This document shows positions 1 to 64,000 of a stretch of 64,000 nucleotides of DNA, in pieces. The stretch is taken from contig CAWADF010000002.1 in NCBI GenBank assembly GCA_963780855.1, positions 319,761 through 383,760 on the forward strand, read 5' to 3'. A program made the position numbers and the translations under genes. The stretch is from an uncultured Acidobacteriota bacterium. Its GTDB lineage: Bacteria > Acidobacteriota > Vicinamibacteria > Vicinamibacterales > SCN-69-37. Below the pieces are notes generated by a model. That model was not told where the DNA came from and searched no databases. It saw only the letters and a program-made list of their open reading frames with translations. Numbering within the stretch: position 1 is the first letter of the stretch; every line of letters starts with the position of its first letter.

Positions 1-1272
1 ATCAGCCCGGAGTACATCTGGCTGCCCTCGGCGGACGGGTCGCACCTGGCGATTCAGGCCGAGCGGGACGGCGACACGATCTCACCCGAGCGCGGCGTGT
101 ACCTGGTGGATCTGACCCGCCAGGTCGCACTCGCCGATCTGCGGGCGCGCGTCGATAGCCAGATGGCGGCCGAGGGCGTCCTCCGGTCGCGGATGACGCA
201 GGCGTTCCGTCCGCTGTCGGATCTGATTGCGCGAGTCGTGGGCAAGATCTCCACGACGCGCATCTACGAGTACGAGCGCGCGATGTTCGCGTTCGACTCG
301 AAGTACCTCGGGCGGCCGGGCAACACGAAGGCGATCGATTACCTGACGGCGACCTACACGTCGTTCGGCTACACGCCGGAGCAGCAGTGGTTCGAAGCGC
401 GAGGCGCACGCACCGCCAACGTCGTCGCGACGCTCAGGGGCACGGAGAATCCCGATCTCATCTACGTCGTCGGCAGCCACTTCGACTCGGTGACGGCCGG
501 TCCGGGCGCCGACGACGACACGTCGGGCACGAGCGTGCTGCTCGAGACCGCGCGGACGCTCAAGGACACGCCGCTGCCCGCCACCGTGGTTTTTGCGTCC
601 TTCACCGGTGAGGAAGCCGGCGATCTTGGCAGCGCCGAATTCGTGCGCCTGGCCGCGCAGGCCAAGTGGCACGTCGCCGGCGCGCTCAACAACGACATGA
701 TCGGCTGGGCGGGCGAAAGCGCGAGGATGGACAACACGATCCGGTACTCGAACGCCGGCATCCGCGATCTGCAGCACGGCGCCGCGTTCCTCTTCTCGAA
801 TCTGATCACATACGACGCGAAGTACTACAAGGGCACCGACGCCTCGGCGTTTTTCGACGGCTGGGGCGACATCGTCGGCGGCTTCGGCTCGTATCCCGTG
901 CTGGGGAATCCGAACTATCACCAGGCGACGGACACGATCGAAACCATCAATTTTCAGCAGGTCGCCGAAACCGCGAAGGCGACCACGGCGACGATTGTCT
1001 ACCTGGCGTCGAGCCCGTCGCGTCTGACCGACCTGCGAGCGGCCCGTGCCGCCAGCGGTGTGGACGTGACCTGGACGGCCAGTCCCGAACGGGGCGTCAC
1101 GCGTTACGTCGTGGCATACGGCCCTGCGGTGGAGCCCCTGCGCACGCGCGTCACCGTGGCGACAAACCGCGCGACCCTGCCGGCCCTGCCCGCCGGCACG
1201 ACGATTTCGGTGAAGGCGGTCAATGCCAAGGGCTTGGAAGGCTGGGATTGGGCCCAAGTCGTCGTACAGTAG
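1..1272 (+). CDS. M28-family aminopeptidase with N-terminal propeller-like region and C-terminal FN3-like domain (5' partial)
   Basis: Frame is open from base 1; motifs VGSHFDS, GADDDTSG, FTGEEAG, NNDMIG and NYHQATDT are the M28 zinc ligands; C-terminal WTASP...YVVAY...SVKAVN is FN3-like. Confidence 0.88.
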   Translation: MSPEYIWLPSADGSHLAIQAERDGDTISPERGVYLVDLTRQVALADLRARVDSQMAAEGVLRSRMTQAFRPLSDLIARVVGKISTTRIYEYERAMFAFDSKYLGRPGNTKAIDYLTATYTSFGYTPEQQWFEARGARTANVVATLRGTENPDLIYVVGSHFDSVTAGPGADDDTSGTSVLLETARTLKDTPLPATVVFASFTGEEAGDLGSAEFVRLAAQAKWHVAGALNNDMIGWAGESARMDNTIRYSNAGIRDLQHGAAFLFSNLITYDAKYYKGTDASAFFDGWGDIVGGFGSYPVLGNPNYHQATDTIETINFQQVAETAKATTATIVYLASSPSRLTDLRAARAASGVDVTWTASPERGVTRYVVAYGPAVEPLRTRVTVATNRATLPALPAGTTISVKAVNAKGLEGWDWAQVVVQ

Positions 1273-1294
1273 GAGATGATCCACAGGTAGACTC

Positions 1295-2128
1295 ATGGCC
1301 CTCGACGACCTCCCGCTCGAACACACGGATAGCCCGCCCCCGCCGGGCATGCCGCCTCGTCCGGCCTCCTCACCGGTGCGATGGGTCGTGCTGGGCGCGG
1401 CGGCGGTCGTCGTCGGCGCGGTGCTGGTGTTCTGGTGGCTGAATCGCGCTCAACCGGGCACGGTGACGCCCGCGGCCACGGCCGCGACGGACGTCGCGGT
1501 CACGTCGAATCGGCCCAAGCGTCAGAATCTCGACCTGCCGTCGCTCGAAGAGTCCGACAGCTTCCTGCGGCCGCTGGTGTCGGCACTCTCCAGACACCCG
1601 ATGCTGGCGAAGCTCGTCGCGACGCGCGATCTCATCCGCAACGCGACAGTCGCCACGGTGCAGATTGGCGACGGCAAGACGCCGTCCACCCCGTTGGTGG
1701 TGCTGCGGCCGGCCACGCATGCGGCCATCACCGGCAACGCGGCTACAGGGCATCTCGACCCGGCGACGTACGCGCGCTGGGACAGCCACACCACCGCGCT
1801 CGTGTCGGTTGACCCGAAAGAGCTGGCGCAGCTCTACGTCAACGTGAAGGTGCTGTTCGACCAGGCCTACGGCGAGCTGGGACACCCGAATGGGGATTTC
1901 GACGAGGCCATCGTCAAGGCCATCAGCACGCTGGCGGAGACGCCGCGGTTCGACACCGAGCCGACGCTGATCCGAAAGCAGCCGGGCTTCTACGAATACG
2001 AAGACCAGGCGATGCGGACGCTGCTGCCCGTGCAGAAGCAGTTCCTGCTGATGGGCCCGGACAATCGCCGGCGCGTGCTCGCATGGCTGCGGGAACTGGC
2101 CAACGATCTCGATCTGAAACTCGACTGA
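1295..2128 (+). CDS. DUF3014-like membrane-anchored protein
   Basis: Single N-terminal TM segment; LPSLEESD, YARWD, LFDQAYGELG and QKQFLLMGPDN resemble DUF3014. Confidence 0.75.
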   Translation: MALDDLPLEHTDSPPPPGMPPRPASSPVRWVVLGAAAVVVGAVLVFWWLNRAQPGTVTPAATAATDVAVTSNRPKRQNLDLPSLEESDSFLRPLVSALSRHPMLAKLVATRDLIRNATVATVQIGDGKTPSTPLVVLRPATHAAITGNAATGHLDPATYARWDSHTTALVSVDPKELAQLYVNVKVLFDQAYGELGHPNGDFDEAIVKAISTLAETPRFDTEPTLIRKQPGFYEYEDQAMRTLLPVQKQFLLMGPDNRRRVLAWLRELANDLDLKLD

Positions 2129-2196
2129 GGCCGCATCCCCATCGCTCGTGGCGCAAGGCCACGAAGGTCCCCGGATCCCGGCCGGGCAGCTGAAAA

Positions 2197-2205
2197 TGCT
2201 ATAAT
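2197..2205 (+). promoter_or_regulatory. Extended -10 promoter of the desaturase gene
   Basis: TGCTATAAT (TGn plus TATAAT) in an AT-rich patch about 65 bp upstream of the ATG at 2271. Confidence 0.55.
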
Positions 2206-2270
2206 ATTCGGGCCTTTTGCCGCGCGACCGCGGTCGTACGCGATCACTCGAACCGAACGCAGGACGATCG

Positions 2271-3077
2271 ATGACTGAAGTGGCCCTGAAGCAGAAACAC
2301 TACGACCCGACGACGATGTGGCCGTTCGTCGTGTTCCACGCGTCGGCGCTCCTGGTGCTGACGGTGCCGTTCGACCCGCGGTACCTGCTCTGGCTCGTGG
2401 GCTCCTACGGCCTCCGGATGTTCGCGGTCACCGCGGGGTACCACCGCTACTTCAGCCATCGCGCCTTCAAGCTCAACCGGTTCTGGCAGTTCGTGCTCGC
2501 GTTCCTCGCGCAGACCTCCGGACAGAAGGGCGTCCTCTGGTGGGCGTCCCATCACCGCGATCACCATCTCAACTCCGATCGTGAGGCCGACCTCCACTCG
2601 CCGGTGCACGAAGGCTTCTGGTGGTCGCACCTCGGCTGGATTCTGTCGGACGAGTACGACGGCTACGATCCGCGGCGGATCGCCGACTTCAGCAAGTTTC
2701 CCGAGCTGCGCTGGCTCGACAGGTACCACCTCGTGCCCACGGTGGCCTATGCCGTCGCCGTCTACCTGATCGGCGGCTGGGGCGCGTTCCTGTGGGGCTT
2801 CCTCGTCGCGACCGTGGTGCTCTACCACGGGACGTTCCTGATCAACTCGCTGGCACACATCTGGGGCACGCGCCGGTTCGCGACGCCGGACGAAAGCCGC
2901 AACAACTTCCTGCTCGCGCTCGTGACGTTCGGCGAGGGCTGGCACAACAACCACCACTACTTCATGTCGAGCGTGCGCCAGGGCGTCCGCTGGTGGGAGA
3001 TCGACATCACGTACTACGTCCTGCGCGCGCTGTCCTGGGTGGGCATCACGCGCGATCTGCGCGACTTCAGCGACTGA
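2271..3077 (+). CDS. Acyl-CoA/acyl-lipid delta-9 fatty acid desaturase
   Basis: Three His boxes (GYHRYFSH, HHRDHH, GEGWHNNHH); start taken at MTEVAL after AGGA. Confidence 0.92.
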   Translation: MTEVALKQKHYDPTTMWPFVVFHASALLVLTVPFDPRYLLWLVGSYGLRMFAVTAGYHRYFSHRAFKLNRFWQFVLAFLAQTSGQKGVLWWASHHRDHHLNSDREADLHSPVHEGFWWSHLGWILSDEYDGYDPRRIADFSKFPELRWLDRYHLVPTVAYAVAVYLIGGWGAFLWGFLVATVVLYHGTFLINSLAHIWGTRRFATPDESRNNFLLALVTFGEGWHNNHHYFMSSVRQGVRWWEIDITYYVLRALSWVGITRDLRDFSD

Positions 3078-3081
3078 CCAC

Positions 3082-4182
3082 CTACTTCGGGTGGTACGAG
3101 TACCGGCTCATCGCGTCGCGGAAGGGCGGCATCAGGATGAGCACGATCGCCCGGGCGTAGCTGTCCGTCCCGTCCGCGACGCGATTCGCTTTCAGGTACT
3201 GGTCGTAGACCCGGTTCGCGGCGAACTGCATCGACGGGCGCCGGCTCTTGAGGCGCTCCGCGATCGCGTCGAGGTCGGATCGAACGCCCGGATCGAGCTG
3301 GCTCGTGATGAACTGCGCGCGCTCGGGCGGCAGCGCGTTCCGCGCCTCCATGATCAGGAACAGGCTTGCGCTGTAGGCCAGCGGCGCCGGGCCGTGCATG
3401 CAGGCGTACCAGCCGACCGCGCTGGCCTCGGCCTCATCGGCTTCGCCCGACAGGTGCGCCCATTCGTGCGACAGCACGAACGGCCGCTCGAACGGCAGCA
3501 GGTCGGGCTGGACGATCGTCTCGAGCGCCAGCGGGTTGACCATGCCGTCCACGCCGGTCCAGGTGAAGAGCGGCGTCATGACCAGCGAGTACTTGGGCCG
3601 CGCGAACGCCCGCAGCGGCTCGCGGTTGAGCGCCTGGAGCGACTCGTTCATCGGGTCCTTCAGCTCGCGCACGACCTCGTCGAAGCTCAGCATGTCGCCC
3701 GAGCTGCCGAGGCGCAGGCGCGTGGCCAGGGCGCTCGCGTCGGCGATGCCGCTCTGCAGGAATTCGGCGGTGACCGGCACGTTGGCCGACGTCCGCATGT
3801 TGAACTCGATCGTCAGCCGCCGATAGTTCAGGCCCCAGAAGCACATGAAGAGGATCGTGACGACGGCGACCGCGCGCGCCAGGCGGCGGAGGCCTTCCCA
3901 CAGCGCGTCGATCACGCTGACGTGACGCGCGACGCTCAGCAGGCGCAGCGTCCGGCGCAGCGTGAGATAGGCCACGAACACGATCATCAGATCGAGCAGC
4001 GCGAACGGCACGAGGTTGCTGGCGAGCGTCATGAGCCGCTGCATCTGCACGTAGACGCCGCGGGAGTAGAACTGCTCGACGACCCAGCCGGGAATCGGCA
4101 GGACCACCAACAGCGCCGCGAAGAGCGGCGCCCCCAGCCAGAACGACACGGGCTCCGACCGGACTACGGTCTGCTGCGCCAT
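3082..4182 (-). CDS. DUF3810-like membrane zinc-metalloprotease-like protein
   Basis: VEQFYSRGVY, WGLNYRR, HEWAH and EAEA motifs; start at MAQQTV overlaps the end of the upstream gene. Confidence 0.75.
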   Translation of the reverse strand: MAQQTVVRSEPVSFWLGAPLFAALLVVLPIPGWVVEQFYSRGVYVQMQRLMTLASNLVPFALLDLMIVFVAYLTLRRTLRLLSVARHVSVIDALWEGLRRLARAVAVVTILFMCFWGLNYRRLTIEFNMRTSANVPVTAEFLQSGIADASALATRLRLGSSGDMLSFDEVVRELKDPMNESLQALNREPLRAFARPKYSLVMTPLFTWTGVDGMVNPLALETIVQPDLLPFERPFVLSHEWAHLSGEADEAEASAVGWYACMHGPAPLAYSASLFLIMEARNALPPERAQFITSQLDPGVRSDLDAIAERLKSRRPSMQFAANRVYDQYLKANRVADGTDSYARAIVLILMPPFRDAMSRYSYHPK

Positions 4183-5432
4183 GGGTCTTCTCCGGTGATG
4201 AGACGCACCGATCGCTGGTACGTCAGGTACGAAAACGCCCACTGCGTCATGACGGACAGCCGGTTGCGAAAGCCAATGAGGTTGAAGATGTGCACGAACA
4301 GCCAGAAGAGCCACGCCGGGTAGCCGGTGAGCTTGGCGTGCGGCAAATCGCTCACGGCGGCGTTGCGTCCAATCGTCGCGAGGTTGCCGAGATTGCGGTA
4401 GACGAACGGCTGCGGCGGCTCCCCTTTCACCGCGCGCTCGATGTTGCGCGCCGCATGGACGCCGCCCTGAATCGCGACCTGCGCCACGCCCGGCAGCGGC
4501 CGGCCGTGCGCGTCGGTCGACACGGCGAGATCGCCGATGACGGCGACCTCCGGATGGCCGGGGATCGTCAGATCGGGGTTGACGATCACCCGACCCGCCC
4601 GATCGGCGGCCACGCCGAGCGTGCGGCCGATGGACGACGCCGACACCCCGGCCGCCCAGAGGACCGTGCCCGTTTCAATCGTCTCCGCCCCCAGATGCAC
4701 GCGATCAGCCTCCACGTCCGTCACGACCTTGTTCGTCCACACCGTCACCCCCAGCCGCTCCAGCGCGCGCCGCGCGAAGGCGGACAGCCGCGGCGGATAC
4801 GACGCCAGCAGGTGCGGGCCCCCCTCGACGAGGAGGATGCGCGCCGATTCCGGGTGAATCGTCCGGAAGTCGTGCTTCAGCGCGTGCCGCGAGATCTCCG
4901 CCAGCGCGCCCGCCAGCTCGACGCCGGTCGGCCCGCCGCCCACCACCAGGAACGTCAGCAGGCGGCGCTGGCGCACCGGGTCCGTCTCGCGCTCCGCTGC
5001 TTCGAAAGCGAAGAGAACCCTACGTCGTATATCGAGCGCATCCTCCAACGTCTTCAGACCCGGGGCGTTCGGCTGCCACTCGTCATGGCCGAAGTAGGCA
5101 TGCGACGCGCCAGCCGCGACAATCAGATAGTCGTAAGTGATACGCCCGTCGCGCAGCACCACAGTTTTGTGATCCAGCTCGATGCCGGTGACCTCGGCCA
5201 GCCACACCTCGACGTTCGACTGGCGGCGGAGGATCCAGCGGATGGGCGACGCGATGTCGCCGGGCGACAAGCCGGCCGTGGCGACCTGGTACAGGAGGGG
5301 TTGAAAGACGTGGTGGTTGCGCCGATCGACCAGCAGCACGTCGACCGGCGCCCGATGCAGCGCTTTCGCGGCGTTCAGCCCGCCGAAGCCGCCGCCGATG
5401 ATGACGACGCGCGGGCGCGCGGGGGCATCCAC
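4164..5432 (-). CDS. ndh: Type II NADH dehydrogenase (NDH-2)
   Basis: GGGFGG, FQPLLYQVAT, GGGPTGVELAG, WAAGV, AQVAIQ and GNLATIGRNAAV motifs. Confidence 0.9.
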   Translation of the reverse strand: MDAPARPRVVIIGGGFGGLNAAKALHRAPVDVLLVDRRNHHVFQPLLYQVATAGLSPGDIASPIRWILRRQSNVEVWLAEVTGIELDHKTVVLRDGRITYDYLIVAAGASHAYFGHDEWQPNAPGLKTLEDALDIRRRVLFAFEAAERETDPVRQRRLLTFLVVGGGPTGVELAGALAEISRHALKHDFRTIHPESARILLVEGGPHLLASYPPRLSAFARRALERLGVTVWTNKVVTDVEADRVHLGAETIETGTVLWAAGVSASSIGRTLGVAADRAGRVIVNPDLTIPGHPEVAVIGDLAVSTDAHGRPLPGVAQVAIQGGVHAARNIERAVKGEPPQPFVYRNLGNLATIGRNAAVSDLPHAKLTGYPAWLFWLFVHIFNLIGFRNRLSVMTQWAFSYLTYQRSVRLITGEDPWRSRP

Positions 5433-5442
5433 TCCGTCTACG

Positions 5443-6009
5443 TTACATGAATCGGCTGCCGACGCCCGCGCCGGCCGCGGTGATGAAGCCCGCGATCAGC
5501 GTCACGCAGAACATGATCACCCACGCGATGACGACGACGATCACGGCCTTCATCGTGTCTTCGTAGTCGAGCGCCTGCTTCACGCCGATCACCATGGCGA
5601 TGATCTGCCACACGGCAATCGCGAGGAACAACAGGATGTTGAGGATGGGAATGATGCCCAGGATGCTGAACAGGCTCGGCGACATCGCGAAGCCGGTGAC
5701 GCGCAGCAGCTGTCCGAGATCCGCCTGGGTGTTCTTCCCGGGCATCATCTTGGTGCCCACCATCAACAGGACCCAGGATCCCACCGCCCAGCCGATGACG
5801 GCGAACACCACGCCGAGCACCAGCCCGACGATCCCGAAGCCCAGCCCGAGCATCGCCGTCGAGATGGCCGTGGCAATGCCGCGCAGCGCCGATCCGGCGA
5901 CGACAATCGTCGCGGCCTGCGACGTCGCGGACGCGTCGTTCTCGACCTCTTCGTACGTAGATGCTTGCAGCTTCAGCGCACCAAGTACACGTTCTTGGAA
6001 GCTCGCCAT
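5443..6009 (-). CDS. Yip1-family membrane protein
   Basis: About five hydrophobic segments; TYEEVEND, LLRVTGFA and VKQALDY; GGAGGA RBS before MASFQ. Confidence 0.75.
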   Translation of the reverse strand: MASFQERVLGALKLQASTYEEVENDASATSQAATIVVAGSALRGIATAISTAMLGLGFGIVGLVLGVVFAVIGWAVGSWVLLMVGTKMMPGKNTQADLGQLLRVTGFAMSPSLFSILGIIPILNILLFLAIAVWQIIAMVIGVKQALDYEDTMKAVIVVVIAWVIMFCVTLIAGFITAAGAGVGSRFM

Positions 6010-6115
6010 AAGTCCTCCGGGTTGGGAATGGGCCCGGCACATTCTACGTGTACCCGAGCCGCACAACATGAGGACTTTTCGACGGTCCCGCGGGACGCGG
6101 CTGCTAGACTGGGCC

Positions 6116-8151
6116 ATGGCCGAGCCCTCCGTCACGCCGCCCCGATCCTGGGGGCGGTCGACCGTCCAGACCGCGTGCCCCCTCGACTGCCCGGACTCCT
6201 GCAGCCTGGACGTCACGATCGAGCGCGGCCGGCTCGTCCGCATCGACGGCAACACCCGCGCGGCGTCCACCGACGGCTACATCTGCGGCAAGGTGCGCCG
6301 CTTCGACCGGCGCGTGTACCACGAGGATCGCCTGCTCTATCCGGCGGTTCGCCGGGCCCGAAAGGCCGCGCGTCGTTCGAGCGGGTGACGTGGGACGAGG
6401 CGCTCGACATGATTGCGGAGCGCATGCGTCACGCGCGGGACGCGTTCGGCGCCGAGTCGGTGTTGCCCTACCACTACGGCGGCTCCAACGGCGTGCTCAC
6501 CAACGAGCTGGAGGACGCGCGCCTGTTCCGGCGGTTTGGCGCCTCACGGCTTGCGCGCACGCTCTGCGCCGCCCCGACCGGCCTCGCGGCCACGGCCATG
6601 TACGGCAAGATGGCCGGCGTCGCGTATTCAGACTACGAAGCCGCACGGCTCATCGTCGTCTGGGGCTGTAACCCCGCAGCGACCGGCATCCACCTCGTCT
6701 CCCACATCAAGAAGGCACAGAAGCTGGGCGCGAAGCTGGTCGTGATCGACCCGCGCCGCACGCCGCTCGCCCGCCACGCCGACCTGTACCTGCCGGTCCG
6801 ACCGGGTACCGATCTGCCGGTCGCGCTGGCGGTGATCCGCGAGCTGTTCGCGACCGGGCGCGCGGACGAAGGCTTTCTGCAGGCGCACACGCATGGGACG
6901 GACGACCTGCGCCGGGCCGCCGAGCCGTGGACGATCGATCGGGCCGCGGCGGAAGCCGGCCTCGCGCCGGCGGATCTCCAAACGCTCGCCGACTGGTATG
7001 GGACGACGTCGCCCGCCGTGATCCGCTGCGGATGGGGCCAGGAACGCAACCGCAATGGCACGGCGTCGTCGCTGGCGATCCTGGCGCTGCCCGCGGTCGG
7101 CGGCAAATTCGGCGTTCGCGGGGGCGGCTACACGATGAGCAACTCGGGCGCCTGGGGCATCCGGCAGGAAGCGCTCGTCGGCGTGCCGCAGCCCCAGACG
7201 CGCGTCGTCAACATGAACGAGCTGGGCCGCGCGCTGAACGACCTGACGGACCCGCCCATCTCCGTGCTGTTCGTCTACAACTGCAATCCGGTCGCGACCG
7301 TGCCCGATCAGAATGCCGTGCGCCGCGGCCTGTCGCGCGACGATCTCTTCACCGTCGTTTTCGAGCAGGTGGCCACCGACACCGTGCCGTACGCCGACGT
7401 GGTGCTGCCGGCCACGACGTACTTCGAGCACTACGACCTCGCCAAGGGCTACGGCGCGTATCACCTTCACGTCGTGCAGCCGGTGATTGCCGCCGCCGGG
7501 GAAGCACGGCCGAATCACGAGGTGTTCCGCGAGCTCGGCGTTCGCCTGGGGCTGAGCGAGGCCGGCGACGGCATCGGCGAGACGGGCGCGCTGATCGAGG
7601 CCCTGCCGAAGCTGCCCGACGCGCTGTCGGCGGCGCTGGCCGAGGGACGCATGGCGCCCGCACCGGGTGACGGCCATCCGATTCAGTTCGTGGACGTGCA
7701 TCCCAACACGCCCGACGGGCGCGTGCACCTGCATCCGCGCATCGCCGCCTCACCGCGCGGGCCGTACGACTATCAGCCGGATCCCGCGACCGACCGGTAC
7801 CCGCTGGCGCTCATCTCGCCGGCAAGCGAGCACACGATCTCGTCGACCCTCGGCGAGCTGCGTCCGGGCGTGGCGCGCGTCAAGATTCACCCGGACGACT
7901 CTGGACCACGGGCGATCGCTGAGGGCGACACCGTGCGCATCTTCAACGCGCTTGGCGAAGTGCACTGCGAAGCGTCGGTCACGCCGGAGACACGGCCCGG
8001 AACCCTGTCGCTGCCGAAGGGACTGTGGGCGAAGAGCACGCTCAACGGCGCGACCAGCACCGCGCTGGTGCCTCAGACGATCGAACGGCTGTCGGGAGGC
8101 GCCTGCTTCAACGACGCCAGAGTCCAGGTGGAACTGCTCGCACGACACTAG
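6116..8151 (+). CDS. Molybdopterin-dependent oxidoreductase with N-terminal Fe-S motif (one frameshift near 6355)
   Basis: CPLDCPDSC...ICGK, WGCNP, DVVLPATT and a C-terminal molydop-binding domain (HPDD...EGDTVRIFN). Confidence 0.88.
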
Positions 8152-8160
8152 GTCCGGGTC

Positions 8161-8248
8161 GACGTTCCGACGTTCCGGGGTTCCGATGTTCCGACGTTCC
8201 GACGTTCCGGGGTTCCGATGTTCCGACGTTCCGACGTTCCGGGGTTCC
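8161..8248. repeat. Tandem array of 11 8-mers (GnnGTTCC) with a 32-bp higher-order period
   Basis: GACGTTCC GACGTTCC GGGGTTCC GATGTTCC repeated 2.75 times between convergent stop codons. Confidence 0.95.
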
Positions 8249-8258
8249 TGAGTGCTTG

Positions 8259-10704
8259 CTATTCGCGTAGCGTGACTGCGGGATCCACGCGGGCGGCGCG
8301 TCGGGACGGGTGCCACACCGCCGCGAGACAGGCGATCCCGACAGCGACGGTCGCGCCCAGATAGACCGCGGGATCGAACGGGCTCACGCCGACCAGCGAA
8401 TCTGTCAGCCAAAACCCGACGGCGCCGGCGAGCAGGAGGCCGGCTATCAGGCCCCAGCCGGCCACGGAGGCAGTCTGCCTCAGGACGTCGACGACGACAT
8501 CGCGCGGTTGGGCGCCGAGCGCCATGCGCACGCCAATCTCGCGCCGGCGGCGCGTCACCAGGAACGAAATCACCGCATACAACCCAATCAGGCTGAGCGC
8601 CAGCCCGGTCGCCCCGAGCGACATGACCGTGGTCGCCAGAATATGAGCCTGGTACATCGCGAAGCCCAGGTGCTCGTCCAAGGTCACCATGCTCTCGATC
8701 GGCATGCGCGGGTCGAGTCGGGCGAGCGCGGCCCGCACCGCCGGCGCGACGGCGGCGGGCTCCGGCGCGGCGACGACAAACGTCAATTCGCCCGACAGCA
8801 TCTGGTCGTTTTCGAAGAACATGTACGGATCCGGCGATTCCGTGACCGACAGGTATTTGCCCGTCTCGACGATGCCGACGATCTGGAAGCTACCGGCATC
8901 GGTGACGCGCAGTGTCTGGCCCAGCGCGTTGCCAGCGGGCCAGTACTTCTGCGCCATCGCCTCGTTGACCACGACCAGCTTGGGGTCCGACGGCCCGAGG
9001 CGAGCCGGGAATCCCGAGCCCTGCACGATTCGCGTGCCCATCACCTGAAAGTAGTTCGGCGCAACAGCGTTGAAATGAATCTGCGGCAGCCGCCCCTGGG
9101 CATCGCGGGCGGTCGGAATGTCCACTTCGCGCGCGGCGCCTCCGCCATTGGGCGAGAGTGGAATCCGCCGTGCGCTCGTCACGGCCCTCACGCCGGGAAT
9201 CGCGCGCAGCGCGTCGGCGAAATCATGGAAGAACCGCTGCGTGAGGTCCCCGCGATACGACGAGACGACCGACGGGGCGATGGTCACCAGCAGCGCGGGT
9301 GGCGGCGCGAAGCCGAGCGGGATCTTCTGCGTGTTCCAGAGATTTCGCAGCAGCAGGCCGCTGCTGATGACGAGCGCCATCGCGACCGCGACCTGGCCGG
9401 CCACGAGCACGCGCCGGAAGGTGAGTCGTCCGCCGCGCCAGCCGCTGATACGGTCGAGCTTCAGCGGATCCGTCAGGTTCAACCGCGTCGCGGACAGCGC
9501 GGGAAACACGCCGAACACGCCGACCGTGGCGAGTGCACAGAGCGCGGTCACACCGAGCACGCGCGCGTCGAAGCGAAACTCGAAGCCCAGCGGCACGCCG
9601 ATATTCGGCAGCAGCGCCGGCACCGCGCGAATGAGCCACCAGCCGGCGAACAAACCGAGGAGGCCGGCGCCGGCGGCGAGCACGAGGCTCTCGGCGAGAA
9701 GCTGCCCCACGAGTCTGGCGCGCGTCGCACCGAGCGCCGCGCGCATCGCCATCTCGCGGCGCCGCGTCTCCGCGCGGCCAAGCAGCAGCCCGGTGACGTT
9801 CGCGCAGCCGACGAGCACGACCAGTCCGATGAGCGCGACCGACCATGCCGGTCAGTGCGCGGGCCAGGCGCTGGCGGAAGTCGCGCTCGAGCACCACCTG
9901 CAGTCTCGCGTCATGCCGGATGTCCGGACGAGCCGCCGCCATCGCGGCTGCGGCGCTATCGAGTTGGGACCTCAGCATGTCGACGGTGGCACCCGGCCTC
10001 AGGCGGCCCATGATCGTGAACTGCCGATCGTTCGCGAGCGAGGCCGCCCACGTCTGTTCCGTCTGGCGCGTCAACTGCCGCCACGTGCCAAGCGGGACCC
10101 ACAGATCGGGCGCGACGAGCTGGTTCAGCCCGGTAAACGTGGCGGGCACGACACCGGCCACCTCGACCGGAAGGCCATCGAGATCGATCGAGCGGCCGAT
10201 GATGGTGGGATCGGCGGCGTAGCGCCGGCGCCAGAGCCGATCCGACAGCATCGCCACGGGTGCCGCGCCCGGCGTATCGTCGTAGTCCGCCAACACACGG
10301 CCCGCGGCGGCCGGCACGCCCATGACGGAAAAAAAGCTGCCGGAAACGACGTCGACGAGGGCGACGGTCGGCGGCCCCTCGGGTCCGCTCAAACCGGCGC
10401 CGCGCATGGCGTCTACGATGACGTCCGACAGAGCGGGCGCGTTGCGGCGGACATAGACGGCATCGCCGGCCGCGGCGCGATCGGAAACCTCGTTGCCGAC
10501 GCGCAGCGTGATCCGCACGAGCGTGTCTGGATCGCCCACGGCAAGGGGCCGCAGTCCCAGGGAATCGAGCAGGCTGACGCTGGCAGCCGCCGCGGCCAGT
10601 CCCACCGCCAGCGAGAGCATCGCGGTGAGCGCAAATCCTGGCGCGCTCACCAGCGAGCGAACACCAGATCTCAGGTCGTTCCGGGCTGATTCAAACCATC
10701 GCAT
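8259..10704 (-). CDS. ADOP/MacB-FtsX-type duplicated ABC permease (frameshift near 9840)
   Basis: DLRSGVRSL, CANVTGLLL..RRREMAMRAALGA, RRREIGVRMALGA and RAARVDPAVTLRE; no adjacent ATPase gene. Confidence 0.9.
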
Positions 10705-10768
10705 GACCGGTGCCTACACGCGCGACGGCGTCACGCTAACAGACAATACGGCGTTGCGGGTCACCGGT

Positions 10769-12534
10769 TCACTTCACCGGTAGCGCCGGCGGCACCCGTT
10801 TCTTCGTCGCTTGCTCAAACGCGTACGCGATGGTGAACAACTTCGGCTCGCTGCACGGCAGACCGACGAACGCCGCGCTGTAGGGCGACGGCTTCAGCTC
10901 GAAGCCTGGCGGAAACGGATTGCCGGCCGCTCCGCCTCCGCCGCCTCGTCCTCCGCCGCCGGTCGTCATGCCGATCGGCACCACGATCTCCGGGTAGCCA
11001 GGCCGCGACGCCAGATTCGAAACGGCCCACCCGGGAAACATCAGCGCGTCCAGATGGTGCTCGTCGATCGCCGCTTTGAAGCCGCGCTCGCCAGCGAGAC
11101 GCACGTCGCGCGCGCGATCCGCCTCGTACCGCGCGCGGTCGGCGGCGACATCCATCTCGTCCGAGATGTCGAGATTGCACTGCCCGTAGCGGATCGCGCC
11201 GGCGTTCGCGTGCGCGGTGTTCCACGCGCGCAGTTCGGTCAGCGACTTCACCGGCGCCGCCGGGCCGAGCGAGGCGAGATACGCGTTGAAGTCGCGCTTC
11301 ATCCCGTACTTCAGCACGACCGTGCAGTCGTCGTCCTTGCCCTTCGCGTTGTTGACGCCCGAGCAGATGTCGAACGACAGGATGTTCTGTGCCGGGTCCG
11401 CGATCGACCACGGTCGGCAGATTCGGCCGGATCGACGACGATCGCGCCGTCGCGCTTGAGCACGTCGATCGCCTCGGCCATGAGCTTCGTCTGCGCGTCG
11501 CCGAGGCCGCCGCGGCCGCGCCGCGTCCGCCGCGCCCCGGCGGCGGCGGCGCGGCTCACCGTCGGCCGATCCGCTCGTAGTAGTACGCGCGCGGAATGCC
11601 GATGCGCGCGCCGCGCAGCCCGTCGGCGTCGAGGAACTTCGTGTAGTCGCGTCCCGGCGGCGGCGTGCAGCGCGTCGTCGCCGCGTCGTCCGGATCGGGC
11701 GAGGGGCTCTCGAGCGCGCCGAAGCAGAATCGCGGCGTCGGTCACCGTGCGCGCCATCGGCCCGGCGGTGTCCTGATCGGCGGTGATCGGAATGATGCCG
11801 TGCCGGCTGATGCGGCCGGTCGTCGGCCGGAGCCCGACGAGCATCGTCAGCATCGCCGGGTTGACGACCGAGCCGGCCGTGTCGGTGCCGACGTTGGCCG
11901 CCCAGAAGTTCGCCGCGGTGCCGGCGCCCGAGCTCGATCCGCCGGTGCTCAGAGCGGGGCGGCCGTCGACGTCGACTCGCGCGGATCGGGCCGCGGATCG
12001 TACGGATTGAAGCGCGAAGCCGCCGACGGCGCTGTAGTTGCCCGGCATCGGCGTCGGCGCGCCCGCGACCCAGTTGGCGAGCTCGGTCAGCACGGTCTTC
12101 GCGATGATGATGGCGCCGGCGTCGCGCAGGTTCTTCGTGAGCGTCGCATCGAACGGCGGCATGAAGCCGCGAACGCGAGCGCGCCGCCGGTCGTCGGCAT
12201 GATCGGTCGTGTGGATGTTGTCCTTCAGCGCGATCGGAATGCCGTGCAGCGGCCCGCGCACGCGCCCGGCGGCGCGCTCGCGATCGCGCGCGTCGGCGTC
12301 CTCGAGCGCGCGCGGGTTGATCGAGATCGCCGCATTGATGCGCTTGTCGTAGAGCGCGATTCGCGCGAGGTATTGCGTGACCAGCTCGCGCGACGTCAGC
12401 CGGTGCTCCGCCATCGCGCGCTGCATCTGGGCGATCGTGGCCTCGACGACGTCGAAGGGCGCCGGGCGCGTGGATGGCGCCTGCGCCACGATCGCCAGCG
12501 ACGCCAGACCTCCGACGAGCATTCCCCACCGCAT
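10769..12534 (-). CDS. Secreted amidase-signature family protein (several frameshifts)
   Basis: GPLHGIPIALKDN, GGSSSG and GTDT.GS; N-terminal signal peptide; C-terminal AYAFEQAT. Confidence 0.88.
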
Positions 12535-12569
12535 ACGCACCTCCCATGGGCCGTACGAGGGCCGCCGAC

Positions 12570-13556
12570 TCAGCGCGGCCGCGTGGCGACAACGAGTCTG
12601 GGATCGAGGCGCCAGAGCGACGACTCCGACGCCGCCAGCCACAGCGCCTGCTGGCCGAACGCGATGACGCCGCCCCCCGAACCGGTGAACTGCTGGATCA
12701 CATGATTGGTGCGGGGGTCGATCCGCGTGAGCGGCGCGCCCACACGGCTCACCCACACCGATCCGCCGCCGACGACGACCTGGCCGGCCGCGCCGGGCGT
12801 GCCGATCGCCATCGTCTCCGTCACCTTGTGCGTCTTCACGTCCACGCGCGAGACGCTGCCCGCGCCCCGGTTGAGCACCCACAGCGCGCCTTCGCCGAAC
12901 GCGACGCTCGATGGGCCCTTGCCGACCTCGATCGTCCGCGCGATCAAGTTCGTGTAGGGGTCGAGGCGTGTCACCGCATCGCCAGCCGGACTCGCGATCC
13001 AGAGCGCGTCGGCGCCAGACGCGATCGCCGCAGAGCCTCGCGGCAGATAGACCTCGGCCACGGCCTGTTCGGCGTCGGGATCGATGCGAACGAGCGTGCC
13101 GTTCGGATCCGTCAGGAGCCAGACGCTGCCGACGGCCGTCGCGATTGACGCGGGCTGCGGAGCGACGCGTGTCGCGAGCGACGTCACCGCGGACGTCTTG
13201 AGATCGACGCGCGCGACAGCGGCCTTGCCGCACAGCGGCACCCACAGGCTGCCGAACGCGGCAACGAGGCCGCCGCACGGCTCGGCGCCCACCGCGACAG
13301 GCTCCCCCGCCTTGTTCGTCTGGGGATCGATGCGCGTCACCGTGCCGGCCGCACGCTGCCTCACCCAGACGGCGTCGTCGGTCACGAGGATCGCGCGATC
13401 GCCGCCCAGGTCGAACGCCGCGTCGGCTTTGAGCACGGCGAGCGGTATGGTCCAGGCCGGTGGCATGGGAGCGGGCGTGCTCGCCGGCGCGGGCGTCTGG
13501 ACGGCCGCCGCAAGCGCCAACGTCACTAGAGTCAACACGTTGCCGGATGGCGGCAT
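12570..13556 (-). CDS. Secreted beta-propeller protein (YVTN/Vgb-like repeats)
   Basis: Signal peptide; about seven repeats of G.G.LWV...V.R.DP. Confidence 0.75.
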   Translation of the reverse strand: MPPSGNVLTLVTLALAAAVQTPAPASTPAPMPPAWTIPLAVLKADAAFDLGGDRAILVTDDAVWVRQRAAGTVTRIDPQTNKAGEPVAVGAEPCGGLVAAFGSLWVPLCGKAAVARVDLKTSAVTSLATRVAPQPASIATAVGSVWLLTDPNGTLVRIDPDAEQAVAEVYLPRGSAAIASGADALWIASPAGDAVTRLDPYTNLIARTIEVGKGPSSVAFGEGALWVLNRGAGSVSRVDVKTHKVTETMAIGTPGAAGQVVVGGGSVWVSRVGAPLTRIDPRTNHVIQQFTGSGGGVIAFGQQALWLAASESSLWRLDPRLVVATRPR

Positions 13557-13591
13557 GCGCCGTCATAATACCCGGCACGGTGCCAGGACGC

Positions 13592-16500
13592 ATGCGTTCG
13601 TTGACCGGACTCCCGGCCGCCAGGACGTGGTGTGTGGGCCTGCTCGCCCTCGGCTTGTCAACCGCCGTGACCGCTCGTCAGGCTGCGCTCGGCGCCCAGC
13701 CAGGGCAAGCCGGCGACGTCTTCGAGGCGCGCATCCGGCCGATCCTCGCCGCCAACTGCTTCGATTGCCACGGCCCGGACAAGAAAGGCGGCCTGCGGCT
13801 CGACTCGCGCGAAGGGATGCTCGAAGGCGGAGAATCCGGCCCGGCGATTGTCCCGGGCAAACCAGACGACAGCCTGTTGATTCAAGCCGTCCGGCAGATC
13901 GCGGGCGCGCCGAAGATGCCCTACGGGCGCCCGAAGCTGAAACCCGAGGACATCGACGCGCTGGCCGAATGGGTGCAAGGCGGCGCGCCGTGGCCGGCCG
14001 CCACGGTCTCGACGACGGCGGCACCGGTCGCGTCGCATCGCCGCGAAATCACGGCCGAGCAACGGGCGTTCTGGTCGTTCCAGCCGTTGCGGACGACGCG
14101 CCCGCCGGCGGTGCGCGACGGATCCTGGCCGCGCAACGACATCGATCGCTTCGTGCTCGCGCGGCTCGAACATGACGGGCTCAAGCCCGTGGGCCCGGCC
14201 GACAGGCTCGCGCTGATCCGGCGCGCGACCCTCGACCTCACGGGCCTGCCGCCGACGCCCGAGGACGTCGATGCGTTCCTGAAGGATCGATCGCCGGACG
14301 CGTTCGCCAAGGTCGTGGACCGGCTGCTCGCGTCGCCGCAATACGGCGAGGCGTGGGGCCGCATGTGGCTCGACGTCGCGCGCTACGGCGAAGACGACTA
14401 TCGCAGTCTCGATCCCAAGGGCCGCGGCCTCAACCCGTATCCCAACGCGTACCTGTATCGCGACTGGGTCGTGAAGGCGTTCAACGACGACCTGCCGTAC
14501 GATCAGTTCGTCCGCGCCCAGCTCGCCGATGACCTGATCGACGACAGCTCGCGCCTGCGCAATCTGGCCGCGCTGGGCTTCCTCGGCCTCGGACCGTGGT
14601 ACTACGACAACGGCGCCGTGGAAATCACGCACGCCGACGAGCGCAACGATCGCATCGACGTCGTCGGACGAGGCCTGCTGGGGTTGACGGTCGCGTGCGC
14701 CCGGTGCCACGACCACAAGTACGATCCGATTCCCACGAGCGACTACTACGCGCTCGGCGGCGTCTTCCTCAACACCGAGTACCACGAGTACCCGCTCGCG
14801 CCAAAGGCCGTCGTCGACGAGTACAAGGTCGAAGAGAAGAAGATAAAGAAGAAGCAGGACCTGCTGGACGACTACCTGGAGAAGGAGTCGTCGCAGCTCG
14901 CCGAGACGCTCGCCTTCCAGGCGTCGAAGTACATGCAGGCGGCCTGGCAGGTGACCGGCGAGCCGAAGAAGGAGAAGGCGCAGGTCATCGAGTCGGAGAA
15001 GCTCGACTACGAGCTGTTCGATCGCTGGCTGCGCTTCCTGGAGAAGCCGCCGTCGTTCTATCCCTATCTGACCGACTGGCAGGCGATGATCAAGCGCAGC
15101 GGCACGAAGGCGGAGGCGAAGAAGTTCGCCGACGCCTTCCAGGCGACGCTGATCGACGTCATGCTCGCGTACGGCGAGGTCAAGGACCAGAACGACATCA
15201 TCCGGGCGAAGGCGCTGCCGGGCACGAAGAAAAAGGAACGCGCCAACCTGCCCAACGAGTTCATCACCAACGATGATTTCTGTCCCGGATGCGGGCTGGA
15301 GCTGAAGAGCCTGCCCGCCGCGCAGAACAGCCTGTACGCGGACGTGTTCCAGCGCGATCTCGACAGCGCGCCGGTGCCCGGCAAGGCGCCAAAGCCCGCG
15401 CTGCTGTCGTTCAGCGGCTGGGGCCTCGAACGGCAGCTCGGTCCCGATCGCCGCGCGTCGATCCAGGCCATGCGCGACGACGTGGAGGCGATGGAGAAGG
15501 CGCTGCCCGAGAAGTTCGCCTACGTGCACGGTGTGCGCGACGTCGAGAAGCTGCAGCAGCCGCACATCAACCTCCGGGGCAGTCCGTACCGGCTGGGCGA
15601 CGAGGTGCCGCGCGGGTTCCTGTCGATCTTCAGCGGCGACGAGCCGCGCGCCTTCACGAAAGGCAGCGGGCGCCTCGAGCTGGCGGACGCCATCCTGGCG
15701 CAGCCGATCGCCATGCGCGTGATCGTCAATCGCGTCTGGAAGGGGCACTTCGGCACGGGGATCGTGGACACGCCGAGCAACCTCGGGAACAACGGCGAAC
15801 GGCCGACGCACCCTGAGCTGCTCGACTATCTGGCGCGGTACTTCATCGATCACAAGCTGTCGATCAAGGCGCTGCACCGCGAGATCATGCTCTCCGCCAC
15901 CTACCAGCTGGCCTCAGCGTCGTCGCCCGCCAACATGGAGAAGGACGCCGGCAATCGTCTCTACTGGCGCGCCAACGAGCGGCGGATGACCGCCGAACAA
16001 ATCCGCGATTCCGTGCTGCGCGTCGCCGGCACGCTCGATCTCACGATGACCGGCCCGTCCGCGCCGCTCACGCCGTACTTCACGCGCCGGACGATCTACG
16101 GGAAGGTCAGCCGCTACCGCCTCGACGAGTACCTCCAGCTCTTCGACTTCCCCAGCGCGAGCCAGAGCGCCGAAAAGCGCTTCTCCACCAACGTGCCCCT
16201 GCAGCGCCTGTTCTTCATGAACAGCGACTTCATGCAGCAGCAGGCCGAGCACCTGGCCGAGAGAATCGCCGCCGAGCCGACCGACGACGCCTGCATCCAG
16301 AAGGCGTACCGGCTGATCTTCGACAGACCGGCGACCCCCGAGGAACTGGCGGCCGGCCGCGAGTTCCTGGCGAGCGAGCCGATGCGTCAGTACGAGGACG
16401 CGAAGACCGAAGCGGACAAGGCCAGGATGGACGCCGAGAAGAAGGCCGGGAAGAGCACGGACGAGGCGAAGGCTGGCGAGGCGACGGCGCCGAAGCCGGA

Positions 16501-16648
16501 CGCGCCGCCCGCGGCCGAGGGCATGATGGCGGGCGTCAAGCCCGGCGCCGGAGACCCCGACGCCGCCGGCAAGAAGCTGCCAGTGACGACGCTCGGCCGT
16601 TATCTGAAGCTGCTCTTGAGCTCGAACGAATTCATCTTCATCAGCTGA
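13592..16648 (+). CDS. Planctomycete cytochrome c plus DUF1549 (PSCyt2) and DUF1553 (PSD1) protein
   Basis: CFDCH and [11 protein letters not shown] heme motifs; [30 protein letters not shown] and [11 protein letters not shown]. Confidence 0.93.
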
Positions 16649-16665
16649 GGCCGAGGCAGCCCCCG

Positions 16666-18122
16666 ATGTCACACTGGCGTTCCCGTCCACTCACCCGCCG
16701 CGACGCGCTCTGCCGGATGGGCAACGGCTTCGGCATGCTCGCGTTTGCGAGCCTGGTGGGCCAGTCGCTCGAAGCCGCGGGCTTCACCAGCGGACAGACG
16801 ACGGAAGGCGCGCACGCCCTCGACCATCCGGCGCGCGCGAAGCGCGTGATCTTCCTCTACATGAACGGCGGGCTCTCGCAGGTCGACAGCTTCGATCCGA
16901 AGCCGATGCTCGAGAAATACCACGGCCAGCCCCTGCCGGGCGGCTCGGTCGCCACCGAGCGCAAGACCGGCACGCTGCTCAAGTCGCCGTTCACGTTCAA
17001 GAAGTACGGCCAGAGCGGCATCGAGGTCAGCGAGATCTTCCCGTACGTCGGCGGGTGCGCGGACGACATCTGCTTCATCCGGTCGATCTACACCGACATC
17101 CCGAATCACGAGCCGTCGATGCTCATGATGAACACGGGACACAGCCAGGTCGGCCGGCCCTCGCTCGGATCGTGGCTCACCTACGGGCTCGGCACGGACA
17201 ACAGGAACCTGCCGGGCTTCGTCGTGCTCTGCCCCGACGTGCCGACGACCGTCGGGCCGCCACTGTGGAACAACGCGTTCCTGCCGGCGGTCCACCAGGG
17301 CACGTACATCTCCGACAAGGTCGAGCGGCCCGATCAAATCATCGGCAAGGACTTCGACCCGAAGAAGCTCGTCTCGTTCATCAACAACCCGGAGTTCACG
17401 CTGCCCGAGCAGCGCCGCGAGCTGGACCTGATGGAGACGCTGGACAAGATCCGGCAGGGAGGCCAACCGCAGGATCCGCAGCTGGAGGCGGCGATCAGCT
17501 CGATGGAAACCGCCTACCGGATGCAGACCGAGGCGCCGGAGGTCTTCGACATTCGCAAGGAGAGCGAGGCGACGCTCAAACTGTACGGACCGGGCAGCAC
17601 GGCGCGCGGCTGCCTGATGGCCGTGCGCCTCGTCGAGCGCGGCGTGCGCATGGTCCAGGTCTACTATGCGAAGGGCGACCCCTGGGATCACCACGCGGAC
17701 ATCCAGATGCACCGTCAAGAACGGCGAAGAACTCGGACCAGGCGTTTGCCGCCGTGATCAAGGATCTCAAGTCACGCGGGCTCTTCAAGGACACGCTGGT
17801 CGTCTGCGGATCGGAATTCGGCCGGACGCCGGTGGTCGAAGTCGGCGGCGGCGCCGGGACAGCGCAGAACGGGCGGGATCACAACCCGTTCGGCTTCACG
17901 ATGTGGCTGGCCGGCGGCGGCGTGAAGGGCGGCATGACGTACGGCGCGACCGACGACTTCGGCTTCAAGGCGATCGACAAGCCGGTGCACGTGCACGATC
18001 TGCACGCGACGATTCTGCACCTGCTGGGCATCGACCACACGAAGCTGACCTACCGGTACAGCGGGCGCGACTTCCGGCTGACGGACGTCTCTGGCAACGT
18101 GATCCACGACATCATCGCGTAG
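16666..18122 (+). CDS. DUF1501 sulfatase-like protein with twin-arginine-type N-terminus (frameshift near 17715)
   Basis: [31 protein letters not shown] and [11 protein letters not shown]. Confidence 0.9.
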
Positions 18123-18151
18123 CGCCGGCGACGATCGACGAGAAGAGCCTC

Positions 18152-18271
18152 CACCACGTAGGACACGTAGGCTGGCCTCGCCGGAATCTCGTGTATCCCG
18201 CGAATCTGGCGTGTCTGGCGTGCGCCGTCGATTCGGCGGCGCCACCACCAGCCTACGTGAGCTACATGGTG
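18152..18271. repeat. 120-bp element with 24-bp imperfect inverted termini and an internal 9-mer periodicity (REP/MITE-like)
   Basis: CACCACGTAGGACACGTAGGCTGG (18152-18175) matches the reverse complement of 18248-18271 at 21 of 24 positions. Confidence 0.8.
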
Positions 18272-18317
18272 AATTCTGGCCTGCGCCTCGTCCGTGTACG
18301 TCGGGGCGATTCGGTCG

Positions 18318-19695
18318 CTACCGCGGCGAGTTCGCGCACGTGCTGTTCCCCGCCGCGTCCGTGGCGCACACTCGATGCGCCGTGGCCGCGGTGAATCCCG
18401 GCGGCATCACGGCCCGCCAGAGGTCCTCGCCGTACCAAACCATCGTCGTCGTGGTCGGGCCCTGGGCCGACGTCCATTCGACGTAGACGCGGCTCAAGTC
18501 GAAGTTCTCCGCCGGACTCTTGCGGTCGTGCACGCGTGCCCGGACCTGGAACCCGCCTGACGCGTTCGACCATGTGCCCACCAGCCCGACGTACGGTGGC
18601 GCCGTGTCGGGCGCGAGGCCGGCGCGAAGAACACGCGCTCGTCGAGCGCCTCGGGGTTTTCACCTTGCGCCTGGACGACGTCGATGCGGCGATCGCCGTC
18701 GAGATCGGCCACGGCGAGGCCGAGGGTGCCCGGTGTCGGCTTGCCGTCCAATACGTCGACGGCCGCGCGCAGGTGCCCTTTCCCATCGTTGATGAGCAAC
18801 CGGTCCGGCCCGGACGCCTCGGGCGGCCACCAGAGCGTCGTCGCATCACGGTACCGGCCCTTGCCGTCGTTGCGGAACACGTGCTCGCGGCGGTTCGCGC
18901 CCTGTTCCTTGAGGAATCTCGCCGTCGTTGATCGTCACGAGGTCGAGGAACCCGTCCTCGTCCAGATCCATCGCCTCGAAGTCGTAGTTGTTCGTGTACT
19001 GCGGAATCGCGTCCGGCGTGTCCGTAAACTTGCCGGCGCCGTCATTCTTGAACAGATACCCGCCGCCGCACCGCTTGCAGGAGACGACGACATCGAGGTC
19101 GTAGTCGTTGTCGACGTCCACGGAGATCGAGGTCCCACGAGAAGCGGACGAGCGCGTTCGGCATGCGCTTGTCGGTGGCATCGGCAAAGCGGCCCGCGCC
19201 GTCGTTGAGCCAGAGCAGCGTCCGCCCGCCGGCGTTCGTCATGTTGTTGCCGGGGCCCCAGTCCGCCAGGACCAGGTCGAGATCGCGGTCGCCGTCGACG
19301 TCGCCAATCTCGACGTCGCCGACGCTCGCCACCATGTGCGGAAGATTCGAGTCGGTGGCCTCGTGAAACTTCCCGCCGCCCATCCCGAGGTACAGCCGGC
19401 TCTGGGTCTGGAACGTGTTGCCGACGATCACGTCGACGATGCCGTCGCCATTCAGATGGCGCGCCTCGATCGCGCGCGTGAGATCCGGCGTCCCGAACAC
19501 CTCCTGGCTGCGATCGGCGAACGGCCGGCCCGGGCCGCCGTTGACGAACGCGCCGTTCAGCTCGGGCGTGCCGGCGTCGGAGTAGTTGCCGCCGTTCGCG
19601 AACAGCAGGTCCGGCCGCCCGTCCCCGTTGAGGTCGGCGATCTCGACAACGAAAGGAGCGCGATGCGGCGTCCAAGCGTCACGAGAGTCTCCCAT
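18318..19695 (-). CDS. FG-GAP/VCBS repeat protein (frameshifted, possibly 5'-truncated)
   Basis: Repeats DLNGDGRPDL, DVDGDRDLDL, DVDNDYDLDV, DLDEDGFLDL and DLDGDRRIDV across frames. Confidence 0.8.
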
Positions 19696-19733
19696 CCACC
19701 GGGCCGGGCGCGCCAATCCTACCCCGGCCGAGG

Positions 19734-22700
19734 TCAGAAACCCTGGCGCAAGCCGAACTGCCAGTACCAGTGGTTGTTGAGGCGATCGAGCGGATGCGAG
19801 ACGGCGGCCTCGAGGACGAGGAAGCCGAAGACGTTGATCCGGGCGGCACCGCCGAAGCTCCGCAGCAGGTCGCGCGTGCCGCCGGCAAAGGCGGGCCGCG
19901 AGTCGTGGGTCCACGTGACGCCGGCGTCGAAGAAGCCCGCCACTTCGACGGGCAGGCGGCCGTACTGCAGGTCATTCTTGAAGATCCCGTAGAGCGGCGC
20001 CCGGACTTCGACGTTGGCGACCAGCATCCGGCTGCCCATCAAGCTCTGAAACACCGTGCACTGGCTCGAATCCCGGAAGCACCAGACAGTCCGCGGACGT
20101 GAACGACCCGAAGCCGTAGCCGTGGACGAGATCCGGATAGCCGGCGTACAGCGGGACGAGCCGCGGGTCCTCGGCGTCGCCGCCGTACCGTCCGTAGTGC
20201 AGGCCGCGGATCGCGAGGGTGTACGGCCGCTTCGGCATGAAGTACCGGCGCCAGTCGAGCAGCAGCGTGTTGTAGTTGAGCGTGCCGATGCTGCGATCGA
20301 TCTCCAGGCGGTACCGCTCGCCGTAGATCGGACTGGTGGCGCCAAAGAACGACGTGTCGTGCACGAGGGCGGCGCCGCCCTGGGTCAGGTACAATCGGAT
20401 CGCCGAGGGACGCCTTGACCCGCGACTCGTCGCGGACCGCGCCGGTGATGCCGTCCACGGTCGCCGTGTGGAGCTCCTGGCTGAACGTCAACTGCCGCGT
20501 GCCGCCCGTCAACTCGAGGCGCGTCGCGGGGTTGAGCGGGTACGCGGCCGAGACCAAAGCCGCCCCGGCTCGTCTGGCGCAGGATGGTCTCCGAGACGGA
20601 GACGTCGGTGCTGCCCGGCACGCTCGACAGCGTCAGGTAGTTGGCGCGATACGGGATCTGCTCGAGCGAGGCCGCCCAGTTCCAGCGGTGCTTCCGATTG
20701 ACGTAGACGATCTGGCCGCCGATGTCGGAGAACGTGCCGCTCACCGACGCGCCGATGCCGAGCGCGCGATCGCCCAGCATGTCGCCGAACAGGAACGACA
20801 CGCTGCCGCTCGACGTAGGCGCCGTTCGAGCTGGCGCCGAAGCCCACGGAGGGCTGCCCGACCGCGTCGAGCGTCAGCTTCGTCCGATACGACGTGGACG
20901 CGGGCGTCACCGACAACGGCGGCAGCCCGTGCGCGTAGTCGCCGAGCAGCCGCGCGACCTCGCCGTCGGTCGTCGTGCGGCCGGGCAGCAGGGCGGCGCG
21001 GCCGGTCGCGGGCGGCGGCACCAGTCCGGTCGTCTCCGCCTGATCGAGCACGTAGATCGACTGGCCGTCGTCCTCGAAGACGCTGAACGCGAGCCGGCCG
21101 GCGCCAGCTTCGCTCAGCGCCGGACTGGACGAGGTGATGCCGGCGACGCCGGTGAGGAACGACGACACCTGCTCGATCGGCCCGCCGTCGATCGACATGC
21201 GATAGAGGTTGCTGACGCCGTCGGGCTCCGCGATGAACGTCAGCGTGCGGCCGTCCGCGGACACCTGCGGGCTCAGGTGCTTGCCGTGCAGGAACCCGGA
21301 AATCGGCGACACGGCGCGGGAGGCGAGATCGAGCCGCGCCAGCCGCAGCGGTCCGGGCTCGAGCGTGGCCAGGTCCGTGCTGTAGCGCTCGGTGACGAAG
21401 ATGATCGAGCGGCCGTCTGGTGTGAACGTCGGCTCGAGATCCGCGAAGGGATCCTGCGTCAGCTGCTCGATCTTTCCAGTCGCGATCGTCAGCTGGTACA
21501 GGTCCATCAGCCCGCCATGATTGCCGCTCAGCACGACGGTCCTGCCGTCGGGCGAGTACGACGGGTTGATCGCATCGTCGAGCCCCGGGAGGTTGATTTC
21601 GCGCCGCACGCTGCCCGACGACGGATCGAGGAGCGCGAGGACCGGATGCCCCCCGCGGATGGCCGTCAGGGCGAGCGTCCGGCCGTCCGGGCTCCAGGCC
21701 CCCGCCGAATCGAGGAACTCGAGACTGTCGAAGTGCGGGTCGGTGGCCGAGCTCGACAGCTTGTGCAGGACGCGCCCGCTGTCGGCGTCGGCGATGAAGA
21801 GGTCGATGGAGAACAAATCGCGCTCCGAGAAGAACGCGATCTGTCGTCCGTCCGGACTCACACGCGGGCCGATGTTGTAGCGGCCGCTGCCCGTTGTCTT
21901 GTTGACGAGCAGCCGCGGCGTGCTTTCGATCGACGGCCGATTGGCCGCGACCTCGCGTGCCGACGCCGCGATCGCCGCGTGCCACTCGGCGTCGAAGCCG
22001 TCGGGGTCCGTGCCGAGCTGTCGCATCAGACCCGGCAGATCGAAGCGAGGGTTGGCTGACGACCGAATGAGCGAGGCGACGGCGCGATCGCCGTATTTCG
22101 CGCCGACGTACGCCCAGAACGCGTGGCCCCAGCGATAGGGAAAGTACTTCGGGTTGTCGAGGTCGCGCACGCTCGGCAGCTTCTCGCGCAGCGCGGCGTC
22201 GCGCAGCCACATCGCCGTCTGCGCATCGACCGGACCGAGCGACAGGTACTCCGCCATGCCTTCGACGAACCAGAGCGGGAACGCCAGAATCCCCGGCGCC
22301 GTGCCGGGCGCGTTCGTGCGGGTCTTCGCCCGTGATGTCGAACTGGAACGCATGCACCAGCTCGTGGCCGAGCACGTGGTCGGTGTCCGCGAGCGAGCCC
22401 GAGACCGGCAGCACGATGCGCCGCTTGAGCGCCTCGGTGACGCCGCCGGTGCCTTCGCCGATCAGCCCTTCGATGACGTTGGTCTGGCGGAAATGCGACG
22501 GCGCGGCGTAGAGAATCACCGCCTGGCGGCTTCGCAGCTGATGATTGAAGAATTGCGACAGCCGCGAGTACCAGCGCTCCGCCAAGCGGCGACGTCAGCG
22601 TCGCGGCTTGCTGCTCCTCCGGGTAGTAGTACGAGGTCGAAATGTTCGGTCGTGAGGACCTGGAAATCGAACGTGCGGTACTGAACCTTGTTGCGGCCGA

Positions 22701-22791
22701 AGTACTGCGCGCCGGCCAGCCCGGGCAGACCGGCGAGCACGAGCAGCGCCAGCCACGACGCACGCCAGACTGCCCGCGTTGACGTCACCAC
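19734..22791 (-). CDS. Omp85/BamA-family protein with N-terminal gluzincin-like domain and PD40 propeller, paralog 1 (frameshifted)
   Basis: Signal peptide then QYFGRNKV; HELVH...WFVEGMAEY; SPDGR repeats; C-terminal barrel ending WQFGLRQGF. Confidence 0.85.
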
Positions 22792-22913
22792 CTAGAGATA
22801 CCACGGCCGAATCGAACCCGGCAGGGTTTTTGGCGCGTTCGGGCCTCCGGACCAGTCGATCGCAGTAAGATGCTGGTGCGTCTGCCCGCCGGCGGGCGGG
22901 GAGACACTGTCGT

Positions 22914-23207
22914 ATGGCCGCTGTTGAACGTTCGGGCTCCCGCATCGTGCACTGCGTCAAGCTGCAGCAGGACCTGCCTGGGCTCGACGCACCGCCGTGG
23001 CCCGGTCCGCTCGGTCAGCGCATCTACGAGCACGTGTCCGCCGACGCCTGGGAGATGTGGGAAGAGCGGATGAAGATGATTCTCAACGAGTACCGGCTCC
23101 TGCCCTTCCAGAAGGAGGCGCAGGAGCTCATCGCGAAGCACATGGAAGAGTTCTTCTTCGGCGAAGGCGCGGCGCTGCCGCCCGGGTACGTGCCCGACCA
23201 ACGGTGA
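22914..23207 (+). CDS. yggX: Fe(II)-trafficking / oxidative damage protection protein YggX
   Basis: [32 protein letters not shown] and PPGYVP. Confidence 0.9.
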
Positions 23208-23270
23208 CGATCGACGCGGCCGCCGGCACGCACGCCGGCCGGCCGTCGCGCTGCTGCTCAAGGAGGTTAC

Positions 23271-24828
23271 TTGGCCACTGCCCCGCTTACGACTAACGCG
23301 GACTCGGCGACGCGAAGTCGACCGCGCCTTCTTCGGCCATCCGCGCGGCCTCTCCACGCTCTTCTTCACCGAGATGTGGGAGCGCTTCCGCTACTACGGG
23401 ATGCGCGGGTTCCTCATCCTCTACATGACGGCGCCGTCGCCGCCGGCGGCATGGGCCTCGACGCCGCCACCGCCGCGCCGATCTACGGCATGTACACCTC
23501 GATGGTGTACCTGATGAGCCTGCCGGGCGGCTGGATCGCGGACCGGCTGCTCGGCCAGCGGCGCGCGGTGCTCTACGGCGGCATCCTCATCGCGTCCGGC
23601 CACTTCTCGCTGGCGGTCGCCACGACCGCGACCTTCTACCTCGGCCTCGTGCTCATCGTCCTCGGCACCGGCCTCCTCAAGCCGAACATCAGCGTCATCG
23701 TCGGCCAGCTGTACGCGCAGAAGGACGTCCGCCGCGACGCCGGCGTTCTCGATCTTCTACATGGGCATCAACCTCGGCGCCTTCCTCGGCCCGCTCGTCA
23801 CCGGGTATCTCGCGCAGACCGACAGCTTCAAAGCGCGGCTCACCGGCTGGGGCCTCGATCCGAACTCCGCCTGGCATTGGGGCTTCGGCGCCGCGGGCGT
23901 CGGCATGACGCTCGGCTTCATTCAGTACGTGCTCGGCGGCACGCGCGCTCGGCGCCGCGGGCCTGCACCCGACGTCGGCCGGCACTCCGGCCGCGGACGC
24001 GCAGTACCGTCGCCGCGCCTGGCTCGGTCTTGGCGCCGCCGCGCTGGTGCTCGTCGTCGTTCGGCGTCGGGCTGGCGACCGGCTCGCTTCCGATCACGGC
24101 CGAGCAGATCGTCGGCGCCTACGGCTACCTGCTGCTCGCCATCACCGTCGGCGTTCTTCGCCTGGCTGTTCCTCGGGATCGAGCTGGACGCGCGAGGAGC
24201 GCGGCCGGCTTATCGCTGATCGTCGTCTTCTTCGTCGCCGCGGCGCTCTTCTGGTCGGTCTTCGAGCAGGCCGGGTCGACGCTCAATCTCTTCGCGGATC
24301 GCAGCACGGACAACACGATCTTCGGCTGGTCGTTCCCGAGCAGCTGCTTGCAGTCGCTCAACGCGCTGTTCATCTTCATGCTCGCGCCGGTCTTCGCGTG
24401 GCTGTGGGTCAGGCTGGGGCCGCGCGAGCCGACGAGCCCCGCCAAGTTCGCCGTCGGCCTGGTCGGCGTGGGCCTCGGCTTCCTCGTGCTCGTGCCGGGC
24501 GCGCAAATCGCCGGCACTGGCGTCAAGGTCGGCGTCATCTGGCTGTTCTCGTCTACCTGATCCACACGCTCGGCGAGCTGTGCCTCAGCCCGGTCGGCCT
24601 GAGCTCGATGACCAAGCTCGCGCCCGCGCGCGTCGTCGGCCTGATGATGGGCGTGTGGTTCCTCGGCGCGTCGGTCGGCAACTACCTCGGCGGCCAGGCC
24701 GCGTCGTTCTACGAGTCGATGCCGCTGCCGACGCTGCTCGGCCGTCGGCGATCCTGCCCATCGCGGCCGGCGTCGTCATGTTCGTCTTCCGCAAACCCCT
24801 CACGCGGCTCGGCGGCGACGCGCTCTGA
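23271..24828 (+). CDS. POT/PTR-family di-/tripeptide MFS transporter (frameshifted)
   Basis: [42 protein letters not shown] and [11 protein letters not shown] across frames. Confidence 0.9.
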
Positions 24829-24834
24829 GATCGC

Positions 24835-25617
24835 ATGGCGCTCGACGAATACCGGCGCAAGCGCGACTTCTCGAAGTCGCCCGAGCCCACGGGCGCCGAA
24901 GGCAAGGGCCGCGCTCGAAGAAGCCGCAACGCGGTTCTTCTGCGTCCAGAAGCACCTGGCGAGCTCAGCTCCACTACGACTTCCGCCTCGAGCACCACGG
25001 GGTGCTGCTCTCGTGGGCCGTGCCGAAAGGACCGTCGCTCGACCCCAAGGTCAAGCGGCTCGCCATGCACGTCGAAGATCATCCGGTCGAGTACGGCTCG
25101 TTCGAGGGCGTGATCCCCGAAGGCTACGGCGCCGGCATCGTCATGCTGTGGGACCGCGGCACGTGGACGCCCGAGACCGACGACGTGGACGCGGCGCTGG
25201 CCAAGGGCGACCTGAAGTTCACGCTGGACGGCTACAAGCTCAAGGGCTCGTGGGTGCTGGTGCGCACGCGGTGGCTACGGGGGATCACGCGGTCAGGGCA
25301 AGAGCTGGCTGCTCATCAAGCACCGGGACGAGTGGTCGGGCGACCTCGACATCGCGACCTTCGCGCCGCTGAGCGTCAAGAGCAACCTGGACTTCCACGA
25401 AATCCTGGCCCAAGACGACCCGGCCGTCTGGCGAACGAATCGCCCGGCCGAGGGCGTCGCCAATGCTATGCTTCGCGAGGTCATCGAGAAGGCGGCGGCG
25501 CTCAGGCTCGGCCGGAAGGTCCGGCCGGCGCGCTCGACCCGAACCAGGCCGGCGAGTGCGACGCGACCGGCCAGGGGCAGCGCGCGACCCAAGGCGCGCG
25601 CCAGGCGGAAGCCGTAA
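24835..25617 (+). CDS. Stand-alone LigD 3'-phosphoesterase (PE) domain protein with basic C-terminal tail (frameshifted)
   Basis: [48 protein letters not shown] and WLLIKHRD; stop at 25615-25617. Confidence 0.85.
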
Positions 25618-25644
25618 GCCCGCGTCGCTCGGGGGAGAGTAAAC

Positions 25645-26052
25645 ATGAAGAAGACGCTGCTCGTCGCCATGGCCGTCGCCCTGGCCGCCTCGCTGCCGGC
25701 CCGCGCGCAGCAGGCCCAGGACAAACCCGCCGCGCCGCCGGAGAAGGCGGCTGGATCGGTCGCCGGCAAGTGGGATGTGACGATCGAAACCGACCAGGGT
25801 CAGATGCAGTCGCTGCTCGAGATGAAGCTCGAGGGCAAGAAGATCACCGGGACCATCACGAGCCCCCAGGGCGCCGCCCCGCTCGAGGGCGAGTTCGCCG
25901 ACAGCAAGCTGACGTTCTCGATCGCGTTCGACTCCCCGAACGGCTCGATGAACATCGCCTTCAGCGCAACGTTCAAGGACGACGCCCTCACCGGTACGCT
26001 CGATTTCGGTCAGGGCCAGATCCCGTGGCACGCCACGCGCTCCAAGAGCTGA
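25645..26052 (+). CDS. Small secreted beta-rich protein, paralog A
   Basis: Signal peptide; VAGKWDV...LEMKLEGKKITGT...W.A.R; GGAGAG RBS. Confidence 0.7.
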   Translation: MKKTLLVAMAVALAASLPARAQQAQDKPAAPPEKAAGSVAGKWDVTIETDQGQMQSLLEMKLEGKKITGTITSPQGAAPLEGEFADSKLTFSIAFDSPNGSMNIAFSATFKDDALTGTLDFGQGQIPWHATRSKS

Positions 26053-26055
26053 GCC

Positions 26056-26463
26056 ATGCGCACCCGTCACACGGTCATCGCGTTGGTTGTGCTCGCGAGC
26101 GCGTTGGTCGCGCGAGCCCAGACGCCGACGCCGGCGCCAAAGGCTCCTGACCTCACCGGCAAGTGGACGATGTCGCTCGAGCTGTCGATTGGCCCAGCGA
26201 CGACGGCGCTGGATCTGAAACAGGACGGCGAGAAGATCACGGGCACCTACACGGGCCGGTACGGCACCTCCCCGCTGCAGGGCACCCTCAAGGGGCGCGC
26301 GCTGCAGTTTGCCGTGCAGCTCAACGCCGAAGGCCAGGACGTGACAATGAACTTCAGCGGCGAGGTCGCCGCCGACGCCCAGTCGATGAAGGGACAGGCG
26401 ACGATCGAAGGACTCGGCGACGCGACGTGGACCGCGCGTCGTGACAAGGGCGGACCGCCCTAG
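26056..26463 (+). CDS. Small secreted beta-rich protein, paralog B
   Basis: Signal peptide; LTGKWTM...LDLKQDGEKITGT...WTARR; visibly similar to the preceding gene. Confidence 0.7.
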   Translation: MRTRHTVIALVVLASALVARAQTPTPAPKAPDLTGKWTMSLELSIGPATTALDLKQDGEKITGTYTGRYGTSPLQGTLKGRALQFAVQLNAEGQDVTMNFSGEVAADAQSMKGQATIEGLGDATWTARRDKGGPP

Positions 26464-27430
26464 CCCATCAGCAGCCGGTCGGCGAGCACGGCCCAGATGG
26501 CGGCGCGCAGCCGCGGGCGGTCGTGCCGCGCGATCGGCCGCCGCCAGAACGATCCCTCGACCACCCGGCAGCTCGGCGGCACCTTGCCGAGCGGCAGCGG
26601 CGATTTGTGCTCGCGCGCGTAGCGCTCGAGCACCTCGTCGCTCGGCGCGCTGACGTTGAACACGAGCACGTCGATCGGCCGGCCGATGGCCTCCGCCAGG
26701 CGCGCGGCCTCGGCGCCGGCCGTGAAGCCCGCCATCCCCCGGCCTTCGGTGAGCAGATTGGCGATGCAGATCACGGGACCTGGCATGTCCGCGAGCGCCT
26801 CACGCACGCCGTTCACGAGGAAGATCGGCAGCAGGCTCGTGTAGAAGCTGCCGGGGCCGATGATCACGGCGTCGAGCGATCGGATGGCGTCGGCCACGCG
26901 CGCGGATGCAGCGCCACCGGCGGATCGAGCCACAGCCGGCCGATCGGCCGCCCGCCGGCCTGTCCCGCGTCCACTTCGACTTCGCCGCGCGTCGTCGATC
27001 CGTCGGCGTACTCGGCGCAGAGCGTCGCGCGCTCGACGGTGATCGGCCAGACGTGGCCCCGGCAGCCGAGCAGCGCGCGAAGGCCGTCCACCGCCGCCAT
27101 GAAGTCGCCGGTGTACTGCTCCATCATCGAGAGCAGCAGGTTGCCGCCGGTGTGGCCGGCCAGCCTGCCGTGTTCCAGCATCGGCAGCCGCGCGAGCAGG
27201 ATCTCGCGCGCCTCGCGCTCGTTTCTGGCGAGCGCGAGCGCGCATTTCAGCACGTCGCCGGGCGGCAGCACGCCCAGCTCATCGCGCAGCTGGCCGGACG
27301 AGCCGCCGCTGTCGAACATCGTCACGATGGCGTGAAGGTCGACCCAGGGATTGTGCTTGAGGCCGCCGAGCAGGCTGGGCAGACCGGTGCCGCCGCCGAA
27401 GCAGCCCACTTTGAGAACGCGCAACCGCAC
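26460..27430 (-). CDS. YvcK/GlmR (CofD-related) gluconeogenesis factor family protein (frameshift near 26905)
   Basis: GGGTGL, DSGGSSG.LR, PPGD, GHTGGNL and IGPGSFYTSLLP. Confidence 0.88.
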
Positions 27431-27519
27431 GCGGCTATTCTAGTCGGAGCGACGGCTCGCCCACGGAGGCCCGCCGCGCGCGGCCCGCATGTGGCAGGCC
27501 CCGGTACAATGCGAAGACG

Positions 27520-28220
27520 ATGGCGACCCTGGAACTCTCCAAGACGTCTCGGCACGCGTTCGAGCAGATGGCGGGGGATCTCCGCCGCATTTTCGGTCAG
27601 CGGCTCGTCGCGCTGGTCGCCTTTGGCTCGTCGGCCAGCATGGCATTTGCGCGATCGCATCGCGGCCGAGGATCTCGACGCGTGCGCGGCGCTGGTGGAG
27701 TCGTGGCGGCGCGACGGCCTGGCGCCGCCGCTCGTGATGACGCCCGAAGAGTTCCGCCGATCGCTCGACGCCTTCCCGTTGGAATTCGCGGCCATGCTCG
27801 ACGCGCACGTCGTCATTGTCGGCGACGACCCGTTCGCGGGCGTCGCCATCGATCCCGAGCGATCTCCGTCGGGCCTGCGAAGTCCAGGCGAGCGGGCTGC
27901 TGATTCATCTGCGCCAGGGCTGGCTCGACGCCGCCGGTCATGCGCGATCGGCACGCGGAGCTGGTCGAGGAGTCGTCGGGCCCGCTGCGTCAGCTGCTGA
28001 AGCACGTGGCGCGCCTCGAAGGCGCCCGCGCGACCGACGACGACGCACTGGCTGACATTCGCGACCGAGCGGCTCTCGGCTTCCGGGGGATCTGATCAAG
28101 GCGATCCTCGCGCTGGACGAGGCACCGGAATCGGCGCGTCACGTCGCGGAGCGGCTGCCCGAGTACCTGGCCGCCGCCGAGCGTCTCTGGACGTTCGTGG
28201 ATTCGTGGCGGTCGCGGTGA
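27520..28220 (+). CDS. Nucleotidyltransferase-like protein of LemA/TPM clusters (frameshifted)
   Basis: DLRRIFGQRLVALVAFGS, EFRRSLDAFPLEF and DLRRACE across frames. Confidence 0.6.
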
Positions 28221-29014
28221 CCCGCAGGATTGCCGCCCTGATTGTCGTGTGTCTGGCGCTGGCGGGCGCCCCCGCCCTCGCGCAGAGCCTGCCGGCCCTC
28301 ACGGGCCCCGTCAACGACCTCGCGCACGTCATCGACGCGGACAGCGCGCGCGAGCTCGATCGCCGGATTCGCGCGCTCGAGACGACGACCAAGGACGCGG
28401 TGGTGGTCGTGACGGTGCCGTCGTACGCGCCGTTCGGATCGATCGAGGAGTACGCCGTCGCGTCTGTTCGAGCACGCCGGCATCGGCCAGCGCGGGCAAG
28501 GACAACGGCGTGCTGATCGTGGTCGCGGTCAACGAGCGCCGGGTGCGGATCGAGCCTGGCTACGGTCTGGAGGAGTTCATCACCGACGGCTTCGCCGGCG
28601 ACACGATCCGGCAGGCGATGCTCCCGGAGTTCCGGGCGGGCCGCTACGGCGCGGGGCTGGTCGCCGGCACGACGCGGGTGATCCGCAGGATCGCCGACGG
28701 CCGGGGCGTGACCGTTCCGGACTTGCCAGCGGCGCCGGCAGCCGCGCCGTCAGGGAGCGCGCCGCGGATTCCGCTCGGCCTGATCATTACCGTGATCATC
28801 GTCATCATTCTGATGTCCCGCCGATCGCGGCCCGCCGGGGTACCGTCGCCGCGGACCGTGGGGCGGTTGGATGGGAGGCCTCGGCGGATTTGGCGGCGGC
28901 TATCGCGGCGGCGGCGGATTCGGGGGCGGATTCGGCGGCGGATTCGGCGGCGGCGGATTCGGCGGATTTGGCGGCGGCCGCAGCGGCGGCGGCGGCGCGT
29001 CGGGCGGCTGGTAG
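28217..29014 (+). CDS. TPM-domain protein with Gly-rich C-terminus (frameshifted)
   Basis: GPVNDLAHVID, KDNGVLIVVA, RIEPGYGLE and a GGFGGG...SGGGGASGGW tail. Confidence 0.85.
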
Positions 29015-29061
29015 CGCGACGCCCGCGCCCGCAGTACAAGTGACATCGTAGGAGCAGGATC

Positions 29062-29655
29062 ATGAGACAACGTTGGACGCGCGTACTGGGTCTGGCCGTG
29101 CTCGCGGGCGCGATCGCGCTCGGCAGCGGCTGTTCGTACAACAAGTTCACGACGCAGGAAGAAGCGATCAAGGCGCAGTGGAGCCAGGTCGAGAACCAGC
29201 TGCAGCGGCGCAACGACCTCATCCCGAATCTCGTGGAGACCGTGAAGGGCTTCGCGGCGCAGGAGCAGAGCGTCTTCCAGTCGGTCGCCGACGCGCGCGC
29301 CAAGATGGCCGGCGCGCAGACGCCGACCGACAAGATCGCCGCCGCCAACGCGGAGTCCAGCGCGCTCGCCCGGCTGCTCGTCGTCGTCGAGAACTACCCT
29401 CAGCTCAAGTCGGATGCGCAGTTCATGCGCCTGCAGGACGAGCTCGCCGGCACCGAGAATCGCCTGGCCACCGAGCGCATGCGCTACAACCAGGCCGTCC
29501 AGGACTACAACACGTCGCGACGGAAGTTCCCGGCCAACATGACCGCCAAGATCTTTGGATTCAAGGAGTACCCGTACTTCGAGGCGCCGGACGATGCCAA
29601 GGCGGTGCCCAAGGTGAACTTCGGGCGCGGCAGAGGCGGCGGAGGCGGCGTCTAG
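29062..29655 (+). CDS. lemA: LemA family protein
   Basis: WSQVENQLQRRNDLIPNLVETVKG, ENYPQLKS and ELAGTENR. Confidence 0.93.
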   Translation: MRQRWTRVLGLAVLAGAIALGSGCSYNKFTTQEEAIKAQWSQVENQLQRRNDLIPNLVETVKGFAAQEQSVFQSVADARAKMAGAQTPTDKIAAANAESSALARLLVVVENYPQLKSDAQFMRLQDELAGTENRLATERMRYNQAVQDYNTSRRKFPANMTAKIFGFKEYPYFEAPDDAKAVPKVNFGRGRGGGGGV

Positions 29656-29674
29656 CCAGCGTCGCGGCGGACCG

Positions 29675-30175
29675 ATGACGCTGAAGGACTGGCTTCTCCC
29701 GGAGTTCGATCACGAGATGGCGATCACGCGCCGTCTCCTCGAGCGAATTCCGGAGGCCGCCTTCGACTGGAAGCCGCACGATCGCGCGTTCTCGCTGGGC
29801 CATCTCGCCACGCACCTGGCGAAGCTGCCCCACTGGGGCACGGCAATCCTCGACCATGACACGCACGACCTGCGCGAGGGCAACGGCCAGCCGCCATCGA
29901 CCGAAGCGACGCGGGCAGCGGTCCTCGCGCTGTTCGATCGCAACGTCACGGAGGTCCGGCGCGGGCTCATCAACTGCAACGAAGCCGATCTTCAGGCGCC
30001 GTGGACGCTGACGCAGGGTGGAAGGACCGTGATGTCGCTCCCGCGGGCGTCCGCGTTTCGCAGCTTCCTGCTCAGCCACGTCATTCACCATCGCGGCCAG
30101 CTGACCATCTACCTGCGCATGCAGAACGTGCCCTTGCCGCCCATCTACGGCCCCTCGGCCGACGAGACAATGTGA
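29675..30175 (+). CDS. DinB-family protein
   Basis: WKPH...LGHLATHL and HVIHHRGQLTIYLR...PPIYGP. Confidence 0.88.
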   Translation: MTLKDWLLPEFDHEMAITRRLLERIPEAAFDWKPHDRAFSLGHLATHLAKLPHWGTAILDHDTHDLREGNGQPPSTEATRAAVLALFDRNVTEVRRGLINCNEADLQAPWTLTQGGRTVMSLPRASAFRSFLLSHVIHHRGQLTIYLRMQNVPLPPIYGPSADETM

Positions 30176-31644
30176 CGCCGCGGGTCGGGCTGCCGCTGGC
30201 GGCGATCGCCTTTGCGATCGTCGCGACGGCCAATGCCGGCGGGTACCGATTTGGCGTGTCCGATCAGGCCTACTACGAGCCGGCGATCGCGCGCGTCGCC
30301 AATCCCGCGCTCTTCCCGCGTGACAGCGGGCTGCTGGAGGTCCAGTCGCGATTCCTGGGCTCCGTCCACCTGCTGGGCGACGTCGCCGGCCTGACCGGTG
30401 CCGGCCTGCCGGCGATCTTTCTCGTTACGTACGCGCTCACGATGGCCGGGCTGTTCGCGGCGTCGGTGCTGATCGCGCGGCGGCTTGGCTTGTCGTGGTG
30501 GGCCGCGGCCGCCTTTCTCGTGTTGCTGACGCTGAGGCATCGCATCGCCAGGACCGGCGCGAACTCGATCGAAGGCTACATGCACCCGCGGATGCTGGCG
30601 TTCGTCTTCGGACTGGCGGCAAGTGCGGCCCTGCTCCGCGGGCGCGCCGTCGCAGCCGTCGCTTGGACGCTCGTGTCCGGCGTCATGCATCCGACCACGG
30701 GCCTCTGGTTTTCGGTCGTCGTGGCCGTGGCGCTGGCCTCGGCGCGTCCGGCTTGGCGGAAAGGCGTGGCCCTGGCCGCGGCAGTGGCCGTTGTGGGTGC
30801 GTGCGTGCTCGCTCTGGCTGGACCGCTCGCCGGACGTCTCACCGTCATGGACGCTGACTGGCTGAGCGTCCTCGCCGACAAGGACTACGTGTTTCCGTCC
30901 GAGTGGCCGGCCTATGCGTGGCTGCTCAATCTTGCCTACCCGATCGTGATCGCGCTCGTGTACCGGGCGCGCCGGCGGGTCGGCGTCGCACGCCCGGCCG
31001 AGGGCGCAGTCGTCACGGGTCTGCTGGCACTCGTGCTGCTGTTCCTGCTCTCGGTCCCCTTCTCGGCGGCACGCGTGGCCATCGCCGTGCAGCTGCAGGT
31101 CAACCGCGTGTTCTGGGTCACCGACTACTTCGCGATGGCGTACCTCGCGTGGTGGCTGGTGGACCGACGGGCCGCCGGCCGCGCACGCGGCGTTGCCGTC
31201 GCGGTGCTGGCCACGCTCGCCATCGTGCGCGGCGCCTACGTGCTCCGCGTGGAGGCCGACCGTTCGCTCTTCCAGGCCTCGCTGCCCACCTCGACGTGGA
31301 CCGACGCGTTGACGTGGCTGCGATCGCAGCCGGCCGACTGGTTCGTCCTCGCCGACCCCGGGCACGCCTGGAAGTACGGCGTCAGCGTTCGCGTGGGCGC
31401 CCATCGGGACACCCTGCTCGAGTCTGGCAAGGACTCGTCGATGGCGATGTACGATCGGAGTGTCGCCCTCCGCGTAAAGGACCGCACGGCCGCGCTGGCG
31501 GACTTCGAGACCCTGGACACCGCTGGCGTGCGCGCGCTGGCCAGCCGTTATCATCTCGACGTGCTCGTCGATCACAAGACCCGTCGCCTGGACTTGCCCG
31601 TGCTCTACGAAAACGCCGAGTTCGCGGTCTACGACCTCCGATGA
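30172..31644 (+). CDS. Polytopic membrane protein, possibly GT-C glycosyltransferase-like
   Basis: About 10 TM segments; early loop SDQAYY...LFPRD; soluble C-terminal domain ending YEN..FAVYDL; GTGA overlap with the DinB gene. Confidence 0.55.
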   Translation: MTPRVGLPLAAIAFAIVATANAGGYRFGVSDQAYYEPAIARVANPALFPRDSGLLEVQSRFLGSVHLLGDVAGLTGAGLPAIFLVTYALTMAGLFAASVLIARRLGLSWWAAAAFLVLLTLRHRIARTGANSIEGYMHPRMLAFVFGLAASAALLRGRAVAAVAWTLVSGVMHPTTGLWFSVVVAVALASARPAWRKGVALAAAVAVVGACVLALAGPLAGRLTVMDADWLSVLADKDYVFPSEWPAYAWLLNLAYPIVIALVYRARRRVGVARPAEGAVVTGLLALVLLFLLSVPFSAARVAIAVQLQVNRVFWVTDYFAMAYLAWWLVDRRAAGRARGVAVAVLATLAIVRGAYVLRVEADRSLFQASLPTSTWTDALTWLRSQPADWFVLADPGHAWKYGVSVRVGAHRDTLLESGKDSSMAMYDRSVALRVKDRTAALADFETLDTAGVRALASRYHLDVLVDHKTRRLDLPVLYENAEFAVYDLR

Positions 31645-32669
31645 GCGTCGCCGCCTTGCCGCAGGTGACCGCGCCGTCGTTCGTCCCACGGCGCTGGCTC
31701 GAGAACGGCCACGTGATGACCGTCTTCGCCTGGGCGCGACCGCGGGAGTTTCCCGGCCTGCCCGCCGCCGAGACGCCCGGCTCATCCAGATCGCCGCGGA
31801 CACGCAGGTGCTCGCGCACTGCTACTGGCAGCCTCGCCGTGCGGGACGGCCAACGCTGCTCGCCCTGCACGGCCTCGAGGGCTCGAGCGATGCCCACTAC
31901 ATGCGCGGCCTGGCCGACAAAGCCTTCCGGCGCGGCTGGAATGCCGTCCTGCTCAACCAGCGCAACTGCGGCGGCACGGAGGCACTCACGCCCGGGCCTG
32001 TACCATTCGGGGCTCACCGACGATCCCGCGCGCGGTGATCCGCGCGCTCGTCGCGAGCGACGGGCTGGGGCTGTTCGGCGTCGTCGGCTACTCGCTCGGC
32101 GGCAACCTCGCGATGAAGCTTGCGGGCGAACTGCCGGACCATCCGGACCTCGCCGATGGCCGCCGCCGTCGCCGTCAGCCCGACGATCGATCTCGAGCGA
32201 TGCGTGCGGGCGATCGAACGACAAGGTCAACCTGCCGTATCAGTGGAACTTCGTCCGGCATCTGAAAGCGCGGATGCGGCGGAAGGTCGCCGCCTGGCCC
32301 GGGACGTTCGATCTCGCGCCGCTCGCACGCATCTGCGACGATCCGGCAGTTCGACGAGGTCTACACCGCGCCGCACCACGGCTTCGCCGGCGCCAGCGAC
32401 TACTACGACCGCGCGAGCGCGATGCGCGTCGTCGATCGGATCGCGATTCCGGCGCTGATCGTGTCGGCGCAGGACGATCCGTTCGTGCCCGCTCGCGCAA
32501 TTCGACGACCCCGCGCTCGCGAACAACCGCGCCGTCGTGCGGTCGCATCGAGCGGCACGGCGGGCACTGCGGGTTCATCGCCAGCTCGTCGACGGACGAC
32601 GACGGCTACTGGGCGGAGGCGACGGCGGTCGAGTTTCTCGCCGGCGTGCCTGTCAGCGTGAGGCCGTAG
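31641..32669 (+). CDS. YheT-like alpha/beta hydrolase (frameshifted)
   Basis: NGHVMT, HGLEGSS, GYSLGGN, DDPFVP and GGHCGF. Confidence 0.85.
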   Translation: MSVAALPQVTAPSFVPRRWLENGHVMTVFAWARPREFPGLPAAETPGSSRSPRTRRCSRTATGSLAVRDGQRCSPCTASRARAMPTTCAAWPTKPSGAAGMPSCSTSATAAARRHSRPGLYHSGLTDDPARGDPRARRERRAGAVRRRRLLARRQPRDEACGRTAGPSGPRRWPPPSPSARRSISSDACGRSNDKVNLPYQWNFVRHLKARMRRKVAAWPGTFDLAPLARICDDPAVRRGLHRAAPRLRRRQRLLRPRERDARRRSDRDSGADRVGAGRSVRARSRNSTTPRSRTTAPSCGRIERHGGHCGFIASSSTDDDGYWAEATAVEFLAGVPVSVRP

Positions 32670-33379
32670 CCGGCCAGGCGTTCCGAGGAACGCGCGCGCG
32701 AACTCCGGCCCCTTCCCTTCCTCCTCGTGCTTGAAGTACACGAACACGTCGTCCCAGGCCGTCTGCTGCGCCGCGACGATGTCCGGCCCACTCGTCGAGA
32801 TCGGCAGGCGTGTAGCCCTCGTCGCGCAGCCGGAAGTAGCCGTGCCGCGCCGTCGGCGCGGACGGGCGTGGTCTTGTCGCCGAAGTCCGCGATGCACAGG
32901 GCGACGCTGGCGGGCGGTCGAGCGCAGCGATAGACGTCGTCGGTGAGCCAGGAATCGTGGCGGAACTCGAACGCGGCCCGCAGGTCCGTCGGCAGCAGTG
33001 CGAGGAATTCCTGCAGCCGTGGCAGGTCGCACTTGAACGTCGGCGGCAGCTGAAACAGGAGCGTCGCCAGGTGCGCCTCCGAGACCGCGCGCGGCCTCGC
33101 AGAAGAACTTGAGCGGTGTCGCCGCAGTCCTTCAACTTCTGCTCGTGCGTGATGCGCCGCGGAGCCTTCAGCGTGTACGTAAACCCCTCCGGCGCCTGAT
33201 CGCGCCACCCGGCCGTCATCTTCGTCGTCGGCATCCGGTAGAACGTGTAGTTGATCTCCACGGTCCGGAACCGCTCGGCATAGAACGCGAACATCTTCGC
33301 CGGCCGGGAAGCCTTCCGGGTAGAAGGTGCCGCGCCATTCCGGATAGTTGTAGCCGGACGTGCCGACGTGCACCCGCAT
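32653..33379 (-). CDS. DUF72 family protein (frameshifted; 3' end approximate)
   Basis: VGTSGYNYPEWRGTFYP, TVEINYTFYRMP, LFQLPP and FEFRHDSW. Confidence 0.88.
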
Positions 33380-33382
33380 GAC

Positions 33383-34500
33383 CTACGCTCGTTTCTGCGA
33401 CCGGAACGCCGCCAGCGACAGCACGACAGTGCCCCAGGCGGCGAGCGCCGCGAACTGGGGCCAGAGGACGTCGAAGGCCACGCCCTTCAGGAAGATGCCC
33501 CGCACGATCACCAGGAAGTACCGCAGCGGGATCAGCATCGTCACCCACTGAATCACGCGCGGCATGTTCTCGATCGGAAAGATGAAGCCCGACAGGTAGA
33601 TCATCGGCACCAGGAAGAAGAACGTCGACGTCATCATGGCCTGCTGCTGCGTCGAGGAGATCGTCGAGACGAACAGCCCGAGGCCGAGCGTGCAGACCAG
33701 ATAGACGAGGCTGCCGGCAAGCAGCAGCGCCACGCTGCCCCGCAGCGGCACCTCGAACCAATACACGGCGACCGCCAGCACCAGGAGCACGTCGATGAAG
33801 CCGATGAGCCCGTACGGCAGCAGCTTGCCGAGGATCAGCTCCCAGCGGCTGAGCGGCGTCACGTTGAGCTGCTCGAGCGTGCCGATTTCGCGCTCGCGGA
33901 CGATGGCCATCGACGACAGGTTCGCCGTGATCACCAGCAGCAGCAGCGCCAGCACGCCCGGCACCATGAAGTCACGGCTCTCCAGCTCCGGGTTGAACCA
34001 CACGCGGACCCGCCCGTCGATGGCGCCCGGCCGGACGCCGCGCCCAGCCAGCAGGCTCATGTTGAACTCGCCGACGAGGCCCGACGCATACGCCAGCGCG
34101 ACGCCCGACGAATTCGCGTCCGTGCCGTCCGCGAGCATCTGGACGACGCGCTGGCTGTCGGCGCCATGACCGGCCAGCGCCTCGCCCAGGCCGTGGGGAA
34201 TCACGATCGCCAGCCACGCGCGCCCGAGCGCGAGCTCGTCGTCCACGGCGGCCGGACTGAAGGCTTCCTTGACGATCGAAAAGTACGTCGACGCGGCGAA
34301 CCGCTCGATCAGGGCGCGACTCTCGCGGCGATCGGTCGCCATCGACGACGACGATCGGCACGTGCTCGACGTCGGTCGTCGCCGCATAGCCGAGCAGCGC
34401 CAGCTGCAGCAGCGGCGCCACGAGCACCAGGCCGAAGCAGCCGCGGCGTCTGCCGCAGCTCCAGGAACTCCTTCCAGATGAGCGTGCGGATGCGTCTCAT
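33383..34500 (-). CDS. ABC-2 permease, YbhR-like (frameshifted)
   Basis: RVWFNPEL, AIVREREIGTLEQL and LSGFIFPIENMP. Confidence 0.88.
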
Positions 34501-35596
34501 CGCCGCGCCAGCCTCGCCGCGGACAGCCCCAGCGTCACCAGCGCGTAGACAACCAGGGCCGCGAGCGGCTGCCAGAGCGCGCCGAGACTCAGGCCCTTCA
34601 GCACGACGCCTCGCAGGGCGACCAGGAAGTACCGCGCCGGCACGACCGTCGTGATGTACTGCAGCACGACCGGCATGCTCGCGATCGGAAAGATGAAGCC
34701 CGACAGGATGAACGTCGGCAGAAACGCCACGAGCATGGCCGCCTGCAACGCGATCTGCTGGGTCTCGGCCATCGTCGAGACGAGCAGCCCCGTCCCGAGC
34801 GCGCCGACGAGGAAGACGGCCAGGACGATCGACAGAGTCGATCCAGCTGCCCCGCATCGGCAGGCCGAACAGCACCATGGACGCCACGATGACGAGTAGC
34901 CCGGACACCTGCGAGAGCAGTCAGGTACGGCAGCGTTTTGCCGACGACGAAGGCGGGCGTCGAGATGGGCGCCATCCGCACCTGCTCCATCGTGCCCGTC
35001 TCCTTTTCCCGCACGATCGACAGCGCCGTCGAGACGACCGCGGTGATCATCGAGATGTAGGCGATGAGCCCGGGCACGAGAAACAGCGTGCTGCGCAGCT
35101 CCGGGTTGTACCAGACGCGGGACTCGACGGTGACGATGGGCCCATGCCCGCGGGCGCCGAACGTCGCCGACGCTTCGAGCAGCACCGCGTTGGCGTAGCC
35201 GAGCACGGTCGTCGCCGTCTTCGCGTTGTCGCCGTTGAGGATGACCTGCACGATCGCGACGTCGCCGTCGCGCAGGCGGCGCGAGAAGTCTTCGGGGATG
35301 ACGAGCACGGCGCGTACGCGACCCAGGTCGATCAAGCGGTTGATCTCCTCGTCGGATTGCACGGTCGCGACGTTGTCGAAATAGGTGGAGCGCACGAAGC
35401 TGGCCACCAGCTGGCGGCTCTCCGACGAGTTGTCCCGGTCCTCGACCGCGAGCGCCACGTGGCGGATGTCGAAGTTGAGCGCGTAGCCGTAGAGGAACAG
35501 GAAGAACGCCGGCAGGAACAGCAGCACGAGCGACGTCCGCCGATCCCGGCCGATCTGCCGCAGCTCCTTCACGGCGACCGCCCAGGCGCGTCTCAT
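34497..35596 (-). CDS. ABC-2 permease, YbhS-like (frameshifted)
   Basis: KELRQIGRDRR, RVWYNPEL, REKETGTMEQ and LSGFIFPIASMP. Confidence 0.88.
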
Positions 35597-36547
35597 GCCG
35601 CCCCCCGCTCGGCCAGGCGATCGACCACGTCGAGAAAGACGTCTTCGAGCGACGGCACGACCGTGCCGATGGACGTGACCGTCAGGCCGGCGCCCCGGAG
35701 GGCCGCGACCAGGGCGTCGCCGGTCGTCTGCCGCGTCCGGCCGACCGCGTGCACCGCCGTGCCGAACAGGCTCGTCTTCTCGACGGCGGGCAGGCGCGTC
35801 GAGCGTCGCCATCGCCCCCACGGGATCGCTGCGCGCGAATCTCGAAGATCGGGCGGTCGGCGAAGCGCGCCTTCAGCTCGGACGTCGTGCCGAGCGCCGC
35901 GAGCCGGCCCGCGTGGATGATGGCGACGCGATCGCAGCGCTCGGCCTCGTCGAGGTAGTGCGTCGTGACGAGCACGGTCGTCCCGTGCTGGGAGAGGTCG
36001 TCGATGAGGCGCCAGAAGTCGCGGCGCGACACGGGATCGACGCCGCCGGTCGGCTCGTCGAGGAAGATGATCGGCGGCTCGTGCAGCAGCGCGCAGCCGA
36101 GCGCCAGCCGCTGCCGCCAGCCGCCCGAGAGGTTGCGCGCCAGCTCGTGCTCGCGCCCGGCGAGGCCGGCCATGTCGAGGACGAACTGCCGCCGCACGCG
36201 CGAGCCGATCGGCCGACAGCCCGTACAGCCCGCCGTAGAACGTGATGTTCTGGTCGACCGTCAGCAGTTCGTAGAGCGAGAAGCGCTGCGACATGTAGCC
36301 GATGCGGCGCTTCACGCCTTCGGGGTCGCGGCCGACGTCGAGGCCGCCGACGTCCGCGCGGCCGGCGCGTCGGCTTGAGCAGGCCGCACAGCATGCGAAT
36401 CGTCGTGGACTTGCCGGCGCCGTTGCGCCGAGAAAACCGAACACCTCGCCGCGCCGCACGTCGAACGAGAGATCGTCGACCGCGACGAAACTCGCCGAAG
36501 CGGCGCGTCAGGTGATCGACCAGGATGACGGCAGGGGCGTCGGGCAT
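35593..36547 (-). CDS. ABC ATP-binding protein (frameshifted)
   Basis: [36 protein letters not shown] and TTHYLDEAE. Confidence 0.88.
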
Positions 36548-37916
36548 CAGCAGGCTCCCGACGGCGCGGAGGAGGCGCGCTTCGTTGACGCGCAGCGCGG
36601 CCATCAGCTGCGTCCGTTCGAGCTCGGCCTGCAGCAGCGCGAGCTGCGCGTCGAGCACGTCGGTGCTCGTCGCCACGCCGGCGTTGAAGCGCTCGGCGAC
36701 GACGCGGTGCGCCTCGGTGGCGGCGGCGACCGCCTCGTCCGAGGCCGTCGAGCGCCGCGCGGCTGGCGTCGAGGTCGAGCAGGCGCTGCCGGATCTCGAC
36801 GGCGAGGCGCGCGTCGAAGTCGTTCGATCCGATGAGCGAACGCGTCGGCCTGCGCGGTGACGGCTGCAGCGTCGGCCTTGGCTCGCCCGCCGTCCCACAG
36901 CGGCCACGTCACGTTCACGCCCAGATCCCACGAGCGTCTTCCACTGGTCCGTCTTGGGCACGAAGCGCTGGTTCGGCCGGGCGGGCTGGACGCCGGCGAG
37001 CGCGCCAATCGTCGGCCGCGTCGCCGGCCAGCGGCCGCGCTCGCGCTCGCCAGCAGGCTCGACTGGTGCGCCTGCAGCGCTGAGCCGCTCGCCGCGCTGC
37101 TCGCGGCCGGTCGAGGCCAGCGCCGCGGGCGGCTGACCGACGAAATCGGCGACCTCCGGCAGCGTCTGATCGACCGGCGACGTCGGCTCAATCGTGGCGT
37201 CCGGCCCGACGCCGATCAGCCGGCCGAGCGCGACCTCGCGCGACCGCGGCGTCATTGGCGGCGCTGGATGAGCTGGACGGATTCCCGCGCGCGCTGTGCC
37301 TGCGCGGACAGCAGGTCGTTCGGCGGCAGCACGCCGGCGTCCACGCGCGCGCGCACGTCGCGCACCCAGGCATCCTCGCGATCGAGCGCCTGCTCGAGCA
37401 CCTTGACGCTTTCGCGCGCCGTCACCAGGCCCCAATACGCGCGCGTGACATCCAGGCGCACGTCCTGCTCGCCGGCGCGAAGGTCAGCGGCGGTCGCCTG
37501 TTCGTCGGCCCGCGCCGATTCCACCAGCGCGTCCACGCGGCCGGCCGTGTAGAGCGGCACGTCGACTTCCGCGCGCAACCGGTAGTTGTTGGGAATGTCC
37601 GGGAAGATCACGTTGAACGCGCCGTCGGCGAAGACACGCCGAACGGCGGCACGTGATTGGTGCGCAGGTAGCCGGCCGATCCGGAGACGGTCGGCCGGCC
37701 GAGCGCGGCTTTGGACGACACGGCGTCAGCCGCGGCGGCGTCACGCGACTCGCGCCTCGCTCAGACGCGGGGCGTGGCCGACGCCTCGCGCGATCGCCTC
37801 GTCGAGCGTGAGCGAGAGCGTCGTCTGGGCCGACGCCGGCCGCGGCAGCGCCGCGGCGCACGTCGGACGAACAGCAGGACAGGCCTCGCGCGCATGGTTG
37901 CTCTCCCTCGCGTCAT
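36547..37916 (-). CDS. TolC-family outer membrane factor (frameshifted)
   Basis: LTLDEAIAR, PLYTAGR, LDVTRAYW and RFNAGVATSTDVLDAQ. Confidence 0.82.
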
Positions 37917-38894
37917 GGCCGAGCCGCCGACCCGGTCGTCTCGGGGGCGCGGCCGGCGCTTCGCGATTCCGCCAGCACGCTCGATGAACACGTCCTCGAG
38001 CGTGGGCACGATCGTCCGGAGGCGCTCGCCGTGCAGCGCCGGCCCGCTCCAGGTCCGCGAGCAGCGCCGCGCCGTCCGCCTCGCGGTCCACGCGGACATG
38101 GAGCCGATCGCCGAACAGCTGCACGCGCTCGCCGCCGAGCCGCTCGCGCAGGACCTGCAGGGCCTGTCGCGGCGGCGTCGCGACGATCTCGAGCGATCGT
38201 GCCGGTCATCGCCGCCGCCAGCCGCGCCGGCTCGTCAAGCGCGAGCAGCCGGCCCTCGCTGAGCAGCGCCACGCGCGCACAGCGTTCGGCCTCGTCGAGA
38301 TAGGGCGTGGCCATGACGATCGTCAGGCCCTGCGCCAGGAACTCGGCCAGCAGCTTCCAGAACTCGCGGCGCGACACCGGATCGACGCCGGTCGTCGGCT
38401 CGTCGAGGACGAGCATCGGCGGCTCGTGCACGAGCGTGCAGGCGAGCGCCAGCTTCTGCTTCATGCCGCCGGACAGCCGATCGGCCAGACGCGATCGCGG
38501 AAGGCCGCAGGCCCGTGAGCTCGAGCAGCCGCGTGCGGCGGGCCGTCGAAATCCGTGACGCCGTGGATGCGCGGCGAAGAACGCGATGTTCTCGTCGATC
38601 GACAGATCGCCGTACAGGCTGAAGCGCTGCGACAGGTAGCCGATCGCCGCCGTCGCGGCGCGCCGCGCGCGAGACGGGATCCGCGCCGAGCACGCGCACC
38701 GTGCCCGGCGTCCGGCTTGAGCAGCCCGCAGATCAGGCGGAGGGTCGTCGTCTTGCCCGCGCCGTCCGGACCGATGACGCCGAACATCTCGCCGCGACCG
38801 ATGTCCAGCGTGAGGTCGTTGACGGCCACGGTGGCGCCAAAGCGACTTGCGGACGCGCGACGAACTCGACGGCACGTGCCGGCGCGGACGTCAC
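37913..38894 (-). CDS. ABC ATP-binding protein (frameshifted)
   Basis: [38 protein letters not shown] and TPYLDEAE. Confidence 0.88.
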
Positions 38895-39924
38895 GGCTCG
38901 GCCTCCAGCCGTGCTGGCGCCACGCCGAACTCGACCTCGACCGGCATGCCGGGCTTGAGCATGCCCTGCGATTGTCCACCGTCACCTTGACGCGATACAC
39001 GAGCTTGGCGCGCTCGGCCGCCGTCTGCACGTTGCGCGGCGTGAACTCCGCGCGCGGCGAGATGAAGGCGATCCGGCCGGCGAGACGGTCGCCGGCGTCG
39101 GTCACGACCGTCGCCGGCTCGTCGATGCGCAGCGTCGGCACGAGCGGCTCTTCGACGTAGGCGTTCGCCCAGGCGTGGTCGAGATCGACGATGACGATGA
39201 GCGGCGTGCCCACGGCGACCAGCTCGCCCGGCTCGACCAGCCGGGACGTGACGATGCCGCGCTGCGGCGCGATGACCGTGGCTTCCGCGCGGTCGTGCTC
39301 GAGCGTGGCGATCTGCGCATCGCACGGCCGCCACGTGCGCGCGGGCGGCGTCGATTTCCTCGGGCCGCGCGCCGGCCTTCAGCCGCGCCAGCGTCGCCTC
39401 GACGCGCCGCGCACGCGGTCGTCGGCCGCCTGTGACCCGCGCTTCGGCCAGTTCCCGGCGCGCGACCGCGTCGTCGCGCTGCTTGTCGCGCCGGCGCGGT
39501 TCGCGAACGAGCTGCTCGAAGCGCGTTTCGTCCGCGCGCGGCGGCCAGTTCCGCCTCGGCCGCGTGCTTGTCGGAGCGTTGCCGCGGCCACCTGGGCTTC
39601 GGCCTGCTGGATGTCCTCGGGCCGGCTGCCGGCCTGCAGCAGCCGCAGCTGCGCCTGGGCCTGCGCGCGCTCGGCCTGCGCGCGCGCCATCGCCAGAGTC
39701 GGTGTCCGTCGTCTCCAGCGTGACGACCACCTGATTCGCCGGTCGACGCGCGCGCCTTCGACCACGCGCACGTCGGCGACCCGGCCGGGCACCTTCGAAG
39801 CCACCTTGATCTCGGTGGCTTCGACGTAGCCGCTGGCCGTCGGCGGACCGGCGGCCTGCTCCCCGCGGCAGCCGGCGACGAGGACGAGCGCGGCGCCAAC
39901 GAGGACCGCGAGGGTGCGAGTCAT
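38891..39924 (-). CDS. HlyD/YbhG-like membrane fusion lipoprotein (frameshifted)
   Basis: VAGC lipobox, ASGYVEATE, AEFTPRNVQT..ERAKLVYRVK and LKPGMP. Confidence 0.88.
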
Positions 39925-40598
39925 GACGTGTGTCTCCTTGGCGAAACGGCGCGAAGAGGGGGCGTGCCACCGGACAGGCTGACGGCGGCGAGCGTCGCGT
40001 TGAGCACGTGAGCAGCCATCTCCTGGCGCTGCGCCTCGGTGACCGATCTGGGGACGAGACCGCGGAAGCGCTCGCGCACGGGAGTGGCTGCCGAGAAGAA
40101 CAGCAACGGCGCCACCAGGCACACCTGCACGACGAAAGGATTCGCGGTGGTGAACGCGCCGACTGCCCGCCCTTCCGCCATGATCACACCGAGGATCTCG
40201 ATGATCCGGCGCATGTGTGAAACCACGTTCGGCGACAGATGCCGGCCACCATCGGCGACTTCGCGCAGCCAGAGCGACGGAAACTCCGCCTGGGCCAGCA
40301 GTTGCTCGGTGACGGCGTGAACGAACCCGCGAAGCTGCTCGTCTGGCGAGCCCCCCGCGTCGCGCACCGCGGCGACCGCGGTGGAGACGCGCCGGAACTG
40401 CTCGAGCAGGATCGTCTGGTACAGCTCCGCCTTGCTGCGGAAGTGGTAGTAGACCATGGCCTTGGTGAGGCGGGCGCGTGTCGCAATGCGCTCGACCTTG
40501 GTCCCGTCGAACCCGCGGGCGGCAAACTCGGCGGTGGCGGCGGTCAGGAGGCGATCGCGGGTCGGGAGGGCGGCCGCACGGGCGCGGGGGCGAGCCAT
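39921..40598 (-). CDS. TetR/AcrR-family transcriptional regulator
   Basis: AATAEFAARGFDGT...IA..A...KAMVYYHFRSKAELY helix-turn-helix. Confidence 0.92.
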   Translation of the reverse strand: MARPRARAAALPTRDRLLTAATAEFAARGFDGTKVERIATRARLTKAMVYYHFRSKAELYQTILLEQFRRVSTAVAAVRDAGGSPDEQLRGFVHAVTEQLLAQAEFPSLWLREVADGGRHLSPNVVSHMRRIIEILGVIMAEGRAVGAFTTANPFVVQVCLVAPLLFFSAATPVRERFRGLVPRSVTEAQRQEMAAHVLNATLAAVSLSGGTPPLRAVSPRRHTS

Positions 40599-40602
40599 CT
40601 TT

Positions 40603-40645
40603 ATTAACTAACCGGATAGTTAATTAAATGCCCGGACGCTGTCAA
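40603..40645 (-). promoter_or_regulatory. Sigma-70 promoter overlapped by a palindromic operator (probable TetR site)
   Basis: Minus strand reads TTGACA (40645-40640)-N16-TTAACT; inverted repeat ATTAACTA-N6-TAGTTAAT at 40603-40624. Confidence 0.75.
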
Positions 40646-40652
40646 GTGGCCC

Positions 40653-41588
40653 TTAGATCTCCGTCGCCCCCCGGAAGTGCCGCGCCAGCTCCGACGCGTA
40701 GCGCGACCCGACCCGCTGCCGGTAGTCCGCCAGCCACGCGCTCAGCCGCGTCGTCCCCGTCGCCTCGCCCTCCACCATCAGCAGGTTCGACATCAACCCC
40801 CGGTATTCGTCCCAGGTCAGCACCACGTCGCCGACGAACCATCCCGTCACCTTCGTCGCCAGATACGCCGCGGCCGCCGGCACGTGAACCATGCCCGGCC
40901 GCTTCCCCACTTCGCCTGCCACCTGCTGTACCAGCCCGTCGAAGCTGTACACCTCCGGCCCAATTGCGTCCGTCACGCTGTTCTCGGCCGAGGACAGCCG
41001 ATCGACGATCAGCGCCGCCAGGTCTTCGACGTAAATCGGCCGCAATCGGTATTGTCCGTCGCCGGGAACCGCAAACAGCGGAAACCGCCGGACGAACCAC
41101 GCGACGTTGTTGATCAGGATGTCCCCGACGCCGAAGACGACGGTCGGGCGCACGATCGCGTAACTCAGTCCCGATGCCGCCACGATCCGCTCGGTCTCCG
41201 CCTTGCCGGCGTAGTACGGCAACGGCGAGTCCGCCGAGGAATTGGCGATGCTGACGTGAACGAGGCGCTGGACGCCCGCCTCCACCGCGGCGTCGACGAG
41301 CACTCGCGTCTGGTCGATCGCACTGGCGAACGTGGCCTGCCCGTACGCAAATCGCACCCAGTAGGTGTTGACGAGCGCGCTCGCGCCGCGAATCGCGTGC
41401 GTCAGCTTGTCCGGACGATGGAAGTTGTAGGGATATGCCTCGACGCGATCGCCGAAAGGATTGGGCCGATCCGGATGGCGCGTCAGGGTCCGCACGCGCC
41501 AGCCGCGGTCGAGCAGCAGCTTCGTGACGTACTTGCCGGTGAAGCTGAACGCGCCAGTGACGACCGCGACTTTGGCGGCGTCGTCCAT
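40653..41588 (-). CDS. NAD-dependent epimerase/dehydratase (atypical SDR)
   Basis: VTGAFSFTG, YYAGKAETE and RPTVVFG. Confidence 0.88.
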   Translation of the reverse strand: MDDAAKVAVVTGAFSFTGKYVTKLLLDRGWRVRTLTRHPDRPNPFGDRVEAYPYNFHRPDKLTHAIRGASALVNTYWVRFAYGQATFASAIDQTRVLVDAAVEAGVQRLVHVSIANSSADSPLPYYAGKAETERIVAASGLSYAIVRPTVVFGVGDILINNVAWFVRRFPLFAVPGDGQYRLRPIYVEDLAALIVDRLSSAENSVTDAIGPEVYSFDGLVQQVAGEVGKRPGMVHVPAAAAYLATKVTGWFVGDVVLTWDEYRGLMSNLLMVEGEATGTTRLSAWLADYRQRVGSRYASELARHFRGATEI

Positions 41589-41589
41589 G

Positions 41590-41934
41590 TCAGCCCCCGG
41601 CGCGGGCAGGGCCAGTCAGCAGCAGCAGCGCGCCCGGCCCGATGCCGAGCACGGCGCACGCGAGATAGTCGGCGAACGGGCTTGGGCCCGGATGGCTCAG
41701 GACGAGAGACGAGCAGGCCGTGAACGCGGTGAACGCCAGCGCCCAGCCCAGCCACGTCGGACGCCACAGCTGCAGCGCACACGCGGCGAGCACGGCGAGC
41801 GAGGGCCAGAGTCGAAGCCACGGGCTATCGCCTGGACCGGCCAGAACGCCGGCGGCGAGGATTGCAGCGGGCGCAGACACCCACCTGGCGCCGCGAGCGG
41901 GCCCGAGCGCCAGTGGCAGGGTCCTCGACGTCAT
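41590..41934 (-). CDS. Small hypothetical membrane protein
   Basis: Three to four hydrophobic segments; abuts both neighbouring genes. Confidence 0.5.
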   Translation of the reverse strand: MTSRTLPLALGPARGARWVSAPAAILAAGVLAGPGDSPWLRLWPSLAVLAACALQLWRPTWLGWALAFTAFTACSSLVLSHPGPSPFADYLACAVLGIGPGALLLLTGPARAGG

Positions 41935-42452
41935 GCAGGCTCCTCGCGATCGTTCAGGCGCCGTCGAATCTCGGTAAGGGCGTCAATCGCTTCCTGCCGG
42001 AGCGAGCGGCCGTCACACTCCGCGTCGCCGAGTTGATCGACCAGGCTGGTGAGGACGCCCAGGCCCTCCGGGGCGCCAATCTGCCCGAGGGCGAAGATGC
42101 ACCAGTAGCGGACGCAGTCGTGGTCGTCGTCGAGTGCATCGACGAGGGACGGAATCGATCCTGGATGGCCGATGTAGCCGAGCGCTTCAGCCGCATGGCC
42201 CCGCACGTTGGGCTCCTCCCAGCGGTCGCGCACGCGCTCCTCGAGGTCGGGGCGCGCGATGGTACTGCGCGCAAAACCAAGCACATAGGCGGCGGCCGCC
42301 CGCGTCTCGGCCCTATCGGCGGTGCCAAGCAGCGCCAACAGCCCCGACGTGATGTCCAGATTGAGCAACTCGAGGCGCTTGGCGGCCTCGAGAATCTGGC
42401 GGGGCTCGCCGTGCTCGATCCGGCGAAGCTGGTAGGCGACGTCCTCGTTCAT
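41931..42452 (-). CDS. HEAT-repeat protein
   Basis: RAAAAYVLG, VRGHAAEALG and VRYWCIFALG repeats. Confidence 0.78.
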   Translation of the reverse strand: MNEDVAYQLRRIEHGEPRQILEAAKRLELLNLDITSGLLALLGTADRAETRAAAAYVLGFARSTIARPDLEERVRDRWEEPNVRGHAAEALGYIGHPGSIPSLVDALDDDHDCVRYWCIFALGQIGAPEGLGVLTSLVDQLGDAECDGRSLRQEAIDALTEIRRRLNDREEPA

Positions 42453-42500
42453 GCCGGTAGATCCTCGAGATCCACAGACCGTGCCAGCCGGCCGGGCGCG

Positions 42501-43251
42501 TCAAAGCAGCTGTTGGAGGCGCTGGTAGCCCGCCCGGCTGAGGGGCAGCTTGGTCCCGTCCGTCAGAATCGCGATCCGGCTGTCCTTGGCGTAGAGCTCG
42601 ACTCGCGCCAGCCGGTCGAGGTTGAGGAGGTACGACCGGTGGATGCGGACGAACCGGCGCGGGTCGAGCCGCGCCTCGACCTCCGAGAGCGTCTGCTCCT
42701 TCAGCAGCGCTCCGGCCGCCCGTATGGAACGCGACGTAGTCGTCCTGCGCTTCGACGTAGTCGATCTTCTCCACCGGCACGACGTGCACGTTGGCGCCGT
42801 CGCGAATCACGACGCGCTCGATCGGCCGCCGATGCGGGCCGGGCGGCCTCTCGCAGCGCGGCCGGCGCCGGACGCGGCGTCGTCCGCGCGCGCGCCCGTC
42901 GCGAGCGCCTCGCCGCAGCCGCTCGCGGCTGAACGGCTTCAGCAGGTAGTCCACCGCGTGCACGTCGAACGCGCGCAGCGCGAACTCGTCGTACGCCGTG
43001 ACGAAGACGACCGGCACGTCGCGGCCGACCAGATCGAGCACCTCGAACCCGTCGAGCTTCGGCATCTGCACGTCGAGAAACAGCAGGTCCGGCGCCAGCT
43101 CGCTGACCGCCTTCACGGCCTCGAAGCCGTTCGCGCACTCGGCGACGATCTCGACGCCGCCCTCGTCGGCGAGGTCGTGCCGCAGCGCCATTCGCGCCGG
43201 CTCCTCGTCGTCCACGATCACCACACGCAGCGGCCGTCGGTCGTCGGTCAT
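42501..43251 (-). CDS. LytTR-family response regulator (frameshifted)
   Basis: VDDEEPAR, LDVQMPKLDG, VTAYDEFA, DYLLKP and FVRIHRSY. Confidence 0.9.
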
Positions 43252-44310
43252 GCGGTCGGCTCCTCCACGGGCAGCGACACCGCGACTCGGTACGACTCGG
43301 GCGCCGCTTCGATCGACAGCGCGGCGCGCGTCGCCAAACGCGGCCGCCAGCCGTCGTCTGGACGATATCCAGGCCGAGACCCGTGCCCTTGCCGCGACGC
43401 GTCGGGATCGCGCGGATTCGACACGACAATGATCGCCCGATCGCCGGCCCGTCGCGCGGCGATCTCAATCGCGCCGCCGTCCAGCCGCGTCGCAATGCCA
43501 TGCCGGACGGCGTTCTCGACGAGCGGCTGCAGAATCAGCGCGCGGCACGATCGTCGCGCCGCCGTCGGCCGACATCGACGTCTCGACGCGCAGCCGTTCG
43601 CCGAAGCGGACCTGCTCGATGCGCAGGTACTGCTCGGCCAGCGCCACCTCGCGCGCGAGCGGGATGCGCGCGGCGCCGCCCAGGCTGAGGCTGTCGCGCA
43701 GAAAGTCGCCGAGCATCTGGCACATCCGCCGCGCCTTGGCCGGGTCGGCCGCGATCAGGCCCGAGATCGAGTTCAGGCTGTTGAAGAGGAAGTGCGGATC
43801 GATCTGCGCGCGCAGGGCGCGCAACTCCGCCTCCCGCTGCCCGATCTGCGACTCGAGCGCGCGCTGCGCCACTTCAGCGGAGTGTTCGAACGCCTGCGAC
43901 AGGTACTGCGCCGTCACGCCCAGCAGGTACGACAGCGCGCCAATCCCGACGATGAGCGCGGTCAGCGACTCGAGCGGCGCGGCCAGCATCGGCGGGTGGT
44001 AGCGCCCGAGCCACTGCCACCACGCGCGCCCGAGTGCCGCCCAGACGACGGCCGTGACGAGCGCCGCGGCCAGCGCCGACACGATCACGCGCGCCGGCGG
44101 CGTGCGCGGCAACGGCATCGCCCGGCTCAGATAGGCCGTCGAGAGCGAGACCGGCGTGGCCGCCAGGCCGAGGGGCACGCCAAACAGCATCGACCATGTC
44201 CAGGCGACGCCGGTGAGCCAATGGGCCAGCACGCCCAGCACGACGCCCATGGCGACCCATGCCAGCGCGTGCGCCCGGAGCTGCCAACGCTCGGCGACCG
44301 TCGATGCCAT
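43248..44310 (-). CDS. LytS/YehU-type membrane histidine kinase (frameshifted)
   Basis: ELRALRAQIDPHFLFNSLNSI, IEQVRFGERL, LQPLVENA and GTGLGL. Confidence 0.9.
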
Positions 44311-44353
44311 GACGAACACAGATTCTAGGCGGTTGCGGTGGCCTCGGCGGCGC

Positions 44354-45055
44354 CTACGTCTTGACCTCGACGCCGCCCATGAGCACGAAGCCGCGGACGA
44401 TCAGCCGCTGCCGGGCGTCGGCCGTCGCCGTGCTCTTGTCCTCGACGCCGCCCATGATGGCGGTCGCCTGATTCGACACGCTCCAGTCGGGCGGCACGCG
44501 GATTTCGATGCCGCCCCACATCGCGAAGACGTCCACCACGGCCTCGCCGTTGGCGGCCGTGGCGCCCCGGAGGTCCAGCTCGACGCCGCCCATGACGGCC
44601 GTGAGGTCGGCGCCCTTGAAGGCCGACGACACAATCCGCCGACGCACCGCCGACCAGAACGCGAAGGCGTGCACGAACTGGTCGGTTGCCGCGCCAGCCG
44701 GCGAATCGAGCGCCATCCTGGGCCGCGAGCGCAGGATCACGCGCACGCCGCATGAACACGAAGACGAGCGGCCACCAGTCCAGGACGCTGGCGTGGACGA
44801 TCCCGAGGTTGTCGAGCACCCACCACGCGCCCGCGAACGCAAACACCGCGCCGGTCACGCGCCCGGCGGTCGTCTGCGAATTGAACACCTTCGTCAACCG
44901 CCCGCGACGATCACGAGCGGCCAGTACGCCATGAAATCGCCCGTGCGCACCCAACCGAGATTGTCGGCGGTCAGCAGCAGACCGATGACCACGATGCCCA
45001 GGCCGACGACGACCTGGGGCGTGATCCTCGAAGGGCCGCGTGCGTCGGGCGTCAC
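44354..45055 (-). CDS. LiaF-like protein (DUF5668 TM region plus DUF2154-like domain; frameshifted)
   Basis: GLLLTADNLG, YWPLVIV and AVMGGVELDLR...AMWGGIEIRVP. Confidence 0.82.
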
Positions 45056-45384
45056 GGGCGCGGCCTTTCCGCGGACGTGTCGCATTTGCGGCCGAACGCC
45101 AGCGACAGCCCGCCGGCGACAATGAACAGGGGCCAGGAGTCGTGCAGCGGAAAGATGTGGTAGTTGCTCAGCAGGAACAGCACGCCGATCAAGACCAGCC
45201 ACAGCCCGGAACGCTGCCACCCGCCGTCGGCAAACCGCCCCAGACCCAGCACGATCAGCAGGACCGGCCAGAGGCGGCCGAGGTCGATCGTTGGCACGAA
45301 ATTCTGGCGCTCGCCGAGGAAGATCAAGCCGAGCGCGATCAGCAGCACTCCGGTGGCGATCTGCGAGCCTTGTCTGGTGCTCAT
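45052..45384 (-). CDS. LiaF-TM/DUF5668-like small membrane protein
   Basis: GVLLIALGLIFL, LWPVLLIVLG and WPLFIVAGG. Confidence 0.75.
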   Translation of the reverse strand: MSTRQGSQIATGVLLIALGLIFLGERQNFVPTIDLGRLWPVLLIVLGLGRFADGGWQRSGLWLVLIGVLFLLSNYHIFPLHDSWPLFIVAGGLSLAFGRKCDTSAERPRP

Positions 45385-45411
45385 GGCGTGTCCTTCCGAC
45401 CCGCGATTCTG

Positions 45412-45546
45412 TCAGAGTCCCCGGCCGACGAACGAGGCGACTTCCACGGGATGCCGGAACAGGAGCCAGAGCAGGCACGCGGCCAGCGCGCTCGACAGCA
45501 CGCCCGCGGCGCCAATCACGACCAGCCAGACCTGCATGCGCGTCAT
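45412..45546 (-). CDS. Putative 44-aa single-TM peptide
   Basis: GGAGG RBS; MTRMQVWLVVIGAAGVLSSALAACLLWLLFRHP; co-oriented first gene of the lia/lyt-like operon. Confidence 0.45.
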   Translation of the reverse strand: MTRMQVWLVVIGAAGVLSSALAACLLWLLFRHPVEVASFVGRGL

Positions 45547-45770
45547 CTCGCCCTCCGCCTGCACCCCGAGAATACGCAGCCGCGGCCCGCAAATCCCGGC
45601 CGTTCCGGCCAGCGGCGGCCGATCCTCGGTGAATGGCGCCAGCCCCGGCGACTGGCGCGTGGACCAGCCCTCCGGATTCGGACAGTCCCGGCCTGGGGGC
45701 GCGGCCTGACCGGCGCGGAGGTTTTCCGGCCCGACTTCTATACAATTGAAGAGTCGTCGAAGGAGTCGCC

Positions 45771-46503
45771 ATGGCGTTGTTTTCTCGAAGCTCGTCGTCG
45801 CCCATGCCAGCCGAGACGGAGCCGCTCGGCGGCGAAGCACTCGTCTCGCTGCGCAACATGGAGAAGTCGTACGCGCACGGCACGAGCCGCACGTGGGTGC
45901 TGCGCCGGATCACGCTCGACATCAAGGACGGCGAGTTCGTGTCGATCATGGGGCCGTCGGGCGCCGGCAAGTCCACGCTGCTGCACATCATCGGCATGCA
46001 CGACAGCGCGTGGACCGGCGACTACTACTTCGCGGGCCAGCCGGTGCACCGGCTCGGACCCGAAGGACCGCGCGCGGCTGCACAAGCAGCACATCGGCTT
46101 CGTCTTCCAGAGCTATCACCTGCTCGACCATCTGACCGTGTACGAGAACCTCGACGTGCCGCTGTCGTACCGCGACATCAAGAAGTCCGAGCGGGACAGC
46201 ATGGTCTGCGACATCCTCGACCGCTTCAGCATCGTCGGCAAGAAGGACCTGTATCCCAACCAGCTGTCGGGCGGCCAGCAGCAGCTCGTCGCCGTGGCGC
46301 GCGCGGTGATCGCCAATCCGAAGGTCATTCTCGCGGACGAGCCGACGGGCAACCTGCACTCGAGCCAGGGCCGCGAGATCATGGAGCTCTTCAAGAAGCT
46401 GAACGAAGGCGGCACGACCATCGTGCAGGTCACGCACTCGGAGACCAACGCGTCCTACGGGTCGCGGGTCATCGAGCTGAAAGACGGCTGGATCGTCAGC
46501 TGA
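45771..46503 (+). CDS. LolD/MacB-type ABC ATP-binding protein with no adjacent permease (frameshift near 46055)
   Basis: [36 protein letters not shown] and VTHS. Confidence 0.9.
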
Positions 46504-46525
46504 CCCCGCCACCGGCGGGCCAATC

Positions 46526-47398
46526 GTGGACGTGGGTGCGAACGTGAATCTCCGAACGATTGCGCTGGTGTGCGCGCTGGCCGCGGCCGGCGCGTGCGGT
46601 CCGTCGAGCACGGCGAAGCGCTACGAGCTCAAGGGCCAGGTCCTCGCCGTGAATACCGATCAGCCGGCCCTGACCATCAAACACGAAGACATCCCCGGGT
46701 ACATGCCCGCCATGACGATGACCTACCTGGTCGCGTCGAAGGCGCTGCTGGACGGGCGGACGCCCGGCGAGCTCATCACGGGCACGCTCGAAACGAGCGA
46801 TGCCGGCCCGAAGCTCGTCGCGATCACGCACGCCGGCGAGGCGCCGCTGCCCTCGGCGAACGAAGTGGGCCTGGCGAGCGGGCTGCTGGACGTCGGCGAG
46901 ATCGTCCCCGACGTCGCGCTGATCGACCAGACGGACACGCGGCGGTCGTTTGCCGATTGGCGCGGCTCGCTGACGCTCATCACGTTCATCTACACGCGCT
47001 GCCCGCTGCCGAACTTCTGCCCCCTGATGGACCAGAACTTCGCGGCTTTGCAGGGATACATCGCCAAAGACCCGTCGCTGGCCGGCCACGTGAAGCTGCT
47101 GTCGATCTCGTTCGACCCTGACTACGATACGCCCGCGATTCTGGCCGACCACGCGAAGAAGAAGCACGCGGATCCGAACGTCTGGACGTTTGCGACGGCG
47201 GATCGCGTGACCGTCGACCGGCTCGCGGCCAAATTCGGCGTCAACGTCGTCCGCAGCCCGGACAACGCGAATCAGATCACGCACAGCCTGCGGACGACGC
47301 TGATCGACGCCGACGGACGCATCCTGCACTTCTACACGGGCAACGACTGGACGCCGAACACGGTGCTGGCCGACCTGCGCGCCGCCGTCGCGAAGTGA
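46526..47398 (+). CDS. CusF-like plus SCO1/SenC fusion lipoprotein
   Basis: Lipobox AGAC; HEDIPGYMPAMTM; YTRCPLPNFCP; ISFDP; THS. Confidence 0.88.
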   Translation: MDVGANVNLRTIALVCALAAAGACGPSSTAKRYELKGQVLAVNTDQPALTIKHEDIPGYMPAMTMTYLVASKALLDGRTPGELITGTLETSDAGPKLVAITHAGEAPLPSANEVGLASGLLDVGEIVPDVALIDQTDTRRSFADWRGSLTLITFIYTRCPLPNFCPLMDQNFAALQGYIAKDPSLAGHVKLLSISFDPDYDTPAILADHAKKKHADPNVWTFATADRVTVDRLAAKFGVNVVRSPDNANQITHSLRTTLIDADGRILHFYTGNDWTPNTVLADLRAAVAK

Positions 47399-48064
47399 CG
47401 CCGGCGTTCACGCCGGCCGAGCGGCGCGTCATCGCGCGGCACCGCACCCCCGCGGCCGTTCAGCGCTATCTCAACGCTCTCCCCTACAACACGGAGCCGC
47501 CGCCCGATCCGGCGACACTCCGGTCGTTTCGCGGCGTGGTGCGGCATCACACGGCGCATTGTCTCGAGGCCGCGATCTCGGCGGCAGTGATTCTCGAGCA
47601 GCACGGCTACCCGCCGCTCGTCATGAGCCTGGAGTCGATCGACCAGCTCGATCACGTGATCTTCGTCTACCAGCGCGCGCGGACGCTGGGGCGCCGTTGC
47701 GCGGTCGCGCGACCTGGGCCTGCACGGCCGCCGCCCCGTCTTCGCCACGCCGCGCGCGCTGGCGCGGAGCTACTTCGATCCGTTCGTGGACTTCACCGGG
47801 CGGCTGAAAGGCTACGCGGTCGCCGATCTACGCGCGCTCGATCCGTACGACTGGCGACTGTCCGAGCAGAACGTGTGGAAGGTCGAGCGGTACCTGCTCA
47901 ACATCCCGCACCACCGCATCGTCGGATCCGACGCCCGCGTCCGCCGGCTGCGCGCGCGCTACCGCGCGTTCCGGCGCGCCCATCCCGGCGGGCAGCCGGA
48001 CTATTACGACCAGCGGACATGGACGGCGCTGCCAGAGAGACAGGCACTGGGCGCTGGGCCCTGA
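47395..48064 (+). CDS. Conserved hypothetical protein, transglutaminase/papain-like (frameshift near 47685)
   Basis: VQRYLNALPYN, AHCLEAA and DHVIFVY; GTGA overlap with the SCO gene. Confidence 0.55.
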
Positions 48065-48225
48065 GGCACGAGGCACTAGGAAAGCACCGAGCACGGCGCG
48101 GGGCATCACACCAGGCCCTGGGCACTGGGCACTGGACACTAGGCACTGGGTAAAGCACCGAGCACGGCACGGGGCACGACACCAGGCACCAGCACGTGGC
48201 ACCCGGCACGTGGCACCCGGCACCT
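48043..48225. repeat. Degenerate heptamer (GGCACnn) array containing a duplicated block of about 45 bp
   Basis: GGCACTG, GGCACGT and GGCACCC units; AAAGCACCGAGCACGGC.CGGGGCA..ACACCAGGC occurs twice about 70 bp apart. Confidence 0.85.
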
Positions 48226-48226
48226 G

Positions 48227-48529
48227 CTAGTCGAGATCAAAGTCGCGCGACGGCTTGGTGATCGGCTCGTCCTTCGCCTGCTTGAGTGCTTCCTCGAATC
48301 GCTTCGAGAGTGCGTCTCCGCGCGTGCGCTCTGATTCGACGGCCTGGGCGAAGATGGACTCCCGGCGCGCCTTCGCTTCCTCGAGAATCCGGTGGGCCTC
48401 GTCGAGCTTGGGCTTGTCGGCGCGCTCGGGCTCCACGTGGCGGACCACCCGCTTGAGCCCCTCGTCGATGACGAGCGTGGCCTGACAGCACGGGCACGTG
48501 ACCTCGTATTCGGTTCGCAGCTTGGACAT
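48227..48529 (-). CDS. Hypothetical protein with an N-terminal CPCC zinc-ribbon-like motif and coiled coil
   Basis: EVTCPCCQATLVID; charged helical C-terminus ending RDFDLD. Confidence 0.7.
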   Translation of the reverse strand: MSKLRTEYEVTCPCCQATLVIDEGLKRVVRHVEPERADKPKLDEAHRILEEAKARRESIFAQAVESERTRGDALSKRFEEALKQAKDEPITKPSRDFDLD

Positions 48530-48574
48530 GACCGCCCGCCCCTTTCGCGCTTCCTAGCCAATTATGATACCGGC

Positions 48575-49309
48575 ATGTCGCCTCCGCCGCGTGACACCGT
48601 GGATCTGCGCGTGGCGACCTACAACGTGCACCGGTGCCGCGGCCTGGACCGGCGGGTGCGTCCGGAGCGGATTGCCGCCGTGCTGGCGACGATCGACCCC
48701 GATGTGGTCGCGCTCCAGGAGGTGATCGGGCCCGGACTCTCCGGTCCGGGCCACGCCGAACGGCTCGGCGCCGCCCTGGGGATGGGCTGGGTCATGGCGC
48801 CCACCCGCGAGCTGCGTCGCCACCAGTTCGGAAACGCCCTCCTGAGTCGGTATCCGATTCGAGAGCACCAGCAGCACGACCTGTCATGGAAGACCTGCGA
48901 ACCGCGATCGAGCCAGCGCGTCAGCATCGACGTCGGCGGCGGCCGGCTCGTTCACGTCTACAACGTGCATCTGGGCACCGCGCTGCTGGAGCGTCGGTAC
49001 CAGGCGGCGCGACTCGCGTCGTGGATCCATGCACGCCGCGGGGGCCCCAAGCTCGTGCTCGGCGACTTCAACGAGTGGTCGCGCGGGCTGGCGTCCGGCG
49101 CGCTCGCGGAGAGCCTGCAGAGCGTGGACCTGTCCCATCACCTCAGGCGGCGCCGGACGTATCCGGGCTTCTTCCCGGTCCTGCACCTCGATCACATCTA
49201 TTTTTCTGGGGACGTCGAAGTCCGGAGCGTGGAGCTGCCGCGCACGCGGCTGGCCATGGTTGCGTCCGACCACCTGCCGCTCGTCGCGGACGTCAGGATT
49301 CGGTTCTAG
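48575..49309 (+). CDS. Endonuclease/exonuclease/phosphatase (EEP) family protein
   Basis: ATYNVH, LQEV, GNALLS, GDFNE, LDHI and SDHLP. Confidence 0.92.
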   Translation: MSPPPRDTVDLRVATYNVHRCRGLDRRVRPERIAAVLATIDPDVVALQEVIGPGLSGPGHAERLGAALGMGWVMAPTRELRRHQFGNALLSRYPIREHQQHDLSWKTCEPRSSQRVSIDVGGGRLVHVYNVHLGTALLERRYQAARLASWIHARRGGPKLVLGDFNEWSRGLASGALAESLQSVDLSHHLRRRRTYPGFFPVLHLDHIYFSGDVEVRSVELPRTRLAMVASDHLPLVADVRIRF

Positions 49310-49339
49310 CCTTCATTCGGTTCTAGCGGTACAGCGGGA

Positions 49340-49582
49340 CTAGCCTTCGTCGATGTCGGCCTGGGGCGGCGGCGGCACGCGGGTCGAGGGCCGCAGCGCC
49401 TCGCGATGATCGAAGACGGGGAGCCCGCCGACATGCAGCGAGACGGGGCACGCCTCCGCCTTGCGCGACACCACGACCGTCACGGGGCTGCCTTCCACCC
49501 CGGCGCGGAACGCGACGATGCAGCCGCAGCCCAGGCGGGCGGTGGTCGGAGGATTGACGGGCGGCCGGCGGGAACGGGCCAT
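49340..49582 (-). CDS. Small hypothetical Cys/His-containing protein
   Basis: TGATG coupling to the upstream TlpA-like gene; CGC...C...H. Confidence 0.55.
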   Translation of the reverse strand: MARSRRPPVNPPTTARLGCGCIVAFRAGVEGSPVTVVVSRKAEACPVSLHVGGLPVFDHREALRPSTRVPPPPQADIDEG

Positions 49583-50127
49583 CAGAAGAGCGCCTTGGCT
49601 TGCTGTTCGAACCAATCGTGGGTCTGCGTGCCTTCCCACCTGAGGTACACGGTGCCGTCCGGCTTGATGAACCAGGACACGGGCACCGCGAAGGTCGCCT
49701 CGAAATTCTCGAGCATGTCGTCGTGACCGGCGCCGACGAGTACCGGGTAGTTCATCGAGTAGGCCGCGGCGAACTTCTGAAGATCTTCCGGCGAGTCGTC
49801 GATCGAAATGCCGAGGACCGTCAGGCCGCGATCCTGGTACTTCTTCGTCAATTCAACCAGGCCGGGAATCTCATCCTTGCACGGCCCGCACCAGGTCGCC
49901 CAGAAATTGAGAATCAAGGGCTTGCCGGCATAGTCGGCCAGATGGACATCCTTGCCGGACATGTCCTTGAGCGTCCAGTCCAGCTTGACCTTGGTGGCCG
50001 GCGTACTGCCGGCGCCGCCGGGCGTCGAGCGCGCGCGGCACGCGCCCGGCCAGGTGGCGATAGCGCCCGCGGCAATCGTCGCGAGCACGATCTGACGCAT
50101 CCAGGTGGCGCGGCCGGGGGCATCCAT
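49582..50127 (-). CDS. TlpA/ResA-like thioredoxin
   Basis: NFWATWCGPCKDEIP with an N-terminal anchor or lipoprotein-like segment. Confidence 0.9.
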   Translation of the reverse strand: MDAPGRATWMRQIVLATIAAGAIATWPGACRARSTPGGAGSTPATKVKLDWTLKDMSGKDVHLADYAGKPLILNFWATWCGPCKDEIPGLVELTKKYQDRGLTVLGISIDDSPEDLQKFAAAYSMNYPVLVGAGHDDMLENFEATFAVPVSWFIKPDGTVYLRWEGTQTHDWFEQQAKALF

Positions 50128-50242
50128 CAGGTCAACATTACTACACTTGTCCGAAGCGGCCACGACATCTTACGGGGGCGGAGTGTCCTCGCCGGGACAC
50201 GACGCAACGCGCGATCGCGGGCCTGCTTTCGACGCGGCGTCG

Positions 50243-50258
50243 AGGCACGACCTTTGCT
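50243..50258 (+). promoter_or_regulatory. Sigma-54 (-24/-12) promoter
   Basis: AGGCACGACCTTTGCT gives GG-N10-GC with GGCACG and TTGC; palindrome GTGTCC-N6-GGACAC at 50183-50200 upstream. Confidence 0.6.
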
Positions 50259-50387
50259 GTCACGACTCGTGGTGCCTTCGTGCCGCCGCGGCCCGGCGGC
50301 GGCGCGTGCCCCGGAACGAGCGCGAATCCGGGTGTAAGATGCGAGAACGGTCCTCTGGCTCGGTTTGATCTAGTCGAGGTGATATCT

Positions 50388-53300
50388 ATGCGGATGCGCT
50401 GGCTGCGCATTTCTCCTCTGCTCCTGGGCGCTCTGACTTTTGCGACGGCGGGTGTCGTCCCGGCGCGCGCCGAGGGACAGACGCCGTTCGTGCCGTACTT
50501 CGGGAAGAACCAGGTGCGCTACGACCGATTCGACTGGCACATCTACAAGACGGACCACTTCGAAATCTACTACTACCCTGCGCTCGAGCAGCATCTCGAG
50601 CGGGTGGCGTCTTACGCGGAAAGCGCCTACCAGCACATCAGCGCCGAGCTGAAGCACGACCTGGCGGAGCAAGGTCCCGCTCATCATCTTCAAGACGGAG
50701 AGCGAGTTCCAGGAGAACAACATCATCGGCGGCGAGATGCCGGAAGGCGTGCTCGCGTTCGCCGAGCCGGAGCGCAACCGGATGGTGCTGCCCATCGACC
50801 AGCCGTCCGACCAGCTCTACCAGCTGATCACGCACGAGCTGACGCACATCTTCGAGTTCGACATCATCCCGCGCGGGCTCGGGCTGATGCAGCTCGCTGC
50901 CGCTCTGGATGGACGAAGGGCTGGCCGACTACATGGCCGGCGCCTGGAATCCCGCTGGATCTGATGGCGGTGCGCGACGCGGCGATCACCGACAACGTTC
51001 CGCGGATGAGCCAGCTCGAGAGCCAGCCGCTCTCCGGTCGCACGCCGTATTCGCTCGGCCACGCGGCGTTCGAGTTCATCGAGTCGCAGCTGGGGCAAGG
51101 AAGGGCTGCGCCAGTTCCTGTTCTCGCTGCGCAAGAGCGCGCATCGGCGGCGGCGAGAGCGCCTACGAAGAGGCGCTCAAGCTCAAGCCCGAGGACTTCG
51201 ACGAGCAGTTCGACCGGTACCTGAAGGAGCGGTTCAAGCCGTTCCGCGACAAGGAGCGGCCGGCCGACTACGGCCGCAACCTCGCGCCGCGGCCCGGACA
51301 AGACGCCGTACGTCGTCGGTGCTGTCGATCGAGCCGTCGCCGACCGGCGACATGCTGGCGGCGGTCGTCGGCAACCGGCACGACCAGGAGCTGGACATCA
51401 TCCTGATCTCGGCGCGAGGACGGCCAGGTCATCCGCAACCTGACGAAGGGCTTCGACAAGGACCGCGGGCTTCGAGTACATCGCGACGGCCGGCGGCCTG
51501 CGCGGCAACCTCGTGCCGTGGATCGCGTGGGCGCCGGTCGGCGACCGACTCGCCTACTTCGTGCGCACCGAGAAGGACAAGACGCTCATCGTCCAGAACG
51601 TCGTGACGCGGCAAGACCGAACAGCGAGATCGACGCTGAAGGCAGTCGACGAGCCCGGAGTCGCCGGCGTTCAGCCCGGACGGCACGAAGATCGCGTTCT
51701 CGGCGCTGCAGAGCGGCGTCGGCGACATCTTCACGGTCGACCTCGGGACGCAGCAAGGTCGAGAACCTGACGAAGGACGCATTCGCCGACTACGCGCCGA
51801 CCTACTCGCCCGACGGCAAGACGATCGTGTACACGGCGCGCGTCAGCGGCAACGACAAGCTGTTCCAGCTGGACCTGGCGACCGGCCAGAAGAAGCAGCT
51901 GACGTTCGGCACGCACGACGACACGGCGGCGAAGTTCTACGACGACCACACGATCGTCTTCACGTCGACGGCGACCGATCCGAACGTGCCGATCTGCCGC
52001 CCGAGGTCGCGCAGAACGGCGACATCCCGAACGTCTGGACGCTGGATCTCACGCACGCAGCGAGCTGAAGCAGTGGACCGACACGGCGACGGGCAACGTC
52101 TCGCCGGTCGTGCTGCACCAGAGCGCCGCGCCTGAAGGTGGCGTTCGTCTCGTACTACAAGGGCGAGAACGGCATCCACGACATCGTCGGCGACAAGCCG
52201 ATCGCGACCGTCGGCGTCGAGCGACTTCGGCGCGCCGGGCCCGGTCATCGACTTCCCGCCGCCGATCAGCCACACGCTGATGCGCGACAACATCCACAAG
52301 AAGGGCGCGTTCGAGAAGATGACGCTGGCCGGCCGGCCGCCGGTCAACCTCGGCGTCACGAGCAGCGGCAACTTCTACGGCAACACGCGAGCTGACGTTC
52401 GCCGACGTGCTCGGCGACAAGCAGATGAGCTTCTTCGCCCAGTCGGTCGTCGCAGTACCGCACGACCGCGTTCACCTACGCGAACATCGAGCGGCGGCTG
52501 CAGTACGCGCTGCAGGGCTTCTCGCAGGACGACGTTCTACTACGGCCAGAACGCGGGCGCGCTCTACGACCCGTCGCTCGCGCCGTACATCGACCGCAAC
52601 CTCGCGCAGGCCGGTCAGAGCCAGCGCGGCGGCACGGCCTTCGTGATCTATCCGTTCAACCGGTACCGCCGCGTCGAGCTGTTCGGCGGGCTACATCCAC
52701 CTCTCCGAGCGCTACACCGAACCGACTCGCTGCAGGCGCTCGCCGATGCAGTACCAGACGGATCAGTACGGGCAGCCGCTCTTCCGCAACGGCAACATGC
52801 TGCCGCTCGGCGTCTCGTTCGTCCAGGAGACCACGATCTTCCGCGAGTACGGGCCCGGTCGTCGGGCAGCACGATGCGGCTGGCCTACAACGCCTCGCCG
52901 CACTTCGGCCGATTCGCTGGCTGTCGCGGCAGACGCTCGACGGCGACGTGCGCTACTACATCCGCCTGGCGGCCAACGGCGTGCTCGCCGCTCCGCCTGC
53001 GCGGCCTCAAGAGCGTCGGCGGCGAATCCCGGACTTCCTGTACTTCGGCGGCAACTCGGAGATGCGCGGGTACGAGTACCTCGAGTTCCTCGGCCAGAAG
53101 GCTTCTTCGCCAACGCCGAGCTGCGCTTCCCGATCGATCGAGGCCATGCTGACGCCGTTCGGCGTGCTCGGCGGCCTGCGCGGCGTGCTTCTTCTTCGAC
53201 CTCGGCGGCGCGCGGCTTCAACGGCCAGCCGTTCACGCTTCGCCAGCAACGGCACGACCACCTACACGGCCGATCATCGGCTACCAGGTGATCGACGCGG

Positions 53301-53543
53301 TCGGCAACCTGCGCCGGTCTATGGCGACCCGGTGACGATCTCCGGCTTCCGCCTCGTGGACGGCCGCGCGTCCTACGGCATCGGCCTCGAGAGCTTCCTG
53401 CTCGGCTTCCCGATGCACTTCGACTGCTCGTGGAAGACGCTGTTCAACAAGCAGTGGGAAGACGCCCTCTTCGCCGTCGGCGGCGGCCAGCTCGGCGTTC
53501 CGGAAGATGAAGTTCAGCCTTCTGGATCGGGTACGACTTCTAA
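50388..53543 (+). CDS. Omp85/BamA-family protein with gluzincin-like domain and PD40 propeller, paralog 2 (many frameshifts)
   Basis: PYFGKNQV; HELTH...WMDEGLADY; SPDG repeats; GDVLGD; MRGYEY; ends WIGYDF. Confidence 0.85.
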
Positions 53544-53549
53544 CGACAC

Positions 53550-53790
53550 TGGCGATTGGCGATCGGCGATTGATGATTGGCGATTGGATCGGCGATTGGT
53601 GATTGGGTGACTCGATTGGGCGATTCGCCGATCGTCGATCGGCTTACCCACTACCCATCACCCACTCACCCACTCGCCGATTCCCATCCCCCATCATCCG
53701 TCACCCGTCACCCAGTCGCCCAGTCGCCCAGTCGCCCAGTCGCCCAGTCGCGCAATTGCGATCGCCGATCGTTCGATCGACAATCAACAG
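53550..53790. repeat. Bipartite short-repeat element: (GGCGATT)n arm followed by a complementary (CAGTCGCC)n/(TCACCC..)n arm
   Basis: G-rich 7-mers at 53550-53625 and C-rich 7-8-mers at 53645-53750. Confidence 0.8.
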
Positions 53791-54274
53791 ATGATTGCGA
53801 AGCCCCCGTCCGCGTCCTTCACCGAAATGGTGCAGGTCGTGCTGCCGAACGACGCGAACCCGCTGGGGTTCATCCTCGGCGGCACGGTGATGCACCTGAT
53901 CGACATCGCCGGCGCCATCGCCTGCCATCGGCACACGCGCAGCCTGCTCGTCACCGCCGCGGTCGACGGCCTGCAGTTCCTGCACCCGATCAAGGTCGGC
54001 GACCTCATCATCCTGCGCGCGACCGGTGACGGCCGCGTTCACGACGTCGCTCGAAGTGGAAGTCGAGGTGTTCTCGGAAGAGACGCTGACGGGCGAGCGG
54101 CAGCTGACGAGCCGCGCGTATCTGACGTTCGTCGCGATGGATCGCGACCGGCGCGGCCGCGTGCCCGGTGCCGCCGCTGCTGCTCGAAACCGACGCCGAG
54201 CGCCAGACCGCGCGCGAGGCCGAAGCGCGCCGGGCCGCGCGTCTGGCCGCCAAGAGACCCTCGGCGTGTCGTAG
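53791..54274 (+). CDS. Acyl-CoA thioesterase, hotdog fold, YciA-like (frameshifted)
   Basis: [33 protein letters not shown] and AYLTFVA. Confidence 0.88.
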
Positions 54275-54288
54275 CCGACGGCCGACGC

Positions 54289-55228
54289 TCAGAACCGTCC
54301 GCAGCCGCACCCGCCGGACCGCGTGATCCGCGCCTTTCTCGAGCACGAGCCGCGCGCGCTCGCGCGTGGGACGGATGTTCTCGCGCAGGTTGACGCCGTT
54401 GATCGTCCGCCAGATCTCGCGCGCCGTCTCCACGGCCTCCGCGTCGTCGAGCGCCGCGTAGCGGTGGAAGTACGACGTCGGATCGCGGAACACCGTCTCG
54501 CGCAGCGTCAGGAAGCGCGCGACGTACCACGCCTCGATGTCGCGCTCCTCGGCGTCGATGTAGATCGAGAAATCGAAGAAGTCCGACACGAACACGCCGC
54601 GCCGGACGGCCCCGCGCTGGCCGTCGCCCGTCTGCAGCACGTTCAGGCCCTCGACGATCACGATGTCCGGCCGATCGACGACCTGGAACTCGCCGGGGAC
54701 GATGTCGTACGCCTGGTGCGAGTAGACGGGCGCGCGGACGCCGGCCCGGCCGGCTTTGACGTCGGCCATGAACTGCACGAGCCGCCGGACGTCGTAGCTC
54801 TCGGGAAAGCCCTTGCGCTGCAGCAGGCCGCGCGCCTCGAGCACGCGGTTCGGGTAGCAGGAACCCGTCGGTCGTGACCAGATCGACGCGCGGATGCGCC
54901 GGCCAGCGCGCGAGCAGCGCGCGCAGGATGCGCGCGAACGTGCTCTTGCCCACCGCGACGCTGCCGGCGACGCCGATGACGTACGGCGTCGGCGTCGGCA
55001 GCGTGCCGAGAAACGTGTCGGTGGCCTTGTGCGAGCGTCTGCGTCGCGGCGACGTGCAGGTTCAGCAGGCGCGACACCGGCAGGTAGATCGCCTCGACCT
55101 CGCGCGAGCGAGACGCGCTCGTTGAGGCCCTGCAGCTCGGCGAGATCGGCTTCGCCGAGCGTCAGCGGCGTCGCGGCGCGCAGCCGCGCCCACGCCGCGC
55201 GATCGAAGTCGAGGTAGCGGGACTCCAC
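54289..55228 (-). CDS. coaA: Type I pantothenate kinase (frameshifted)
   Basis: [41 protein letters not shown] and NL.ENI.PTR.RA. Confidence 0.92.
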
Positions 55229-55250
55229 GACGCTGCGCTCCCGGCACGTC

Positions 55251-55512
<262 letters not shown>

Positions 55513-55691
55513 TCTCTCCTCCGAAGTCGGCCGGTCCGCCTGCCGCCGGGTGGCCGCGGACGCGCATTCCGCGAGTCGGCACGGTGCGTGCCAGCCGCGC
55601 GTCGCACGCCGATCGGTCGAACAGGCATTCTTACATGCCAGCCCCGGTCATTCAACAGGCCGGTGCCGGGCGCGGAGGTAAGATCCAGCGG

Positions 55692-56946
55692 ATGCCGCGC
55701 CGCCGCAGGATCCGCGTCCGCGCTGGCGGTCGTGCCGCGCTCCTGGCCGGCGGATCGCGGCCGACGCCCGCGCGCGGCGCAGGCCGCCCGACCGCCTACG
55801 TCTCCGCGGGCGGCCGCGTCACCTGTCGGGGGCGACGTCACCGTGGTCGCCGGACCGACGCGACGACACGGCGTTCTTCAACTACACCGACTACGAACAC
55901 AACGCCTTGCGGGTGGCCCGCCTGCGGCTGCTCGGCGAGTGGCGCTTGCCCGACGCGCTGTCGCGTGCTCGGCGAGCTGCGGACCGAGAACGGCGACGGC
56001 GTCCAGGTCTCCGGCGCTGTACCTGCGCTGGCAGCCCTTGGCCGGCCGCGACTTCGACGTCCAGGTCGGGCGGATTCCGCCGGTCATCGGCGCGTTCGCC
56101 CGCCGCGCCTACGGCCGCGACAACGCCGTCATCGGCTCGCCGCTCGCCTATCAGTACCTGACGTCCCTGCGGCCGGACGCGCTGCCCGCCAACGTCGACG
56201 ACCTGCTGCGATGCGCGGCCGGGGCTGGCAGCCCAGCTTTCCGATCGGCTCGCAGGACGCTGGCACCGGGCGTGCCGCGTCGTCTCGTCCTTCCGCTGGG
56301 ACACGGGCGTCGAGGCGCACGTGGCGAACGGGCGTGTTCGATCTGGCGGGCGCGGTCACGCTCGGGATCGCCCGCCGGCGCCCCGTCGTGCGCGATACCA
56401 ACGACGGGCTGCGAGTGGTCGGGCCGTGCGGCCGTGCCGTCTGCCTGGCGGCTTACGCGTGGGTGTCTCGGCGGCGCGCGGCGCGTGGATCGACCGCAGC
56501 GCGATGAGCTGGTTCCTGCCGGATCTGCGGCACCACAACAGCGCAGACCCTCGTCGGCGTCGACGTCGAGTGCGGGCGTCGGCCACTGGCTGCTCCGCGG
56601 CGGAGTGGGTGCACGCGGTCTTCGACCTGCCGTTCGTCGGCGACGCCGCGATCCTGCGGCCGCTCGGGACCTCGTCCGGCTTCGTGGAGGGGCGCTATCG
56701 GTTCCATCCGCGCTGGCAGGTGTCGGCTCGCGTCGAGCATCTGGGATTCAGCGAGATTCGCGGCACACTCAACGGCGGCCTGCCCACGTCCTGGGAGGCG
56801 CCGGTCAGACCGGGTCGAGGGCGTGCTCGGCTTCCGGGTGCGCCGCAATATCGAGGTGCGCGGCGGCTATCAGTAGAACTGGCGCGACGGCGGCCACGTG
56901 CAGCGAGCGCGGCTACCCCGCCCTGCTCGCGTCCATATGGTTCTGA
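55692..56946 (+). CDS. Putative outer-membrane beta-barrel protein (many frameshifts)
   Basis: FFNYTDYE, QVGRIPPVIGAF, IGSPLAYQYLTSLR; amphipathic strands; C-terminal ...SIWF beta-signal. Confidence 0.65.
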
Positions 56947-57615
56947 TGCGCGCCCCGCTGCTCCTGCTCGTCGCCGCGACGTCCGGCCTCGCGCTGGCCG
57001 CGCGCCCGTCGCCGCAGGCGCGGGACGGGCACGATTCGCGGTCGCGTTCAGATCGCGAGCGTGCCGCGCGCCGGCGGGCGTCCAACTATCGCCGATCTCG
57101 CCGCGCCTGCCATGGATCCGATCGATCGCCGGCGCTGCGTCGCGTACCTGGAGTCGGCGCCGCGCCAGGCCTTCGACGCAGCTCCGGACCGGACGCGTGC
57201 GCATGGATCAGCGCAACGAGCAGTTCGTTCCGCATCTGCTGGCGATCACCGTCGGCACGATCGTCGACTTCCCCAACAGCGACACGACGTTCCACAACGT
57301 CTTCTCGCTGGCGCGCGGCAACGCGTTCGACCTCGGACGATACCCGCCGGGCCACACGGGCGGTCCGGAAATTCGACACGCCGGGCATCGTGCCCGTCTT
57401 CGTGCGACATCCACTCGCACATGAGCGGGTACATCCTCGTCTTCAGTCATCCGTTCTTCGCCGTGACCGACGATGACGGCCGATACACGATCGGCGGGGT
57501 GCCGCCGGGCACCTACACGCTGCTGGTCTGGAGCGAGCTGGGCCGCGCCGACCCGCGCAACGTGACCGTGAGCGACGGCCAGATCGCCGAGGCCGATTTC
57601 CGCGTGGCGCGCTGA
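56946..57615 (+). CDS. Exported cupredoxin-like / carboxypeptidase-regulatory-like protein (frameshifted)
   Basis: MDQRNEQFVPH, FPNSD..FHNVFS, FDLGRY, CDIHSHMSG and VPPGTY; TGATG coupling. Confidence 0.78.
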
Positions 57616-57620
57616 CCGGC

Positions 57621-59371
57621 ATGAGCCTCCTGTCCTCGCTCACCAACCGCATCTTCCTGGCGAGTGCGCTGGTCGTCGTGATGGCGATCGGTGCCGCCGT
57701 CTACCGCGTCAACACGACCGTCACGCGACCAGGCCGAGCACGACCTTCGGGACGGCCTCGCGGAATCCGCCTCGCTCGTCGATCGAGCTCAGCCAGCGGC
57801 AATTCGCGGATTTCGCCGCGAAGGGGTCGCTGATCGCCGACCTGCCCAAGCTCAGCAACGCCGCCGCGCTCGACGATCCGCCGACGGTCCAGCCGATCGC
57901 GGAGGACTACCAGAAGAAGATCCTCGCGGACCTGTTCGTCGTGCTTGGCAGCAGCGATCGCGTGCTGGCCAACGCCGGCCGCATTCGCCCGCAGGCGGGC
58001 GACATCGAGGAGATCGCCAGCGCGTGCCGCCGGAGTCCCGACGGCACCACGTTCTGCGTCGTGCCCGGCGGCGTCATCCACGCCGTGGCGCTGCCGCTGG
58101 ATCCCGATCCGGCAGCCTCCTCGTGTCGGCTTCGGCCTGGACAAGCAGTTCGCGGCCGGCATCAAGGCGGTCACCGACAGCGACATCGTGATCGTCGCCG
58201 GCGACCGCATCGTGGCGTCGACGCTCGATCCCGAGAAGACGGCGGGCCTGCTCACGCCGGGCCGGCCGACCGGCGAGTTCGACCGCCAGCTCGGCGACGA
58301 GCGACTACGTCGGCCGTGTGCAGCCGCTCGGAAGCGGCGAGCAGCGGCGAAGAGCCGGTCGCGCTGGTCTTGCGGTCCCGGACGCAGCGGCTGGACTTCC
58401 TGCCGCGTCTGCACTGGCAGATCGTGGTGACCGGCGTCCTGGCCGTGCTGCTGGCCACGCTGGTCGCGTATGCGATTGCCCGGACCGTCACGCGTCCCGT
58501 GCGCGCGCTCACGGCGACCATGAGCGAGATGGCGGCCACGGGCGACCTGGCGCGCACGGTGCCGCCCGGGGGCGCGTGGGACGACGAAGACGCGCGCGCT
58601 CTGGCGGCCACGTTCCGGCAGCTGACGGGCGCGCTCGATCGCTTTCAGCGCGAGGCGGCGCAGCGCGAGCGGCTGTCCTCGCTCGGCCGGCTGTCCACCG
58701 TCGTCGCGCACGAAATCCGCAACCCGCTGATGATCATCAAGAGCGCGGTGCGCAACCTGCGCCGGCACGCGTCGCCAGATGTGGTCGCGGTCGCGGCGAA
58801 CATCGACGAGGAAGTCCAACGACTCAACCACGTCGTCACCGACGTGCTCGACTTCGCCCGTCCGATCCGCTTCGAGCTCGCGCCGGCCGACCTGCTGGAG
58901 ATCTGCCGCGACGCGGCCCAGGCCGCGCAGGCCGGGCCCGGAAGGCGTGCCGATCCGCCGTCGACACCAGCCGAGGCCACGGCGCCGATCGTGACGGACG
59001 CCGAGCGGGTGCGCGCGGTGCTCGTCAACGTGCTGGCGAACGCCCAGCAGGCCATGCAGTCGGTCGGCGCGACGCGACAGCCGGCGGGCCCGCGCCGCTC
59101 GATCCGAGGGCCCGGCGGGTGCGCGGCGACGGCCGCTGGCGGATCGAGGTGCAGCGACCGAGGGCCGGGCATCGCCGCGCGAGGACCTCGCCGCGATCTT
59201 CGAGCCGTTCTTCACGACCCGCCGCACCGGCTCCGGGCTCGGCCTGGCCATCGCGCGCAATATCATCGAGGGGCTGGGCGGCAGCGATCACCATCGACAG
59301 CCGGCGTGGACGCCGGCACGGTCGTCCGCATCGAGCTGCCCGACCGGCCCCCGGCAAGCGGAGGCATCCGC

Positions 59372-59375
<4 letters not shown>
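57621..59375 (+). CDS. HAMP-domain sensor histidine kinase (frameshifted)
   Basis: Two TM segments, HAMP, VAHEIRNPL, NVLANA, D.GPGI and FEPFFTTRRTGSGLGL. Confidence 0.9.
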
Positions 59376-60760
<1,385 letters not shown>

Positions 60761-60782
60761 CTCTGCGCCGGACGAGCCGGCT

Positions 60783-60817
60783 TTACGCCGTGAGTAAGGG
60801 CTTACCGCCGCCGTAAG
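60783..60817. promoter_or_regulatory. Tandem palindromes, probable upstream activator sequences
   Basis: TTAC-GCCGTGA-GTAA (60783-60797) and CTTAC-CGCCGCC-GTAAG (60801-60817). Confidence 0.65.
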
Positions 60818-60867
60818 GAATCGCCGTCGCCCGGCCCGCAGATCGGGCATTCCCGAGGCGCGGGCCC

Positions 60868-60883
60868 CGGCATCAACCTTGCT
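60868..60883 (+). promoter_or_regulatory. Sigma-54 (-24/-12) promoter
   Basis: CGGCATCAACCTTGCT: GG at 60869-60870, N10, GC at 60881-60882. Confidence 0.68.
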
Positions 60884-60893
60884 CTCTGATGAC

Positions 60894-61045
60894 GCGTGTG
60901 ATCGCAGATTCCACAGGGGGCGAGGCGGTGCCGCGCTCGTCGTGATTGGGGGACCGACGGTGCCTCGGTTTCGGTGCCGTGCCGAGGCCGCTGGAACGAT
61001 CGCCGGGCGTTGCCTCCCTGCCTCGCTCCCTTTGGAACCTGCCGG
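60894..61045 (+). ncRNA. Candidate sigma-54-dependent rod-shaped small RNA
   Basis: 60904-60928 pairs with 61018-61042 at 23 of 25 positions, plus three inner helices; wobble pairs favour the + strand; no credible ORF. Confidence 0.5.
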
Positions 61046-61054
61046 GACAGATCG

Positions 61055-62401
61055 TCATTCGATGAGGCGCAGATCGACGACACCGGGCGCGGGCCGGGTG
61101 ACGAACGTTTCCGACCGGCTGAGCGCCGGATAGCTCGACCGATAGGCGTCGAACCAGCGCGCGGCAAAGGCATCGGCGTCGGCCGCGTGTGCGAGCGCCC
61201 ATACGCTGCCGCCAAAGCCGGCCCCGAAGCTGCTCGACGCGAACGCGCCGTGCTCGCGCGCGAGGCCCGCGAGCAGCCTCGTCTCCGGAGTCTGGTTGTT
61301 GAGCAGGCGATCGGCGTCGGTCTGCGACGCGAGCGACAACTCCCCGATGGCCGCGACGTCGGCGCGACGGAAGGCGTCGGCCGCCTGCGGCACGCGCGCG
61401 TCCTCGGCGAGAAAGTGCGCCAGCCGCGTCTCCAGATCCTGCGCGGTGAAGCGGCCGCCTCCGCGATGGGCCGCCGCCAGACGGTGCAGTTCGTCGGCCG
61501 CGTCCGGCGCGCTGTCGAGAAACGCCGCGAGCGTCGGCCACGTGCCGCGGCCGACCTCGTTGGCCAGGTTGACCAGCGCGCGCGTACCGAGCGACGCTCG
61601 GTTGTAGCGATCCTTCGCGCTGCCCGCCTTGTCCGCCTGGATGCCGCTGGCCGCGACAACGAATCGCCAATCGTCGGGCACGCGGTCGTCGCTCAGGTGG
61701 CGCACGGGCACATAGGCGTACGCGCTGACGTGGTCCGCGCGGCCGGCCAGAATGGCGGTGTGGTCCTCGCTGCCGCCATGGGTGCCGACGCCGCTCGTGC
61801 CGGGCAGGGCGTTGAACGACAAGCCGTTCTCGACCGCGCCCAGGTACCCGGCCAGATCCAGCGTGGTGCCAATGGCCTTGCGCCAGTCGTCGCGCGCTTC
61901 GAGCTCGGCGCGCCGGATCAACGCCGTCGCCACGCCCACGACCAGGGCGCTCGAGCTGCTGAGCCCGGCCGCGCGCGGCAGGTCGCTCAGCACCGTGATG
62001 TCGGTCCCCAGATCCGCACCCGGAAAGTTGTACGCAAGGCGGCGCGACACGACCGCCACGTAGTTCGTCCAGCCGACGAAGCGCGTCTCCGGGTCGCGCG
62101 GGTCGATCTCGACGGCATCGCGCCAGCGGGCGTCAATCGCGCGCACGTGCCCGTCCGATCGCGGCGCGGCGACCACCGCGAAGCCGCGCGGCACGGCCGC
62201 GACGAGCGACCGGCCGCCCGCGTAGTCGGTGTGCTTGCCGAAGACCTCGATGCGTCCGGGCACGAACCAGCCCCACCGCGGCCGCCGGCCGGTGAGCCGC
62301 ACGAACGTCGCGGTGGCGTCGCTGACGAGGATGGCCCGGCTGCCGGCTTCGACGTCGCCGAAGCCGAGCGCGTGAAATCGGCGAACCAGCGCCTCAATCA
62401 C
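61055..62401 (-). CDS. Galactokinase-family (GHMP) kinase
   Basis: VPGRIEVFGKHTDYAGG, LPRAAGLSSSSA and GAGFGGS. Confidence 0.85.
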   Translation of the reverse strand: MIEALVRRFHALGFGDVEAGSRAILVSDATATFVRLTGRRPRWGWFVPGRIEVFGKHTDYAGGRSLVAAVPRGFAVVAAPRSDGHVRAIDARWRDAVEIDPRDPETRFVGWTNYVAVVSRRLAYNFPGADLGTDITVLSDLPRAAGLSSSSALVVGVATALIRRAELEARDDWRKAIGTTLDLAGYLGAVENGLSFNALPGTSGVGTHGGSEDHTAILAGRADHVSAYAYVPVRHLSDDRVPDDWRFVVAASGIQADKAGSAKDRYNRASLGTRALVNLANEVGRGTWPTLAAFLDSAPDAADELHRLAAAHRGGGRFTAQDLETRLAHFLAEDARVPQAADAFRRADVAAIGELSLASQTDADRLLNNQTPETRLLAGLAREHGAFASSSFGAGFGGSVWALAHAADADAFAARWFDAYRSSYPALSRSETFVTRPAPGVVDLRLIE

Positions 62402-63302
62402 GCCCGCGCCCTCGAAGGCGACGCGCCCGCCGTCGCTGCCCCATCAGTAGTCGTAGACGCCCTTGCCGACCTTGCGGCCGAGCCGTCCGCCTTGGACGTA
62501 CTGGGCCAGCAGCGGGCACGGCCGGTACTTCTCGCCAAGGCTGCGGTGAAGATACTCGAGGATGCTGAGGCGCGTGTCGAGCCCGACGAGGTCGACCAGC
62601 TCGAACGGCCCCATCGGGATGGTTGAGCCCGAGCTTGAGCGCCTTGTCGATGTCGCGCGCCGACGCGACGCCCTCCATCAGCATGTAGAACGCCTCGTTG
62701 CCGATCGAGGCGTTGACGCGCGTGGTGATGAAGCCGGGCGACTCGCGGACGAGCACCGTCTCCTTGCCCATGCGCCGCGCGACGGCTTCGACGGCCTCGA
62801 GCGTCTCGGGGCTCGACTCCAGCGCGCGGACGATCTCGACGAGCTTCATCTTGTGGACGGGATTGAAGAAGTGCATGCCGGCGACGCGCGACGGGCCGGC
62901 GGAGCGACCCGGCCATCTCCGTGATGCTGAGCGCGGACGTGTTCGTCGCGATGACCGCGCGCGGCCGGCGCGGCCCGCTCGATGTCCGCGAACAGCTTCA
63001 GCTTGAGGTCGATGCGCTCGGGCGCCGCCTCGATGACGAAGTCCGTCCCGCCGAGCGCGGCCGCGATGTCGCTCGAGGTCGAGAGACGCGCGAGCCCGGC
63101 GTCGGCATCGGCGGCCGTCGCCTTGCCGAGCTCCACGGCCTTGCGTGAAGATCGCCGTCGATCGAGCGTGCGCGGCGCGCTCGAGCTGGGCGATCGAGAC
63201 GTCGAACAGCCGCGTCGTCATAGCCGGCGGCCGCCGCGGCATGCGCGATGCCGTGGCCCATCGTGCCGGCGCCAAGCACGGTGACGGTCTGCAATGCGCC
63301 AT
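62398..63302 (-). CDS. 3-hydroxyacyl-CoA (3-hydroxybutyryl-CoA) dehydrogenase (frameshifted; stop at 62444 or 62398)
   Basis: LGAGTMGHGIA, IEAAPE, GMHFFNPV, PGFITTR and MGPFEL.DLVGLD. Confidence 0.9.
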
Positions 63303-63317
63303 CAACGTCGGGCGGTA

Positions 63318-64000
63318 TCAGCCCGCGAGACAGGCGTCGATGACGCTGACCGCGCGGTCGATGTCGGCTTCGGTGTTGTAGAAGTGCGGCGCGATGCGGA
63401 TGCCGGCGTTCGGCCGGTAGTCCACGATGACGTCGCGGGCGATGAGCTCGTCGGTCACGCGCCGCGCCGTCCGGCACGTCGATCACCACCGAACCGCCGC
63501 GCTCCGCGTCGGCCGTCGGGGTATTCAGGCGCCAGCCGCGCCGGGTCGGCTGCGTCCATCAGCCGCCGCGTCAGACGCAGCGACTTTTCGCGGATCGGCG
63601 GGCACGCCAATCTTCGCGACGATCTCGTAGCCAGCGCGCGCCGAGTACAGGGACGGCACGTTTGGCGTGCCGCTCTGAAAGCGCTCGACGCCCTCGGCGT
63701 ACTCGGATCGGCGCCCGTCTCGAACGCGAAGGGCGCGCGATGGCCCGCCCAGCCGACGACCGCGGGCTCGACCGTGGAGACCAGGTCCGGACGCACGTAG
63801 AGGTAGCCGGCGCCCGGTCCGCCGCACAGCCACTTCACCGATCCGCCGACGGCGAAATCCACGCCCAGGGCCGCCAGGTCGAGCGGCACCGTGCCGGCGG
63901 CCTGGTACACGTCGAGCACGACGCGCGCCCCCACCCGGTGCGCCTGCTCGACGACGGGCCGCACGTCCTGAAGCGCACCGCTCCGGAAGAGCACGAGCGA
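63318..64000 (-). CDS. Class V PLP enzyme, kynureninase-like (5' partial, frameshifted)
   Basis: LDVYQAAG, GGSVKWLCGGPG, RFQSGTP and IRIAPHFYN. Confidence 0.8.

Follow-up and report, generated by a model that had tools for sequence, protein, structure and literature searches.

Described systems and the present locus

Several small RNA genes lie beside the operon of a sigma-54 activator and have sigma-54 promoters with upstream activator sites, among them those for GlmY (with GlrK/GlrR), Qrr (with LuxO) and NrsZ (with NtrB/NtrC). In Pseudomonas, crcZ sits just downstream of cbrB, and CrcZ sequesters Crc, and also Hfq, through A-rich motifs. Certain envelope-stress sRNAs, such as CpxQ (from the cpxP 3' UTR) and MicL, are cut from or co-transcribed with mRNAs of their regulon. 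For CrcZ/CrcY and CbrA/CbrB of Pseudomonas, a sigma-54 activator is described as directly activating both sRNA genes and protein operons (PMC6296734). The sRNA Pxr of Myxococcus and other myxobacteria is described as having co-evolved with the two-component genes PxrK/PxrR (nla19), in the order kinase, NtrC-like regulator, enhancer-binding region, predicted sigma-54 promoter, sRNA (PMC5684412). The same order is found in the window analysed here, a whole stretch of 64,000 nt from the genome (G000) of an uncultured soil bacterium of the Vicinamibacterales (Acidobacteriota):

57621-59375, + strand: sensor histidine kinase gene, from Pfam matches on ORFs of the window (intact orthologue, L058:5684-7417)
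59372-60760, + strand: NtrC-family sigma-54 activator/response regulator gene, with REC, sigma-54 AAA+ (GAFTGA) and HTH_8
60783-60797, no strand: distal enhancer-like palindrome TTACGCCGTGAGTAA, a strict TTAC-N7-GTAA by direct reading
60802-60816, no strand: proximal enhancer-like palindrome TTACCGCCGCCGTAA, CTTAC..GTAAG with its flanks at 60801-60817
60868-60883, + strand: sigma-54 type -24/-12 promoter CGGCATCAACCTTGCT, GG at 60869-70 and GC at 60881-82
60894-61045, + strand: predicted RNA of about 150 nt, with a rod-shaped hairpin at 60904-61042 and its conserved part at 60916-61032
60916-60925, + strand: near-invariant 5' arm of the basal stem, GGGGGCGAGG, pairing with 61021-61031 (CCTCGCTCCCT)
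60946-60957, + strand: invariant motif TTGGGGGACCGA, whose GGGGA lines an asymmetric internal loop on its 5' side
60969-60981, + strand: 13-nt apical loop UUUCGGUGCCGUG, with a conserved CGGUGCC
61055-62401, - strand: GHMP/galactokinase-like gene, convergent and intact, its stop 13 nt beyond the hairpin; outside the element

Systems of this kind are thus already known from Pxr, CrcZ, GlmY and Qrr, but the RNA differs from each described one. GlmY, Qrr and NrsZ come from Proteobacteria, are linked to Hfq or RapZ and have no sequence relation to it, and Rfam found none of them here. Like CpxQ and MicL, the RNA can lie within a transcription unit for envelope proteins, be it in the 3' UTR, between genes or in the 5' part, and a stress response that otherwise only activates could gain from it a repressing arm; those two, however, are Hfq-dependent and driven by sigma-70 or sigma-E. 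In its rod-like shape it resembles 6S RNA (140-190 nt), but Rfam gives no 6S match, a large central bubble is lacking, the promoter is its own and of sigma-54 type, and its taxonomic range is narrow. Like CrcZ and CrcY it apparently belongs to a sigma-54 activator that controls both small RNA and protein genes, but the CbrB subsites are described as non-palindromic (PMC6296734), whereas those here are tandem perfect palindromes; the RNA is also GC-rich and without A-rich motifs. Pxr, as described, forms three stem-loops (PMC5684412) and the present RNA one long rod; no Rfam family matched at the locus (Pxr included, if Rfam holds it), which comes from a different phylum, and the present regulator would also drive envelope protein genes, whose transcription unit the RNA often shares. 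A literature search for a sigma-54-dependent RNA in Acidobacteriota found no paper.

Control region and shared regulon

Regulator and kinase were classified through intact orthologues. In the regulator orthologue (L058:7414-8787) Pfam finds Response_reg, Sigma54_activat, AAA_lid_14 and HTH_8; the GAFTGA motif was read in protein P0001, and the start of the gene overlaps the kinase stop. On this orthologue, the product is an NtrC-family response-regulator bEBP, although it scores under every NCBIfam equivalog cut-off (the best being AtoC, NtrC and ZraR). The kinase has the domains HAMP-HisKA-HATPase_c, as read in the intact orthologue of G027.

An earlier note on this DNA had placed two tandem TTAC-N7-GTAA palindromes after the activator stop and a GGCA-N6-TTGC promoter at 60868-60883. 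Both are borne out by direct reading, with the second palindrome core at 60802-60816 and the correct GG-N10-GC spacing in the promoter. The palindromes are 19 bp apart, the first beginning 22 bp past the activator stop (TGA, 60758-60760); measured from a predicted +1 at about 60893-60895, their centres are about 85 and 104 bp upstream, in the range of about 70-150 bp expected of activator sites. The regulator gene is adjacent, the genome has rpoN (G000:C8:2148585-2149058), and the GG-N10-GC element, with flanks of the TGGCAC-N5-TTGCW-like type expected of the promoter class, is correctly placed upstream of the product. No sigma-70 promoter or canonical terminator was called in 60600-61300.

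The arrangement is conserved among the 19 genomes found to carry the RNA. An orthologous NtrC-type regulator gene is upstream of the RNA in all 19, and at least one strict TTAC-N7-GTAA site in 18. From the start of the proximal palindrome to the -24 GG downstream of it is 67 bp in the window and 66-68 bp in 11 genomes. A match to GG[CT]A-N6-T[TG]GC is found 63-138 nt upstream of the RNA core in 17 of the 19, and upstream of an intervening DUF5777 gene in the other two.

Base composition predicts 9.4 occurrences of TTAC-N7-GTAA in the 5.13-Mb genome, and there are four; no second tandem pair turns up, even when each site may carry one mismatch. The promoter pattern GGCAY-N4-YTTGC is commoner: 53 occurrences in the genome with both strands counted, and two in the 64-kb window against 0.40 expected. 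All four palindromes sit upstream of sigma-54 type promoters; two belong to the RNA, one to a DUF5777 gene and one to a cupredoxin-like lipoprotein gene. Of 17 RNA-bearing genomes examined, 15 have a palindrome with a sigma-54 promoter before the gene for the DUF5777 outer-membrane barrel, the palindrome lying 56-58 bp upstream of the GG-N10-GC promoter in all 15. Since palindrome and promoter are common to three loci, the RNA is one of three outputs, apparently co-regulated, to judge from these shared sites, with two copper-type envelope proteins. The earlier view of the RNA as the direct output of the two-component system thus stands as to the linkage, but not as to its being the sole one. 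No paper mentioning DUF5777 was found in a literature search.

Structure, strand and occurrence of the RNA

The hairpin proposed by hand folding at 60904-61042 (139 nt) was recovered, with 23 of its outer 25 positions paired. The minimum free energy structure has 55 pairs, of which ten, rather than the seven counted in the earlier note, are G-U or U-G. Its choice of the + strand as the functional form holds up: for 60894-61054 the + strand folds at -85.9 kcal/mol (z = -2.82, with none of 200 shuffles as good) and the - strand at -72.0 kcal/mol (z = -2.02, 10 of 200). One U-G pair is invariant in 48 of 48 sequences, and several G-U pairs are frequent; on the - strand these would become A-C mismatches, which identifies the + strand as the RNA strand.

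Covariation was examined in two alignments: A1, a MAFFT alignment of 17 sequences, and A3, in which 48 distinct sequences were fitted to a covariance model. In A1 the share of paired cells is 93.9%, compared with 85.0% for shuffles and 36-48% for slid controls, and compensatory changes occur at 22 of 46 pairs, against 10.9 +/- 1.8 in shuffles. In A3, 94.7% of cells pair (slid controls 36-49%) and 27 of 46 pairs show compensatory changes. The basal stem is a long, near-perfect duplex of 21 pairs; its base has lineage-specific compensatory changes, while pairs 17-25/154-162 of A3 are nearly unvarying and the 5' arm columns are invariant in A1. Above it, the consensus internal loops are of 1-6 nt. 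The GGGGA internal loop faces AA (60995-60996) within GGAACGAT (60993-61000), and the apical loop is closed by a covarying 6-bp stem (60963-68 with 60982-87; helix 6), with compensatory change in all six pairs in A3. A long-range helix between the GGGGA loop and the CCC in the 3' internal loop was rejected for lack of covariation: the CCC region changes in G014 and G015 while GGGGA stays invariant. A likeness of the apical-loop complement to the -24 promoter element was dropped for want of a known mechanism.

Two + strand ORFs overlap the hairpin, of 84 aa (60879-61133) and 39 aa (60946-61065). The distances between invariant blocks cover all values modulo 3 (CGAT to CTCG, for example, is 23, 24, 25, 26 or 27 nt); this spacing breaks any frame, and the hairpin is therefore non-coding. 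The 84-aa ORF has no Pfam match, and stop-codon counts are uninformative here, the sequence being GC-rich. A coding ORF was accordingly dropped, in agreement with the earlier statement that no protein gene lies in the hairpin. With high confidence, the hairpin is a conserved, covarying, non-coding structured RNA with a link to sigma-54.

Its distribution is narrow. Of 71 genomes from one Vicinamibacterales family, 19, belonging to 11 of the 24 genera, give a single hit each with the covariance model; 138 genomes from 18 other families of the order give none. A pattern search of 185,579 species genomes gave 19 matches, 17 of them true RNAs, all in Acidobacteriota/Vicinamibacterales MAGs, and 34 of 35 metagenome matches are true RNA contigs; the matches L060, L069 and L170 are due to chance. 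Every carrier genome is an uncultured MAG. A DNA search within the family aligns other species and genera over the hairpin alone (query positions ~153-277), with an identity of 80-95%; the flanks do not align. G000 itself has one full-length match, and with a single copy in each of the 19 carriers the element is not a REP or MITE. Searched against Rfam 15 at E <= 10, the interval 60500-61300 yielded three matches, all outside the hairpin and at chance level, with 12-17 bits where the gathering scores are 45-60; at E <= 1, none of eight homologous loci had a match at the RNA. 6S, SRP and other known families were set aside on the lack of an Rfam match. The structured RNA that the earlier note did not recognise is a family not in Rfam, confined to one clade of a Vicinamibacterales family.

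The RNA is also present in RNA libraries. Soil or rhizosphere metatranscriptomes make up six of 24 listed runs (0.41 of sampled words), and in all four metatranscriptome runs examined, assembled contigs cover 60916 to 61018 or 61032 with 0-3 differences. One contig of 125 nt, at depth 112, ends in sequencing adapter after ...CCTCGC; being assembled, such contigs cannot show transcript ends, and RNA libraries can contain DNA. Stretches of 60500-61400 left uncovered in these runs (60841-60902, for example) carry no weight, and the remaining DNA and RNA runs, each with a small share of the words, are no guide to habitat.

Possible roles of the RNA

The best reading, which we hold to be somewhat better than an even bet, is that of a stand-alone regulatory RNA in a copper/envelope-type regulon under sigma-54 and the adjacent regulator. 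On a signal to the partner kinase, the regulator would be phosphorylated and bind the tandem CTTACG-N5-CGTAAG palindromes, presumably switching on the -24/-12 promoter at 60868-60883, from which sigma-54 RNA polymerase would transcribe an RNA of about 150 nt. The same type of sites and promoters would drive the genes for the DUF5777 outer-membrane beta-barrel and the cupredoxin-like lipoprotein (a copper-protein fold), making the RNA the third member of a small envelope/copper-type regulon. It may be freed by termination at, or processing of, the long basal stem, and would give an activator-only system a post-transcriptional arm. Such an RNA would need neither Hfq nor CsrA and would act by motifs that are unpaired and invariant, namely the internal loop GGGGA and the apical loop UCGGUGCCG, with the C-rich 3' arm as a possible third.

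From the sequences at hand, action in trans seems about evenly balanced. Hfq was not found in any of five genomes, so the RNA has no known chaperone, and an Hfq-dependent sRNA was rejected on the same ground. Conserved target complementarity was not found either: the sole complementarity, loop GGUGCCG to CGGCACC in codons 4-6 of the DUF5777 mRNA, is present in all six genomes of the window's genus (G000 and five relatives) but in none of nine from other genera, and CGGCACC occurs 2,900 times in G000. The long invariant paired stretches are unusual, and speak against a purely seed-driven base-pairing sRNA.

The main rival is a cis-acting element of a sigma-54 operon, a structure in the 5' leader, intergenic region or 3' UTR that controls the DUF5777 or cupredoxin-like genes as an attenuator/terminator, as a leader that responds to a ligand or protein, or as a processing or stabilising hairpin of the RNase III type. 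This we regard as possible, though clearly the less probable account. As in the window, no protein gene follows the promoter in six of the 19 genomes (in four genera, the window's genome included), where the RNA is the sole product before a convergent gene. What the earlier note had named as counting against it, a protein gene after the promoter in orthologous loci, is nevertheless seen in part of the carriers. In 11 genomes a cupredoxin-like lipoprotein gene follows on the same strand, as it does in 21 of 34 metagenome contigs, beginning within about 40-250 nt of the RNA; in two (G019, G038) a DUF5777 gene intervenes between promoter and RNA, with the convergent gene next. Four metagenome contigs (L160, L167, L180, L187) have the RNA between the DUF5777 and lipoprotein genes. 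These placements make a leader or intergenic role possible. In relatives without the RNA, moreover, regulator, sites and promoter run directly into lipoprotein-DUF5777 or DUF5777 genes, so that the RNA resembles an insertion into an mRNA; the near-perfect basal duplex would suit a cis element as well. A U-tract after the hairpin is absent in the window, but some relatives have a U-rich tail (G017: TGATTTTTTT), which also favours such a role.

Against it, sequence and structure are kept where no such gene follows, both in the six genomes and in seven metagenome contigs that extend 1.3 kb or more downstream without a lipoprotein match. Placement relative to coding genes varies (5', intergenic, 3' or solo) while the promoter linkage is constant; the constant 5' UTR position of a riboswitch or cis leader is not seen, given a same-strand downstream gene in only 11 of 19, six solo RNAs and two lying 3' of DUF5777. 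A TAnnAT hexamer 6-9 nt before the main ATG of the lipoprotein in eight loci suggests that this gene may have its own promoter, and the invariant 12-nt and 8-nt motifs exceed the needs of a processing hairpin. Nor is the RNA a deletion remnant, since it stands alone in six genomes of four genera and is conserved far above its flanks. In the window, the convergent GHMP/galactokinase-like gene, already noted as the next gene, marks the end of the transcription unit.

A stand-alone RNA might also act as a protein-binding decoy, as 6S, CsrB/RsmZ and CrcZ do: with the two-component system on, the rod and its invariant internal loops would sequester a regulatory protein. The invariance does run through paired regions (GGNGCGA with CTCGCNCCCT, TTGGGGGACCGA, GGAWCGAT), as is more typical of protein-recognised RNAs; two conserved motifs contain GGA, and CGGUGCC occurs twice. 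We nevertheless consider a decoy unlikely: CsrA was not found in three of five carriers, namely G000, G027 (99% complete, one contig) and G016 (100% complete), and a CsrA sponge was dropped for this reason; a 6S-like central bubble is absent, Rfam 6S, CsrB and CrcZ give no match, and no candidate partner protein has emerged. Also improbable, and somewhat speculative, is a sensing RNA whose invariant internal loops would bind a ligand or metal (copper being the obvious candidate) or a protein and so tune termination at the basal stem, acting in cis on downstream cupredoxin genes and in trans where solo. To our knowledge no copper-responsive RNA of this kind has been described.

Very little weight is given to a decaying relic in this genome, with kinase and regulator as pseudogenes, the lipoprotein gene deleted and the RNA a non-functional remnant. 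In the window the kinase gene is broken across several frames (tblastn frame switches) and the regulator gene is split over at least three, with 19 indels in 1.39 kb relative to the G029 orthologue, yet the galactokinase-like gene beside them is intact. In the five other genomes of the genus a cupredoxin-like gene comes after the RNA; here it is missing, and no homologue of it was found anywhere in G000 (tblastn, E < 1e-3). If the frameshifts are real, the circuit would be dead in this organism. However, short insertions in G000 account for 17 of the 19 gaps (16 are single bases, one is two bases long), whereas the bias is usually towards deletion; together with an assembly 59.6% complete in only nine contigs, they fit uncorrected long-read errors. 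Palindromes, promoter and RNA core are all intact, the other two regulon promoters in G000 retain perfect sites, and the compensatory changes at the base of the stem are lineage-specific. A small protein gene, mobile repeat or plain bidirectional terminator, as the two overlapping ORFs and the position between convergent genes might suggest, is scarcely credible in view of the frame-breaking length variation, the single copy per genome, the dedicated promoter, 139-nt length and conserved loops, and the lack of convergent placement in most relatives.

Read as a regulatory RNA of a copper/envelope-type regulon, the locus offers a complete and testable circuit in a group of abundant soil bacteria: kinase, NtrC-type regulator, palindromic operator, sigma-54 promoters and three outputs. 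The family itself is new, with strong covariation support, and is ready for an Rfam-style model. The same RNA module is seen as 5' leader, intergenic element, 3' UTR and solitary gene, a natural series that bears on the origin of sRNAs from mRNAs and on how they become independent of them.

A conserved structured RNA

Downstream of its sigma-54 activator gene, the window encodes a conserved, structured, non-coding, single-copy RNA on the + strand. On direct reading of the sequence, the palindromes, promoter and hairpin described in an earlier note are all present where it had placed them, and the convergent gene it reported next is a GHMP/galactokinase-like ORF.

Features of the locus (window coordinates)
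Upstream of the RNA: HAMP-HisKA kinase gene and sigma-54 activator gene, both split across several frames
60758-60760, +: TGA stop of the activator gene
60783-60797: distal palindrome, TTACGCCGTGAGTAA
60802-60816: proximal palindrome, TTACCGCCGCCGTAA
60868-60883: sigma-54 type promoter, CGGCATCAACCTTGCT (GG at 60869-70, GC at 60881-82)
60904-61042, +: long hairpin
60916-25 with 61021-31: near-invariant basal stem, GGGGGCGAGG with CCTCGCTCCCT
Within the rod: two variable, covarying stems
60946-57 and 60993-61000: invariant TTGGGGGACCGA and GGAACGAT, a short helix and an asymmetric GGGGA/AA internal loop
60969-81: 13-nt apical loop, UUUCGGUGCCGUG, with a covarying 6-bp apical stem
61055-62401, -: GHMP/galactokinase-like ORF, convergent with the RNA

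The minimum free energy fold of 60904-61042 has 55 pairs, ten of them G-U, and its outer stem is paired at 23 of 25 positions, as had been counted by hand. Over 60894-61054, the + strand folds at -85.9 kcal/mol (z = -2.82, none of 200 shuffles as good) and the - strand at -72.0 kcal/mol (z = -2.02, 10 of 200). The consensus is a single rod of six helices, the basal stem being extended outward by ~11 freely covarying pairs. The argument from G-U asymmetry that the + strand is the RNA strand holds across homologues: 48 distinct sequences have one invariant U-G pair on this strand and several frequent G-U pairs. Distances between the invariant blocks differ by one and two bases between homologues, so there is no conserved reading frame.

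In a structure-blind MAFFT alignment of 17 sequences, 93.9% of cells pair, against 85.0 +/- 0.7 in shuffles and 36-48% with partners slid by 1-3 columns, and compensatory double changes are found in 22 of 46 pairs (shuffles, 10.9 +/- 1.8). Fitting the 48 distinct sequences to the covariance model, which biases the alignment towards structure, gives 94.7% pairing and 27 of 46 compensatory pairs. The RNA matches no known Rfam family, either in the window region or in eight homologous loci.

In a DNA search of 71 genomes of the family, only the hairpin part (~153-277 of a 295-position query) aligns in other species and genera, with 89-95% identity within the genus and 72-84% across genera; alignment extends into the flanks in just two close relatives. 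Of the 71 genomes, 19, representing 11 of 24 genera, have exactly one match each to a covariance model made from 17 sequences (family tallies include the unpublished genome G033, on which no single claim depends). The hairpin is likewise single-copy in the window's genome, rather than the multicopy REP or MITE that the earlier note had weighed as an alternative. The model did not find it in 138 genomes sampled from the order's 18 other families, a search with strict filters in which few candidates were scored. Among 185,579 species, one genome each, the pattern of invariant blocks has 19 matches: 17 are the RNA, all in MAGs labelled Vicinamibacterales or Acidobacteriota (two with a Solibacteraceae label), and two are chance. 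The same pattern matches 35 metagenome contigs, with the RNA in 34.

Control region and gene neighbourhoods

In the window, the two palindromes are spaced by 19 bp, and the GG-N10-GC spacing of the promoter is that of sigma-54 promoters; rpoN is present in the genome. TTAC-N7-GTAA occurs four times in the 5.13-Mb genome (9.4 expected from composition), with no second tandem pair even if each site may have one mismatch. GGCAY-N4-YTTGC has 53 matches genome-wide on both strands, two of them in the window (0.40 expected); the second is GGCACGACCTTTGC, at 50244-50257 on the + strand.

Every carrier has the RNA downstream of conserved palindromes and a conserved sigma-54 promoter, adjoining an orthologous NtrC-type regulator gene; the control elements first noticed in the window accompany it across carriers. 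All 19 genomes have the regulator upstream, its tblastn pieces 67-100% identical to the G027 protein. In 17 of them the core (60916-61032 in the window) is preceded at 63-138 nt by a GG[CT]A-N6-T[TG]GC promoter, and 18 have one or more strict TTAC-N7-GTAA sites upstream. The partner palindrome, at a spacing of 19 bp, is degenerate in many cases; more fully, the consensus reads CTTACG-N5-CGTAAG. From the start of the proximal site to the promoter GG is 66-68 bp in 11 genomes. In the complete genome G027 the genes are unbroken, in the order kinase, regulator, sites, promoter, RNA: a HAMP-HisKA-HATPase_c kinase is overlapped at its stop by a 457-aa regulator, REC/AAA+(GAFTGA)/HTH_8, nearest to AtoC, NtrC and ZraR in NCBIfam with scores under every curated cut-off. 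In the genus relative G029 (locus L011), an extra perfect hairpin between regulator stop and palindromes, AAAGACGCCGGGTGTTTTTTTACGTCTTTGGTAAAAAAACACCCGGCGTCTTT, itself containing a TTAC-N7-GTAA, resembles a terminator that has been inserted behind the regulator gene.

Compared with the G029 orthologue, the window's regulator gene has 19 indels in 1.39 kb, 17 of them short insertions (16 of one base, one of two), mostly outside homopolymers. The kinase gene (57621 onward) switches frame repeatedly; the adjacent galactokinase-like gene is intact, and the RNA core is identical to that of the genus relatives. The indels at 57621-60760 could be real, reflecting local gene decay; they are read here as uncorrected, unevenly polished long-read error, in an assembly that is 59.6% “complete” in 9 contigs.

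Arrangements around the RNA differ. The earlier note had considered that a protein gene following in orthologous loci would leave the hairpin a deletion remnant or 5' UTR. A same-strand cupredoxin-like lipoprotein gene (~130 aa, one or two copies) does follow in 11 of 19 genomes (G025-G029, G016, G017, G040, G012, G003, G008), but in six, from four genera (G000, the window's genome; G001, G002, G014, G015, G032), the best frame by third-position GC is convergent, so that the RNA would be the promoter's only product there. Promoter and RNA are separated in G019 and G038 by a DUF5777 “membrane bound beta barrel” gene (278-288 aa), and the gene after the RNA is convergent. Upstream of the RNA, 26 of the 34 metagenome contigs have the promoter and five have DUF5777 directly adjacent; downstream, 21 have the lipoprotein gene (four in the order DUF5777-RNA-lipoprotein), seven have at least 1.3 kb with no lipoprotein match, and six are too short. 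Contig L158 has a further arrangement, lipoprotein-RNA-lipoprotein, with a cupredoxin-like gene (L158:1-205, 43% identity) 58 nt upstream of the RNA in place of promoter or DUF5777. In locus L165, at least four tandem copies of GGCTTAC directly follow the RNA.

Some relatives without the RNA keep the orthologous regulator (C-terminal half at least 68% identical, vs at most 61% for paralogues), and their sites and promoter lead directly to lipoprotein-DUF5777 (G034-G036) or DUF5777 (G020, G023), which argues that the protein genes are the older output and the RNA a clade-specific addition. In RNA-less G006 (L146), a GGTCCGAGGG-like array and an inverted copy follow the regulator stop. At L020:2449-2586, a 138-nt palindromic hairpin scores 45 and 41 bits on its two strands against the plant miRNA family MIR7526, whose gathering score is 110; a miRNA is surely the wrong reading, and a REP-like palindrome the probable one.

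A predicted regulon

The predicted model of the lipoprotein (built from 8 sequences, mean pLDDT 71.5) has a cupredoxin fold, the best Foldseek matches being a copper-bound Bacillus Cupredoxin_1 protein, amicyanin and plastocyanin (target TM 0.69-0.77). Invariant His, Met and Cys residues are retained; Pfam matches are sub-threshold. In loci L010-L016 and L021, the main lipoprotein ATG has no Shine-Dalgarno sequence; 6-9 nt ahead of it, and 40-90 nt after the RNA, these loci share a conserved hexamer, TAAGAT/TAAAAT/TAGAAT. An ATG at or just after the hexamer's last base opens a 2-4-codon mini-ORF in four of five genus relatives (G025, G027, G028, G029), and in three the mini-ORF overlaps the main start. 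A leaderless-type promoter and a coupling uORF are both possible readings.

A separately located DUF5777 gene has a CTTACG-N5-CGTAA-type site upstream in 15 of 17 RNA-bearing genomes examined (G032 has no site, and the G008 upstream region was not captured), in all 15 starting 56-58 bp upstream of a GG-N10-GC/TTGCA promoter. In the window's genome, the site at the DUF5777 gene is the third TTAC-N7-GTAA. The fourth is paired at 19 bp with TTTC-N7-GAAA and precedes a promoter, GTGGCCCTCCCCTTGCA, a Shine-Dalgarno sequence and, on the - strand at L078:3344-3751, the gene of a cupredoxin-like lipoprotein. This protein matches Cupredoxin_1 weakly (E = 0.004) and, outside the signal peptide, shows no similarity to the G027 lipoprotein by BLASTP. 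All four perfect sites thus sit at sigma-54 type promoters. The intergenic region of the fourth site (G000:C8:926700-927050; L078:3700-4050) also contains a divergent sigma-54 type promoter, GTGGCATTCGCCTTGCT, facing a DUF5947 gene on the + strand, with the palindrome pair between the two promoters.

When five other genomes are scanned for strict sites, each yields the RNA locus, the DUF5777 gene or both; unrelated A/T-spacer repeats turn up in these scans as well. TTACGAATTTCGTAA is found at 8 places in G038, and TTACGAAAA[ACGT]CGTAA-type sites at 7 in G012 and 2 in G016, far above a reversed-pattern control; they may belong to a different regulator as its operator, or represent a dispersed repeat with TTACG/CGTAA half-sites in common.

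The predicted regulon, from sequence, comprises the RNA, the DUF5777 barrel and the cupredoxin-like lipoprotein. The earlier proposal that the RNA is the two-component system's output agrees with the conserved sites and promoter, but it would not be the sole output, as the two protein genes share the operator.

Expression and possible function

Of the sampled words of the RNA, 0.41 fall in six metatranscriptome runs from soil or rhizosphere, and the four runs examined all have contigs spanning 60916-61018 or 60916-61032, with 0-3 differences. These are only a hint of expression: the contigs reveal neither transcript ends nor levels, and RNA libraries may contain DNA. In one 125-nt contig (depth 112), ...AAACCTCGC is followed by sequencing adapter, which means that many fragments had their ends within the basal stem's 3' arm.

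The main rival to a free regulatory RNA is a cis-acting leader, intergenic or 3' UTR element, such as an attenuator, processing site or sensor. The cupredoxin gene downstream in 11 of 19 loci is consistent with this; the solitary RNA loci are against it. A free regulatory RNA is favoured because its position relative to coding genes shifts while the promoter link is constant, and because it is solitary in four genera. Action via CsrA (not found in three carrier genomes) or Hfq (found in none of five) is rejected. The only candidate target seen is CGGCACC, at codons 4-6 of the DUF5777 mRNA and complementary to the apical loop, in all six genomes of the window's genus and none of nine in other genera; the heptamer itself is common, the window's genome containing 2,900 copies.

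GlmY/GlrR, Qrr/LuxO, NrsZ/NtrC, CpxQ and MicL are further systems for comparison. The circuit resembles CbrB-activated CrcZ/CrcY (PMC6296734), and its order of regulator, sites, promoter and RNA matches that of myxobacterial Pxr with PxrK/PxrR, for which PMC5684412 describes an NtrC-like regulator immediately upstream and a predicted sigma-54 promoter and enhancer region. Literature searches, supplementary files apart, gave nothing relevant on Acidobacteria small RNA with sigma-54 (a Leptospirillum paper was irrelevant) or on Vicinamibacter non-coding RNA, and no paper on DUF5777. This is a new RNA family within a known kind of circuit.

In the proposed scheme the kinase would sense an envelope signal, for which the cupredoxin fold prompts copper or redox as a guess; once phosphorylated, the regulator would bind the palindromes and open the promoters; and the RNA would be freed by termination or processing at the basal stem. 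The RNA is apparently co-regulated, through a shared operator, with two copper-protein-type envelope proteins, and once free may provide the post-transcriptional arm of an activator-only response.
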